Made by a program: the position numbers and the translations under genes. 64,000 nt of DNA from Tubulanus polymorphus (taxonomy: Eukaryota > Animalia > Nemertea), in NCBI RefSeq assembly GCF_964204645.1, contig NC_134033.1, positions 1-64,000 of the forward strand, in the 5' to 3' direction. The notes beneath the pieces are model-generated. The model did no database searches and was not told where the DNA came from. It worked only from the letters and a program-made list of their open reading frames with translations. Shown here in pieces: positions 1 to 64,000 of the stretch. The stretch's first letter is position 1, and each line of letters opens with the position of its first letter.

Positions 1-180
1 GGTGGTGGATTGCTTTTCGGTATCCCTAACTCTAATACCTTCCGGCAGGTGGAGTTAGCCGGCTTTCCCGCTGCCAGTGTCACAGTGGGGTTCTGAAAAG
101 ATATCAGTTAATTACTCTCGATTAATTGTGGTGGGTTAATCTGAAGAACACAAAAACATTAATTGATACTCTGATTGGTT
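1..180 (+). mobile_element. Non-telomeric cap distal to the telomeric array; diverged, inverted homologue of the SINE-like body at about 1977-2130
   Basis: Colinear blocks shared with the reverse complement of 1977-2130: GGTGGTGGATTGCTTTTC vs GGTGGTTGACAGATTTTC (14/18), CTAACTCTAAT vs CTAATACTCTAAT, TAATTAC, GATTAATTG, and GGGTTAAT vs GGGTT(T)AAT. Confidence 0.45.
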
Positions 181-1924
181 CCCCTAACCTATACCTCTAA
201 ACCTAACCCTAACCCTAACCCTAACCCTAACCCTAACCCTAACCCTAACCCTAACCCTAACCCTAACCCTAACCCTAACCCTAACCCTAACCCAACCCTA
301 ACCCTAACCCTAACCCTAACCCTAACCCTAACCCTAACCCTAACCCTAACCCTAACCCTAACCCTAACCCTAACCCTAACCCTAACCCTAACCCTAACCC
401 TAACCCTAACCCTAACCCTAACCCTAACCCTAACCCTAACCCTAACCCTAACCCTAACCCTAACCCTAACCCTAACCCTAACCCTAACCCTAACCCTAAC
501 CCTAACCCTAACCCTAACCCTAACCCTAACCCTAACCCTAACCCTAACCCTAACCCTAACCCTAACCCTAACCCTAACCCTAACCCTAACCCTAACCCTA
601 ACCCTAACCCTAACCCTAACCCTAACCTAACCTAACCCTAACCCTAACCCTAACCCTAACCCTAACCCTAACCCTAACCCTAACCCTAACCCTAACCCTA
701 ACCCTAACCCTAACCCTAACCCTAACCCTAACCCTAACCCTAACCCTAACCCTAACCCTAACCCTAACCCTAACCCTAACCCTAACCCTAACCCTAACCC
801 TAACCCTAACCCTAACCCTAACCCTAACCCTAACCCTAACCCTAACCCTAACCCTAACCCTAACCCTAACCCTAACCCTAACCCTAACCCTAACCCTAAC
901 CCTAACCCTAACCCTAACCCTAACCCTAACCCTAACCCTAACCCTAACCCTAACCCTAACCCTAACCCTAACCCTAACCCTAACCCTAACCCTAACCCTA
1001 ACCCTAACCCTAACCCTAACCCTAACCCTAACCCTAACCCTAACCCTAACCCTAACCCTAACCCTAACCCTAACCCTAACCCTAACCCTAACCCTAACCC
1101 TAACCCTAACCCTAACCCTAACCCTAACCCTAACCCTAACCCTAACCCTAACCCTAACCCTAACCCTAACCCTAACCCTAACCCTAACCCTAACCCTAAC
1201 CCTAACCCTAACCCTAACCCTAACCCTAACCCTAACCCTAACCCTAACCCTAACCCTAACCCTAACCCTAACCCTAACCCTAACCCTAACCCTAACCCTA
1301 ACCCTAACCCTAACCCTAACCCTAACCCTAACCCTAACCCTAACCCTAACCCTAACCCTAACCCTAACCCTAACCCTAACCCTAACCCTAACCCTAACCC
1401 TAACCCTAACCCTAACCCTAACCCTAACCCTAACCCTAACCCTAACCCTAACCCTAACCCTAACCCTAACCCTAACCCTAACCCTAACCCTAACCCTAAC
1501 CCTAACCCTAACCCTAACCCTAACCCTAACCCTAACCCTAACCCTAACCCTAACCCTAACCCTAACCCTAACCCTAACCCTAACCCTAACCCTAACCCTA
1601 ACCCTAACCCTAACCCTAACCCTAACCCTAACCCTAACCCTAACCCTAACCCTAACCCTAACCCTAACCCTAACCCTAACCCTAACCCTAACCCTAACCC
1701 TAACCCTAACCCTAACCCTAACCCTAACCCTAACCCTAACCCTAACCCTAACCCTAACCCTAACCCTAACCCTAACCCTAACCCTAACCCTAACCCTAAC
1801 CCTAACCCTAACCCTAACCCTAACCCTAACCCTAACCCTAACCCTAACCCTAACCCTAACCCTAACCCTAACCCTAACCCTAACCCTAACCCTAACCCTA
1901 ACCCTAACCCTAACCCTAACCCTA
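181..1924 (-). repeat. Telomeric (TTAGGG)n array, C-strand on +; about 286 units
   Basis: Near-perfect CCCTAA from 207 to 1924, with a degenerate lead-in at 181-206 (CCCCTAACCTATACCTCTAAACCTAA). The only variants seen are CCCAA at 291 and two CCTAA at 626-635. Polarity is that of a left chromosome end. Confidence 0.99.
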
Positions 1925-1990
1925 GCCTTATCCCATTAAACCCTAGCCTTATCCCATTAAACCCTAGCCTTATCCCATTAAACCCTAGCT
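1920..1990. repeat. 21-bp tandem repeat CCCTAGCCTTATCCCATTAAA, about 3.3 copies, abutting the telomeric array
   Basis: Exact copies at 1920-1940, 1941-1961 and 1962-1982, then a partial CCCTAGCT. Confidence 0.95.
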
Positions 1991-2090
1991 TGCAATTAAT
2001 CAGAATCATGTATGTAATTAGAGAATTGGAGAATTAGCCTTATCCCATTAACCCTAGCTTAATCAGAATCATGAATGTAATTAGAGAATT
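1965..2090. repeat. Imperfect direct duplication of about 60 bp
   Basis: TAGCCTTATCCCATTA(A)ACCCTAGCTT...AATCAGAATCATG(T/A)ATGTAATTAGAGAATT occurs at 1965-2027 and 2035-2090. Confidence 0.9.
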
Positions 2091-2126
2091 AGAGTATTAG
2101 TGAAGTACGAGTGAAAATCTGTCAAC

Positions 2127-2202
2127 CACCGACACCGGGACTCGAACCACGGATGTCTCGCTTGCAAGGCAGGCGATGCTCTACCACTTGAGCTATCGGG
2201 GC
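2127..2202 (-). pseudogene. tRNA-derived sequence (anticodon TGC, Ala-like); pseudo-tRNA or SINE head with intact Pol III A and B boxes
   Basis: Minus strand reads GCCCCGATAGCTCAAGTGGTAGAGCATCGCCTGCCTTGCAAGCGAGACATCCGTGGTTCGAGTCCCGGTGTCGGTG. A box TAGCTCAAGTGG (2195-2184), B box GGTTCGAGTCC (2148-2138), loop CTTGCAA. The anticodon stem has 4 extra nt, the T stem has a bulge and the acceptor stem is mispaired. Confidence 0.85.
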
Positions 2203-2414
2203 GACTTGCTTGTTTTGATTCGTTCTAAGCCTTCTAGCACAGACTAGAGAACACAGATAGAGATTTGGTGGCTCTTGACCATTAATTACACACCTAATTA
2301 TTAACTCATTGACAATGCCTTTTCATAGGTTGTACACTTGCGTAAGGGTCTCTTCTCTCTGCCTGCAAAGTTTCAAGCTACTTCGATCATCCTTAACGGA
2401 ATTAAAACAAGTTT

Positions 2415-2921
2415 TAAGGGGTTGTTTTCAGTTCTGGACAGAGTATTTTCGCGTATTTTCACCTATCTCCGACACTAATTTTTCCAACCTAGGCTCAACA
2501 GAAGCCCGCATCCGAGGATTTTATGTTTCTATACATACTATAGGGCCCTTTCTAAATACCTGAAATACCTCAGAGCCCTGAGCTTTCTAGAAAGGGTCTT
2601 GCAACCCCCTGAAATGTGGTCGCACGGCCGTCTGAGACCCCTGGTAAATCCGTGCACCAAAAGGTAGAAAGGGGTGACTTGCAGGTCTAGGGTCCTTTTT
2701 ATAAGGTTTGCACACTTTGATTAGACCCTCCCCTAGGTCCCTGAGAAGTTTCAGAGCCCTAGGGTCACTATTAAGGTCGTAGGAGATGTTAGAAGAGGGG
2801 TCGTTTTTCACGTTTTTCATGTCTCGACTTAGTGTATTTTCGCGTATTTTGACACTGATTTTTCGCGTTGGGTCCACACAGACCCAATGGACCCCACACC
2901 CAGGGTTTTTATGGTTTTGTA
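2415..2921. repeat. Diverged direct repeats in a subtelomeric spacer (offset about 391 bp)
   Basis: GTATTTTCGCGTATTTT is exact at 2443-2459 and 2834-2850. Each copy is preceded by GGGGTYGTTTT and followed by GACACT(A/G)ATTTTTC and TTTTATG. CAGAGCCCT occurs at 2571 and 2752. Confidence 0.6.
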
Positions 2922-3003
2922 TCAATACGCCTAAACCCATCTTTTCAGATTGAATCCATCAACTTCAGAAGCATAAGTAGTCAGAAAATTCTGAATCTTT
3001 CAA
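2922..3003 (+). repeat. Orphan partial monomer of the 102-bp satellite
   Basis: TCAATACGCCTAAACCCATCTTTTCAGATTGAATCCATCAACTTCAGAAGCATAAGTAGTCAGAAAATTC matches the rare array variant at about 12454-12523. Confidence 0.95.
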
Positions 3004-3262
3004 TGTCATGACCCATATGCTATATTTTAAATTTCAATATATTATAAGTTACAGTCTATGGTTTTGTATACAGTATTCTCGAGTTGGCATCCAGTCAGAC
3101 CACAAACTATTCCCAATCAACTGTAAAATGTTAACCAACCATATAATCATGTACGCTACAGTCCTCTGAATAATGCCGTTAGTCAGTCGACTTCATATTA
3201 CTACAACGTGTTGGTCGTTTACTTTGGGTCCGCCTTGCTTTGGGTCCGCCACATTCCGGACA
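3004..3262 (+). repeat. 5' LTR (259 bp) of the BEL/Pao element
   Basis: Starts TGTC and ends GACA (4-bp terminal inverted repeat). It begins exactly where the satellite monomer breaks and ends 2 nt before the PBS. Internal CTTTGGGTCCGCC occurs twice (3222, 3238). Confidence 0.8.
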
Positions 3263-3264
3263 TT

Positions 3265-3278
3265 TGGTCCCTCGAGCC
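3265..3278 (+). promoter_or_regulatory. Primer-binding site, tRNA-Tyr-like
   Basis: TGGTCCCTCGAGCC is one mismatch from TGGTCCTTCGAGCC, the tRNA-Tyr-complementary PBS common in BEL/Pao elements. Confidence 0.8.
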
Positions 3279-3293
3279 TCTACTATTAGTGAA

Positions 3294-3630
3294 ATGGAAA
3301 AAATGGAGAAATTCAAAGCGTCTCGTGCAGCTCACCGAGGACAATTTACTAAGCTGAAGTCTAAATGTGATCTAAATGTGTGTAAGGTACGTCATTTTTG
3401 AAAAATATGAATTCAAAATTAGAACTCTTAGAAAGTTTGGACTGTCAAATCTTAGAGGAAGCGGATGTCTATCACATCTTATACAGACTTAGTTGTCGAA
3501 TTCGACGAGTATATTTGAGAACGGAAGCTTGAGGTGGACACATTAGAAATGGCTTTCAGTGAGCTGGCATTAAGGATGAAAGCTTCAACCACAAATTCAC
3601 AAAATTTGAGGGGCGCTAATAGTCAGTCGA
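3294..3630 (+). pseudogene. gag: BEL/Pao gag N-terminal coiled-coil fragment, frameshifted
   Basis: Manual translation across frameshifts gives MEKMEKFKASRAAHRGQFTKLKSK, then LKNMNSKLELLESLDCQILEEAD, then VVEFDEY. Confidence 0.7.
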
Positions 3631-4180
3631 TTGGGTGTTCAACCAATTGGCAAAGAATTAATTAGTACAGGTAGTTTTGGATCTAACGTGCCGAGTAATC
3701 AAGAAGTTGACGTAGTTAGCATTAAAGTTACATGTAATGATAATTCAATAGAAATAATCGAAGCTTTAGTCATCCCCTTGATCACTTGACCCTTAGTTAA
3801 TTTCCAATTCAATCTAAGCAAAATTCCGGAATTCAATGGGTTGAGGTTGGCACGTTTTTGTACGTCTAATAAGATCGATATTCTAATCGGTAGTGATTAC
3901 TATTACAAATTCATTCAGTCCAATCTAATTAAATCTTCAACTGGACCTGCAGCATTAGATTCCAGATTAGGGTACATTATATCTGGACCTGTATTTTATG
4001 AATTTAATTCTAGTCGTTCTGAGACAAATGAGCGTTTTTTGAACCTGAAGAGAATTATTGGAGTCTTGAAACTATTGGTATACAACCAACTACACTGCAA
4101 GAGAATTTCTTTGAAAACTATTGTACCAATTATATTTCTAAGTCAGATAATATGTACATTGCCAGATTGCCCTGGGAAAG
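3631..4180 (+). pseudogene. BEL/Pao aspartic protease (DUF1758-like) C-terminal half and pre-RT linker
   Basis: LGVQPIGKELISTGSFGS...IEALVIPLIT*PL...LRLA...IDILIGSDYYYKFI...GPAALDSRLGYIISGP, then after a frameshift NYWSLETIGIQ...MYIARLPWES. The catalytic D-S/T-G motif is absent. Confidence 0.85.
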
Positions 4181-4245
4181 TGGGCTTTCAGATCAGAGAT
4201 CGAAGGTCGAGACACCACTCATCACCACAAGTAATTTTTTTTCTT

Positions 4246-4253
4246 TATAAATG
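4246..4253 (+). promoter_or_regulatory. TATAAATG start context after a T-run
   Basis: TTTTTTTTCTTTATAAATG overlaps the ATG at 4251. TAAATG is the poxvirus late-promoter/initiator motif, but chance occurrence is plausible in AT-rich DNA. Confidence 0.3.
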
Positions 4254-6597
4254 GGGGAGAATGAACACCAGACAGAAAACAATAATGTTATTAAATATCA
4301 ATATTATTGTCCATATTGTAAAAAATACATTGATAAATCTCAGAAATCGCGTCATGAAAAATCTGCAAATCATATAAAAAATGTTATAGATTTTGAAACT
4401 CCAGAAAATTCCAATGAAAGAAAAGAACGATTAGTAAATATGAATGTGGATGAAATAAAATGTGAAGTTTGTGATGAATCTATAACAAAAAGGAATTACA
4501 ATAGACATCTCGAAACAGAAAAACACCATCCAAATTTGAGAAATAATGTTTTAGGAATAGATTATTTTGATGATAAACCTCAACAAGTAAAAAAACCAAC
4601 TTCAAAAACTAAATCCATTTCAAATAAACCTTACATGGAAAATGTTAGAAATTATATTGATTCACTAGAAATAAAAGATACAATTGAAATATTAGAAACA
4701 TTACGTAGTAAAATTGGTCCTGCAGCTATTATATTTACATTTTTTAAAGTTACAACAATAGAAGATTATAGTAAATTTAATGAAATAATAGAATAAATAA
4801 CAGATTTGATAACAGATGTTGAATATCCAAAAATTAGTATCTCTGGGAAAGTTTTTAAAGTCAGAAGATAAAATGGATTATAATATTCAAACACTCTCTG
4901 AAGAAATAATTTCAAAAACACAAATAAAAGAGAAGTTAGAAAAAATATTTAATGAATTTAAACGTCATATTGAAGAAAGATATTTTGAGGGTTCTAGTTT
5001 AACATTGAATGAAATTATATTTATAGATTTAAATGTTTATAATACAAAAAGAAATAAAACATCAAAAAGTAATAAAATGTTTAAAAATGATTCAAACTTT
5101 ACTACAGAAAAGGATAATTAAGCATCATCTTTTATTAAATTACCATTTACAACAAAAGCAGTAATAAATATTCAAAATGAAGATAATAAATGTTTTCTAT
5201 GGTCAATTATTAGTTGCTTACATCCAACTCAGGAAAATGTTTGTAGAATAACAGATTACCGGAACTATGAAACATTATATAAAATTGATCAATATCCAGT
5301 AACTATAAAAATGATTCCTAAAATAGAAAAAGTTAATAATTCAAAAATAAATATATTTGAATTAATGCAATTACCAGAGACAAAAGGTGAAAATATTGAA
5401 GATTATACATTGGAAGCTTTATATTTAACAGAATATTATGATGATGAAAATGCTATAGATTTGTTATATTACAAAAAAGATGAAAATGAACATTATATGT
5501 GGTTAAAACAAATGGATTTATTCTTTAGAACAGAAAGTGATCATCATCATAAAATTTATCTATGTAGAAAAATGTTTATCTAAATTTATGACTGAGAATA
5601 CATTATTAAAACATAAAGAATTATGTGATAATAAAGATCTTTGTAAATTAATAAATAATGCCAACAGAAAAAGATTATAAATTGAAAATTACTAATCATA
5701 AATTTAAGAATATTGTTCCATTTGTAATTTATGGGGATTTTGAATCGTTGAATAAAGAATTAACTGATCAAGATAGAAAAGAAATATATAAGAAAAAGCA
5801 ATTATTAAAATCAATGGATAAAGGAAATGAATTAAATGAAGACACAATACAAGACCCGCCAATTATAAATACAATTAAAAAAGTTCATCAAAGAGCTGCT
5901 GCTTATGGAATTTATATAAAATCAAATTATCCTAAATTACATGAAAGTAAATATATTTCTTTTAGAGGTGAAGATGTAGTTAATAATTTTTGTAACAAAA
6001 TAATTGAATTAGAAAGTGATTTGGCAGAATTATTAAACAAAAATAAAAGAATAGTTATGACGAAAGAAGATGAAATTGATTTTAATTATGCAACTCATTG
6101 TTGTTATTGTGAAAAACGTTTTTATTCATTTGATAAAAAAGTTAGAGATCATGATCATTTAAATTCAGAATATCGTGAGGCTGCTCATGAAGATTGTAAT
6201 TTACAAGCTAAAAAAGTAAATTTCGTTCCAATATTATTTCATTTATCGGGCTATGATACCCATCTATTTATAAAACAATTATCGGGAAAATTGGGCGCAA
6301 TTAATCAAGAAATAGAAGAATATAATGCTATGAATGGTGTAAATGTAAGAAAATATGATTTTTAACTATTAGCTAAAACATCTGAAAATTATATTTCATT
6401 TCAATTTGGTTGCATTAGATTTTTAGATTCTTATAGATTTCGAGCAAGTTCATTAGATATTTTATCAAAAAGTTTACTTGATAATGATTTTGTTATAACT
6501 CGATATTATTATCCAAATGAACAAGATTTTAAATTATTGGTATAAAGGTGCAATTCCTTATTCATTTTATAAAACACACAATGATTTTAGAATATGA
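4251..6597 (+). pseudogene. Polinton/Maverick (adintovirus-like) protein-primed family B DNA polymerase, N-terminal part, disrupted and truncated before the palm
   Basis: ORFs 4251, 4816, 5311 and 5658 and the DNA between them join into one protein. It has two C2H2-like fingers (CPYC..H..H, CEVC..H..H), EGSSLTL, SSFIKLP..AVINIQNEDNKCFLWSI..LHP, CRKC..HKELC, ExoI FVIYGDFES (5730-5744), endonuclease VII-like CCYC..VRDHDH..AAHEDCNL (6099-6203), ExoII FHLSGYD, RFLDSYRF..SSLD and KGAIPY. In-frame stops at 5119 and 6363, plus several frameshifts. Confidence 0.88.
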
Positions 6598-6604
6598 AGC
6601 TGCA

Positions 6605-6850
6605 GTTAGGGGTAGGGGTACCCGAATGACCCGAAAGTAGGTCGATTTTTTTGACATTTTGGAGGCCCCTAACGACCCCAGAATAGCTAGATCATCAGAA
6701 ACAAGCTGAATCATCATATTCTAGTGTAGGGAAGCGTATTAGACCGTCTAGAAGTTTGAGAACCCAATATTTTTTGAAAAAATTTTTTTTTCGAAATAAA
6801 GTTAGCAAATCTCAGGATCTGGTTTTTAGATAAGTCGCATGGAAAGAGTT
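6605..6850. other. Unique spacer between the PolB break and the satellite; possible DNA-transposon end
   Basis: Abrupt compositional change starting GTTAGGGGTAGGGGTACCCG, followed by long A/T runs. No partner inverted repeat was found in the window. Confidence 0.3.
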
Positions 6851-9800
6851 TTAACCCATCTTTTCTGATTGAATCCATCATCTTTAGAACTAAAAGCAGC
6901 CAGAAAATTCTGTTTCTTTCCACCTATCTATTTGATATCAGTTCAATACACCCAAACCCATCAATTAAGTTAGAATTCATCATCTTTAGAACCCTATTTA
7001 GCTAGAAAAATCTGTATCTTTCAACCCATCTACTCGAAATAAGTTCAGTTTACCTTAACCTATCATTTCGGATCGAGTCTATCATCTTCAGAACCAAATG
7101 CAGCCAGAAAATTCTGATTCTTTCCACCTATCTATTTTAAATCAGTTCAATACGCCTTTACTCATCTTTTCAGATTGAATCCATCATCTTTAGAACCAAA
7201 TGCAGCCAGAAAATTCTGATTCTTTCAACCTATCTATTTTAAATCAGTTCAATACGCCTTTACTCATCTTTTCAGATTGAATCCATCATCTTTAGAACCA
7301 AGAGCAGCCAGAAAATTCTGTTTCTTTCCACCTATCTATTTGAAATCAGTTCAATACGCCTTTACTCATCTTTTCAGATTGAATCCATCATTTTCAGAAC
7401 CAAAAGCAGCCAGAAAATTCTTATTCTTTCCACCTATCTATTTGATATCAGTTCAATACACCCAAACCCATCAATTAAGATAGAATTCATCATCTTTAGA
7501 ACAATATTTAGCTAGAAAAATCTGTATCTTTCAACCCATCTACTCGAAATAAGTTCAGTTTACCTTATCCTATCATTTCAGATCGAGTCTATCATCTTCA
7601 GAACCAAATGCAGCCAGAAAAGTCTGTTTCTTTCCACCTATCTATTTGAAATCAGTTCAATACGCCTTTACTCATCTTTTCAGATTGAATCCATCATCTT
7701 TAGAACCAAGAGCAGCCAGAAAATTCTGTTTCTTTCCACCTATCTATTTGAAATCAGTTCAATGCGCCTTAACCCATCTTTTCAGATTGATTCCATCACC
7801 TTCAGAACCAAAAGCAGCCAGAAAATTCTTATTCTTTCCACCTATTTATTTTAAATCAGTTCAATAAGCCTTAACCCATCTTTTCAGATTGAATCCATCA
7901 TCATCTTTAAAACCAAAAGCAGCCAGAAAATTCTGTTTCTTTCCACCTATCTATTTGAAATCAGTTCAATACGCCTTTACTCATCTTTTCAGATTGAATC
8001 CATCAATTTCAGAAGCATAAGTAGCAAGAAAATTCTGAATCTTTCCACCTATCTATTTGAAATCAGTTCAATACGCCTTAACCCATCTTTTCAGATTGAA
8101 TCCATCATCTTCAGAACCGAAAGCAGCCAGAAAATTCTGATTCTTTCCACCTATCTATTTTAAATCAGTTCAATGCGCCTTAACCCATCTTTTCAGACTG
8201 AATCCATCATCTTCAGAACCGAAAGCAGCTAGAAAATTCTTATTCTTTCCACCTATTTATTTGAAATCAGTTCAATGCGCCTTAACCCATCTTTTCAGAT
8301 TGAATCCATCATCTTTAGAACCATATTTAGCTAGAAAAATCTGTATCTTTCAACCCATCTACTCGAAATAAGTTCAGTTTACCTTATCCTATCATTTCAG
8401 ATCGAGTCTATCATCTTCAGAACCAAATGCAGCCAGAAAATTCTGATTCTTTCCACCTATCTATTTGAAATCAGTTCAATACGCCTTTACTCATCTTTTC
8501 AGATTGAATCCATCATCTTCAGAACCAAAAGCAGCCAGAAAATTCTTATTCTTTCCACCTATTAATTTTAAATCAGTTCAATAAGCCTTAACCCATCTTT
8601 TCAGATTGAATCCATCATCTTTAGAACCAAAAGCAGCCAGAAAATTCTGTTTCTTTCCACCTATCTATTTGAAATCAGTTCAATACGCCTTTACTCATCT
8701 TTTCAGATTGAATCCATCAATTTCAGAAGCATAAGTAGCAAGAAAATTCTGAATCTTTCCACCTATCTATTTGAAATCAGTTCAATAAGCCTTAACCCAT
8801 CTTTTCACATTGATCCATCATCTTTAGAAACAAAAGCAGCCCGAAAATTCTGTTTCTTTCCACCTATCTATTTGAAATCAGTTCAATACGCCCTAACCCA
8901 TCGTTTCAGATTGAATCCATCATCTTCAGAACCAAAAAAAGCCAGAAAATTCTGATTCTTTCCACCTATCTATTTGAAATCATTTCAATACGCCTTAACC
9001 CATCTTTTCACATTGATCCATCATCTTTAGAAACAAAAGCAGCCAGAAAATTCTGTTTCTTTCCACCTATCTATTTGAAATCAGTTCAATACGCCTTTCC
9101 TCATCTTTTCAGATTGAATCCATCAATTTCAGAAGCATAAGTAGCAAGAAAATTCTGAATCTTTCCACCTATCTATTTGAAATCAGTTCAATAAGCCTTA
9201 ACCCATCTTTTCAGATTGAATCCATCATCTTTAGAACCAAAAGCAGCCAGAAAATTCTGTTTCTTTCCACCTATCTATTTGAAATCAGTTCAATACGCCT
9301 TAACCCATCTTTTCACATTGATCCATCATCTTTAGAAACAAAAGCAGCCTGAAAATTCGGTTTCTTTCCACCTATCTATTTTAAATCAGTTCAATAAGCC
9401 TTAACCCATCTTTTCAGATTGAATCCATCATCTTTAGAACCAAAAGCAGCCAGAAAAGTCTGTTTCTTTCCACCTATCTATTTGAAATCAGTTCAATACG
9501 CCTTTACTCATCTTTTCAGATTGAATCCATCATCTTTAGAACCAAGAGCAGCCAGAAAATTCTGTTTCTTTCCACCTATCTATTTGAAATCAGTTCAATG
9601 CGCCTTAACCCATCTTTTCAGATTGATTCCATCATCTTCAGAACCAAAAGCAGCCAGAAAATTCTTATTCTTTCCACCTATTTATTTTAAATCAGTTCAA
9701 TAAGCCTTAACCCATCTTTTCAGATTGAATCCATCATCATCTTTAAAACCAAAAGCAGCCAGAAAATTCTGTTTCTTTCCACCTATCTATTTGAAATCAG

Positions 9801-12800
9801 TTCAATACGCCTTTACTCATCTTTTCAGATTGAATCCATCAATTTCAGAAGCATAAGTAGCAAGAAAATTCTGAATCTTTCCACCTATCTATTTGAAATC
9901 AGTTCAATACGCCTTAACCCATCTTTTCAGATTGAATCCATCATCTTCAGAACCGAAAGCAGCCAGAAAATTCTGATTCTTTCCACCTATCTATTTTAAA
10001 TCAGTTCAATGCGCCTTAACCCATCTTTTCAGACTGAATCCATCATCTTCAGAACCGAAAGCAGCTAGAAAATTCTTATTCTTTCCACCTATTTATTTGA
10101 AATCAGTTCAATGCGCCTTAACCCATCTTTTCAGATTGAATCCATCATCTTTAGAACCATATTTAGCAAGAAAAATCGGTATCTTTCAACCCATCTACTC
10201 GAAATAAGTTCAGTTTACCTTATCCTATCATTTCAGATCGAGTCTATCATCTTCAGAACCAAATGCAGCCAGAAAATTCTGAATCTTTCCACCTATCTAT
10301 TTGAAATCAGTTCAATACGCCTTAACCCATCTTTTCACATTGATCCATCATCTTTAGAAACAAAAGCAGCCAGAAAATTCTGTTTCTTTCCACCTATCTA
10401 TTTGAAATCAGTTCAATACGACTTAACCCATCTTTTCCGATTGAATCCATCATCTTCAGAACCAAAAGCAGCCAGAAAATTCTTATTCTTTCCACCTATT
10501 TATTTTAAATCAGTTCAATAAGCCTTAACCCATCTTTTCAGATTGAATCCATCATCATCTTTAAAACCAAAAGCAGCCAGAAAATTCTGTTTCTTTCCAC
10601 CTATCTATTTGAAATCAGTTCAATACGCCTTTACTCATCTTTTCAGATTGAATCCATCAATTTCAGAAGCATAAGTAGCAAGAAAATTCTGAATCTTTCC
10701 ACCTATCTATTTGAAATCAGTTCAATACGCCTTAACCCATCTTTTCAGATTAAATCCATCATCTTCAGAACCGAAAGCAGCCAGAAAATTCTGATTCTTT
10801 CCACCTATCTATTTTAAATCAGTTCAATGCGCCTTAACCCATCTTTTCAGATTGAATCCATCATCTTCAGAACCAAAAGCAGCCAGAAAATTCTTATTCT
10901 TTCCACCTATTTATTTTAAATCAGTTCCATAAGCCTTAACCCATCTTTTCAGATTGAATCCATCATCTTTAGAACCAAAAGCAGCCAGAAAATTCTGTTT
11001 CTTTCCACCTATCTACTTGAAATCAGTTCAATACACCCAAACCCATCAATTAAGATAGAATTCATCATCTTTAGAACCATATTTAGCTAGAAAAATCTGT
11101 ATCTTTCAACCCATCTACTCGAAATAAGTTCAGCTTACCTTATCCTATCATTTCAGATCGAGTCTATCATCTTCAGAACCAAACGCAGCCAGAAAATTCT
11201 GAATCTTTCCACCTATCTATTTGAAATAAGTTCAATACGCCTTAACCCATCTTTTCAGATTGAATCCATCATCTTCAGAACCAAAAGCAGCCAGAAAATT
11301 CTGTTTCTTTCCACCTACCTATTTGAAATCAGTTCAATACGCCTTAACCCATCTTTTCAGATTGAATCCATCATCTTCAGAACCAAAAGCAGCCAGAAAA
11401 TTCTGATTCTTTCCACCTATCTATTTTAAATCAGTTCAATAAGCCTTAACCCATCTTTTCAGATTGAATCCATCATCTTTAGAACCAAAAGCAGCCAGAA
11501 AAGTCTGTTTCTTTCCACCTATCTATTTGAAATCAGTTCAATACGCCTTTACTCATCTTTTCAGATTGAATCCATCATCTTTAGAACCAAGAGCAGCCAG
11601 AAAATTCTGTTTCTTTCCACCTATCTATTTGAAATCAGTTCAATACGCCTTTACTCATCTTTTCAGATTGAATCCATCATCTTCAGAACCAAAAGCAGCC
11701 AGAAAATTCTTATTCTTTCCACCTATTTATTTTAAATCAGTTCAATAAGCCTTAACCCATCTTTTCAGATTGAATCCATCATCTTTAGAACCAAAAGCAG
11801 CCAGAAAATTCTGTTTCTTTCCACCTATCTATTTGAAATCAGTTCAATACGCCTTTACTCATCTTTTCAGATTGAATCCATCAATTTCAGAAGCATAAGT
11901 AGCAAGAAAATTCTGAATCTTTCCACCTATCTATTTGAAATCAGTTCAATACGCCTTAACCCATCTTTTCAGATTGAATCCATCATCTTCAGAACCAAAA
12001 GCAGCCAGAAAATTCTTATTCTTTCCACCTATTTATTTGAAATCAGTTCAATGCGCCTTAACCCATCTTTTCAGATTGAATCCATCATCTTCAGAACCAA
12101 AAGCAGCCAGAAAATTCTTATTCTTTCCACCTATTTATTTGAAATCAGTTCAATAAGCCTTAACCCATCTTTTCACATTGATCCATCATCTTTAGAAACA
12201 AAAGCAGCCAGAAAATTCTGTTTCTTTCCACCTATCTATTTGAAATCAGTTCAATACGCCCTAACCCATCGTTTCAGATTGAATCCATCATCTTCAGAAC
12301 CAAAAGAAGCCAGAAAATTCTGATTCTTTCCACCTATCTATTTGAAATCATTTCAATACGCCTTAACCCATCTTTTCACATTGATCCATCATCTTTAGAA
12401 ACAAAAGCAGCCAGAAAATTCTGTTTCTTTCCACCTATCTATTTGAAATCAGTTCAATACGCCTTAACCCATCTTTTCAGATTGAATCCATCAACTTCAG
12501 AAGCATAAGTAGTCAGAAAATTCTTAATCTTTTAACCAATCTATTAAAAATCAGTTCTGTACATCCTAACCCATCAATTAAGATAGAATTCATCATCTTT
12601 AGAACCATATTTAGCTAGAAAAATCTGTATCTTTCAACCCATCTACTCGAAATCAGTTCAGTTTACCTTATCCTATCATTTCAGATCGAGTCTATCATCT
12701 TCAGAACCAAAAGCAGCCAGAAAATTCTGATTCTTTCAACCTATCTATTTGAAATCAGTTCAATACGCCTTTACTCATCTTTTCAGATTGAATCCATCAA

Positions 12801-15800
12801 TTTCAGAAGCATAAGTAGCAAGAAAATTCTGAATCTTTCCACCTATCTATTTGAAATCAGTTCAATACGCCTTAACCCATCTTTTCACATTGAATCCATC
12901 ATCTTCAGAACCAAAAGCAGCCAGAAAATTCTTATTCTTTCCACCTATTTATTTTAAATCAGTTCAATAAGCCTTAACCCATCTTTTCAGATTGAATCCA
13001 TCATCTTTAGAACCAAAAGCAGCCAGAAAATTCTGATTCTTTCCACCTATCTATTTTAAATCAGTTCAATAAGCCTTAACCCATCTTTTCAGATTGAATC
13101 CATCATCTTTAGAACCAAAAGCAGCCAGAAAAGTCTGTTTCTTTCCACCTATCTATTTGAAATCAGTTCAATACGCCTTTACTCATCTTTTCAGATTGAA
13201 TCCATCATCTTTAGAACCAAGAGCAGCCAGAAAATTCTGTTTCTTTCCACCTATCTATTTGAAATCAGTTCAATGCGCCTTAACCCATCTTTTCAGATTG
13301 ATTCCATCACCTTCAGAACCAAAAGCAGCCAGAAAATTCTTATTCTTTCCACCTATTTATTTTAAATCAGTTCAATAAGCCTTAACCCATCTTTTCAGAT
13401 TGAATCCATCATCATCTTTAAAACCAAAAGCAGCCAGAAAATTCTGTTTCTTTCCACCTATCTATTTGAAATCAGTTCAATACGCCTTTACTCATCTTTT
13501 CAGATTGAATCCATCAATTTCAGAAGCATAAGTAGCAAGAAAATTCTGAATCTTTCCACCTATCTATTTGAAATCAGTTCAATACGCCTTAACCCATCTT
13601 TTCAGATTGAATCCATCATCTTCAGAACCGAAAGCAGCCAGAAAATTCTGATTCTTTCCACCTATCTATTTTAAATCAGTTCAATGCGCCTTAACCCATC
13701 TTTTCAGACTGAATCCAACATCTTCAGAACCGAAAGCAGCTAGAAAATTCTTATTCTTTCCACCTATTTATTTGAAATCAGTTCAATGCGCCTTAACCCA
13801 TCTTTTCAGATTGAATCCATCATCTTTAGAACCATATTTAGCTAGAAAAATCTGTATCTTTCAACCCATCTACTCGAAATAAGTTCAGTTTACCTTATCC
13901 TATCATTTCAGATCGAGTCTATCATCTTCAGAACCAAATGCAGCCAGAAAATTCTGAATCTTTCCACCTATCTATTTGAAATCAGTTCAATACGCCTTAA
14001 CCCATCTTTTCACATTGATCCATCATCTTTAGAAACAAAAGCAGCCAGAAAATTCTGTTTCTTTCCACCTATCTATTTGAAATCAGTTCAATACGACTTA
14101 ACCCATCTTTTCCGATTGAATCCATCATCTTCAGAACCAAAAGCAGCCAGAAAATTCTTATTCTTTCCACCTATTTATTTTAAATCAGTTCAATAAGCCT
14201 TAACCCATCTTTTCAGATTGAATCCATCATCATCTTTAAAACCAAAAGCAGCCAGAAAATTCTGTTTCTTTCCACCTATCTATTTGAAATCAGTTCAATA
14301 CGCCTTTACTCATCTTTTCAGATTGAATCCATCAATTTCAGAAGCATAAGTAGCAAGAAAATTCTGAATCTTTCCACCTATCTATTTGAAATCAGTTCAA
14401 TACGCCTTAACCCATCTTTTCAGATTAAATCCATCATCTTTAAAACCAAAAGCAGCCAGAAAATTCTGTTTCTTTCCACCTATCTATTTGAAATCAGTTC
14501 AATACGCCTTTACTCATCTTTTCAGATTGAATCCATCAATTTCAGAAGCATAAGTAGCAAGAAAATTCTGAATCTTTCCACCTATCTATTTGAAATCAGT
14601 TCAATACGCCTTAACCCATCTTTTCACATTGAATCCATCATCTTCAGAACCAAAAGCAGCCAGAAAATTCTTATTCTTTCCACCTATTTATTTTAAATCA
14701 GTTCAATAAGCCTTAACCCATCTTTTCAGATTGAATCCATCATCTTTAGAACCAAAAGCAGCCAGAAAATTCTGTTTCTTTCCACCTATCTATTTGAAAT
14801 CAGTTCAATACGCCTTAACCCATCTTTTCACATTGATCCATCATCTTTAGAAACAAAAGCAGCCTGAAAATTCGGTTTCTTTCCACCTATCTATTTGAAA
14901 TCAGTTCAATACGCCCTAACCCATCTTTTTAGATTGAATCCATCATCTTCAGAACCAAAAGCAGCCAGAAAATTCTGATTCTTTCCACCTATCTATTTTA
15001 AATCAGTTCAATAAGCCTTAACCCATCTTTTCAGATTGAATCCATCATCTTTAGAACCAAAAGCAGCCAGAAAAGTCTGTTTCTTTCCACCTATCTATTT
15101 GAAATCAGTTCAATACGCCTTTACTCATCTTTTCAGATTGAATCCATCATCTTTAGAACCAAGAGCAGCCAGAAAATTCTGTTTCTTTCCACCTATCTAT
15201 TTGAAATCAGTTCAATGCGCCTTAACCCATCTTTTCAGATTGATTCCATCATCTTCAGAACCAAAAGCAGCCAGAAAATTCTTATTCTTTCCACCTATTT
15301 ATTTTAAATCAGTTCAATAAGCCTTAACCCATCTTTTCAGATTGAATCCATCATCATCTTTAAAACCAAAAGCAGCCAGAAAATTCTGTTTCTTTCCACC
15401 TATCTATTTGAAATCAGTTCAATACGCCTTTACTCATCTTTTCAGATTGAATCCATCAATTTCAGAAGCATAAGTAGCAAGAAAATTCTGAATCTTTCCA
15501 CCTATCTATTTGAAATCAGTTCAATACGCCTTAACCCATCTTTTCAGATTGAATCCATCATCTTCAGAACCGAAAGCAGCCAGAAAATTCTGATTCTTTC
15601 CACCTATCTATTTTAAATCAGTTCAATGCGCCTTAACCCATCTTTTCAGCCTGAATCCATCATCTTCAGAACCGAAAGCAGCTAGAAAATTCTTATTCTT
15701 TCCACCTATTTATTTGAAATCAGTTCAATGCGCCTTAACCCATCTTTTCAGATTGAATCCATCATCTTTAGAACCATATTTAGCTAGAAAAATCTGTATC

Positions 15801-18800
15801 TTTCAACCCATCTACTCGAAATAAGTTCAGTTTACCTTATCCTATCATTTCAGATCGAGTCTATCATCTTCAGAACCAAATGCAGCCAGAAAATTCTGAA
15901 TCTTTCCACCTATCTATTTGAAATCAGTTCAATACGCCTTAACCCATCTTTTCACATTGATCCATCATCTTTAGAAACAAAAGCAGCCAGAAAATTCTGT
16001 TTCTTTCCACCTATCTATTTGAAATCAGTTCAATACGACTTAACCCATCTTTTCCGATTGAATCCATCATCTTCAGAACCAAAAGCAGCCAGAAAATTCT
16101 TATTCTTTCCACCTATTTATTTTAAATCAGTTCAATAAGCCTTAACCCATCTTTTCAGATTGAATCCATCATCATCTTTAAAACCAAAAGCAGCCAGAAA
16201 ATTCTGTTTCTTTCCACCTATCTATTTGAAATCAGTTCAATACGCCTTTACTCATCTTTTCAGATTGAATCCATCAATTTCAGAAGCATAAGTAGCAAGA
16301 AAATTCTGAATCTTTCCACCTATCTATTTGAAATCAGTTCAATACGCCTTAACCCATCTTTTCAGATTAAATCCATCATCTTCAGAACCGAAAGCAGCCA
16401 GAAAATTCTGATTCTTTCCACCTATCTATTTTAAATCAGTTCAATGCGCCTTAACCCATCTTTTCAGATTGAATCCATCATCTTCAGAACCAAAAGCAGC
16501 CAGAAAATTCTTATTCTTTCCACCTATTTATTTTAAATCAGTTCCATAAGCCTTAACCCATCTTTTCAGATTGAATCCATCATCTTTAGAACCAAAAGCA
16601 GCCAGAAAATTCTGTTTCTTTCCACCTATCTACTTGAAATCAGTTCAATACACCCAAACCCATCAATTAAGATAGAATTCATCATCTTTAGAACCATATT
16701 TAGCTAGAAAAATCTGTATCTTTCAACCCATCTACTCGAAATAAGTTCAGCTTACCTTATCCTATCATTTCAGATCGAGTCTATCATCTTCAGAACCAAA
16801 CGCAGCCAGAAAATTCTGATTCTTTCAACCTATCTATTTGAAATCAGTTCAATACGCCTTTCCTTATCTTTTCAGATTGAATCCATCAATTTCAGAAGCA
16901 TAAGTAGCAAGAAAATTCTGAATCTTTCCACCTATCTATTTGAAATCAGTTCAATACGCCTTAACCCATCTTTTCAGATTGAATCCATCATCTTCAGAAC
17001 CAAAAGCAGCCAGAAAATTCTGTTTCTTTCCACCTACCTATTTGAAATCAGTTCAATACGCCTTAACCCACCGTTTCACATTGATCCATCATCTTTAGAA
17101 ACAAAAGCAGCCAGAAAATTCTGTTTCTTTCCACCTATCTATTTGAAATCAGTAAAATACGCCCTAACCCATCTTTTCAGATTAAATCCATCATCTTCAG
17201 AACCGAAAGCAGCCAGAAAATTCTGATTCTTTCCACCTATCTATTTTAAATCAGTTCAATGCGCCTTAACCCATCTTTTCAGATTGAATCCATCATCTTC
17301 AGAACCAAAAGCAGCCAGAAAATTCTTATTCTTTCCACCTATTTATTTTAAATCAGTTCCATAAGCCTTAACCCATCTTTTCAGATTGAATCCATCATCT
17401 TTAGAACCAAAAGCAGCCAGAAAATTCTGATTCTTTCCACCTATCTATTTTAAATCAGTTCAATGCGCCTTAACCCATCTTTTCAGATTGAATCCATCAT
17501 CTTCAGAACCAAAAGCAGCCAGAAAATTCTGATTCTTTCCACCTATCTATTTGAAATCAGTTCAATACACCCAAACCCATCAATTAAGATAGAATTCATC
17601 ATCTTTAGAACCATATTTAGCTAGAAAAATCTGTATCTTTCAACCCATCTACTCGAAATAAGTTCAGCTTACCTTATCCTATCATTTCAGATCGAGTCTA
17701 TCATCTTCAGAACCAAACGCAGCCAGAAAATTCTGAATCTTTCCACCTATCTATTTGAAATCAGTTCAATACGCCTTAACCCATCTTTTCAGATTGAATC
17801 CATCATCTTCAGAACCAAAAGCAGCCAGAAAATTCTGTTTCTTTCCACCTACCTATTTGAAATCAGTTCAATACGCCTTAACCCATCTTTTCAGATTGAA
17901 TCCATCATCTTCAGAACCAAAAGCAGCCAGAAAATTCTGATTCTTTCCACCTATCTATTTTAAATCAGTTCAATAAGCCTTAACCCATCTTTTCAGATTG
18001 AATCCATCATCTTTAGAACCAAAAGCAGCCAGAAAAGTCTGTTTCTTTCCACCTATCTATTTGAAATCAGTTCAATACGCCTTTACTCATCTTTTCAGAT
18101 TGAATCCATCATCTTTAGAACCAAGAGCAGCCAGAAAATTCTGTTTCTTTCCACCTATCTATTTGAAATCAGTTCAATACGCCTTTACTCATCTTTTCAG
18201 ATTGAATCCATCATCTTCAGAACCAAAAGCAGCCAGAAAATTCTTATTCTTTCCACCTATTTATTTTAAATCAGTTCAATAAGCCTTAACCCATCTTTTC
18301 AGATTGAATCCATCATCTTTAGAACCAAAAGCAGCCAGAAAATTCTGTTTCTTTCCACCTATCTATTTGAAATCAGTTCAATACGCCTTTACTCATCTTT
18401 TCAGATTGAATCCATCAATTTCAGAAGCATAAGTAGCAAGAAAATTCTGAATCTTTCCACCTATCTATTTGAAATCAGTTCAATACGCCTTAACCCATCT
18501 TTTCAGATTGAATCCATCATCTTCAGAACCAAAAGCAGCCAGAAAATTCTTATTCTTTCCACCTATTTATTTGAAATCAGTTCAATGCGCCTTAACCCAT
18601 CTTTTCAGATTGAATCCATCATCTTCAGAACCAAAAGCAGCCAGAAAATTCTTATTCTTTCCACCTATTTATTTGAAATCAGTTCAATAAGCCTTAACCC
18701 ATCTTTTCACATTGATCCATCATCTTTAGAAACAAAAGCAGCCAGAAAATTCTGTTTCTTTCCACCTATCTATTTGAAATCAGTTCAATACGCCCTAACC

Positions 18801-21800
18801 CATCGTTTCAGATTGAATCCATCATCTTCAGAACCAAAAGAAGCCAGAAAATTCTGATTCTTTCCACCTATCTACTTGAAATCAGTTCAATACACCCAAA
18901 CCCATCAATTAAGATAGAATTCATCATCTTTAGAACCATATTTAGCTAGAAAAATCTGTATCTTTCAACCCATCTACTCGAAATAAGTTCAGCTTACCTT
19001 ATCCTATCATTTCAGATCGAGTCTATCATCTTCAGAACCAAACGCAGCCAGAAAATTCTGATTCTTTCAACCTATCTATTTGAAATCAGTTCAATACGCC
19101 TTTCCTTATCTTTTCAGATTGAATCCATCAATTTCAGAAGCATAAGTAGCAAGAAAATTCTGAATCTTTCCACCTATCTATTTGAAATCAGTTCAATACG
19201 CCTTAACCCATCTTTTCAGATTGAATCCATCATCTTCAGAACCAAAAGCAGCCAGAAAATTCTGTTTCTTTCCACCTACCTATTTGAAATCAGTTCAATA
19301 CGCCTTAACCCACCTTTTCACATTGATCCATCATCTTTAGAAACAAAAGCAGCCAGAAAATTCTGTTTCTTTCCACCTATCTATTTGAAATCAGTTCAAT
19401 ACGCCCTAACCCATCTTTTCAGATTGAATCCATCATCTTCAGAACCAAAAGCAGCCAGAAAATTCTGATTCTTTCCACCTATCTATTTTAAATCAGTTCA
19501 ATAAGCCTTAACCCATCTTTTCAGATTGAATCCATCATCTTTAGAACCAAAAGCAGCCAGAAAAGGCTGTTTCTTTCCACCTATCTATTTGAAATCAGTT
19601 CAATACGCCTTTACTCATCTTTTCAGATTGAATCCATCATCTTTAGAACCAAGAGCAGCCAGAAAATTCTGTTTCTTTCCACCTATCTATTTGAAATCAG
19701 TTCAATACGCCTTTACTCATCTTTTCAGATTGAATCCATCAATTTCAGAAGCATAAGTAGCAAGAAAATTCTGAATCTTTCCACCTATCTATTTGAAATC
19801 AGTTCAATACGCCTTAACCCATCTTTTCACATTGAATCCATCATCTTCAGAACCAAAAGCAGCCAGAAAATTCTTATTCTTTCCACCTATTTATTTTAAA
19901 TCAGTTCAATAAGCCTTAACCCATCTTTTCAGATTGAATCCATCATCTTTAGAACCAAAAGCAGCCAGAAAATTCTGTTTCTTTCCACCTATCTATTTGA
20001 AATCAGTTCAATACGCCTTAACCCATCTTTTCACATTGATCCATCATCTTTAGAAACAAAAGCAGCCTGAAAATTCGGTTTCTTTCCACCTATCTATTTG
20101 AAATCAGTTCAATACGCCCTAACCCATCTTTTTAGATTGAATCCATCATCTTCAGAACCAAAAGCAGCCAGAAAATTCTGATTCTCTCCACCTATCTATT
20201 TTAAATCAGTTCAAATAAGCCTTAACCCATCTTTTCAGATTGAATCCATCATCTTTAGAACCAAAAGCAGCCAGAAAAGTCTGTTTCTTTCCACCTATCT
20301 ATTTGAAATCAGTTCAATACGCCTTTACTCATCTTTTCAGATTGAATCCATCATCTTTAGAACCAAGAGCAGCCAGAAAATTCTGTTTCTTTCCACCTAT
20401 CTATTTGAAATCAGTTCAATGCGCCTTAACCCATCTTTTCAGATTGATTCCATCATCTTCAGAACCAAAAGCAGCCAGAAAATTCTTATTCTTTCCACCT
20501 ATTTATTTTTAATCAGTTCAATAAGCCTTAACCCATCTTTTCAGATTGAATCCATCATCATCTTTAAAACCAAAAGCAGCCAGAAAATTCTGTTTCTTTC
20601 CACCTATCTATTTGAAATCAGTTCAATACGCCTTTACTCATCTTTTCAGATTGAATCCATCAATTTCAGAAGCATAAGTAGCAAGAAAATTCTGAATCTT
20701 TCCACCTATCTATTTGAAATCAGTTCAATACGCCTTAACCCATCTTTTCAGATTGAATCCATCATCTTCAGAACCAAAAGCAGCCAGAAAATTCTTATTC
20801 TTTCCACCTATTTATTTGAAATCAGTTCAATGCGCCTTAACCCATCTTTTCAGATTGAATCCATCATCTTCAGAACCAAAAGCAGCCAGAAAATTCTTAT
20901 TCTTTCCACCTATTTATTTGAAATCAGTTCAATAAGCCTTAACCCATCTTTTCACATTGATCCATCATCTTTAGAAACAAAAGCAGCCAGAAAATTCTGT
21001 TTCTTTCCACCTATCTATTTGAAATCAGTTCAATACGCCCTAACCCATCGTTTCAGATTGAATCCATCATCTTCAGAACCAAAAGAAGCCAGAAAATTCT
21101 GATTCTTTCCACCTATCTATTTGAAATCATTTCAATACGCCTTAACCCATCTTTTCACATTGATCCATCATCTTTAGAAACAAAAGCAGCCAGAAAATTC
21201 TGTTTCTTTCCACCTATCTATTTGAAATCAGTTCAATACGCCTTAACCCATCTTTTCAGATTGAATCCATCAACTTCAGAAGCATAAGTAGTCAGAAAAT
21301 TCTTAATCTTTTAACCAATCTATTAAAAATCAGTTCTGTACATCCTAACCCATCAATTAAGATAGAATTCATCATCTTTAGAACCATATTTAGCTAGAAA
21401 AATCTGTATCTTTCAACCCATCTACTCGAAATCAGTTCAGTTTACCTTATCCTATCATTTCAGATCGAGTCTATCATCTTCAGAACCAAAAGCAGCCAGA
21501 AAATTCTGATTCTTTCAACCTATCTATTTGAAATCAGTTCAATACGCCTTTACTCATCTTTTCAGATTGAATCCATCAATTTCAGAAGCATAAGTAGCAA
21601 GAAAATTCTGAATCTTTCCACCTATCTATTTGAAATCAGTTCAATACGCCTTAACCCATCTTTTCACATTGAATCCATCATCTTCAGAACCAAAAGCAGC
21701 CAGAAAATTCTTATTCTTTCCACCTATTTATTTTAAATCAGTTCAATAAGCCTTAACCCATCTTTTCAGATTGAATCCATCATCTTTAGAACCAAAAGCA

Positions 21801-24800
21801 GCCAGAAAATTCTGATTCTTTCCACCTATCTATTTTAAATCAGTTCAATAAGCCTCAACCCATCTTTTCAGATTGAATCCATCATCTTTAGAACCAAAAG
21901 CAGCCAGAAAAGTCTGTTTCTTTCCACCTATCTATTTGAAATCAGTTCAATACGCCTTTACTCATCTTTTCAGATTGAATCCATCATCTTTAGAACCAAG
22001 AGCAGCCAGAAAATTATGTTTCTTTCCACCTATCTATTTGAAATCAGTTCAATGCGCCTTAACCCATCTTTTCAGATTGATTCCATCACCTTCAGAACCA
22101 AAAGCAGCCAGAAAATTCTTATTCTTTCCACCTATTTATTTTAAATCAGTTCAATAAGCCTTAACCCATCTTTTCAGATTGAATCCATCATCATCTTTAA
22201 AACCAAAAGCAGCCAGAAAATTCTGTTTCTTTCCACCTATCTATTTGAAATCAGTTCAATACGCCTTTACTCATCTTTTCAGATTGAATCCATCAATTTC
22301 AGAAGCATAAGTAGCAAGAAAATTCTGAATCTTTCCACCTATCTATTTGAAATCAGTTCAATACGCCTTAACCCATCTTTTCAGATTGAATCCATCATCT
22401 TCAGAACCGAAAGCAGCCAGAAAATTCTGATTCTTTCCACCTATCTATTTTAAATCAGTTCAATGCGCCTTAACCCATCTTTTCAGACTGAATCCATCAT
22501 CTTCAGAACCGAAAGCAGCTAGAAAATTCTTATTCTTTCCACCTATTTATTTGAAATCAGTTCAATGCGCCTTAACCCATCTTTTCAGATTGAATCCATC
22601 ATCTTTAGAACCATATTTAGCTAGAAAAATCTGTATCTTTCAACCCATCTACTCGAAATAAGTTCAGTTTACCTTATCCTATCATTTCAGATCGAGTCTA
22701 TCATCTTCAGAACCAAATGCAGCCAGAAAATTCTGAATCTTTCCACCTATCTATTTGAAATCAGTTCAATACGCCTTAACCCATCTTTTCACATTGATCC
22801 ATCATCTTTAGAAACAAAAGCAGCCAGAAAATTCTGTTTCTTTCCACCTATCTATTTGAAATCAGTTCAATACGACTTAACCCATCTTTTCCGATTGAAT
22901 CCATCATCTTCAGAACCAAAAGCAGCCAGAAAATTCTTATTCTTTCCACCTATTTATTTTAAATCAGTTCAATAAGCCTTAACCCATCTTTTCAGATTGA
23001 ATCCATCATCATCTTTAAAACCAAAAGCAGCCAGAAAATTCTGTTTCTTTCCACCTATCTATTTGAAATCAGTTCAATACGCCTTTACTCATCTTTTCAG
23101 ATTGAATCCATCAATTTCAGAAGCATAAGTAGCAAGAAAATTCTGAATCTTTCCACCTATCTATTTGAAATCAGTTCAATACGCCTTAACCCATCTTTTC
23201 AGATTAAATCCATCATCTTCAGAACCGAAAGCAGCCAGAAAATTCTGATTCTTTCCACCTATCTATTTTAAATCAGTTCAATGCGCCTTAACCCATCTTT
23301 TCAGATTGAATCCATCATCTTCAGAACCAAAAGCAGCCAGAAAATTCTTATTCTTTCCACCTATTTATTTTAAATCAGTTCCATAAGCCTTAACCCATCT
23401 TTTCAGATTGAATCCATCATCTTTAGAACCAAAAGCAGCCAGAAAATTCTGATTCTTTCCACCTATCTATTTTAAATCAGTTCAATGCGCCTTAACCCAT
23501 CTTTTCAGATTGAATCCATCATCTTCAGAACCAAAAGCAGCCAGAAAATTCTGATTCTTTCCACCTATCTATTTGAAATCAGTTCAATACACCCAAACCC
23601 ATCAATTAAGATAGAATTCATCATCTTTAGAACCATATTTAGCTAGAAAAATCTGTATCTTTCAACCCATCTACTCGAAATAAGTTCAGCTTACCTTATC
23701 CTATCATTTCAGATCGAGTCTATCATCTTCAGAACCAAACGCAGCCAGAAAATTCTGATTCTTTCAACCTATCTATTTGAAATCAGTTCAATACGCCTTT
23801 CCTTATCTTTTCAGATTGAATCCATCAATTTCAGAAGCATAAGTAGCAAGAAAATTCTGAATCTTTCCACCTATCTATTTGAAATCAGTTCAATACGCCT
23901 TAACCCATCTTTTCAGATTGAATCCATCATCTTCAGAACCAAAAGCAGCCAGAAAATTCTGTTTCTTTCCACCTACCTATTTGAAATCAGTTCAATACGC
24001 CTTAACCCACCTTTTCACATTGATCCATCATCTTTAGAAACAAAAGCAGCCAGAAAATTCTGTTTCTTTCCACCTATCTATTTGAAATCAGTTCAATACG
24101 CCCTAACCCATCTTTTCAGATTGAATCCATCATCTTCAGAACCAAAAGCAGCCAGAAAATTCTGATTCTTTCCACCTATCTATTTTAAATCAGTTCAATA
24201 AGCCTTAACCCATCTTTTCAGATTGAATCCATCATCTTTAGAACCAAAAGCAGCCAGAAAAGGCTGTTTCTTTCCACCTATCTATTTGAAATCAGTTCAA
24301 TACGCCTTTACTCATCTTTTCAGATTGAATCCATCATCTTTAGAACCAAGAGCAGCCAGAAAATTCTGTTTCTTTCCACCTATCTATTTGAAATCAGTTC
24401 AATACGCCTTTACTCATCTTTTCAGATTGAATCCATCAATTTCAGAAGCATAAGTAGCAAGAAAATTCTGAATCTTTCCACCTATCTATTTGAAATCAGT
24501 TCAATACGCCTTAACCCATCTTTTCACATTGAATCCATCATCTTCAGAACCAAAAGCAGCCAGAAAATTCTGAATCTTTCCACCTATTTATTTTAAATCA
24601 GTTCAATAAGCCTTAACCCATCTTTTCAGATTGAATCCATCATCTTTAGAACCAAAAGCAGCCAGAAAATTCTGTTTCTTTCCACCTATCTATTTGAAAT
24701 CAGTTCAATACGCCTTAACCCATCTTTTCACATTGATCCATCATCTTTAGAAACAAAAGCAGCCTGAAAATTCGGTTTCTTTCCACCTATCTATTTGAAA

Positions 24801-27800
24801 TCAGTTCAATACGCCCTAACCCATCTTTTTAGATTGAATCCATCATCTTCAGAACCAAAAGCAGCCAGAAAATTCTGATTCTCTCCACCTATCTATTTTA
24901 AATCAGTTCAAATAAGCCTTAACCCATCTTTTCAGATTGAATCCATCATCTTTAGAACCAAAAGCAGCCAGAAAAGTCTGTTTCTTTCCACCTATCTATT
25001 TGAAATCAGTTCAATACGCCTTTACTCATCTTTTCAGATTGAATCCATCATCTTTAGAACCAAGAGCAGCCAGAAAATTCTGTTTCTTTCCACCTATCTA
25101 TTTGAAATCAGTTCAATGCGCCTTAACCCATCTTTTCAGATTGATTCCATCATCTTCAGAACCAAAAGCAGCCAGAAAATTCTTATTCTTTCCACCTATT
25201 TATTTTAAATCAGTTCAATAAGCCTTAACCCATCTTTTCAGATTGAATCCATCATCATCTTTAAAACCAAAAGCAGCCAGAAAATTCTGTTTCTTTCCAC
25301 CTATCTATTTGAAATCAGTTCAATACGCCTTTACTCATCTTTTCAGATTGAATCCATCAATTTCAGAAGCATAAGTAGCAAGAAAGTTCTGAATCTTTCC
25401 ACCTATCTATTTGAAATCAGTTCAATACGCCTTAACCCATCTTTTCACATTGAATCCATCATCTTCAGAACCAAAAGCAGCCAGAAAATTCTTATTCTTT
25501 CCACCTATTTATTTTAAATCAGTTCAATAAGCCTTAACCCATCTTTTCAGATTGAATCCATCATCTTTAGAACCAAAAGCAGCCAGAAAATTCTGTTTCT
25601 TACCACCTATCTATTTGAAATCAGTTCAATACGCCTTAACCCATCTTTTCACATTGATCCATCATCTTTAGAAACAAAAGCAGCCTGAAAATTCGGTTTC
25701 TTTCCACCTATCTATTTGAAATCAGTTCAATACGCCCTAACCCATCTTTTTAGATTGAATCCATCATCTTCAGAACCAAAAGCAGCCAGAAAATTCTGAT
25801 TCTTTCCACCTATCTATTTTAAATCAGTTCAATAAGCCTTAACCCATCTTTTCAGATTGAATCCATCATCTTTAGAACCAAAAGCAGCCAGAAAATTCTG
25901 TTTCTTTCCACCTATCTATTTGAAATCAGTTCAATACGCCTTAACCCATCTTTTCACATTGATCCATCATCTTTAGAAACAAAAGCAGCCTGAAAATTCG
26001 GTTTCATTCCACCTATCTATTTGAAATCAGTTCAATACGCCCTAACCCATCTTTTTAGATTGAATCCATCATCTTCAGAACCAAAAGCAGCCAGAAAATT
26101 CTGTTTCTTTCCACCTATCTATTTGAAATCAGTTCAATGCGCCTTAACCCATCTTTTCAGATTGATTCCATCATCCTCAGAACCAAAAGCAGCCAGAAAA
26201 TTCTTATTCTTTCCACCTATTTATTTTAAATCAGTTCAATAAGCCTTAACCCATCTTTTCAGATTGAATCCATCATCATCTTTAAAACCAAAAGCAGCCA
26301 GAAAATTCTGTTTCTTTCCACCTATCTATTTGAAATCAGTTCAATACGCCTTTACTCATCTTTTCAGATTGAATCCATCAATTTCAGAAGCATAAGTAGC
26401 AAGAAAATTCTGAATCTTTCCACCTATCTATTTGAAATCAGTTCAATACGCCTTAACCCATCTTTTCACATTGAATCCATCATCTTCAGAACCAAAAGCA
26501 GCCAGAAAATTCTTATTCTTTCCACCTATTTATTTTAAATCAGTTCAATAAGCCTTAACCCATCTTTTCAGATTGAATCCATCATCTTTAGAACCAAAAG
26601 CAGCCAGAAAATTCTGTTTCTTTCCACCTATCTATTTGAAATCAGTTCAATACGCCTTAACCCATCTTTTCACATTGATCCATCATCTTTAGAAACAAAA
26701 GCAGCCTGAAAATTCGGTTTCTTTCCACCTATCTATTTGAAATCAGTTCAATACGCCCTAACCCATCTTTTTAGATTGAATCCATCATCTTCAGAACCAA
26801 AAGCAGCCAGAAAATTCTGATTCTTTCCACCTATCTATTTTAAATCAGTTCAATAAGCCTTAACCCATCTTTTCAGATTGAATCCATCATCTTTAGAACC
26901 AAAAGCAGCCAGAAAAGTCTGTTTCTTTCCACCTATCTATTTGAAATCAGTTCAATACGCCTTTACTCATCTTTTCAGATTGAATCCATCATCTTTAGAA
27001 CCAAGAGCAGCCAGAAAATTCTGTTTCTTTCCACCTATCTATTTGAAATCAGTTCAATGCGCCTTAACCCATCTTTTCAGATTGATTCCATCATCTTCAG
27101 AACCAAAAGCAGCCAGAAAATTCTTATTCTTTCCACCTATTTATTTTAAATCAGTTCAATAAGCCTTAACCCATCTTTTCAGATTGAATCCATCATCATC
27201 TTTAAAACCAAAAGCAGCCAGAAAATTCTGTTTCTTTCCACCTATCTATTTGAAATCAGTTCAATACGCCTTTACTCATCTTTTCAGATTGAATCCATCA
27301 ATTTCAGAAGCATAAGTAGCAAGAAAATTCTGAATCTTTCCACCTATCTATTTGAAATCAGTTCAATACGCCTTAACCCATCTTTTCAGATTGAATCCAT
27401 CATCTTCAGAACCGAAAGCAGCCAGAAAATTCTGATTCTTTCCACCTATCTATTTTAAATCAGTTCAATGCGCCTTAACCCATCTTTTCAGCCTGAATCC
27501 ATCATCTTCAGAACCGAAAGCAGCTAGAAAATTCTTATTCTTTCCACCTATTTATTTGAAATCAGTTCAATGCGCCTTAACCCATCTTTTCAGATTGAAT
27601 CCATCATCTTTAGAACCATATTTAGCTAGAAAAATCTGTATCTTTCAACCCATCTACTCGAAATAAGTTCAGTTTACCTTATCCTATCATTTCAGATCGA
27701 GTCTATCATCTTCAGAACCAAATGCAGCCAGAAAATTCTGAATCTTTCCACCTATCTATTTGAAATCAGTTCAATACGCCTTAACCCATCTTTTCACATT

Positions 27801-30800
27801 GATCCATCATCTTTAGAAACAAAAGCAGCCAGAAAATTCTGTTTCTTTCCACCTATCTATTTGAAATCAGTTCAATACGACTTAACCCATCTTTTCCGAT
27901 TGAATCCATCATCTTCAGAACCAAAAGCAGCCAGAAAATTCTTATTCTTTCCACCTATTTATTTTAAATCAGTTCAATAAGCCTTAACCCATCTTTTCAG
28001 ATTGAATCCATCATCATCTTTAAAACCAAAAGCAGCCAGAAAATTCTGTTTCTTTCCACCTATCTATTTGAAATCAGTTCAATACGCCTTTACTCATCTT
28101 TTCAGATTGAATCCATCAATTTCAGAAGCATAAGTAGCAAGAAAATTCTGAATCTTTCCACCTATCTATTTGAAATCAGTTCAATACGCCTTAACCCATC
28201 TTTTCAGATTAAATCCATCATCTTCAGAACCGAAAGCAGCCAGAAAATTCTGATTCTTTCCACCTATCTATTTTAAATCAGTTCAATGCGCCTTAACCCA
28301 TCTTTTCAGATTGAATCCATCATCTTCAGAACCAAAAGCAGCCAGAAAATTCTTATTCTTTCCACCTATTTATTTTAAATCAGTTCCATAAGCCTTAACC
28401 CATCTTTTCAGATTGAATCCATCATCTTTAGAACCAAAAGCAGCCAGAAAATTCTGTTTCTTTCCACCTATCTACTTGAAATCAGTTCAATACACCCAAA
28501 CCCATCAATTAAGATAGAATTCATCATCTTTAGAACCATATTTAGCTAGAAAAATCTGTATCTTTCAACCCATCTACTCGAAATAAGTTCAGCTTACCTT
28601 ATCCTATCATTTCAGATCGAGTCTATCATCTTCAGAACCAAACGCAGCCAGAAAATTCTGATTCTTTCAACCTATCTATTTGAAATCAGTTCAATACGCC
28701 TTTCCTTATCTTTTCAGATTGAATCCATCAATTTCAGAAGCATAAGTAGCAAGAAAATTCTGAATCTTTCCACCTATCTATTTGAAATCAGTTCAATACG
28801 CCTTAACCCATCTTTTCAGATTGAATCCATCATCTTCAGAACCAAAAGCAGCCAGAAAATTCTGTTTCTTTCCACCTACCTATTTGAAATCAGTTCAATA
28901 CGCCTTAACCCACCGTTTCACATTGATCCATCATCTTTAGAAACAAAAGCAGCCAGAAAATTCTGTTTCTTTCCACCTATCTATTTGAAATCAGTTCAAT
29001 ACGCCCTAACCCATCTTTTCAGATTAAATCCATCATCTTCAGAACCGAAAGCAGCCAGAAAATTCTGATTCTTTCCACCTATCTATTTTAAATCAGTTCA
29101 ATGCGCCTTAACCCATCTTTTCAGATTGAATCCATCATCTTCAGAACCAAAAGCAGCCAGAAAATTCTTATTCTTTCCACCTATTTATTTTAAATCAGTT
29201 CCATAAGCCTTAACCCATCTTTTCAGATTGAATCCATCATCTTTAGAACCAAAAGCAGCCAGAAAATTCTGATTCTTTCCACCTATCTATTTTAAATCAG
29301 TTCAATGCGCCTTAACCCATCTTTTCAGATTGAATCCATCATCTTCAGAACCAAAAGCAGCCAGAAAATTCTGATTCTTTCCACCTATCTATTTGAAATC
29401 AGTTCAATACACCCAAACCCATCAATTAAGATAGAATTCATCATCTTTAGAACCATATTTAGCTAGAAAAATCTGTATCTTTCAACCCATCTACTCGAAA
29501 TAAGTTCAGCTTACCTTATCCTATCATTTCAGATCGAGTCTATCATCTTCAGAACCAAACGCAGCCAGAAAATTCTGATTCTTTCAACCTATCTATTTGA
29601 AATCAGTTCAATACGCCTTTCCTTATCTTTTCAGATTGAATCCATCAATTTCAGAAGCATAAGTAGCAAGAAAATTCTGAATCTTTCCACCTATCTATTT
29701 GAAATCAGTTCAATACGCCTTAACCCATCTTTTCAGATTGAATCCATCATCTTCAGAACCAAAAGCAGCCAGAAAATTCTGTTTCTTTCCACCTACCTAT
29801 TTGAAATCAGTTCAATAAGCCTTAACCCATCTTTTCAGATTGAATCCATCATCTTTAGAACCAAAAGCAGCCAGAAAATTCTGTTTCTTTCCACCTATCT
29901 ATTTGAAATCAGTTCAATACGCCTTAACCCATCTTTTCACATTGATCCATCATCTTTAGAAACAAAAGCAGCCTGAAAATTCGGTTTCTTTCCACCTATC
30001 TATTTGAAATCAGTTCAATACGCCCTAACCCATCTTTTTAGATTGAATCCATCATCTTCAGAACCAAAAGCAGCCAGAAAATTCTGATTCTCTCCACCTA
30101 TCTATTTTAAATCAGTTCAATAAGCCTTAACCCATCTTTTCAGATTGAATCCATCATCTTTAGAACCAAAAGCAGCCAGAAAAGTCTGTTTCTTTCCACC
30201 TATCTATTTGAAATCAGTTCAATACGCCTTTACTCATCTTTTCAGATTGAATCCATCATCTTTAGAACCAAGAGCAGCCAGAAAATTCTGTTTCTTTCCA
30301 CCTATCTATTTGAAATCAGTTCAATGCGCCTTAACCCATCTTTTCAGATTGATTCCATCATCCTCAGAACCAAAAGCAGCCAGAAAATTCTTATTCTTTC
30401 CACCTATTTATTTTAAATCAGTTCAATAAGCCTTAACCCATCTTTTCAGATTGAATCCATCATCATCTTTAAAACCAAAAGCAGCCAGAAAATTCTGTTT
30501 CTTTCCACCTATCTATTTGAAATCAGTTCAATACGCCTTTACTCATCTTTTCAGATTGAATCCATCAATTTCAGAAGCATAAGTAGCAAGAAAATTCTGA
30601 ATCTTTCCACCTATCTATTTGAAATCAGTTCAATACGCCTTAACCCATCTTTTCACATTGAATCCATCATCTTCAGAACCAAAAGCAGCCAGAAAATTCT
30701 TATTCTTTCCACCTATTTATTTTAAATCAGTTCAATAAGCCTTAACCCATCTTTTCAGATTGAATCCATCATCTTTAGAACCAAAAGCAGCCAGAAAATT

Positions 30801-33800
30801 CTGTTTCTTTCCACCTATCTATTTGAAATCAGTTCAATACGCCTTAACCCATCTTTTCACATTGATCCATCATCTTTAGAAACAAAAGCAGCCTGAAAAT
30901 TCGGTTTCTTTCCACCTATCTATTTGAAATCAGTTCAATACGCCCTAACCCATCTTTTTAGATTGAATCCATCATCTTCAGAACCAAAAGCAGCCAGAAA
31001 ATTCTGATTCTTTCCACCTATCTATTTTAAATCAGTTCAATAAGCCTTAACCCATCTTTTCAGATTGAATCCATCATCTTTAGAACCAAAAGCAGCCAGA
31101 AAAGTCTGTTTCTTTCCACCTATCTATTTGAAATCAGTTCAATACGCCTTTACTCATCTTTTCAGATTGAATCCATCATCTTTAGAACCAAGAGCAGCCA
31201 GAAAATTCTGTTTCTTTCCACCTATCTATTTGAAATCAGTTCAATGCGCCTTAACCCATCTTTTCAGATTGATTCCATCATCTTCAGAACCAAAAGCAGC
31301 CAGAAAATTCTTATTCTTTCCACCTATTTATTTTAAATCAGTTCAATAAGCCTTAACCCATCTTTTCAGATTGAATCCATCATCATCTTTAAAACCAAAA
31401 GCAGCCAGAAAATTCTGTTTCTTTCCACCTATCTATTTGAAATCAGTTCAATACGCCTTTACTCATCTTTTCAGATTGAATCCATCAATTTCAGAAGCAT
31501 AAGTAGCAAGAAAATTCTGAATCTTTCCACCTATCTATTTGAAATCAGTTCAATACGCCTTAACCCATCTTTTCAGATTGAATCCATCATCTTCAGAACC
31601 GAAAGCAGCCAGAAAATTCTGATTCTTTCCACCTATCTATTTTAAATCAGTTCAATGCGCCTTAACCCATCTTTTCAGCCTGAATCCATCATCTTCAGAA
31701 CCGAAAGCAGCTAGAAAATTCTTATTCTTTCCACCTATTTATTTGAAATCAGTTCAATGCGCCTTAACCCATCTTTTCAGATTGAATCCATCATCTTTAG
31801 AACCATATTTAGCTAGAAAAATCTGTATCTTTCAACCCATCTACTCGAAATAAGTTCAGTTTACCTTATCCTATCATTTCAGATCGAGTCTATCATCTTC
31901 AGAACCAAATGCAGCCAGAAAATTCTGAATCTTTCCACCTATCTATTTGAAATCAGTTCAATACGCCTTAACCCATCTTTTCACATTGATCCATCATCTT
32001 TAGAAACAAAAGCAGCCAGAAAATTCTGTTTCTTTCCACCTATCTATTTGAAATCAGTTCAATACGACTTAACCCATCTTTTCCGATTGAATCCATCATC
32101 TTCAGAACCAAAAGCAGCCAGAAAATTCTTATTCTTTCCACCTATTTATTTTAAATCAGTTCAATAAGCCTTAACCCATCTTTTCAGATTGAATCCATCA
32201 TCATCTTTAAAACCAAAAGCAGCCAGAAAATTCTGTTTCTTTCCACCTATCTATTTGAAATCAGTTCAATACGCCTTTACTCATCTTTTCAGATTGAATC
32301 CATCAATTTCAGAAGCATAAGTAGCAAGAAAATTCTGAATCTTTCCACCTATCTATTTGAAATCAGTTCAATACGCCTTAACCCATCTTTTCAGATTAAA
32401 TCCATCATCTTCAGAACCGAAAGCAGCCAGAAAATTCTGATTCTTTCCACCTATCTATTTTAAATCAGTTCAATGCGCCTTAACCCATCTTTTCAGATTG
32501 AATCCATCATCTTCAGAACCAAAAGCAGCCAGAAAATTCTTATTCTTTCCACCTATTTATTTTAAATCAGTTCCATAAGCCTTAACCCATCTTTTCAGAT
32601 TGAATCCATCATCTTTAGAACCAAAAGCAGCCAGAAAATTCTGTTTCTTTCCACCTATCTACTTGAAATCAGTTCAATACACCCAAACCCATCAATTAAG
32701 ATAGAATTCATCATCTTTAGAACCATATTTAGCTAGAAAAATCTGTATCTTTCAACCCATCTACTCGAAATAAGTTCAGCTTACCTTATCCTATCATTTC
32801 AGATCGAGTCTATCATCTTCAGAACCAAACGCAGCCAGAAAATTCTGATTCTTTCAACCTATCTATTTGAAATCAGTTCAATACGCCTTTCCTTATCTTT
32901 TCAGATTGAATCCATCAATTTCAGAAGCATAAGTAGCAAGAAAATTCTGAATCTTTCCACCTATCTATTTGAAATCAGTTCAATACGCCTTAACCCATCT
33001 TTTCAGATTGAATCCATCATCTTCAGAACCAAAAGCAGCCAGAAAATTCTGTTTCTTTCCACCTACCTATTTGAAATCAGTTCAATACGCCTTAACCCAC
33101 CGTTTCACATTGATCCATCATCTTTAGAAACAAAAGCAGCCAGAAAATTCTGTTTCTTTCCACCTATCTATTTGAAATCAGTTCAATACGCCCTAACCCA
33201 TCTTTTCAGATTGAATCCATCATCTTCAGAACCAAAAGCAGCCAGAAAATTCTGATTCTTTCCACCTATCTATTTGAAATCAGTTCAATACGCCTTTACT
33301 CATCTTTTCAGATTGAATCCATCATCTTTAGAACCAAGAGCAGCCAGAAAATTCTGTTTCTTTCCACCTATCTATTTGAAATCAGTTCAATACGCCTTTA
33401 CTCATCTTTTCAGATTGAATCCATCAATTTCAGAAGCATAAGTAGCAAGAAAATTCTGAATCTTTCCACCTATCTATTTGAAATCAGTTCAATACGCCTT
33501 AACCCATCTTTTCACATTGAATCCATCATCTTCAGAACCAAAAGCAGCCAGAAAATTCTTATTCTTTCCACCTATTTATTTTAAATCAGTTCAATAAGCC
33601 TTAACCCATCTTTTCAGATTGAATCCATCATCTTTAGAACCAAAAGCAGCCAGAAAATTCTGTTTCTTTCCACCTATCTATTTGAAATCAGTTCAATACG
33701 CCTTTACTCATCTTTTCAGATTGAATCCATCAATTTCAGAAGCATAAGTAGCAAGAAAATTCTGAATCTTTCCACCTATCTATTTGAAATCAGTTCAATA

Positions 33801-36800
33801 CGCCTTAACCCATCTTTTCAGATTGAATCCATCATCTTCAGAACCGAAAGCAGCCAGAAAATTCTGATTCTTTCCACCTATCTATTTTAAATCAGTTCAA
33901 TGCGCCTTAACCCATCTTTTCAGACTGAATCCATCATCTTCAGAACCGAAAGCAGCTAGAAAATTCTTATTCTTTCCACCTATTTATTTGAAATCAGTTC
34001 AATGCGCCTTAACCCATCTTTTCAGATTGAATCCATCATCTTTAGAACCATATTTAGCTAGAAAAATCTGTATCTTTCAACCCATCTACTCGAAATAAGT
34101 TCAGTTTACCTTATCCTATCATTTCAGATCGAGTCTATCATCTTCAGAACCAAATGCAGCCAGAAAATTCTGAATCTTTCCACCTATCTATTTGAAATCA
34201 GTTCAATACGCCTTAACCCATCTTTTCACATTGATCCATCATCTTTAGAAACAAAAGCAGCCAGAAAATTCTGTTTCTTTCCACCTATCTATTTGAAATC
34301 AGTTCAATACGACTTAACCCATCTTTTCCGATTGAATCCATCATCTTCAGAACCAAAAGCAGCCAGAAAATTCTTATTCTTTCCACCTATTTATTTTAAA
34401 TCAGTTCAATAAGCCTTAACCCATCTTTTCAGATTGAATCCATCATCATCTTTAAAACCAAAAGCAGCCAGAAAATTCTGTTTCTTTCCACCTATCTATT
34501 TGAAATCAGTTCAATACGCCTTTACTCATCTTTTCAGATTGAATCCATCAATTTCAGAAGCATAAGTAGCAAGAAAATTCTGAATCTTTCCACCTATCTA
34601 TTTGAAATCAGTTCAATACGCCTTAACCCATCTTTTCAGATTAAATCCATCATCTTCAGAACCGAAAGCAGCCAGAAAATTCTGATTCTTTCCACCTATC
34701 TATTTTAAATCAGTTCAATGCGCCTTAACCCATCTTTTCAGATTGAATCCATCATCTTCAGAACCAAAAGCAGCCAGAAAATTCTTATTCTTTCCACCTA
34801 TTTATTTTAAATCAGTTCCATAAGCCTTAACCCATCTTTTCAGATTGAATCCATCATCTTTAGAACCAAAAGCAGCCAGAAAATTCTGATTCTTTCCACC
34901 TATCTATTTTAAATCAGTTCAATGCGCCTTAACCCATCTTTTCAGATTGAATCCATCATCTTCAGAACCAAAAGCAGCCAGAAAATTCTGATTCTTTCCA
35001 CCTATCTATTTGAAATCAGTTCAATACACCCAAACCCATCAATTAAGATAGAATTCATCATCTTTAGAACCATATTTAGCTAGAAAAATCTGTATCTTTC
35101 AACCCATCTACTCGAAATAAGTTCAGCTTACCTTATCCTATCATTTCAGATCGAGTCTATCATCTTCAGAATCAAACGCAGCCAGAAAATTCTGATTCTT
35201 TCAACCTATCTATTTGAAATCAGTTCAATACGCCTTTCCTTATCTTTTCAGATTGAATCCATCAATTTCAGAAGCATAAGTAGCAAGAAAATTCTGAATC
35301 TTTCCACCTATCTATTTGAAATCAGTTCAATACGCCTTAACCCATCTTTTCAGATTGAATCCATCATCTTCAGAACCAAAAGCAGCCAGAAAATTCTGTT
35401 TCTTTCCACCTACCTATTTGAAATCAGTTCAATACGCCTTAACCCACCTTTTCACATTGATCCATCATCTTTAGAAACAAAAGCAGCCAGAAAATTCTGT
35501 TTCTTTCCACCTATCTATTTGAAATCAGTTCAATACGCCCTAACCCATCTTTTCAGATTGAATCCATCATCTTCAGAACCAAAAGCAGCCAGAAAATTCT
35601 GATTCTTTCCACCTATCTATTTTAAATCAGTTCAATAAGCCTTAACCCATCTTTTCAGATTGAATCCATCATCTTTAGAACCAAAAGCAGCCAGAAAAGG
35701 CTGTTTCTTTCCACCTATCTATTTGAAATCAGTTCAATACGCCTTTACTCATCTTTTCAGATTGAATCCATCATCTTTAGAACCAAGAGCAGCCAGAAAA
35801 TTCTGTTTCTTTCCACCTATCTATTTGAAATCAGTTCAATACGCCTTTACTCATCTTTTCAGATTGAATCCATCAATTTCAGAAGCATAAGTAGCAAGAA
35901 AATTCTGAATCTTTCCACCTATCTATTTGAAATCAGTTCAATACGCCTTAACCCATCTTTTCACATTGAATCCATCATCTTCAGAACCAAAAGCAGCCAG
36001 AAAATTCTTATTCTTTCCACCTATTTATTTTAAATCAGTTCAATAAGCCTTAACCCATCTTTTCAGATTGAATCCATCATCTTTAGAACCAAAAGCAGCC
36101 AGAAAATTCTGTTTCTTTCCACCTATCTATTTGAAATCAGTTCAATACGCCTTAACCCATCTTTTCACATTGATCCATCATCTTTAGAAACAAAAGCAGC
36201 CTGAAAATTCGGTTTCTTTCCACCTATCTATTTGAAATCAGTTCAATACGCCCTAACCCATCTTTTTAGATTGAATCCATCATCTTCAGAACCAAAAGCA
36301 GCCAGAAAATTCTGATTCTCTCCACCTATCTATTTTAAATCAGTTCAAATAAGCCTTAACCCATCTTTTCAGATTGAATCCATCATCTTTAGAACCAAAA
36401 GCAGCCAGAAAAGTCTGTTTCTTTCCACCTATCTATTTGAAATCAGTTCAATACGCCTTTACTCATCTTTTCAGATTGAATCCATCATCTTTAGAACCAA
36501 GAGCAGCCAGAAAATTCTGTTTCTTTCCACCTATCTATTTGAAATCAGTTCAATGCGCCTTAACCCATCTTTTCAGATTGATTCCATCATCTTCAGAACC
36601 AAAAGCAGCCAGAAAAGGCTGTTTCTTTCCACCTATCTATTTGAAATCAGTTCAATACGCCTTTACTCATCTTTTCAGATTGAATCCATCATCTTTAGAA
36701 CCAAGAGCAGCCAGAAAATTCTGTTTCTTTCCACCTATCTATTTGAAATCAGTTCAATACGCCTTTACTCATCTTTTCAGATTGAATCCATCAATTTCAG

Positions 36801-39800
36801 AAGCATAAGTAGCAAGAAAATTCTGAATCTTTCCACCTATCTATTTGAAATCAGTTCAATACGCCTTAACCCATCTTTTCACATTGAATCCATCATCTTC
36901 AGAACCAAAAGCAGCCAGAAAATTCTGAATCTTTCCACCTATTTATTTTAAATCAGTTCAATAAGCCTTAACCCATCTTTTCAGATTGAATCCATCATCT
37001 TTAGAACCAAAAGCAGCCAGAAAATTCTGTTTCTTTCCACCTATCTATTTGAAATCAGTTCAATACGCCTTAACCCATCTTTTCACATTGATCCATCATC
37101 TTTAGAAACAAAAGCAGCCTGAAAATTCGGTTTCTTTCCACCTATCTATTTGAAATCAGTTCAATACGCCCTAACCCATCTTTTTAGATTGAATCCATCA
37201 TCTTCAGAACCAAAAGCAGCCAGAAAATTCTGATTCTCTCCACCTATCTATTTTAAATCAGTTCAAATAAGCCTTAACCCATCTTTTCAGATTGAATCCA
37301 TCATCTTTAGAACCAAAAGCAGCCAGAAAAGTCTGTTTCTTTCCACCTATCTATTTGAAATCAGTTCAATACGCCTTTACTCATCTTTTCAGATTGAATC
37401 CATCATCTTTAGAACCAAGAGCAGCCAGAAAATTCTGTTTCTTTCCACCTATCTATTTGAAATCAGTTCAATGCGCCTTAACCCATCTTTTCAGATTGAT
37501 TCCATCATCTTCAGAACCAAAAGCAGCCAGAAAATTATTATTCTTTCCACCTATTTATTTTAAATCAGTTCAATAAGCCTTAACCCATCTTTTCAGATTG
37601 AATCCATCATCATCTTTAAAACCAAAAGCAGCCAGAAAATTCTGTTTCTTTCCACCTATCTATTTGAAATCAGTTCAATACGCCTTTACTCATCTTTTCA
37701 GATTGAATCCATCAATTTCAGAAGCATAAGTAGCAAGAAAATTCTGAATCTTTCCACCTATCTATTTGAAATCAGTTCAATACGCCTTAACCCATCTTTT
37801 CACATTGAATCCATCATCTTCAGAACCAAAAGCAGCCAGAAAATTCTTATTCTTTCCACCTATTTATTTTAAATCAGTTCAATAAGCCTTAACCCATCTT
37901 TTCAGATTGAATCCATCATCTTTAGAACCAAAAGCAGCCAGAAAATTCTGTTTCTTACCACCTATCTATTTGAAATCAGTTCAATACGCCTTAACCCATC
38001 TTTTCACATTGATCCATCATCTTTAGAAACAAAAGCAGCCTGAAAATTCGGTTTCTTTCCACCTATCTATTTGAAATCAGTTCAATACGCCCTAACCCAT
38101 CTTTTCACATTGATCCATCATCTTTAGAAACAAAAGCAGCCTGAAAATTCGGTTTCTTTCCACCTATCTATTTGAAATCAGTTCAATACGCCCTAACCCA
38201 TCTTTTTAGATTGAATCCATCATCTTCAGAACCAAAAGCAGCCAGAAAATTCTGATTCTTTCCACCTATCTATTTTAAATCAGTTCAATAAGCCTTAACC
38301 CATCTTTTCAGATTGAATCCATCATCTTTAGAACCAAAAGCAGCCAGAAAAGTCTGTTTCTTTCCACCTATCTATTTGAAATCAGTTCAATACGCCTTTA
38401 CTCATCTTTTCAGATTGAATCCATCATCTTTAGAACCAAGAGCAGCCAGAAAATTCTGTTTCTTTCCACCTATCTATTTGAAATCAGTTCAATGCGCCTT
38501 AACCCATCTTTTCAGATTGATTCCATCATCTTCAGAACCAAAAGCAGCCAGAAAATTCTTATTCTTTCCACCTATTTATTTTAAATCAGTTCAATAAGCC
38601 TTAACCCATCTTTTCAGATTGAATCCATCATCATCTTTAAAACCAAAAGCAGCCAGAAAATTCTGTTTCTTTCCACCTATCTATTTGAAATCAGTTCAAT
38701 ACGCCTTTACTCATCTTTTCAGATTGAATCCATCAATTTCAGAAGCATAAGTAGCAAGAAAATTCTGAATCTTTCCACCTATCTATTTGAAATCAGTTCA
38801 ATACGCCTTAACCCATCTTTTCAGATTAAATCCATCATCTTCAGAACCGAAAGCAGCCAGAAAATTCTGATTCTTTCCACCTATCTATTTTAAATCAGTT
38901 CAATGCGCCTTAACCCATCTTTTCAGATTGAATCCATCATCTTCAGAACCAAAAGCAGCCAGAAAATTCTTATTCTTTCCACCTATTTATTTTAAATCAG
39001 TTCCATAAGCCTTAACCCATCTTTTCAGATTGAATCCATCATCTTTAGAACCAAAAGCAGCCAGAAAATTCTGTTTCTTTCCACCTATCTACTTGAAATC
39101 AGTTCAATACACCCAAACCCATCAATTAAGATAGAATTCATCATCTTTAGAACCATATTTAGCTAGAAAAATCTGTATCTTTCAACCCATCTACTCGAAA
39201 TAAGTTCAGCTTACCTTATCCTATCATTTCAGATCGAGTCTATCATCTTCAGAACCAAACGCAGCCAGAAAATTCTGATTCTTTCAACCTATCTATTTGA
39301 AATCAGTTCAATACGCCTTTCCTTATCTTTTCAGATTGAATCCATCAATTTCAGAAGCATAAGTAGCAAGAAAATTCTGAATCTTTCCACCTATCTATTT
39401 GAAATCAGTTCAATACGCCTTAACCCATCTTTTCAGATTGAATCCATCATCTTCAGAACCAAAAGCAGCCAGAAAATTCTGTTTCTTTCCACCTACCTAT
39501 TTGAAATCAGTTCAATACGCCTTAACCCACCTTTTCACATTGATCCATCATCTTTAGAAACAAAAGCAGCCAGAAAATTCTGTTTCTTTCCACCTATCTA
39601 TTTGAAATCAGTTCAATACGCCCTAACCCATCTTTTCAGATTGAATCCATCATCTTCAGAACCAAAAGCAGCCAGAAAATTCTGATTCTTTCCACCTATC
39701 TATTTTAAATCAGTTCAATAAGCCTTAACCCATCTTTTCAGATTGAATCCATCATCTTTAGAACCAAAAGCAGCCAGAAAAGGCTGTTTCTTTCCACCTA

Positions 39801-42800
39801 TCTATTTGAAATCAGTTCAATACGCCTTTACTCATCTTTTCAGATTGAATCCATCATCTTTAGAACCAAGAGCAGCCAGAAAATTCTGTTTCTTTCCACC
39901 TATCTATTTGAAATCAGTTCAATACGCCTTTACTCATCTTTTCAGATTGAATCCATCAATTTCAGAAGCATAAGTAGCAAGAAAATTCTGAATCTTTCCA
40001 CCTATCTATTTGAAATCAGTTCAATACGCCTTAACCCATCTTTTCACATTGAATCCATCATCTTCAGAACCGAAAGCAGCCAGAAAATTCTGATTCTTTC
40101 CACCTATCTATTTTAAATCAGTTCAATGCGCCTTAACCCATCTTTTCAGATTGAATCCATCATCTTCAGAACCGAAAGCAGCTAGAAAATTCTTATTCTT
40201 TCCACCTATTTATTTGAAATCAGTTCAATGCGCCTTAACCCATCTTTTCAGATTGAATCCATCATCTTTAGAACCATATTTAGCTAGAAAAATCTGTATC
40301 TTTCAACCCATCTACTCGAAATAAGTTCAGTTTACCTTATCCTATCATTTCAGATCGAGTCTATCATCTTCAGAACCAAATGCAGCCAGAAAATTCTGAA
40401 TCTTTCCACCTATCTATTTGAAATCAGTTCAATACGCCTTAACCCATCTTTTCACATTGATCCATCATCTTTAGAAACAAAAGCAGCCAGAAAATTCTGT
40501 TTCTTTCCACCTATCTATTTGAAATCAGTTCAATACGACTTAACCCATCTTTTCCGATTGAATCCATCATCTTCAGAACCAAAAGCAGCCAGAAAATTCT
40601 TATTCTTTCCACCTATTTATTTTAAATCAGTTCAATAAGCCTTAACCCATCTTTTCAGATTGAATCCATCATCATCTTTAAAACCAAAAGCAGCCAGAAA
40701 ATTCTGTTTCTTTCCACCTATCTATTTGAAATCAGTTCAATACGCCTTTACTCATCTTTTCAGATTGAATCCATCAATTTCAGAAGCATAAGTAGCAAGA
40801 AAATTCTGAATCTTTCCACCTATCTATTTGAAATCAGTTCAATACGCCTTAACCCATCTTTTCAGATTAAATCCATCATCTTCAGAACCGAAAGCAGCCA
40901 GAAAATTCTGATTCTTTCCACCTATCTATTTTAAATCAGTTCAATGCGCCTTAACCCATCTTTTCAGATTGAATCCATCATCTTCAGAACCAAAAGCAGC
41001 CAGAAAATTCTTATTCTTTCCACCTATTTATTTTAAATCAGTTCCATAAGCCTTAACCCATCTTTTCAGATTGAATCCATCATCTTTAGAACCAAAAGCA
41101 GCCAGAAAATTCTGTTTCTTTCCACCTATCTACTTGAAATCAGTTCAATACACCCAAACCCATCAATTAAGATAGAATTCATCATCTTTAGAACCATATT
41201 TAGCTAGAAAAATCTGTATCTTTCAACCCATCTACTCGAAATAAGTTCAGCTTACCTTATCCTATCATTTCAGATCGAGTCTATCATCTTCAGAACCAAA
41301 CGCAGCCAGAAAATTCTGATTCTTTCAACCTATCTATTTGAAATCAGTTCAATACGCCTTTCCTTATCTTTTCAGATTGAATCCATCAATTTCAGAAGCA
41401 TAAGTAGCAAGAAAATTCTGAATCTTTCCACCTATCTATTTGAAATCAGTTCAATACGCCTTAACCCATCTTTTCAGATTGAATCCATCATCTTCAGAAC
41501 CAAAAGCAGCCAGAAAATTCTGTTTCTTTCCACCTACCTATTTGAAATCAGTTCAATACGCCTTAACCCACCGTTTCACATTGATCCATCATCTTTAGAA
41601 ACAAAAGCAGCCAGAAAATTCTGTTTCTTTCCACCTATCTATTTGAAATCAGTTCAATACGCCCTAACCCATCTTTTCAGATTAAATCCATCATCTTCAG
41701 AACCGAAAGCAGCCAGAAAATTCTGATTCTTTCCACCTATCTATTTTAAATCAGTTCAATGCGCCTTAACCCATCTTTTCAGATTGAATCCATCATCTTC
41801 AGAACCAAAAGCAGCCAGAAAATTCTTATTCTTTCCACCTATTTATTTTAAATCAGTTCCATAAGCCTTAACCCATCTTTTCAGATTGAATCCATCATCT
41901 TTAGAACCAAAAGCAGCCAGAAAATTCTGATTCTTTCCACCTATCTATTTTAAATCAGTTCAATGCGCCTTAACCCATCTTTTCAGATTGAATCCATCAT
42001 CTTCAGAACCAAAAGCAGCCAGAAAATTCTGATTCTTTCCACCTATCTATTTGAAATCAGTTCAATACACCCAAACCCATCAATTAAGATAGAATTCATC
42101 ATCTTTAGAACCATATTTAGCTAGAAAAATCTGTATCTTTCAACCCATCTACTCGAAATAAGTTCAGCTTACCTTATCCTATCATTTCAGATCGAGTCTA
42201 TCATCTTCAGAACCAAACGCAGCCAGAAAATTCTGATTCTTTCAACCTATCTATTTTAAATCAGTTCAATACGCCTTTCCTTATCTTTTCAGATTGAATC
42301 CATCAATTTCAGAAGCATAAGTAGCAAGAAAATTCTGAATCTTTCCACCTATCTATTTGAAATCAGTTCAATACGCCTTAACCCATCTTTTCAGCCTGAA
42401 TCCATCATCTTCAGAACCGAAAGCAGCCAGAAAATTCTTATTCTTTCCACCTATTTATTTGAAATCAGTTCAATGCGCCTTAACCCATCTTTTCAGATTG
42501 AATCCATCATCTTTAGAACCATATTTAGCTAGAAAAATCTGTATCTTTCAACCCATCTACTCGAAATAAGTTCAGTTTACCTTATCCTATCATTTCAGAT
42601 CGAGTCTATCATCTTCAGAACCAAATGCAGCCAGAAAATTCTGAATCTTTCCACCTATCTATTTGAAATCAGTTCAATACGCCTTAACCCATCTTTTCAC
42701 ATTGATCCATCATCTTTAGAAACAAAAGCAGCCAGAAAATTCTGTTTCTTTCCACCTATCTATTTGAAATCAGTTCAATACGACTTAACCCATCTTTTCC

Positions 42801-45800
42801 GATTGAATCCATCATCTTCAGAACCAAAAGCAGCCAGAAAATTCTTATTCTTTCCACCTATTTATTTTAAATCAGTTCAATAAGCCTTAACCCATCTTTT
42901 CAGATTGAATCCATCATCATCTTTAAAACCAAAAGCAGCCAGAAAATTCTGTTTCTTTCCACCTATCTATTTGAAATCAGTTCAATACGCCTTTACTCAT
43001 CTTTTCAGATTGAATCCATCAATTTCAGAAGCATAAGTAGCAAGAAAATTCTGAATCTTTCCACCTATCTATTTGAAATCAGTTCAATACGCCTTAACCC
43101 ATCTTTTCAGATTAAATCCATCATCTTCAGAACCGAAAGCAGCCAGAAAATTCTGATTCTTTCCACCTATCTATTTTAAATCAGTTCAATGCGCCTTAAC
43201 CCATCTTTTCAGATTGAATCCATCATCTTCAGAACCAAAAGCAGCCAGAAAATTCTTATTCTTTCCACCTATTTATTTTAAATCAGTTCCATAAGCCTTA
43301 ACCCATCTTTTCAGATTGAATCCATCATCTTTAGAACCAAAAGCAGCCAGAAAATTCTGTTTCTTTCCACCTATCTACTTGAAATCAGTTCAATACACCC
43401 AAACCCATCAATTAAGATAGAATTCATCATCTTTAGAACCATATTTAGCTAGAAAAATCTGTATCTTTCAACCCATCTACTCGAAATAAGTTCAGCTTAC
43501 CTTATCCTATCATTTCAGATCGAGTCTATCATCTTCAGAACCAAACGCAGCCAGAAAATTCTGATTCTTTCAACCTATCTATTTGAAATCAGTTCAATAC
43601 GCCTTTCCTTATCTTTTCAGATTGAATCCATCAATTTCAGAAGCATAAGTAGCAAGAAAATTCTGAATCTTTCCACCTATCTATTTGAAATCAGTTCAAT
43701 ACGCCTTAACCCATCTTTTCAGATTGAATCCATCATCTTCAGAACCAAAAGCAGCCAGAAAATTCTGTTTCTTTCCACCTACCTATTTGAAATCAGTTCA
43801 ATACGCCTTAACCCACCGTTTCACATTGATCCATCATCTTTAGAAACAAAAGCAGCCAGAAAATTCTGTTTCTTTCCACCTATCTATTTGAAATCAGTTC
43901 AATACGCCCTAACCCATCTTTTCAGATTAAATCCATCATCTTCAGAACCGAAAGCAGCCAGAAAATTCTGATTCTTTCCACCTATCTATTTTAAATCAGT
44001 TCAATGCGCCTTAACCCATCTTTTCAGATTGAATCCATCATCTTCAGAACCAAAAGCAGCCAGAAAATTCTTATTCTTTCCACCTATTTATTTTAAATCA
44101 GTTCCATAAGCCTTAACCCATCTTTTCAGATTGAATCCATCATCTTTAGAACCAAAAGCAGCCAGAAAATTCTGATTCTTTCCACCTATCTATTTTAAAT
44201 CAGTTCAATGCGCCTTAACCCATCTTTTCAGATTGAATCCATCATCTTCAGAACCAAAAGCAGCCAGAAAATTCTGATTCTTTCCACCTATCTATTTGAA
44301 ATCAGTTCAATACACCCAAACCCATCAATTAAGATAGAATTCATCATCTTTAGAACCATATTTAGCTAGAAAAATCTGTATCTTTCAACCCATCTACTCG
44401 AAATAAGTTCAGCTTACCTTATCCTATCATTTCAGATCGAGTCTATCATCTTCAGAACCAAACGCAGCCAGAAAATTCTGATTCTTTCAACCTATCTATT
44501 TTAAATCAGTTCAATACGCCTTTCCTTATCTTTTCAGATTGAATCCATCAATTTCAGAAGCATAAGTAGCAAGAAAATTCTGAATCTTTCCACCTATCTA
44601 TTTGAAATCAGTTCAATACGCCTTAACCCATCTTTTCAGATTGAATCCATCATCTTCAGAACCAAAAGCAGCCAGAAAATTCTGTTTCTTTCCACCTACC
44701 TATTTGAAATCAGTTCAATACGCCTTAACCCACCTTTTCACATTGATCCATCATCTTTAGAAACAAAAGCAGCCAGAAAATTCTGTTTCTTTCCACCTAT
44801 CTATTTGAAATCAGTTCAATACGCCCTAACCCATCTTTTCAGATTGAATCCATCATCTTCAGAACCAAAAGCAGCCAGAAAATTCTGATTCTTTCCACCT
44901 ATCTATTTTAAATCAGTTCAATAAGCCTTAACCCATCTTTTCAGATTGAATCCATCATCTTTAGAACCAAAAGCAGCCAGAAAAGGCTGTTTCTTTCCAC
45001 CTATCTATTTGAAATCAGTTCAATACGCCTTTACTCATCTTTTCAGATTGAATCCATCATCTTTAGAACCAAGAGCAGCCAGAAAATTCTGTTTCTTTCC
45101 ACCTATCTATTTGAAATCAGTTCAATACGCCTTTACTCATCTTTTCAGATTGAATCCATCAATTTCAGAAGCATAAGTAGCAAGAAAATTCTGAATCTTT
45201 CCACCTATCTATTTGAAATCAGTTCAATACGCCTTAACCCATCTTTTCACATTGAATCCATCATCTTCAGAACCAAAAGCAGCCAGAAAATTCTTATTCT
45301 TTCCACCTATTTATTTTAAATCAGTTCAATAAGCCTTAACCCATCTTTTCAGATTGAATCCATCATCTTTAGAACCAAAAGCAGCCAGAAAATTCTGTTT
45401 CTTTCCACCTATCTATTTGAAATCAGTTCAATACGCCTTAACCCATCTTTTCACATTGATCCATCATCTTTAGAAACAAAAGCAGCCTGAAAATTCGGTT
45501 TCTTTCCACCTATCTATTTGAAATCAGTTCAATACGCCCTAACCCATCTTTTTAGATTGAATCCATCATCTTCAGAACCAAAAGCAGCCAGAAAATTCTG
45601 ATTCTCTCCACCTATCTATTTTAAATCAGTTCAAATAAGCCTTAACCCATCTTTTCAGATTGAATCCATCATCTTTAGAACCAAAAGCAGCCAGAAAAGT
45701 CTGTTTCTTTCCACCTATCTATTTGAAATCAGTTCAATACGCCTTTACTCATCTTTTCAGATTGAATCCATCATCTTTAGAACCAAGAGCAGCCAGAAAA

Positions 45801-48800
45801 TTCTGTTTCTTTCCACCTATCTATTTGAAATCAGTTCAATGCGCCTTAACCCATCTTTTCAGATTGATTCCATCATCTTCAGAACCAAAAGCAGCCAGAA
45901 AATTCTTATTCTTTCCACCTATTTATTTTAAATCAGTTCAATAAGCCTTAACCCATCTTTTCAGATTGAATCCATCATCATCTTTAAAACCAAAAGCAGC
46001 CAGAAAATTCTGTTTCTTTCCACCTATCTATTTGAAATCAGTTCAATACGCCTTTACTCATCTTTTCAGATTGAATCCATCAATTTCAGAAGCATAAGTA
46101 GCAAGAAAATTCTGAATCTTTCCACCTATCTATTTGAAATCAGTTCAATACGCCTTAACCCATCTTTTCACATTGAATCCATCATCTTCAGAACCAAAAG
46201 CAGCCAGAAAATTCTTATTCTTTCCACCTATTTATTTTAAATCAGTTCAATAAGCCTTAACCCATCTTTTCAGATTGAATCCATCATCTTTAGAACCAAA
46301 AGCAGCCAGAAAATTCTGTTTCTTTCCACCTATCTATTTGAAATCAGTTCAATACGCCTTAACCCATCTTTTCACATTGATCCATCATCTTTAGAAACAA
46401 AAGCAGCCTGAAAATTCGGTTTCTTTCCACCTATCTATTTGAAATCAGTTCAATACGCCCTAACCCATCTTTTTAGATTGAATCCATCATCTTCAGAACC
46501 AAAAGCAGCCAGAAAATTCTGATTCTTTCCACCTATCTATTTTAAATCAGTTCAATAAGCCTTAACCCATCTTTTCAGATTGAATCCATCATCTTTAGAA
46601 CCAAAAGCAGCCAGAAAAGTCTGTTTCTTTCCACCTATCTATTTGAAATCAGTTCAATACGCCTTTACTCATCTTTTCAGATTGAATCCATCATCTTTAG
46701 AACCAAGAGCAGCCAGAAAATTCTGTTTCTTTCCACCTATCTATTTGAAATCAGTTCAATGCGCCTTAACCCATCTTTTCAGATTGATTCCATCATCTTC
46801 AGAACCAAAAGCAGCCAGAAAATTCTTATTCTTTCCACCTATTTATTTTAAATCAGTTCAATAAGCCTTAACCCATCTTTTCAGATTGAATCCATCATCA
46901 TCTTTAAAACCAAAAGCAGCCAGAAAATTCTGTTTCTTTCCACCTATCTATTTGAAATCAGTTCAATACGCCTTTACTCATCTTTTCAGATTGAATCCAT
47001 CAATTTCAGAAGCATAAGTAGCAAGAAAATTCTGAATCTTTCCACCTATCTATTTGAAATCAGTTCAATACGCCTTAACCCATCTTTTCAGATTAAATCC
47101 ATCATCTTCAGAACCGAAAGCAGCCAGAAAATTCTGATTCTTTCCACCTATCTATTTTAAATCAGTTCAATGCGCCTTAACCCATCTTTTCAGATTGAAT
47201 CCATCATCTTCAGAACCAAAAGCAGCCAGAAAATTCTTATTCTTTCCACCTATTTATTTTAAATCAGTTCCATAAGCCTTAACCCATCTTTTCAGATTGA
47301 ATCCATCATCTTTAGAACCAAAAGCAGCCAGAAAATTCTGTTTCTTTCCACCTATCTACTTGAAATCAGTTCAATACACCCAAACCCATCAATTAAGATA
47401 GAATTCATCATCTTTAGAACCATATTTAGCTAGAAAAATCTGTATCTTTCAACCCATCTACTCGAAATAAGTTCAGCTTACCTTATCCTATCATTTCAGA
47501 TCGAGTCTATCATCTTCAGAACCAAACGCAGCCAGAAAATTCTGATTCTTTCAACCTATCTATTTGAAATCAGTTCAATACGCCTTTCCTTATCTTTTCA
47601 GATTGAATCCATCAATTTCAGAAGCATAAGTAGCAAGAAAATTCTGAATCTTTCCACCTATCTATTTGAAATCAGTTCAATACGCCTTAACCCATCTTTT
47701 CAGATTGAATCCATCATCTTCAGAACCAAAAGCAGCCAGAAAATTCTGTTTCTTTCCACCTACCTATTTGAAATCAGTTCAATACGCCTTAACCCACCTT
47801 TTCACATTGATCCATCATCTTTAGAAACAAAAGCAGCCAGAAAATTCTGTTTCTTTCCACCTATCTATTTGAAATCAGTTCAATACGCCCTAACCCATCT
47901 TTTCAGATTGAATCCATCATCTTCAGAACCAAAAGCAGCCAGAAAATTCTGATTCTTTCCACCTATCTATTTTAAATCAGTTCAATAAGCCTTAACCCAT
48001 CTTTTCAGATTGAATCCATCATCTTTAGAACCAAAAGCAGCCAGAAAAGGCTGTTTCTTTCCACCTATCTATTTGAAATCAGTTCAATACGCCTTTACTC
48101 ATCTTTTCAGATTGAATCCATCAATTTCAGAAGCATAAGTAGCAAGAAAATTCTGAATCTTTCCACCTATCTATTTGAAATCAGTTCAATACGCCTTAAC
48201 CCATCTTTTCACATTGAATCCATCATCTTCAGAACCAAAAGCAGCCAGAAAATTCTTATTCTTTCCACCTATTTATTTTAAATCAGTTCAATAAGCCTTA
48301 ACCCATCTTTTCAGATTGAATCCATCATCTTTAGAACCAAAAGCAGCCAGAAAATTCTGTTTCTTTCCACCTATCTATTTGAAATCAGTTCAATACGCCT
48401 TAACCCATCTTTTCACATTGATCCATCATCTTTAGAAACAAAAGCAGCCTGAAAATTCGGTTTCTTTCCACCTATCTATTTGAAATCAGTTCAATACGCC
48501 CTAACCCATCTTTTTAGATTGAATCCATCATCTTCAGAACCAAAAGCAGCCAGAAAATTCTGATTCTCTCCACCTATCTATTTTAAATCAGTTCAATAAG
48601 CCTTAACCCATCTTTTCAGATTGAATCCATCATCTTTAGAACCAAAAGCAGCCAGAAAAGTCTGTTTCTTTCCACCTATCTATTTGAAATCAGTTCAATA
48701 CGCCTTTACTCATCTTTTCAGATTGAATCCATCATCTTTAGAACCAAGAGCAGCCAGAAAATTCTGTTTCTTTCCACCTATCTATTTGAAATCAGTTCAA

Positions 48801-51800
48801 TGCGCCTTAACCCATCTTTTCAGATTGATTCCATCATCCTCAGAACCAAAAGCAGCCAGAAAATTCTTATTCTTTCCACCTATTTATTTTAAATCAGTTC
48901 AATAAGCCTTAACCCATCTTTTCAGATTGAATCCATCATCATCTTTAAAACCAAAAGCAGCCAGAAAATTCTGTTTCTTTCCACCTATCTATTTGAAATC
49001 AGTTCAATACGCCTTTACTCATCTTTTCAGATTGAATCCATCAATTTCAGAAGCATAAGTAGCAAGAAAATTCTGAATCTTTCCACCTATCTATTTGAAA
49101 TCAGTTCAATACGCCTTAACCCATCTTTTCACATTGAATCCATCATCTTCAGAACCAAAAGCAGCCAGAAAATTCTTATTCTTTCCACCTATTTATTTTA
49201 AATCAGTTCAATAAGCCTTAACCCATCTTTTCAGATTGAATCCATCATCTTTAGAACCAAAAGCAGCCAGAAAATTCTGTTTCTTTCCACCTATCTATTT
49301 GAAATCAGTTCAATACGCCTTAACCCATCTTTTCACATTGATCCATCATCTTTAGAAACAAAAGCAGCCTGAAAATTCGGTTTCTTTCCACCTATCTATT
49401 TGAAATCAGTTCAATACGCCCTAACCCATCTTTTTAGATTGAATCCATCATCTTCAGAACCAAAAGCAGCCAGAAACTTCTGATTCTTTCCACCTATCTA
49501 TTTTAAATCAGTTCAATAAGCCTTAACCCATCTTTTCAGATTGAATCCATCATCTTTAGAACCAAAAGCAGCCAGAAAAGTCTGTTTCTTTCCACCTATC
49601 TATTTGAAATCAGTTCAATACGCCTTTACTCATCTTTTCAGATTGAATCCATCATCTTTAGAACCAAGAGCAGCCAGAAAATTCTGTTTCTTTCCACCTA
49701 TCTATTTGAAATCAGTTCAATGCGCCTTAACCCATCTTTTCAGATTGATTCCATCATCTTCAGAACCAAAAGCAGCCAGAAAATTCTTATTCTTTCCACC
49801 TATTTATTTTAAATCAGTTCAATAAGCCTTAACCCATCTTTTCAGATTGAATCCATCATCATCTTTAAAACCAAAAGCAGCCAGAAAATTCTGTTTCTTT
49901 CCACCTATCTATTTGAAATCAGTTCAATACGCCTTTACTCATCTTTTCAGATTGAATCCATCAATTTCAGAAGCATAAGTAGCAAGAAAATTCTGAATCT
50001 TTCCACCTATCTATTTGAAATCAGTTCAATACGCCTTAACCCATCTTTTCAGATTGAATCCATCATCTTCAGAACCGAAAGCAGCCAGAAAATTCTGATT
50101 CTTTCCACCTATCTATTTTAAATCAGTTCAATGCGCCTTAACCCATCTTTTCAGCCTGAATCCATCATCTTCAGAACCGAAAGCAGCTAGAAAATTCTTA
50201 TTCTTTCCACCTATTTATTTGAAATCAGTTCAATGCGCCTTAACCCATCTTTTCAGATTGAATCCATCATCTTTAGAACCATATTTAGCTAGAAAAATCT
50301 GTATCTTTCAACCCATCTACTCGAAATAAGTTCAGTTTACCTTATCCTATCATTTCAGATCGAGTCTATCATCTTCAGAACCAAATGCAGCCAGAAAATT
50401 CTGAATCTTTCCACCTATCTATTTGAAATCAGTTCAATACGCCTTAACCCATCTTTTCACATTGATCCATCATCTTTAGAAACAAAAGCAGCCAGAAAAT
50501 TCTGTTTCTTTCCACCTATCTATTTGAAATCAGTTCAATACGACTTAACCCATCTTTTCCGATTGAATCCATCATCTTCAGAACCAAAAGCAGCCAGAAA
50601 ATTCTTATTCTTTCCACCTATTTATTTTAAATCAGTTCAATAAGCCTTAACCCATCTTTTCAGATTGAATCCATCATCATCTTTAAAACCAAAAGCAGCC
50701 AGAAAATTCTGTTTCTTTCCACCTATCTATTTGAAATCAGTTCAATACGCCTTTACTCATCTTTTCAGATTGAATCCATCAATTTCAGAAGCATAAGTAG
50801 CAAGAAAATTCTGAATCTTTCCACCTATCTATTTGAAATCAGTTCAATACGCCTTAACCCATCTTTTCAGATTAAATCCATCATCTTCAGAACCGAAAGC
50901 AGCCAGAAAATTCTGATTCTTTCCACCTATCTATTTTAAATCAGTTCAATGCGCCTTAACCCATCTTTTCAGATTGAATCCATCATCTTCAGAACCAAAA
51001 GCAGCCAGAAAATTCTTATTCTTTCCACCTATTTATTTTAAATCAGTTCCATAAGCCTTAACCCATCTTTTCAGATTGAATCCATCATCTTTAGAACCAA
51101 AAGCAGCCAGAAAATTCTGTTTCTTTCCACCTATCTACTTGAAATCAGTTCAATACACCCAAACCCATCAATTAAGATAGAATTCATCATCTTTAGAACC
51201 ATATTTAGCTAGAAAAATCTGTATCTTTCAACCCATCTACTCGAAATAAGTTCAGCTTACCTTATCCTATCATTTCAGATCGAGTCTATCATCTTCAGAA
51301 CCAAACGCAGCCAGAAAATTCTGATTCTTTCAACCTATCTATTTGAAATCAGTTCAATACGCCTTTCCTTATCTTTTCAGATTGAATCCATCAATTTCAG
51401 AAGCATAAGTAGCAAGAAAATTCTGAATCTTTCCACCTATCTATTTGAAATCAGTTCAATACGCCTTAACCCATCTTTTCAGATTGAATCCATCATCTTC
51501 AGAACCAAAAGCAGCCAGAAAATTCTGTTTCTTTCCACCTACCTATTTGAAATCAGTTCAATACGCCTTAACCCACCGTTTCACATTGATCCATCATCTT
51601 TAGAAACAAAAGCAGCCAGAAAATTCTGTTTCTTTCCACCTATCTATTTGAAATCAGTTCAATACGCCCTAACCCATCTTTTCAGATTGAATCCATCATC
51701 TTCAGAACCAAAAGCAGCCAGAAAATTCTGATTCTTTCCACCTATCTATTTGAAATCAGTTCAATACGCCTTTACTCATCTTTTCAGATTGAATCCATCA

Positions 51801-54800
51801 TCTTTAGAACCAAGAGCAGCCAGAAAATTCTGTTTCTTTCCACCTATCTATTTGAAATCAGTTCAATACGCCTTTACTCATCTTTTCAGATTGAATCCAT
51901 CAATTTCAGAAGCATAAGTAGCAAGAAAATTCTGAATCTTTCCACCTATCTATTTGAAATCAGTTCAATACGCCTTAACCCATCTTTTCACATTGAATCC
52001 ATCATCTTCAGAACCAAAAGCAGCCAGAAAATTCTTATTCTTTCCACCTATTTATTTTAAATCAGTTCAATAAGCCTTAACCCATCTTTTCAGATTGAAT
52101 CCATCATCTTTAGAACCAAAAGCAGCCAGAAAATTCTGTTTCTTTCCACCTATCTATTTGAAATCAGTTCAATACGCCTTTACTCATCTTTTCAGATTGA
52201 ATCCATCAATTTCAGAAGCATAAGTAGCAAGAAAATTCTGAATCTTTCCACCTATCTATTTGAAATCAGTTCAATACGCCTTAACCCATCTTTTCAGATT
52301 GAATCCATCATCTTCAGAACCGAAAGCAGCCAGAAAATTCTGATTCTTTCCACCTATCTATTTTAAATCAGTTCAATGCGCCTTAACCCATCTTTTCAGA
52401 CTGAATCCATCATCTTCAGAACCGAAAGCAGCTAGAAAATTCTTATTCTTTCCACCTATTTATTTGAAATCAGTTCAATGCGCCTTAACCCATCTTTTCA
52501 GATTGAATCCATCATCTTCAGAACCAAAAGCAGCCAGAAAATTCTTATTCTTTCCACCTATTTATTTTAAATCAGTTCAATAAGCCTTAACCCATCTTTT
52601 CAGATTGAATCCATCATCTTTAGAACCAAAAGCAGCCAGAAAATTCTGAATCTTTCCACCTATCTATTTGAAATCAGTTCAATGCGCCTTAACCCATCTT
52701 TTCACATTGATCCATCATCTTTAGAAGCAAAAGCAGCCAGAAAATTCTGAATCTTTCCACCTATCTATTTGAAATCAGTTCAATACGCCTTAACCCATCT
52801 TTTCAGATTGAATCCATCATCTTCAGAACCAAAAGCAGCCAGAAAATTCTTATTCTTTCCACCTATTTATTTGAAATCAGTTCAATGCGCCTTAACCCAT
52901 CTTTTCAGATTGAATCCATCATCTTCAGAACCAAAAGCAGCCAGAAAATTCTTATTCTTTCCACCTATTTATTTGAAATCAGTTCAATAAGCCTTAACCC
53001 ATCTTTTCACATTGATCCATCATCTTTAGAAACAAAAGCAGCCAGAAAATTCTGTTTCTTTCCACCTATCTATTTGAAATCAGTTCAATACGCCCTAACC
53101 CATCGTTTCAGATTGAATCCATCATCTTCAGAACCAAAAGAAGCCAGAAAATTCTGATTCTTTCCACCTATCTATTTGAAATCATTTCAATACGCCTTAA
53201 CCCATCTTTTCACATTGATCCATCATCTTTAGAAACAAAAGCAGCCAGAAAATTCTGTTTCTTTCCACCTATCTATTTGAAATCAGTTCAATACGCCTTA
53301 ACCCATCTTTTCAGATTGAATCCATCAACTTCAGAAGCATAAGTAGTCAGAAAATTCTTAATCTTTTAACCAATCTATTAAAAATCAGTTCTGTACATCC
53401 TAACCCATCAATTAAGATAGAATTCATCATCTTTAGAACCATATTTAGCTAGAAAAATCTGTATCTTTCAACCCATCTACTCGAAATCAGTTCAGTTTAC
53501 CTTATCCTATCATTTCAGATCGAGTCTATCATCTTCAGAACCAAAAGCAGCCAGAAAATTCTGATTCTTTCAACCTATCTATTTGAAATCAGTTCAATAC
53601 GCCTTTCCTCATCTTTTCAGATTGAATCCATCAATTTCAGAAGCATAAGTAGCAAGAAAATTCTGAATCTTTCCACCTATCTATTTGAAATCAGTTCAAT
53701 ACGCCTTAACCCATCTTTTCACATTGAATCCATCATCTTCAGAACCAAAAGCAGCCAGAAAATTCTTATTCTTTCCACCTATTTATTTTAAATCAGTTCA
53801 ATAAGCCTTAACCCATCTTTTCAGATTGAATCCATCATCTTTAGAACCAAAAGCAGCCAGAAAATTCTGTTTCTTTCCACCTATCTATTTGAAATCAGTT
53901 CAATACGCCTTAACCCATCTTTTCACATTGATCCATCATCTTTAGAAACAAAAGCAGCCTGAAAATTCGGTTTCTTTCCACCTATCTATTTGAAATCAGT
54001 TCAATACGCCCTAACCCATCTTTTTAGATTGAATCCATCATCTTCAGAACCAAAAGCAGCCAGAAAATTCTGATTCTTTCCACCTATCTATTTTAAATCA
54101 GTTCAATAAGCCTTAACCCATCTTTTCAGATTGAATCCATCATCTTTAGAACCAAAAGCAGCCAGAAAAGTCTGTTTCTTTCCACCTATCTATTTGAAAT
54201 CAGTTCAATACGCCTTTACTCATCTTTTCAGATTGAATCCATCATCTTTAGAACCAAGAGCAGCCAGAAAATTCTGTTTCTTTCCACCTATCTATTTGAA
54301 ATCAGTTCAATGCGCCTTAACCCATCTTTTCAGATTGATTCCATCACCTTCAGAACCAAAAGCAGCCAGAAAATTCTTATTCTTTCCACCTATTTATTTT
54401 AAATCAGTTCAATAAGCCTTAACCCATCTTTTCAGATTGAATCCATCATCATCTTTAAAACCAAAAGCAGCCAGAAAATTCTGTTTCTTTCCACCTATCT
54501 ATTTGAAATCAGTTCAATACGCCTTTACTCATCTTTTCAGATTGAATCCATCAATTTCAGAAGCATAAGTAGCAAGAAAATTCTGAATCTTTCCACCTAT
54601 CTATTTGAAATCAGTTCAATACGCCTTAACCCATCTTTTCAGATTGAATCCATCATCTTCAGAACCGAAAGCAGCCAGAAAATTCTGATTCTTTCCACCT
54701 ATCTATTTTAAATCAGTTCAATGCGCCTTAACCCATCTTTTCAGACTGAATCCATCATCTTCAGAACCGAAAGCAGCTAGAAAATTCTTATTCTTTCCAC

Positions 54801-57800
54801 CTATTTATTTGAAATCAGTTCAATGCGCCTTAACCCATCTTTTCAGATTGAATCCATCATCTTTAGAACCATATTTAGCTAGAAAAATATGTATCTTTCA
54901 ACCCATCTACTCGAAATAAGTTCAGTTTACCTTATCCTATCATTTCAGATCGAGTCTATCATCTTCAGAACCAAATGCAGCCAGAAAATTCTGAATCTTT
55001 CCACCTATCTATTTGAAATCAGTTCAATACGCCTTAACCCATCTTTTCACATTGATCCATCATCTTTAGAAACAAAAGCAGCCAGAAAATTCTGTTTCTT
55101 TCCACCTATCTATTTGAAATCAGTTCAATACGACTTAACCCATCTTTTCCGATTGAATCCATCATCTTCAGAACCAAAAGCAGCCAGAAAATTCTTATTC
55201 TTTCCACCTATTTATTTTAAATCAGTTCAATAAGCCTTAACCCATCTTTTCAGATTGAATCCATCATCATCTTTAAAACCAAAAGCAGCCAGAAAATTCT
55301 GTTTCTTTCCACCTATCTATTTGAAATCAGTTCAATACGCCTTTACTCATCTTTTCAGATTGAATCCATCAATTTCAGAAGCATAAGTAGCAAGAAAATT
55401 CTGAATCTTTCCACCTATCTATTTGAAATCAGTTCAATACGCCTTAACCCATCTTTTCAGATTAAATCCATCATCTTCAGAACCGAAAGCAGCCAGAAAA
55501 TTCTGATTCTTTCCACCTATCTATTTTAAATCAGTTCAATGCGCCTTAACCCATCTTTTCAGATTGAATCCATCATCTTCAGAACCAAAAGCAGCCAGAA
55601 AATTCTTATTCTTTCCACCTATTTATTTTAAATCAGTTCCATAAGCCTTAACCCATCTTTTCAGATTGAATCCATCATCTTTAGAACCAAAAGCAGCCAG
55701 AAAATTCTGTTTCTTTCCACCTATCTACTTGAAATCAGTTCAATACACCCAAACCCATCAATTAAGATAGAATTCATCATCTTTAGAACCATATTTAGCT
55801 AGAAAAATCTGTATCTTTCAACCCATCTACTCGAAATAAGTTCAGCTTACCTTATCCTATCATTTCAGATCGAGTCTATCATCTTCAGAACCAAACGCAG
55901 CCAGAAAATTCTGATTCTTTCAACCTATCTATTTGAAATCAGTTCAATACGCCTTTCCTTATCTTTTCAGATTGAATCCATCAATTTCAGAAGCATAAGT
56001 AGCAAGAAAATTCTGAATCTTTCCACCTATCTATTTGAAATCAGTTCAATACGCCTTAACCCATCTTTTCAGATTAAATCCATCATCTTCAGAACCGAAA
56101 GCAGCCAGAAAATTCTGATTCTTTCCACCTATCTATTTTAAATCAGTTCAATGCGCCTTAACCCATCTTTTCAGATTGAATCCATCATCTTCAGAACCAA
56201 AAGCAGCCAGAAAATTCTTATTCTTTCCACCTATTTATTTTAAATCAGTTCCATAAGCCTTAACCCATCTTTTCAGATTGAATCCATCATCTTTAGAACC
56301 AAAAGCAGCCAGAAAATTCTGTTTCTTTCCACCTATCTACTTGAAATCAGTTCAATACACCCAAACCCATCAATTAAGATAGAATTCATCATCTTTAGAA
56401 CCATATTTAGCTAGAAAAATCTGTATCTTTCAACCCATCTACTCGAAATAAGTTCAGCTTACCTTATCCTATCATTTCAGATCGAGTCTATCATCTTCAG
56501 AACCAAACGCAGCCAGAAAATTCTGATTCTTTCAACCTATCTATTTGAAATCAGTTCAATACGCCTTTCCTTATCTTTTCAGATTGAATCCATCAATTTC
56601 AGAAGCATAAGTAGCAAGAAAATTCTGAATCTTTCCACCTATCTATTTGAAATCAGTTCAATACGCCTTAACCCATCTTTTCAGATTGAATCCATCATCT
56701 TCAGAACCAAAAGCAGCCAGAAAATTCTGTTTCTTTCCACCTACCTATTTGAAATCAGTTCAATACGCCTTAACCCACCTTTTCACATTGATCCATCATC
56801 TTTAGAAACAAAAGCAGCCAGAAAATTCTGTTTCTTTCCACCTATCTATTTGAAATCAGTTCAATACGCCCTAACCCATCTTTTCAGATTGAATCCATCA
56901 TCTTCAGAACCAAAAGCAGCCAGAAAATTCTGATTCTTTCCACCTATCTATTTTAAAACAGTTCAATAAGCCTTAACCCATCTTTTCAGATTGAATCCAT
57001 CATCTTTAGAACCAAAAGCAGCCAGAAAAGGCTGTTTCTTTCCACCTATCTATTTGAAATCAGTTCAATACGCCTTTACTCATCTTTTCAGATTGATCCA
57101 TCATCTTTAGAAACAAAAGCAGCCTGAAAATTCGGTTTCTTTCCACCTATCTATTTGAAATCAGTTCAATACGCCCTAACCCATCTTTTTAGATTGAATC
57201 CATCATCTTCAGAACCAAAAGCAGCCAGAAAATTCTGATTCTTTCCACCTATCTATTTGAAATCAGTTCAATACGCCTTAACCCATCTTTTCACATTGAT
57301 CCATCATCTTTAGAAACAAAAGCAGCCTGAAAATTCGGTTTCTTTCCACCTATCTATTTGAAATCAGTTCAATACGCCCTAACCCATCTTTTTAGATTGA
57401 ATCCATCATCTTCAGAACCAAAAGCAGCCAGAAAATTCTGATTCTTTCCACCTATCTATTTTAAATCAGTTCAATGCGCCTTAACCCATCTTTTCAGATT
57501 GAATCCATCATCTTCAGAACCAAAAGCAGCCAGAAAATTCTTATTCTTTCCACCTATTTATTTTAAATCAGTTCCATAAGCCTTAACCCATCTTTTCAGA
57601 TTGAATCCATCATCTTTAGAACCAAAAGCAGCCAGAAAATTCTGTTTCTTTCCACCTATCTACTTGAAATCAGTTCAATACACCCAAACCCATCAATTAA
57701 GATAGAATTCATCATCTTTAGAACCATATTTAGCTAGAAAAATCTGCATCTTTCAACCCATCTACTCGAAATAAGTTCAGCTTACCTTATCCTATCATTT

Positions 57801-60800
57801 CAGATCGAGTCTATCATCTTCAGAACCAAACGCAGCCAGAAAATTCTGATTTTTTCAACCTATCTATTTGAAATCAGTTCAATACGCCTTAACCCATCTT
57901 TTCAGATTGAATCCATCATCTTCAGAACCAAAAGCAGCCAGAAAATTCTGTTTCTTTCCACCTACCTATTTGAAATCAGTTCAATACGCCTTAACCCATC
58001 TTTTCAGATTGAATCCATCATCTTCAGAACCAAAAGCAGCCAGAAAATTCTGTTTCTTTCCACCTATCTATTTGAAATCAGTTCAATACGCCTTTACTCA
58101 TCTTTTCAGATTGAATCCATCAATTTCAGAAGCATAAGTAGCAAGAAAATTCTGAATCTTTCCACCTATCTATTTGAAATCAGTTCAATACGCCTTAACC
58201 CATCTTTTCAGATTGAATCCATCATCTTCAGAACCAAAAGCAGCCAGAAAATTCTGTTTCTTTCCACCTACCTATTTGAAATCAGTTCAATACGCCTTAA
58301 CCCACCTTTTCACATTGATCCATCATCTTTAGAAACAAAAGCAGCCAGAAAATTCTGTTTCTTTCCACCTATCTATTTGAAATCAGTTCAATACGCCTTT
58401 ACTCATCTTTTCAGATTGAATCCATCATCTTCAGAACCAAAAGCAGCCAGAAAATTCTTATTATTTCCACCTATTTATTTTAAATCAGTTCAATAAGCCT
58501 TTACTCATCTTTTCAGATTGAATCCATCAATTTCAGAAGCATAAGTAGCAAGAAAATTCTGAATCTTTCCACCTATCTATTTGAAATCAGTTCAATACGC
58601 CTTAACCCATCTTTTCAGATTGAATCCATCATCTTCAGAACCGAAAGCAGCCAGAAAATTCTGATTCTTTCCACCTATCTATTTTAAATCAGTTCAATGC
58701 GCCTTAACCCATCTTTTCAGATTGAATCCATCATCTTCAGAACCGAAAGCAGCCAGAAAATTCTTATTCTTTCCACCTATTTATTTTAAATCAGTTCAAT
58801 AAGCCTTAACCCATCTTTTCAGATTGAATCCATCATCTTTAGAACCAAAAGCAGCCAGAAAATTCTGTTTCTTTCCACCTATCTATTTGAAATCAGTTCA
58901 ATACGCCTTAACCCATCTTTTCACATTGATCCATCATCTTTAGAAACAAAAGCAGCCAGAAAATTCTGATTCTTTCCACCTATCTATTTGAAATCAGTTC
59001 AATACGACTTAACCCATCTTTTCAGATTGAATCCATCATCTTCAGAACCAAAAGCAGCCAGAAAATTCTGATTCTTTCCACCTATCGATTTTAAATCAGT
59101 TCAATAAGCCTTAACCCATCTTTTCAGATTGAATCCATCATGTTTAGAACCAAAAGCAGCCAGAAAATTCTGTTTCTTTCCACCTATTTATTTTAAATCA
59201 GTTCAATAAGCCTTAACCCATCTTTTCAGATTGAATCCATCATCTTTAGAACCAAAAGCAGCCAGAAAATTCTGTTTCTTTCCACCTATCTATTTGAAAT
59301 CAGTTCAATACGCCTTTACTCATCTTTTCAGATTGAATCCATCAATTTCAGAAGCATAAGTAGCAAGAAAATTCTGAATCTTTCCACCTATCTATTTGAA
59401 ATCAGTTCAATACGCCTTAACCCATCTTTTCAGATTGAATCCATCATCTTCAGAACCGAAAGCAGCCAGAAAATTCTGATTCTTTCCACCTATCTATTTT
59501 AAATCAGTTCAATGCGCCTTAACCCATCTTTTCAGACTGAATCCATCATCTTCAGAACCGAAAGCAGCTAGAAAATTCTTATTCTTTCCACCTATTTATT
59601 TGAAATCAGTTCAATGCGCCTTAACCCATCTTTTCAGATTGAATCCATCATCTTCAGAACCAAAAGCAGCCAGAAAATTCTTATTCTTTCCACCTATTTA
59701 TTTTAAATCAGTTCAATAAGCCTTAACCCATCTTTTCAGATTGAATCCATCATCTTTAGAACCAAAAGCAGCCAGAAAATTCTGAATCTTTCCACCTATC
59801 TATTTGAAATCAGTTCAATGCGCCTTAACCCATCTTTTCACATTGATCCATCATCTTTAGAAGCAAAAGCAGCCAGAAAATTCTGAATCTTTCCACCTAT
59901 CTATTTGAAATCAGTTCAATACGCCTTAACCCATCTTTTCAGATTGAATCCATCATCTTCAGAACCAAAAGCAGCCAGAAAATTCTTATTCTTTCCACCT
60001 ATTTATTTGAAATCAGTTCAATGCGCCTTAACCCATCTTTTCAGATTGAATCCATCATCTTCAGAACCAAAAGCAGCCAGAAAATTCTTATTCTTTCCAC
60101 CTATTTATTTGAAATCAGTTCAATAAGCCTTAACCCATCTTTTCACATTGATCCATCATCTTTAGAAACAAAAGCAGCCAGAAAATTCTGTTTCTTTCCA
60201 CCTATCTATTTGAAATCAGTTCAATACGCCCTAACCCATCGTTTCAGATTGAATCCATCATCTTCAGAACCAAAAGAAGCCAGAAAATTCTGATTCTTTC
60301 CACCTATCTATTTGAAATCATTTCAATACGCCTTAACCCATCTTTTCACATTGATCCATCATCTTTAGAAACAAAAGCAGCCAGAAAATTCTGTTTCTTT
60401 CCACCTATCTATTTGAAATCAGTTCAATACGCCTTAACCCATCTTTTCAGATTGAATCCATCAACTTCAGAAGCATAAGTAGTCAGAAAATTCTTAATCT
60501 TTTAACCAATCTATTAAAAATCAGTTCTGTACATCCTAACCCATCAATTAAGATAGAATTCATCATCTTTAGAACCATATTTAGCTAGAAAAATCTGTAT
60601 CTTTCAACCCATCTACTCGAAATCAGTTCAGTTTACCTTATCCTATCATTTCAGATCGAGTCTATCATCTTCAGAACCAAAAGCAGCCAGAAAATTCTGA
60701 TTCTTTCAACCTATCTATTTGAAATCAGTTCAATACGCCTTTCCTCATCTTTTCAGATTGAATCCATCAATTTCAGAAGCATAAGTAGCAAGAAAATTCT

Positions 60801-63800
60801 GAATCTTTCCACCTATCTATTTGAAATCAGTTCAATACGCCTTAACCCATCTTTTCACATTGAATCCATCATCTTCAGAACCAAAAGCAGCCAGAAAATT
60901 CTTATTCTTTCCACCTATTTATTTTAAATCAGTTCAATAAGCCTTAACCCATCTTTTCAGATTGAATCCATCATCTTTAGAACCAAAAGCAGCCAGAAAA
61001 TTCTGTTTCTTTCCACCTATCTATTTGAAATCAGTTCAATACGCCTTAACCCATCTTTTCACATTGATCCATCATCTTTAGAAACAAAAGCAGCCTGAAA
61101 ATTCGGTTTCTTTCCACCTATCTATTTGAAATCAGTTCAATACGCCCTAACCCATCTTTTTAGATTGAATCCATCATCTTCAGAACCAAAAGCAGCCAGA
61201 AAATTCTGATTCTTTCCACCTATCTATTTTAAATCAGTTCAATAAGCCTTAACCCATCTTTTCAGATTGAATCCATCATCTTTAGAACCAAAAGCAGCCA
61301 GAAAATTCTGTTTCTTTCCACCTATCTATTTGAAATCAGTTCAATACGCCTTTACTCATCTTTTCAGATTGAATCCATCATCTTTAGAACCAAGAGCAGC
61401 CAGAAAATTCTGTTTCTTTCCACCTATCTATTTGAAATCAGTTCAATGCGCCTTAACCCATCTTTTCAGATTGATTCCATCACCTTCAGAACCAAAAGCA
61501 GCCAGAAAATTCTTATTCTTTCCACCTATTTATTTTAAATCAGTTCAATAAGCCTTAACCCATCTTTTCAGATTGAATCCATCATCATCTTTAAAACCAA
61601 AAGCAGCCAGAAAATTCTGTTTCTTTCCACCTATCTATTTGAAATCAGTTCAATACGCCTTTACTCATCTTTTCAGATTGAATCCATCAATTTCAGAAGC
61701 ATAAGTAGCAAGAAAATTCTGAATCTTTCCACCTATCTATTTGAAATCAGTTCAATACGCCTTAACCCATCTTTTCAGATTGAATCCATCATCTTCAGAA
61801 CCGAAAGCAGCCAGAAAATTCTGATTCTTTCCACCTATCTATTTTAAATCAGTTCAATGCGCCTTAACCCATCTTTTCAGACTGAATCCATCATCTTCAG
61901 AACCGAAAGCAGCTAGAAAATTCTTATTCTTTCCACCTATTTATTTGAAATCAGTTCAATGCGCCTTAACCCATCTTTTCAGATTGAATCCATCATCTTT
62001 AGAACCATATTTAGCTAGAAAAATCTGTATCTTTCAACCCATCTACTCGAAATAAGTTCAGTTTACCTTATCCTATCATTTCAGATCGAGTCTATCATCT
62101 TCAGAACCAAATGCAGCCAGAAAATTCTGAATCTTTCCACCTATCTATTTGAAATCAGTTCAATACGCCTTAACCCATCTTTTCACATTGATCCATCATC
62201 TTTAGAAACAAAAGCAGCCAGAAAATTCTGTTTCTTTCCACCTATCTATTTGAAATCAGTTCAATACGACTTAACCCATCTTTTCCGATTGAATCCATCA
62301 TCTTCAGAACCAAAAGCAGCCAGAAAATTCTGATTCTTTCCACCTATCGATTTTAAATCAGTTCAATAAGCCTTAACCCATCTTTTCAGATTGAATCCAT
62401 CATGTTTAGAACCAAAAGCAGCCAGAAAATTCTGTTTCTTTCCACCTATTTATTTTAAATCAGTTCAATAAGCCTTAACCCATCTTTTCAGATTGAATCC
62501 ATCATCTTCAGAACCAAAAGCAGCCAGAAAATTCTGATTCTTTCCACCTATCTATTTTAAATCAGTTCAATACGCCTTTACTCATCTTTTCAGATTGAAT
62601 CCATCATCTTCAGAACCAAAAGCAGCCAGAAAATTCTTACTCTTTCCACCTATCTATTTGATATCAGTTCAATACACCCAAACCCATCAATTAAGATAGA
62701 ATTCATCATCTTTAGAACCATATTTAGCTAGAAAAATCTGTATCTTTCAACCCATCTATTCGAAATCAGTTCAGTTTACCTTATCCTATCATTTCAGATC
62801 GAGTCTATCATCTTCAGAACCAAAAGCAGCCAGAAAATTCTGATTCTTTCAACCTATCTATTTGAAATCAGTTCAATACGCCTTTACTCATCTTTTCAGA
62901 TTGAATCCATCATCTTTAGAACCAAAAGCAGCCAGAAAATTCTGTTTCTTTCCACCTATCTATTTGAAATCAGTTCAATAAGCCTTTACTCATCTTTTCA
63001 GATTGAATCCATCATCTTTAGAACCAAAAGCAGCCAGAAAAGTCTGTTTCTTTCCACCTATCTATTTGAAATCAGTTCAATACGCCTTTACTCATCTTTT
63101 CAGATTGAATCCATCATCTTTAGAACCAAAAGCAGCCAGAAAATTCTGTTTGTTTCCACCTATCTATTTGAAATCAGTTCAATACACCCAAACCCATCAA
63201 TTAAGATAGAATTCATCATCTTTAGAACCATATTTAGCTAGAAAAATCTGTATCTTTCAACCCATCTACTCGAAATAAGTTCAGTTTACCTTAACCTATC
63301 ATTTCGGATCGAGTCTATCATCTTCAGAACCAAATGCAGCCAGCAAATTCTGATTCTTTCCACCTATCTATTTTAAATCAGTTCAATGCGCCTTAACCCA
63401 TCTTTTCAGATTGAATCCATCATCTTCAGAACCAAAAGCAGCCAGAAAATTCTTATTCTTTCCACCTATTTATTTGAAATCAGTTCAATAAGCCTTAACC
63501 CATCTTTTCAGATTGAATCCATCATCTTCAGAACCGAAAGCAGCCAGAAAATTCTGATTCTTTCCACCTATCTATTTTAAATCAGTTCAATGCGCCTTAA
63601 CCCATCTTTTCAGATTGAATCCATCATCTTCAGAACCGAAAGCAGCCAGAAAATTCTTATTCTTTCCACCTATTTATTTTAAATCAGTTCAATAAGCCTT
63701 AACCCATCTTTTCAGATTGAATCCATCATCTTTAGAACCAAAAGCAGCCAGAAAATTCTGTTTCTTTCCACCTATCTATTTGAAATCAGTTCAATAAGCC

Positions 63801-64000
63801 TTTACTCATCTTTTCAGATTGAATCCATCATCTTTAGAACCAAAAGCAGCCAGAAAAGTCTGTTTCTTTCCACCTATCTATTTGAAATCAGTTCAATACG
63901 CCTTTACTCATCTTTTCAGATTGAATCCATCATCTTTAGAACCAAGAGCAGCCAGAAAATTCTGTTTCTTTCCACCTATCTATTTGAAATCAGTTCAATA
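6851..64000 (+). repeat. 102-bp satellite array (about 560 head-to-tail monomers, runs off the window) with variable higher-order repeats
   Basis: Consensus CCTTAACCCATCTTTTCAGATTGAATCCATCATCTTYAGAACCAAAAGCAGCCAGAAAATTCTGWTTCTTTCCACCTATCTATTTKAAATCAGTTCAATACG. Length variants of 101, 103 and 105 bp; about 36% GC. No inversion or foreign insert was seen. Confidence 0.99.

Follow-up and report, generated by a model that had tools for sequence, protein, structure and literature searches.

A telomere tract that is flanked on both sides by short sequences with tRNA-like parts, whose tails face one another across the array, raises the question of whether one retroelement family can associate with telomere repeats in both polarities or whether the two flanks reached their positions separately. 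Such an arrangement is found at the start of contig C9 of Tubulanus polymorphus (NC_134033.1, positions 1 to 64,000), the first 64 kb of which constitute the window analysed here. The sequence-only reading of this DNA had favoured the former answer. We consider it probable that two independent relics of a single superfamily of short, non-coding retroelements are present in the window, the distal one added through the activity of a Penelope-like element (PLE) and the proximal one marking the place where a chromosome end was formed, so that the bracket is coincidental.

The non-telomeric stretch at the contig start spans window positions 1-209 and represents the 3' 209 nt, on the plus strand, of a 335-bp tRNA-headed passenger unit that is cut by the contig start. 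It retains the last bases of a tRNA-like module (1-4), a TTTT (13-16), a CCCGCTGCC...GTGGGG motif (67-90) and a telomere-complementary tail (181-209), all on the plus strand, with the motif and the tail also being present at the 3' end of the PLE. At 207-215 the tail merges without interruption into a (CCCTAA)n telomere tract, C-strand on the plus strand (182-1924; TRF period 6, 290.8 copies, 99% matches), at the proximal edge of which TRF detects 3.4 copies of a 21-bp variant telomere-like repeat (1918-1989, plus strand); a degenerate fourth copy of the variant repeat lies at 2030-2059. On the minus strand there follow the body of a copy of a second, ~298-bp family, broken at profile position ~81 (1990-2130, delimited by alignment with interior copies and nhmmer), its degenerate tRNA-like module (2127-2202; Rfam tRNA 22.3 bits, E 0.47, sub-threshold), a spacer (2203-2248), and a 52-nt partial upstream tail (2249-2300), the last two together forming a pseudo-LTR-like 5' boundary of the insertion that is common to interior copies. 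The adjoining stretch, 2300-6850, is a subtelomeric block common to other chromosome ends (96-98% identity to C16, where it is inverted, and to C51). The tail-to-tail facing of the two elements across the array, pointed out earlier, and the non-telomeric nature of positions 1-181 were confirmed.

The distal piece belongs to a tandemly arrayed family. Window positions 1-181 are 100% identical to units of 335-337 bp on C65, C32, C10 and C7, and every one of the 40 scored matches of this piece is located at a contig end, on a small unplaced contig or at one scaffold-gap site. The unit comprises, in order, a ~56-nt spacer, the tRNA-like module, TTTT, the body, the CCCGCTGCC...GTGGGG motif and the telomere-complementary tail. 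A tRNA-like head had been predicted upstream of position 1, and in every other copy of the 335-bp unit such a module (Rfam tRNA, 43 bits) does stand directly upstream of the equivalent of this position, overlapping it by 4 nt. The ~70 additional nt noted earlier in the distal copy (37-108) belong to the element itself, comprising a hairpin and the motif common to the PLE. A sister repeat of 353 bp, ~78-80% identical to the 335-bp unit, has the same build with a 47-bit tRNA module. Window 1-209 is probably the innermost unit of a young array of 335-bp passengers, within which the contig stops. A tRNA-headed, non-autonomous family associated with telomere tracts, as had been proposed, does exist, and this piece is a member of it.

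The tail of the 335-bp unit recurs at ~5.1-kb spacing on C34 and elsewhere, where it closes a two-ORF element, the PLE. The second ORF matches RVT_1 (1e-7) and GIY-YIG (3e-4; at 21.3 bits, just below the Pfam cut-off of 22.6), and its nuclease residues run IVY-C..C-YVG and then R, H, E and N. Penelope-like nucleases are described with this same order of residues (PMC8557442), and the GIY-YIG domain appears intact. The 3' end of the element carries the same CCCGCTGCC...GTGGGG motif and tail as the passenger units, and the interior-copy profile of the ~298-bp family also matches it (nhmmer E 5e-5). The shared ends, along with the co-location of passengers and PLE, suggest that the passengers are mobilised by the PLE reverse transcriptase. 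Four interior copies of the PLE are 96-99.9% identical, one of them being full length (L056-L059; C3:16.02 Mb and 16.17 Mb, C5:18.13 Mb and C2:15.11 Mb). About 70 nt upstream of the start of the telomeric copies are common to L057 and L059, and given this stretch the true PLE may be longer than 5.09 kb; degenerate CCCTAA-like repeats follow L059.

The family to which the proximal piece (1990-2300, minus strand) belongs is dispersed, with a unit of ~298 bp, and at least 35 of 40 matches of its tail lie >1 Mb from contig ends, in the chromosome interior. Its interior copies consist of a ~52-89-nt partial upstream tail, a spacer, the tRNA-like module, a body starting with GGTGGT, the CCCGCTGCC...GTGGGG motif and a C-strand-like tail. 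They match the partial-tandem insertion form that is known for Penelope-type insertions and their non-autonomous derivatives (PMC8557442). A search for an autonomous partner of this family beside three tRNA-less tail copies (L042, L047 and L050) revealed no ORF of at least 90 aa upstream, and tblastn near the same copies gave no similarity to the telomeric PLE ORFs. The ~298-bp family is older than the 335-bp family; the passenger lineage predates the present telomeric burst and is not confined to telomeres.

At chromosome ends, the arrangement of these elements follows a fixed polarity. Passenger arrays and PLE copies at the nine mapped end loci are in C-strand sense with their tails facing the proximal tract, and the tail joins the CCCTAA tract in one orientation at 8 of 8 mapped end loci as well as at L054. 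The arrays sit between telomere tracts of equal polarity; their distal ends are cut at varying unit positions, and telomere repeats then follow in four of six cases. In a pattern census the tail was joined to CCCTAA at 43 places, of which 5 belong to the 335-bp type (C9:181-215 among them), 6 to the 353-bp type and 32 to the PLE type, and the reversed control pattern did not occur; 39 of the 43 are at contig ends, on small contigs or beside a scaffold gap. The 3' signals held in common, the constant polarity, the differing 5' cuts and the telomere repeats beyond the far ends are all directly observed.

It is conceivable that these arrays are an ordinary subtelomeric satellite, in which a tRNA-pseudogene repeat was amplified by unequal exchange and the tracts were left by end rearrangements, with no retrotransposition. 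The arrays are indeed long (~26 units of 335 bp on C65) and near-identical, and the ~100% identity among their units would also be expected from ordinary satellite homogenisation, which would count against a retrotransposition model. Some junctions are irregular as well: on C65 (L037, 8816) position 268 of the 335-bp unit is joined to PLE position 1188, and on C10 (L054, C10:10000-19999, 394-403) PLE position 2680 is joined to position 77 of the 353-bp unit. These two off-tail array junctions may represent template switches or deletions, and they count against our preferred explanation. A further point in favour of a satellite is offered by C16, where the telomere tract is interstitial, given the rDNA beyond it, unless the contig is misjoined. 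Nevertheless, we regard a satellite origin as unlikely, since 11 arrays all have their proximal junction at the tail but are cut at differing points distally, an element that encodes a reverse transcriptase has the same 3' motif and tail, and the sister family occurs as scattered partial tandems of the kind typically left by Penelope-type integration.

A contig that reaches a true chromosome end is expected to begin with CCCTAA, and only 209 nt of the passenger are present here, so an assembly artefact has also to be weighed, in which the first ~200 bases derive from a chimeric or fold-back read on a true terminal telomere. This is, however, quite improbable, as the junction 35-mer (C9:181-215) recurs at four other sites of the 335-bp type, with the 353-bp variant occurring at six, and C8 has a whole array between two long tracts (going inward, a tract, a 353-bp array, a second tract, a full PLE, degenerate repeats and an inverted copy of the ~298-bp family as in the window). 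A fold-back origin of 1-209 was rejected, the tract being of single polarity throughout and 1-209 not being an inverted copy of anything nearby.

The proximal copy tells a different story from the distal one with respect to its ends. Its ordinary 5' insertion boundary is kept at 2300, while its own 3' motif and tail are absent; it stops at profile position ~81, just before the CCCGCTGCC motif (nhmmer on this copy covers hmm 1-71 and 33-81 only), and the variant G-strand repeats begin at this break. The junction has a 63-bp local duplication (1996-2037 versus 2059-2100, 93% identical). The breakpoint motif is found only in C9, C16 and C51, with an 87% copy of the element on C8, and all four copies of the junction lie within one shared subtelomeric block; the restriction of the breakpoint to these paralogous ends therefore points to one ancestral event. 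The distal occupants differ among the same ends, in that C9 carries the 335-bp unit, C16 a piece of the 353-bp unit with rDNA after it, and C8 a full PLE; consequently the tail-to-tail bracket is not a unit. On C16 (L053, C16:166000-175999, 2394-9961) a ~2-kb TTAGGG tract comes first, next to it stand 114 nt from the 3' end of the 353-bp unit, and a complete 18S-5.8S-28S rDNA unit lies beyond.

The relationship between the two window elements had been argued from 'five colinear blocks', and these did not withstand examination. Local alignment of 1-181 with the reverse complement of 1925-2210 gives a score of 19, which is reached by 97-117 of 500 dinucleotide shuffles (~0.2); only 1-36 versus 2130-2088 is aligned, and the later blocks do not fall at equivalent positions in the family-level alignment. 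The two elements are true relatives all the same, as established by a profile from five interior ~298-bp copies, which matches the 335-bp unit colinearly through head, body and tail (hmm 3-247, E 1.7e-18). The pairwise test failed because the homologous halves kept by the two window copies barely overlap. The tRNA-like head of the distal unit is 75% identical to the proximal head (E 1.4e-7), and the proximal module shares 75-80% identity with its counterparts in the 335- and 353-bp units.

The claim of telomere association fared differently for the two families when their copies were located genome-wide: it stands for the distal family, with 40/40 scored matches at ends, on small contigs or at a gap, and is not supported for the proximal family, which is dispersed in chromosome interiors. 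The claim of 'both polarities' is not supported by the structure of the proximal copy, which is 3'-truncated and lacks the native C-strand-like tail, its TTAGGG run being a breakpoint and not an element end. A single tRNA-headed Pol III SINE family able to integrate into TTAGGG arrays both ways round, in the manner of TRAS and SART taken together, could draw on the fact that two tRNA-headed relatives face one tract from opposite sides and that the same bracket is present on C16, yet it is very improbable, given that the proximal copy lacks its own 3' end in a family whose native tail is C-strand-like, that this family is interior and dispersed with its recurrences being paralogues of one junction, that a TTTT follows the head, and that no passenger array or full PLE copy is set against its flanking tract in the nine mapped end loci. 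One inverted PLE fragment of 92 bp (PLE positions 4571-4662, 100% identical) does occur on C10, directly after the terminal CCCTAA tract (L031, C10:1-10000, 1329-1420). The window carries a caution in this regard: where a repeat borders telomere DNA in the 'other polarity', it may indicate no more than a site of chromosome-end formation.

As regards the class of the passengers, a tRNA-related head with A and B boxes, as in SINEs, is present: all 335- and 353-bp units score 43-47 bits with the Rfam tRNA model, and the proximal head of the window scores 22.3 bits; ARAGORN called no tRNA in the window, the passenger arrays or the interior copies. The tRNA-like part noted earlier is present as a module (2127-2202, minus strand), while remaining sub-threshold in Rfam (22.3 bits, E 0.47) and without an ARAGORN call. 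The head is not at the 5' end, as interior copies open with the ~52-89-nt partial tail and spacer, and a Pol III terminator, TTTT, stands between head and 3' end, at a distance of 10-16 nt from the module, both in the two telomeric units (335 and 353 bp) and in five of seven copies of the ~298-bp family. The 3' end is shared with an autonomous partner, as in SINEs, but this partner is a PLE and not a LINE. Pol III transcription through the passenger is thus doubtful on account of the conserved TTTT, and the Pol III/SINE label given earlier is doubtful as well: the tRNA-like module supports it, while the internal position of the module, the TTTT after it and the PLE partner do not. The position of the TTTT, kept across three diverged families, is that of the terminator site after a real tRNA gene.

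With respect to other classes, the hammerhead ribozyme carried by each tandem unit of non-LTR retrozymes is lacking here: Rfam detected no hammerhead at E up to 1-5 in the passenger arrays, one interior copy or the PLE, and no family other than tRNA in the same sequences. The PLE-like 3' end and the partial-tandem or head-to-tail insertions are those of non-autonomous PLE derivatives (PMC8557442). Of the features of the Athena/Coprina type, the terminal location and a 3' end made of reverse-complement telomere repeats are present, and an autonomous element without endonuclease is not, as the GIY-YIG match (E 3e-4), the C..C and the R, H, E and N are all found. In the predicted RNA folds of four 3' regions, the motif's GGGG and the tail's CCCC are base-paired, enclosing a hairpin that varies; with z-scores of -1.1 to +0.5, no better than those of shuffles, this pairing is a hint at most.

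Various known systems share parts of this organisation. Terminal PLEs of the Athena/Coprina type likewise bear reverse-complement telomere repeats at their 3' ends and are stacked head-to-tail at chromosome ends, all with one polarity and with telomerase-made repeats between them. The autonomous element described here differs in keeping a GIY-YIG domain, telomeric Penelope-like elements having been described as devoid of endonuclease, and in having near-identical interior copies; moreover, no hammerhead was detected, and all that the window itself contains of the system is a non-coding passenger. Non-autonomous PLE derivatives with shared 3' ends are known to form head-to-tail multicopies (PMC8557442). 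The MRC1-type passengers of Chlamys (PMC8557442) and the animal non-LTR retrozymes (bioRxiv 10.64898/2026.07.22.740005) are similarly short and non-coding, with the 3' end of an autonomous PLE and partial tandems or head-to-tail arrays, whereas the units described here have a tRNA-like module, no hammerhead and young families situated on telomere tracts. tRNA-derived SINEs with a LINE-shared 3' tail also have a tRNA-related module, in which A- and B-box-like sequences are present, and a 3' end from an autonomous retroelement; here, in contrast, the module is not 5'-terminal and has TTTT after it, a PLE acts as the partner, and partial tandems replace single copies. TRAS and SART, the telomere-repeat-specific LINEs of Bombyx, resemble the present elements in being retroelements within telomere arrays in fixed orientation, but they belong to another retroelement class with another nuclease, and the two-orientation analogy fails. 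A passenger of a Penelope-like element with a tRNA module was not found in the literature searched.

The preferred reading, of two independent relics, can be set out as a sequence of putative steps. The motif and tail of the superfamily would have been copied from the 3' end of the 5.1-kb PLE, which encodes a reverse transcriptase and a GIY-YIG nuclease. On the distal side, the passenger tail would have been joined to a pre-existing telomere tract of C9, in the orientation seen at other ends, with the PLE reverse transcriptase presumably copying the passenger RNA onto telomeric DNA; priming might involve annealing of the tail to the G-strand end, or nicking of the telomere repeats by the nuclease. 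Telomerase would then re-cap the variably truncated far end of the array. On the proximal side, an old interior-type insertion of the ~298-bp sister family, with its usual partial upstream tail, would have been present already, and a chromosome end appears to have formed inside it, variant and then canonical G-strand repeats replacing its 3' third; such healing is suggested by the sequence at the break. Subtelomere exchange would subsequently have spread this junction to other ends.

A broader proposal, that the endonuclease-bearing PLE and its tRNA-module passengers help to build chromosome ends together with telomerase, and that the module and TTTT direct RNA processing or handling, whether as an RNase P/Z site or by giving a small Pol III product, in place of the hammerhead of other Penelope-like elements and not as a SINE promoter, is put forward as a tentative idea that is rather unlikely to hold. 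The window itself adds a clean junction between a passenger and a 1.7-kb telomere tract, and its broken proximal copy led to the older, interior sister family of passengers. Apart from these elements, the contig-internal portion of the window (6851-64000) is filled by a 102-bp satellite (~560 copies, 88% matches) with a strong C-over-G skew, a fragment of which also occurs within the subtelomeric block (2922-3003). A TTAGGG-flanked passenger array is also present 237 kb from a contig end of C10, adjoining a 90-N run (L036, C10:14056000-14065999); this place probably marks where scaffolds were joined at a genuine chromosome end.
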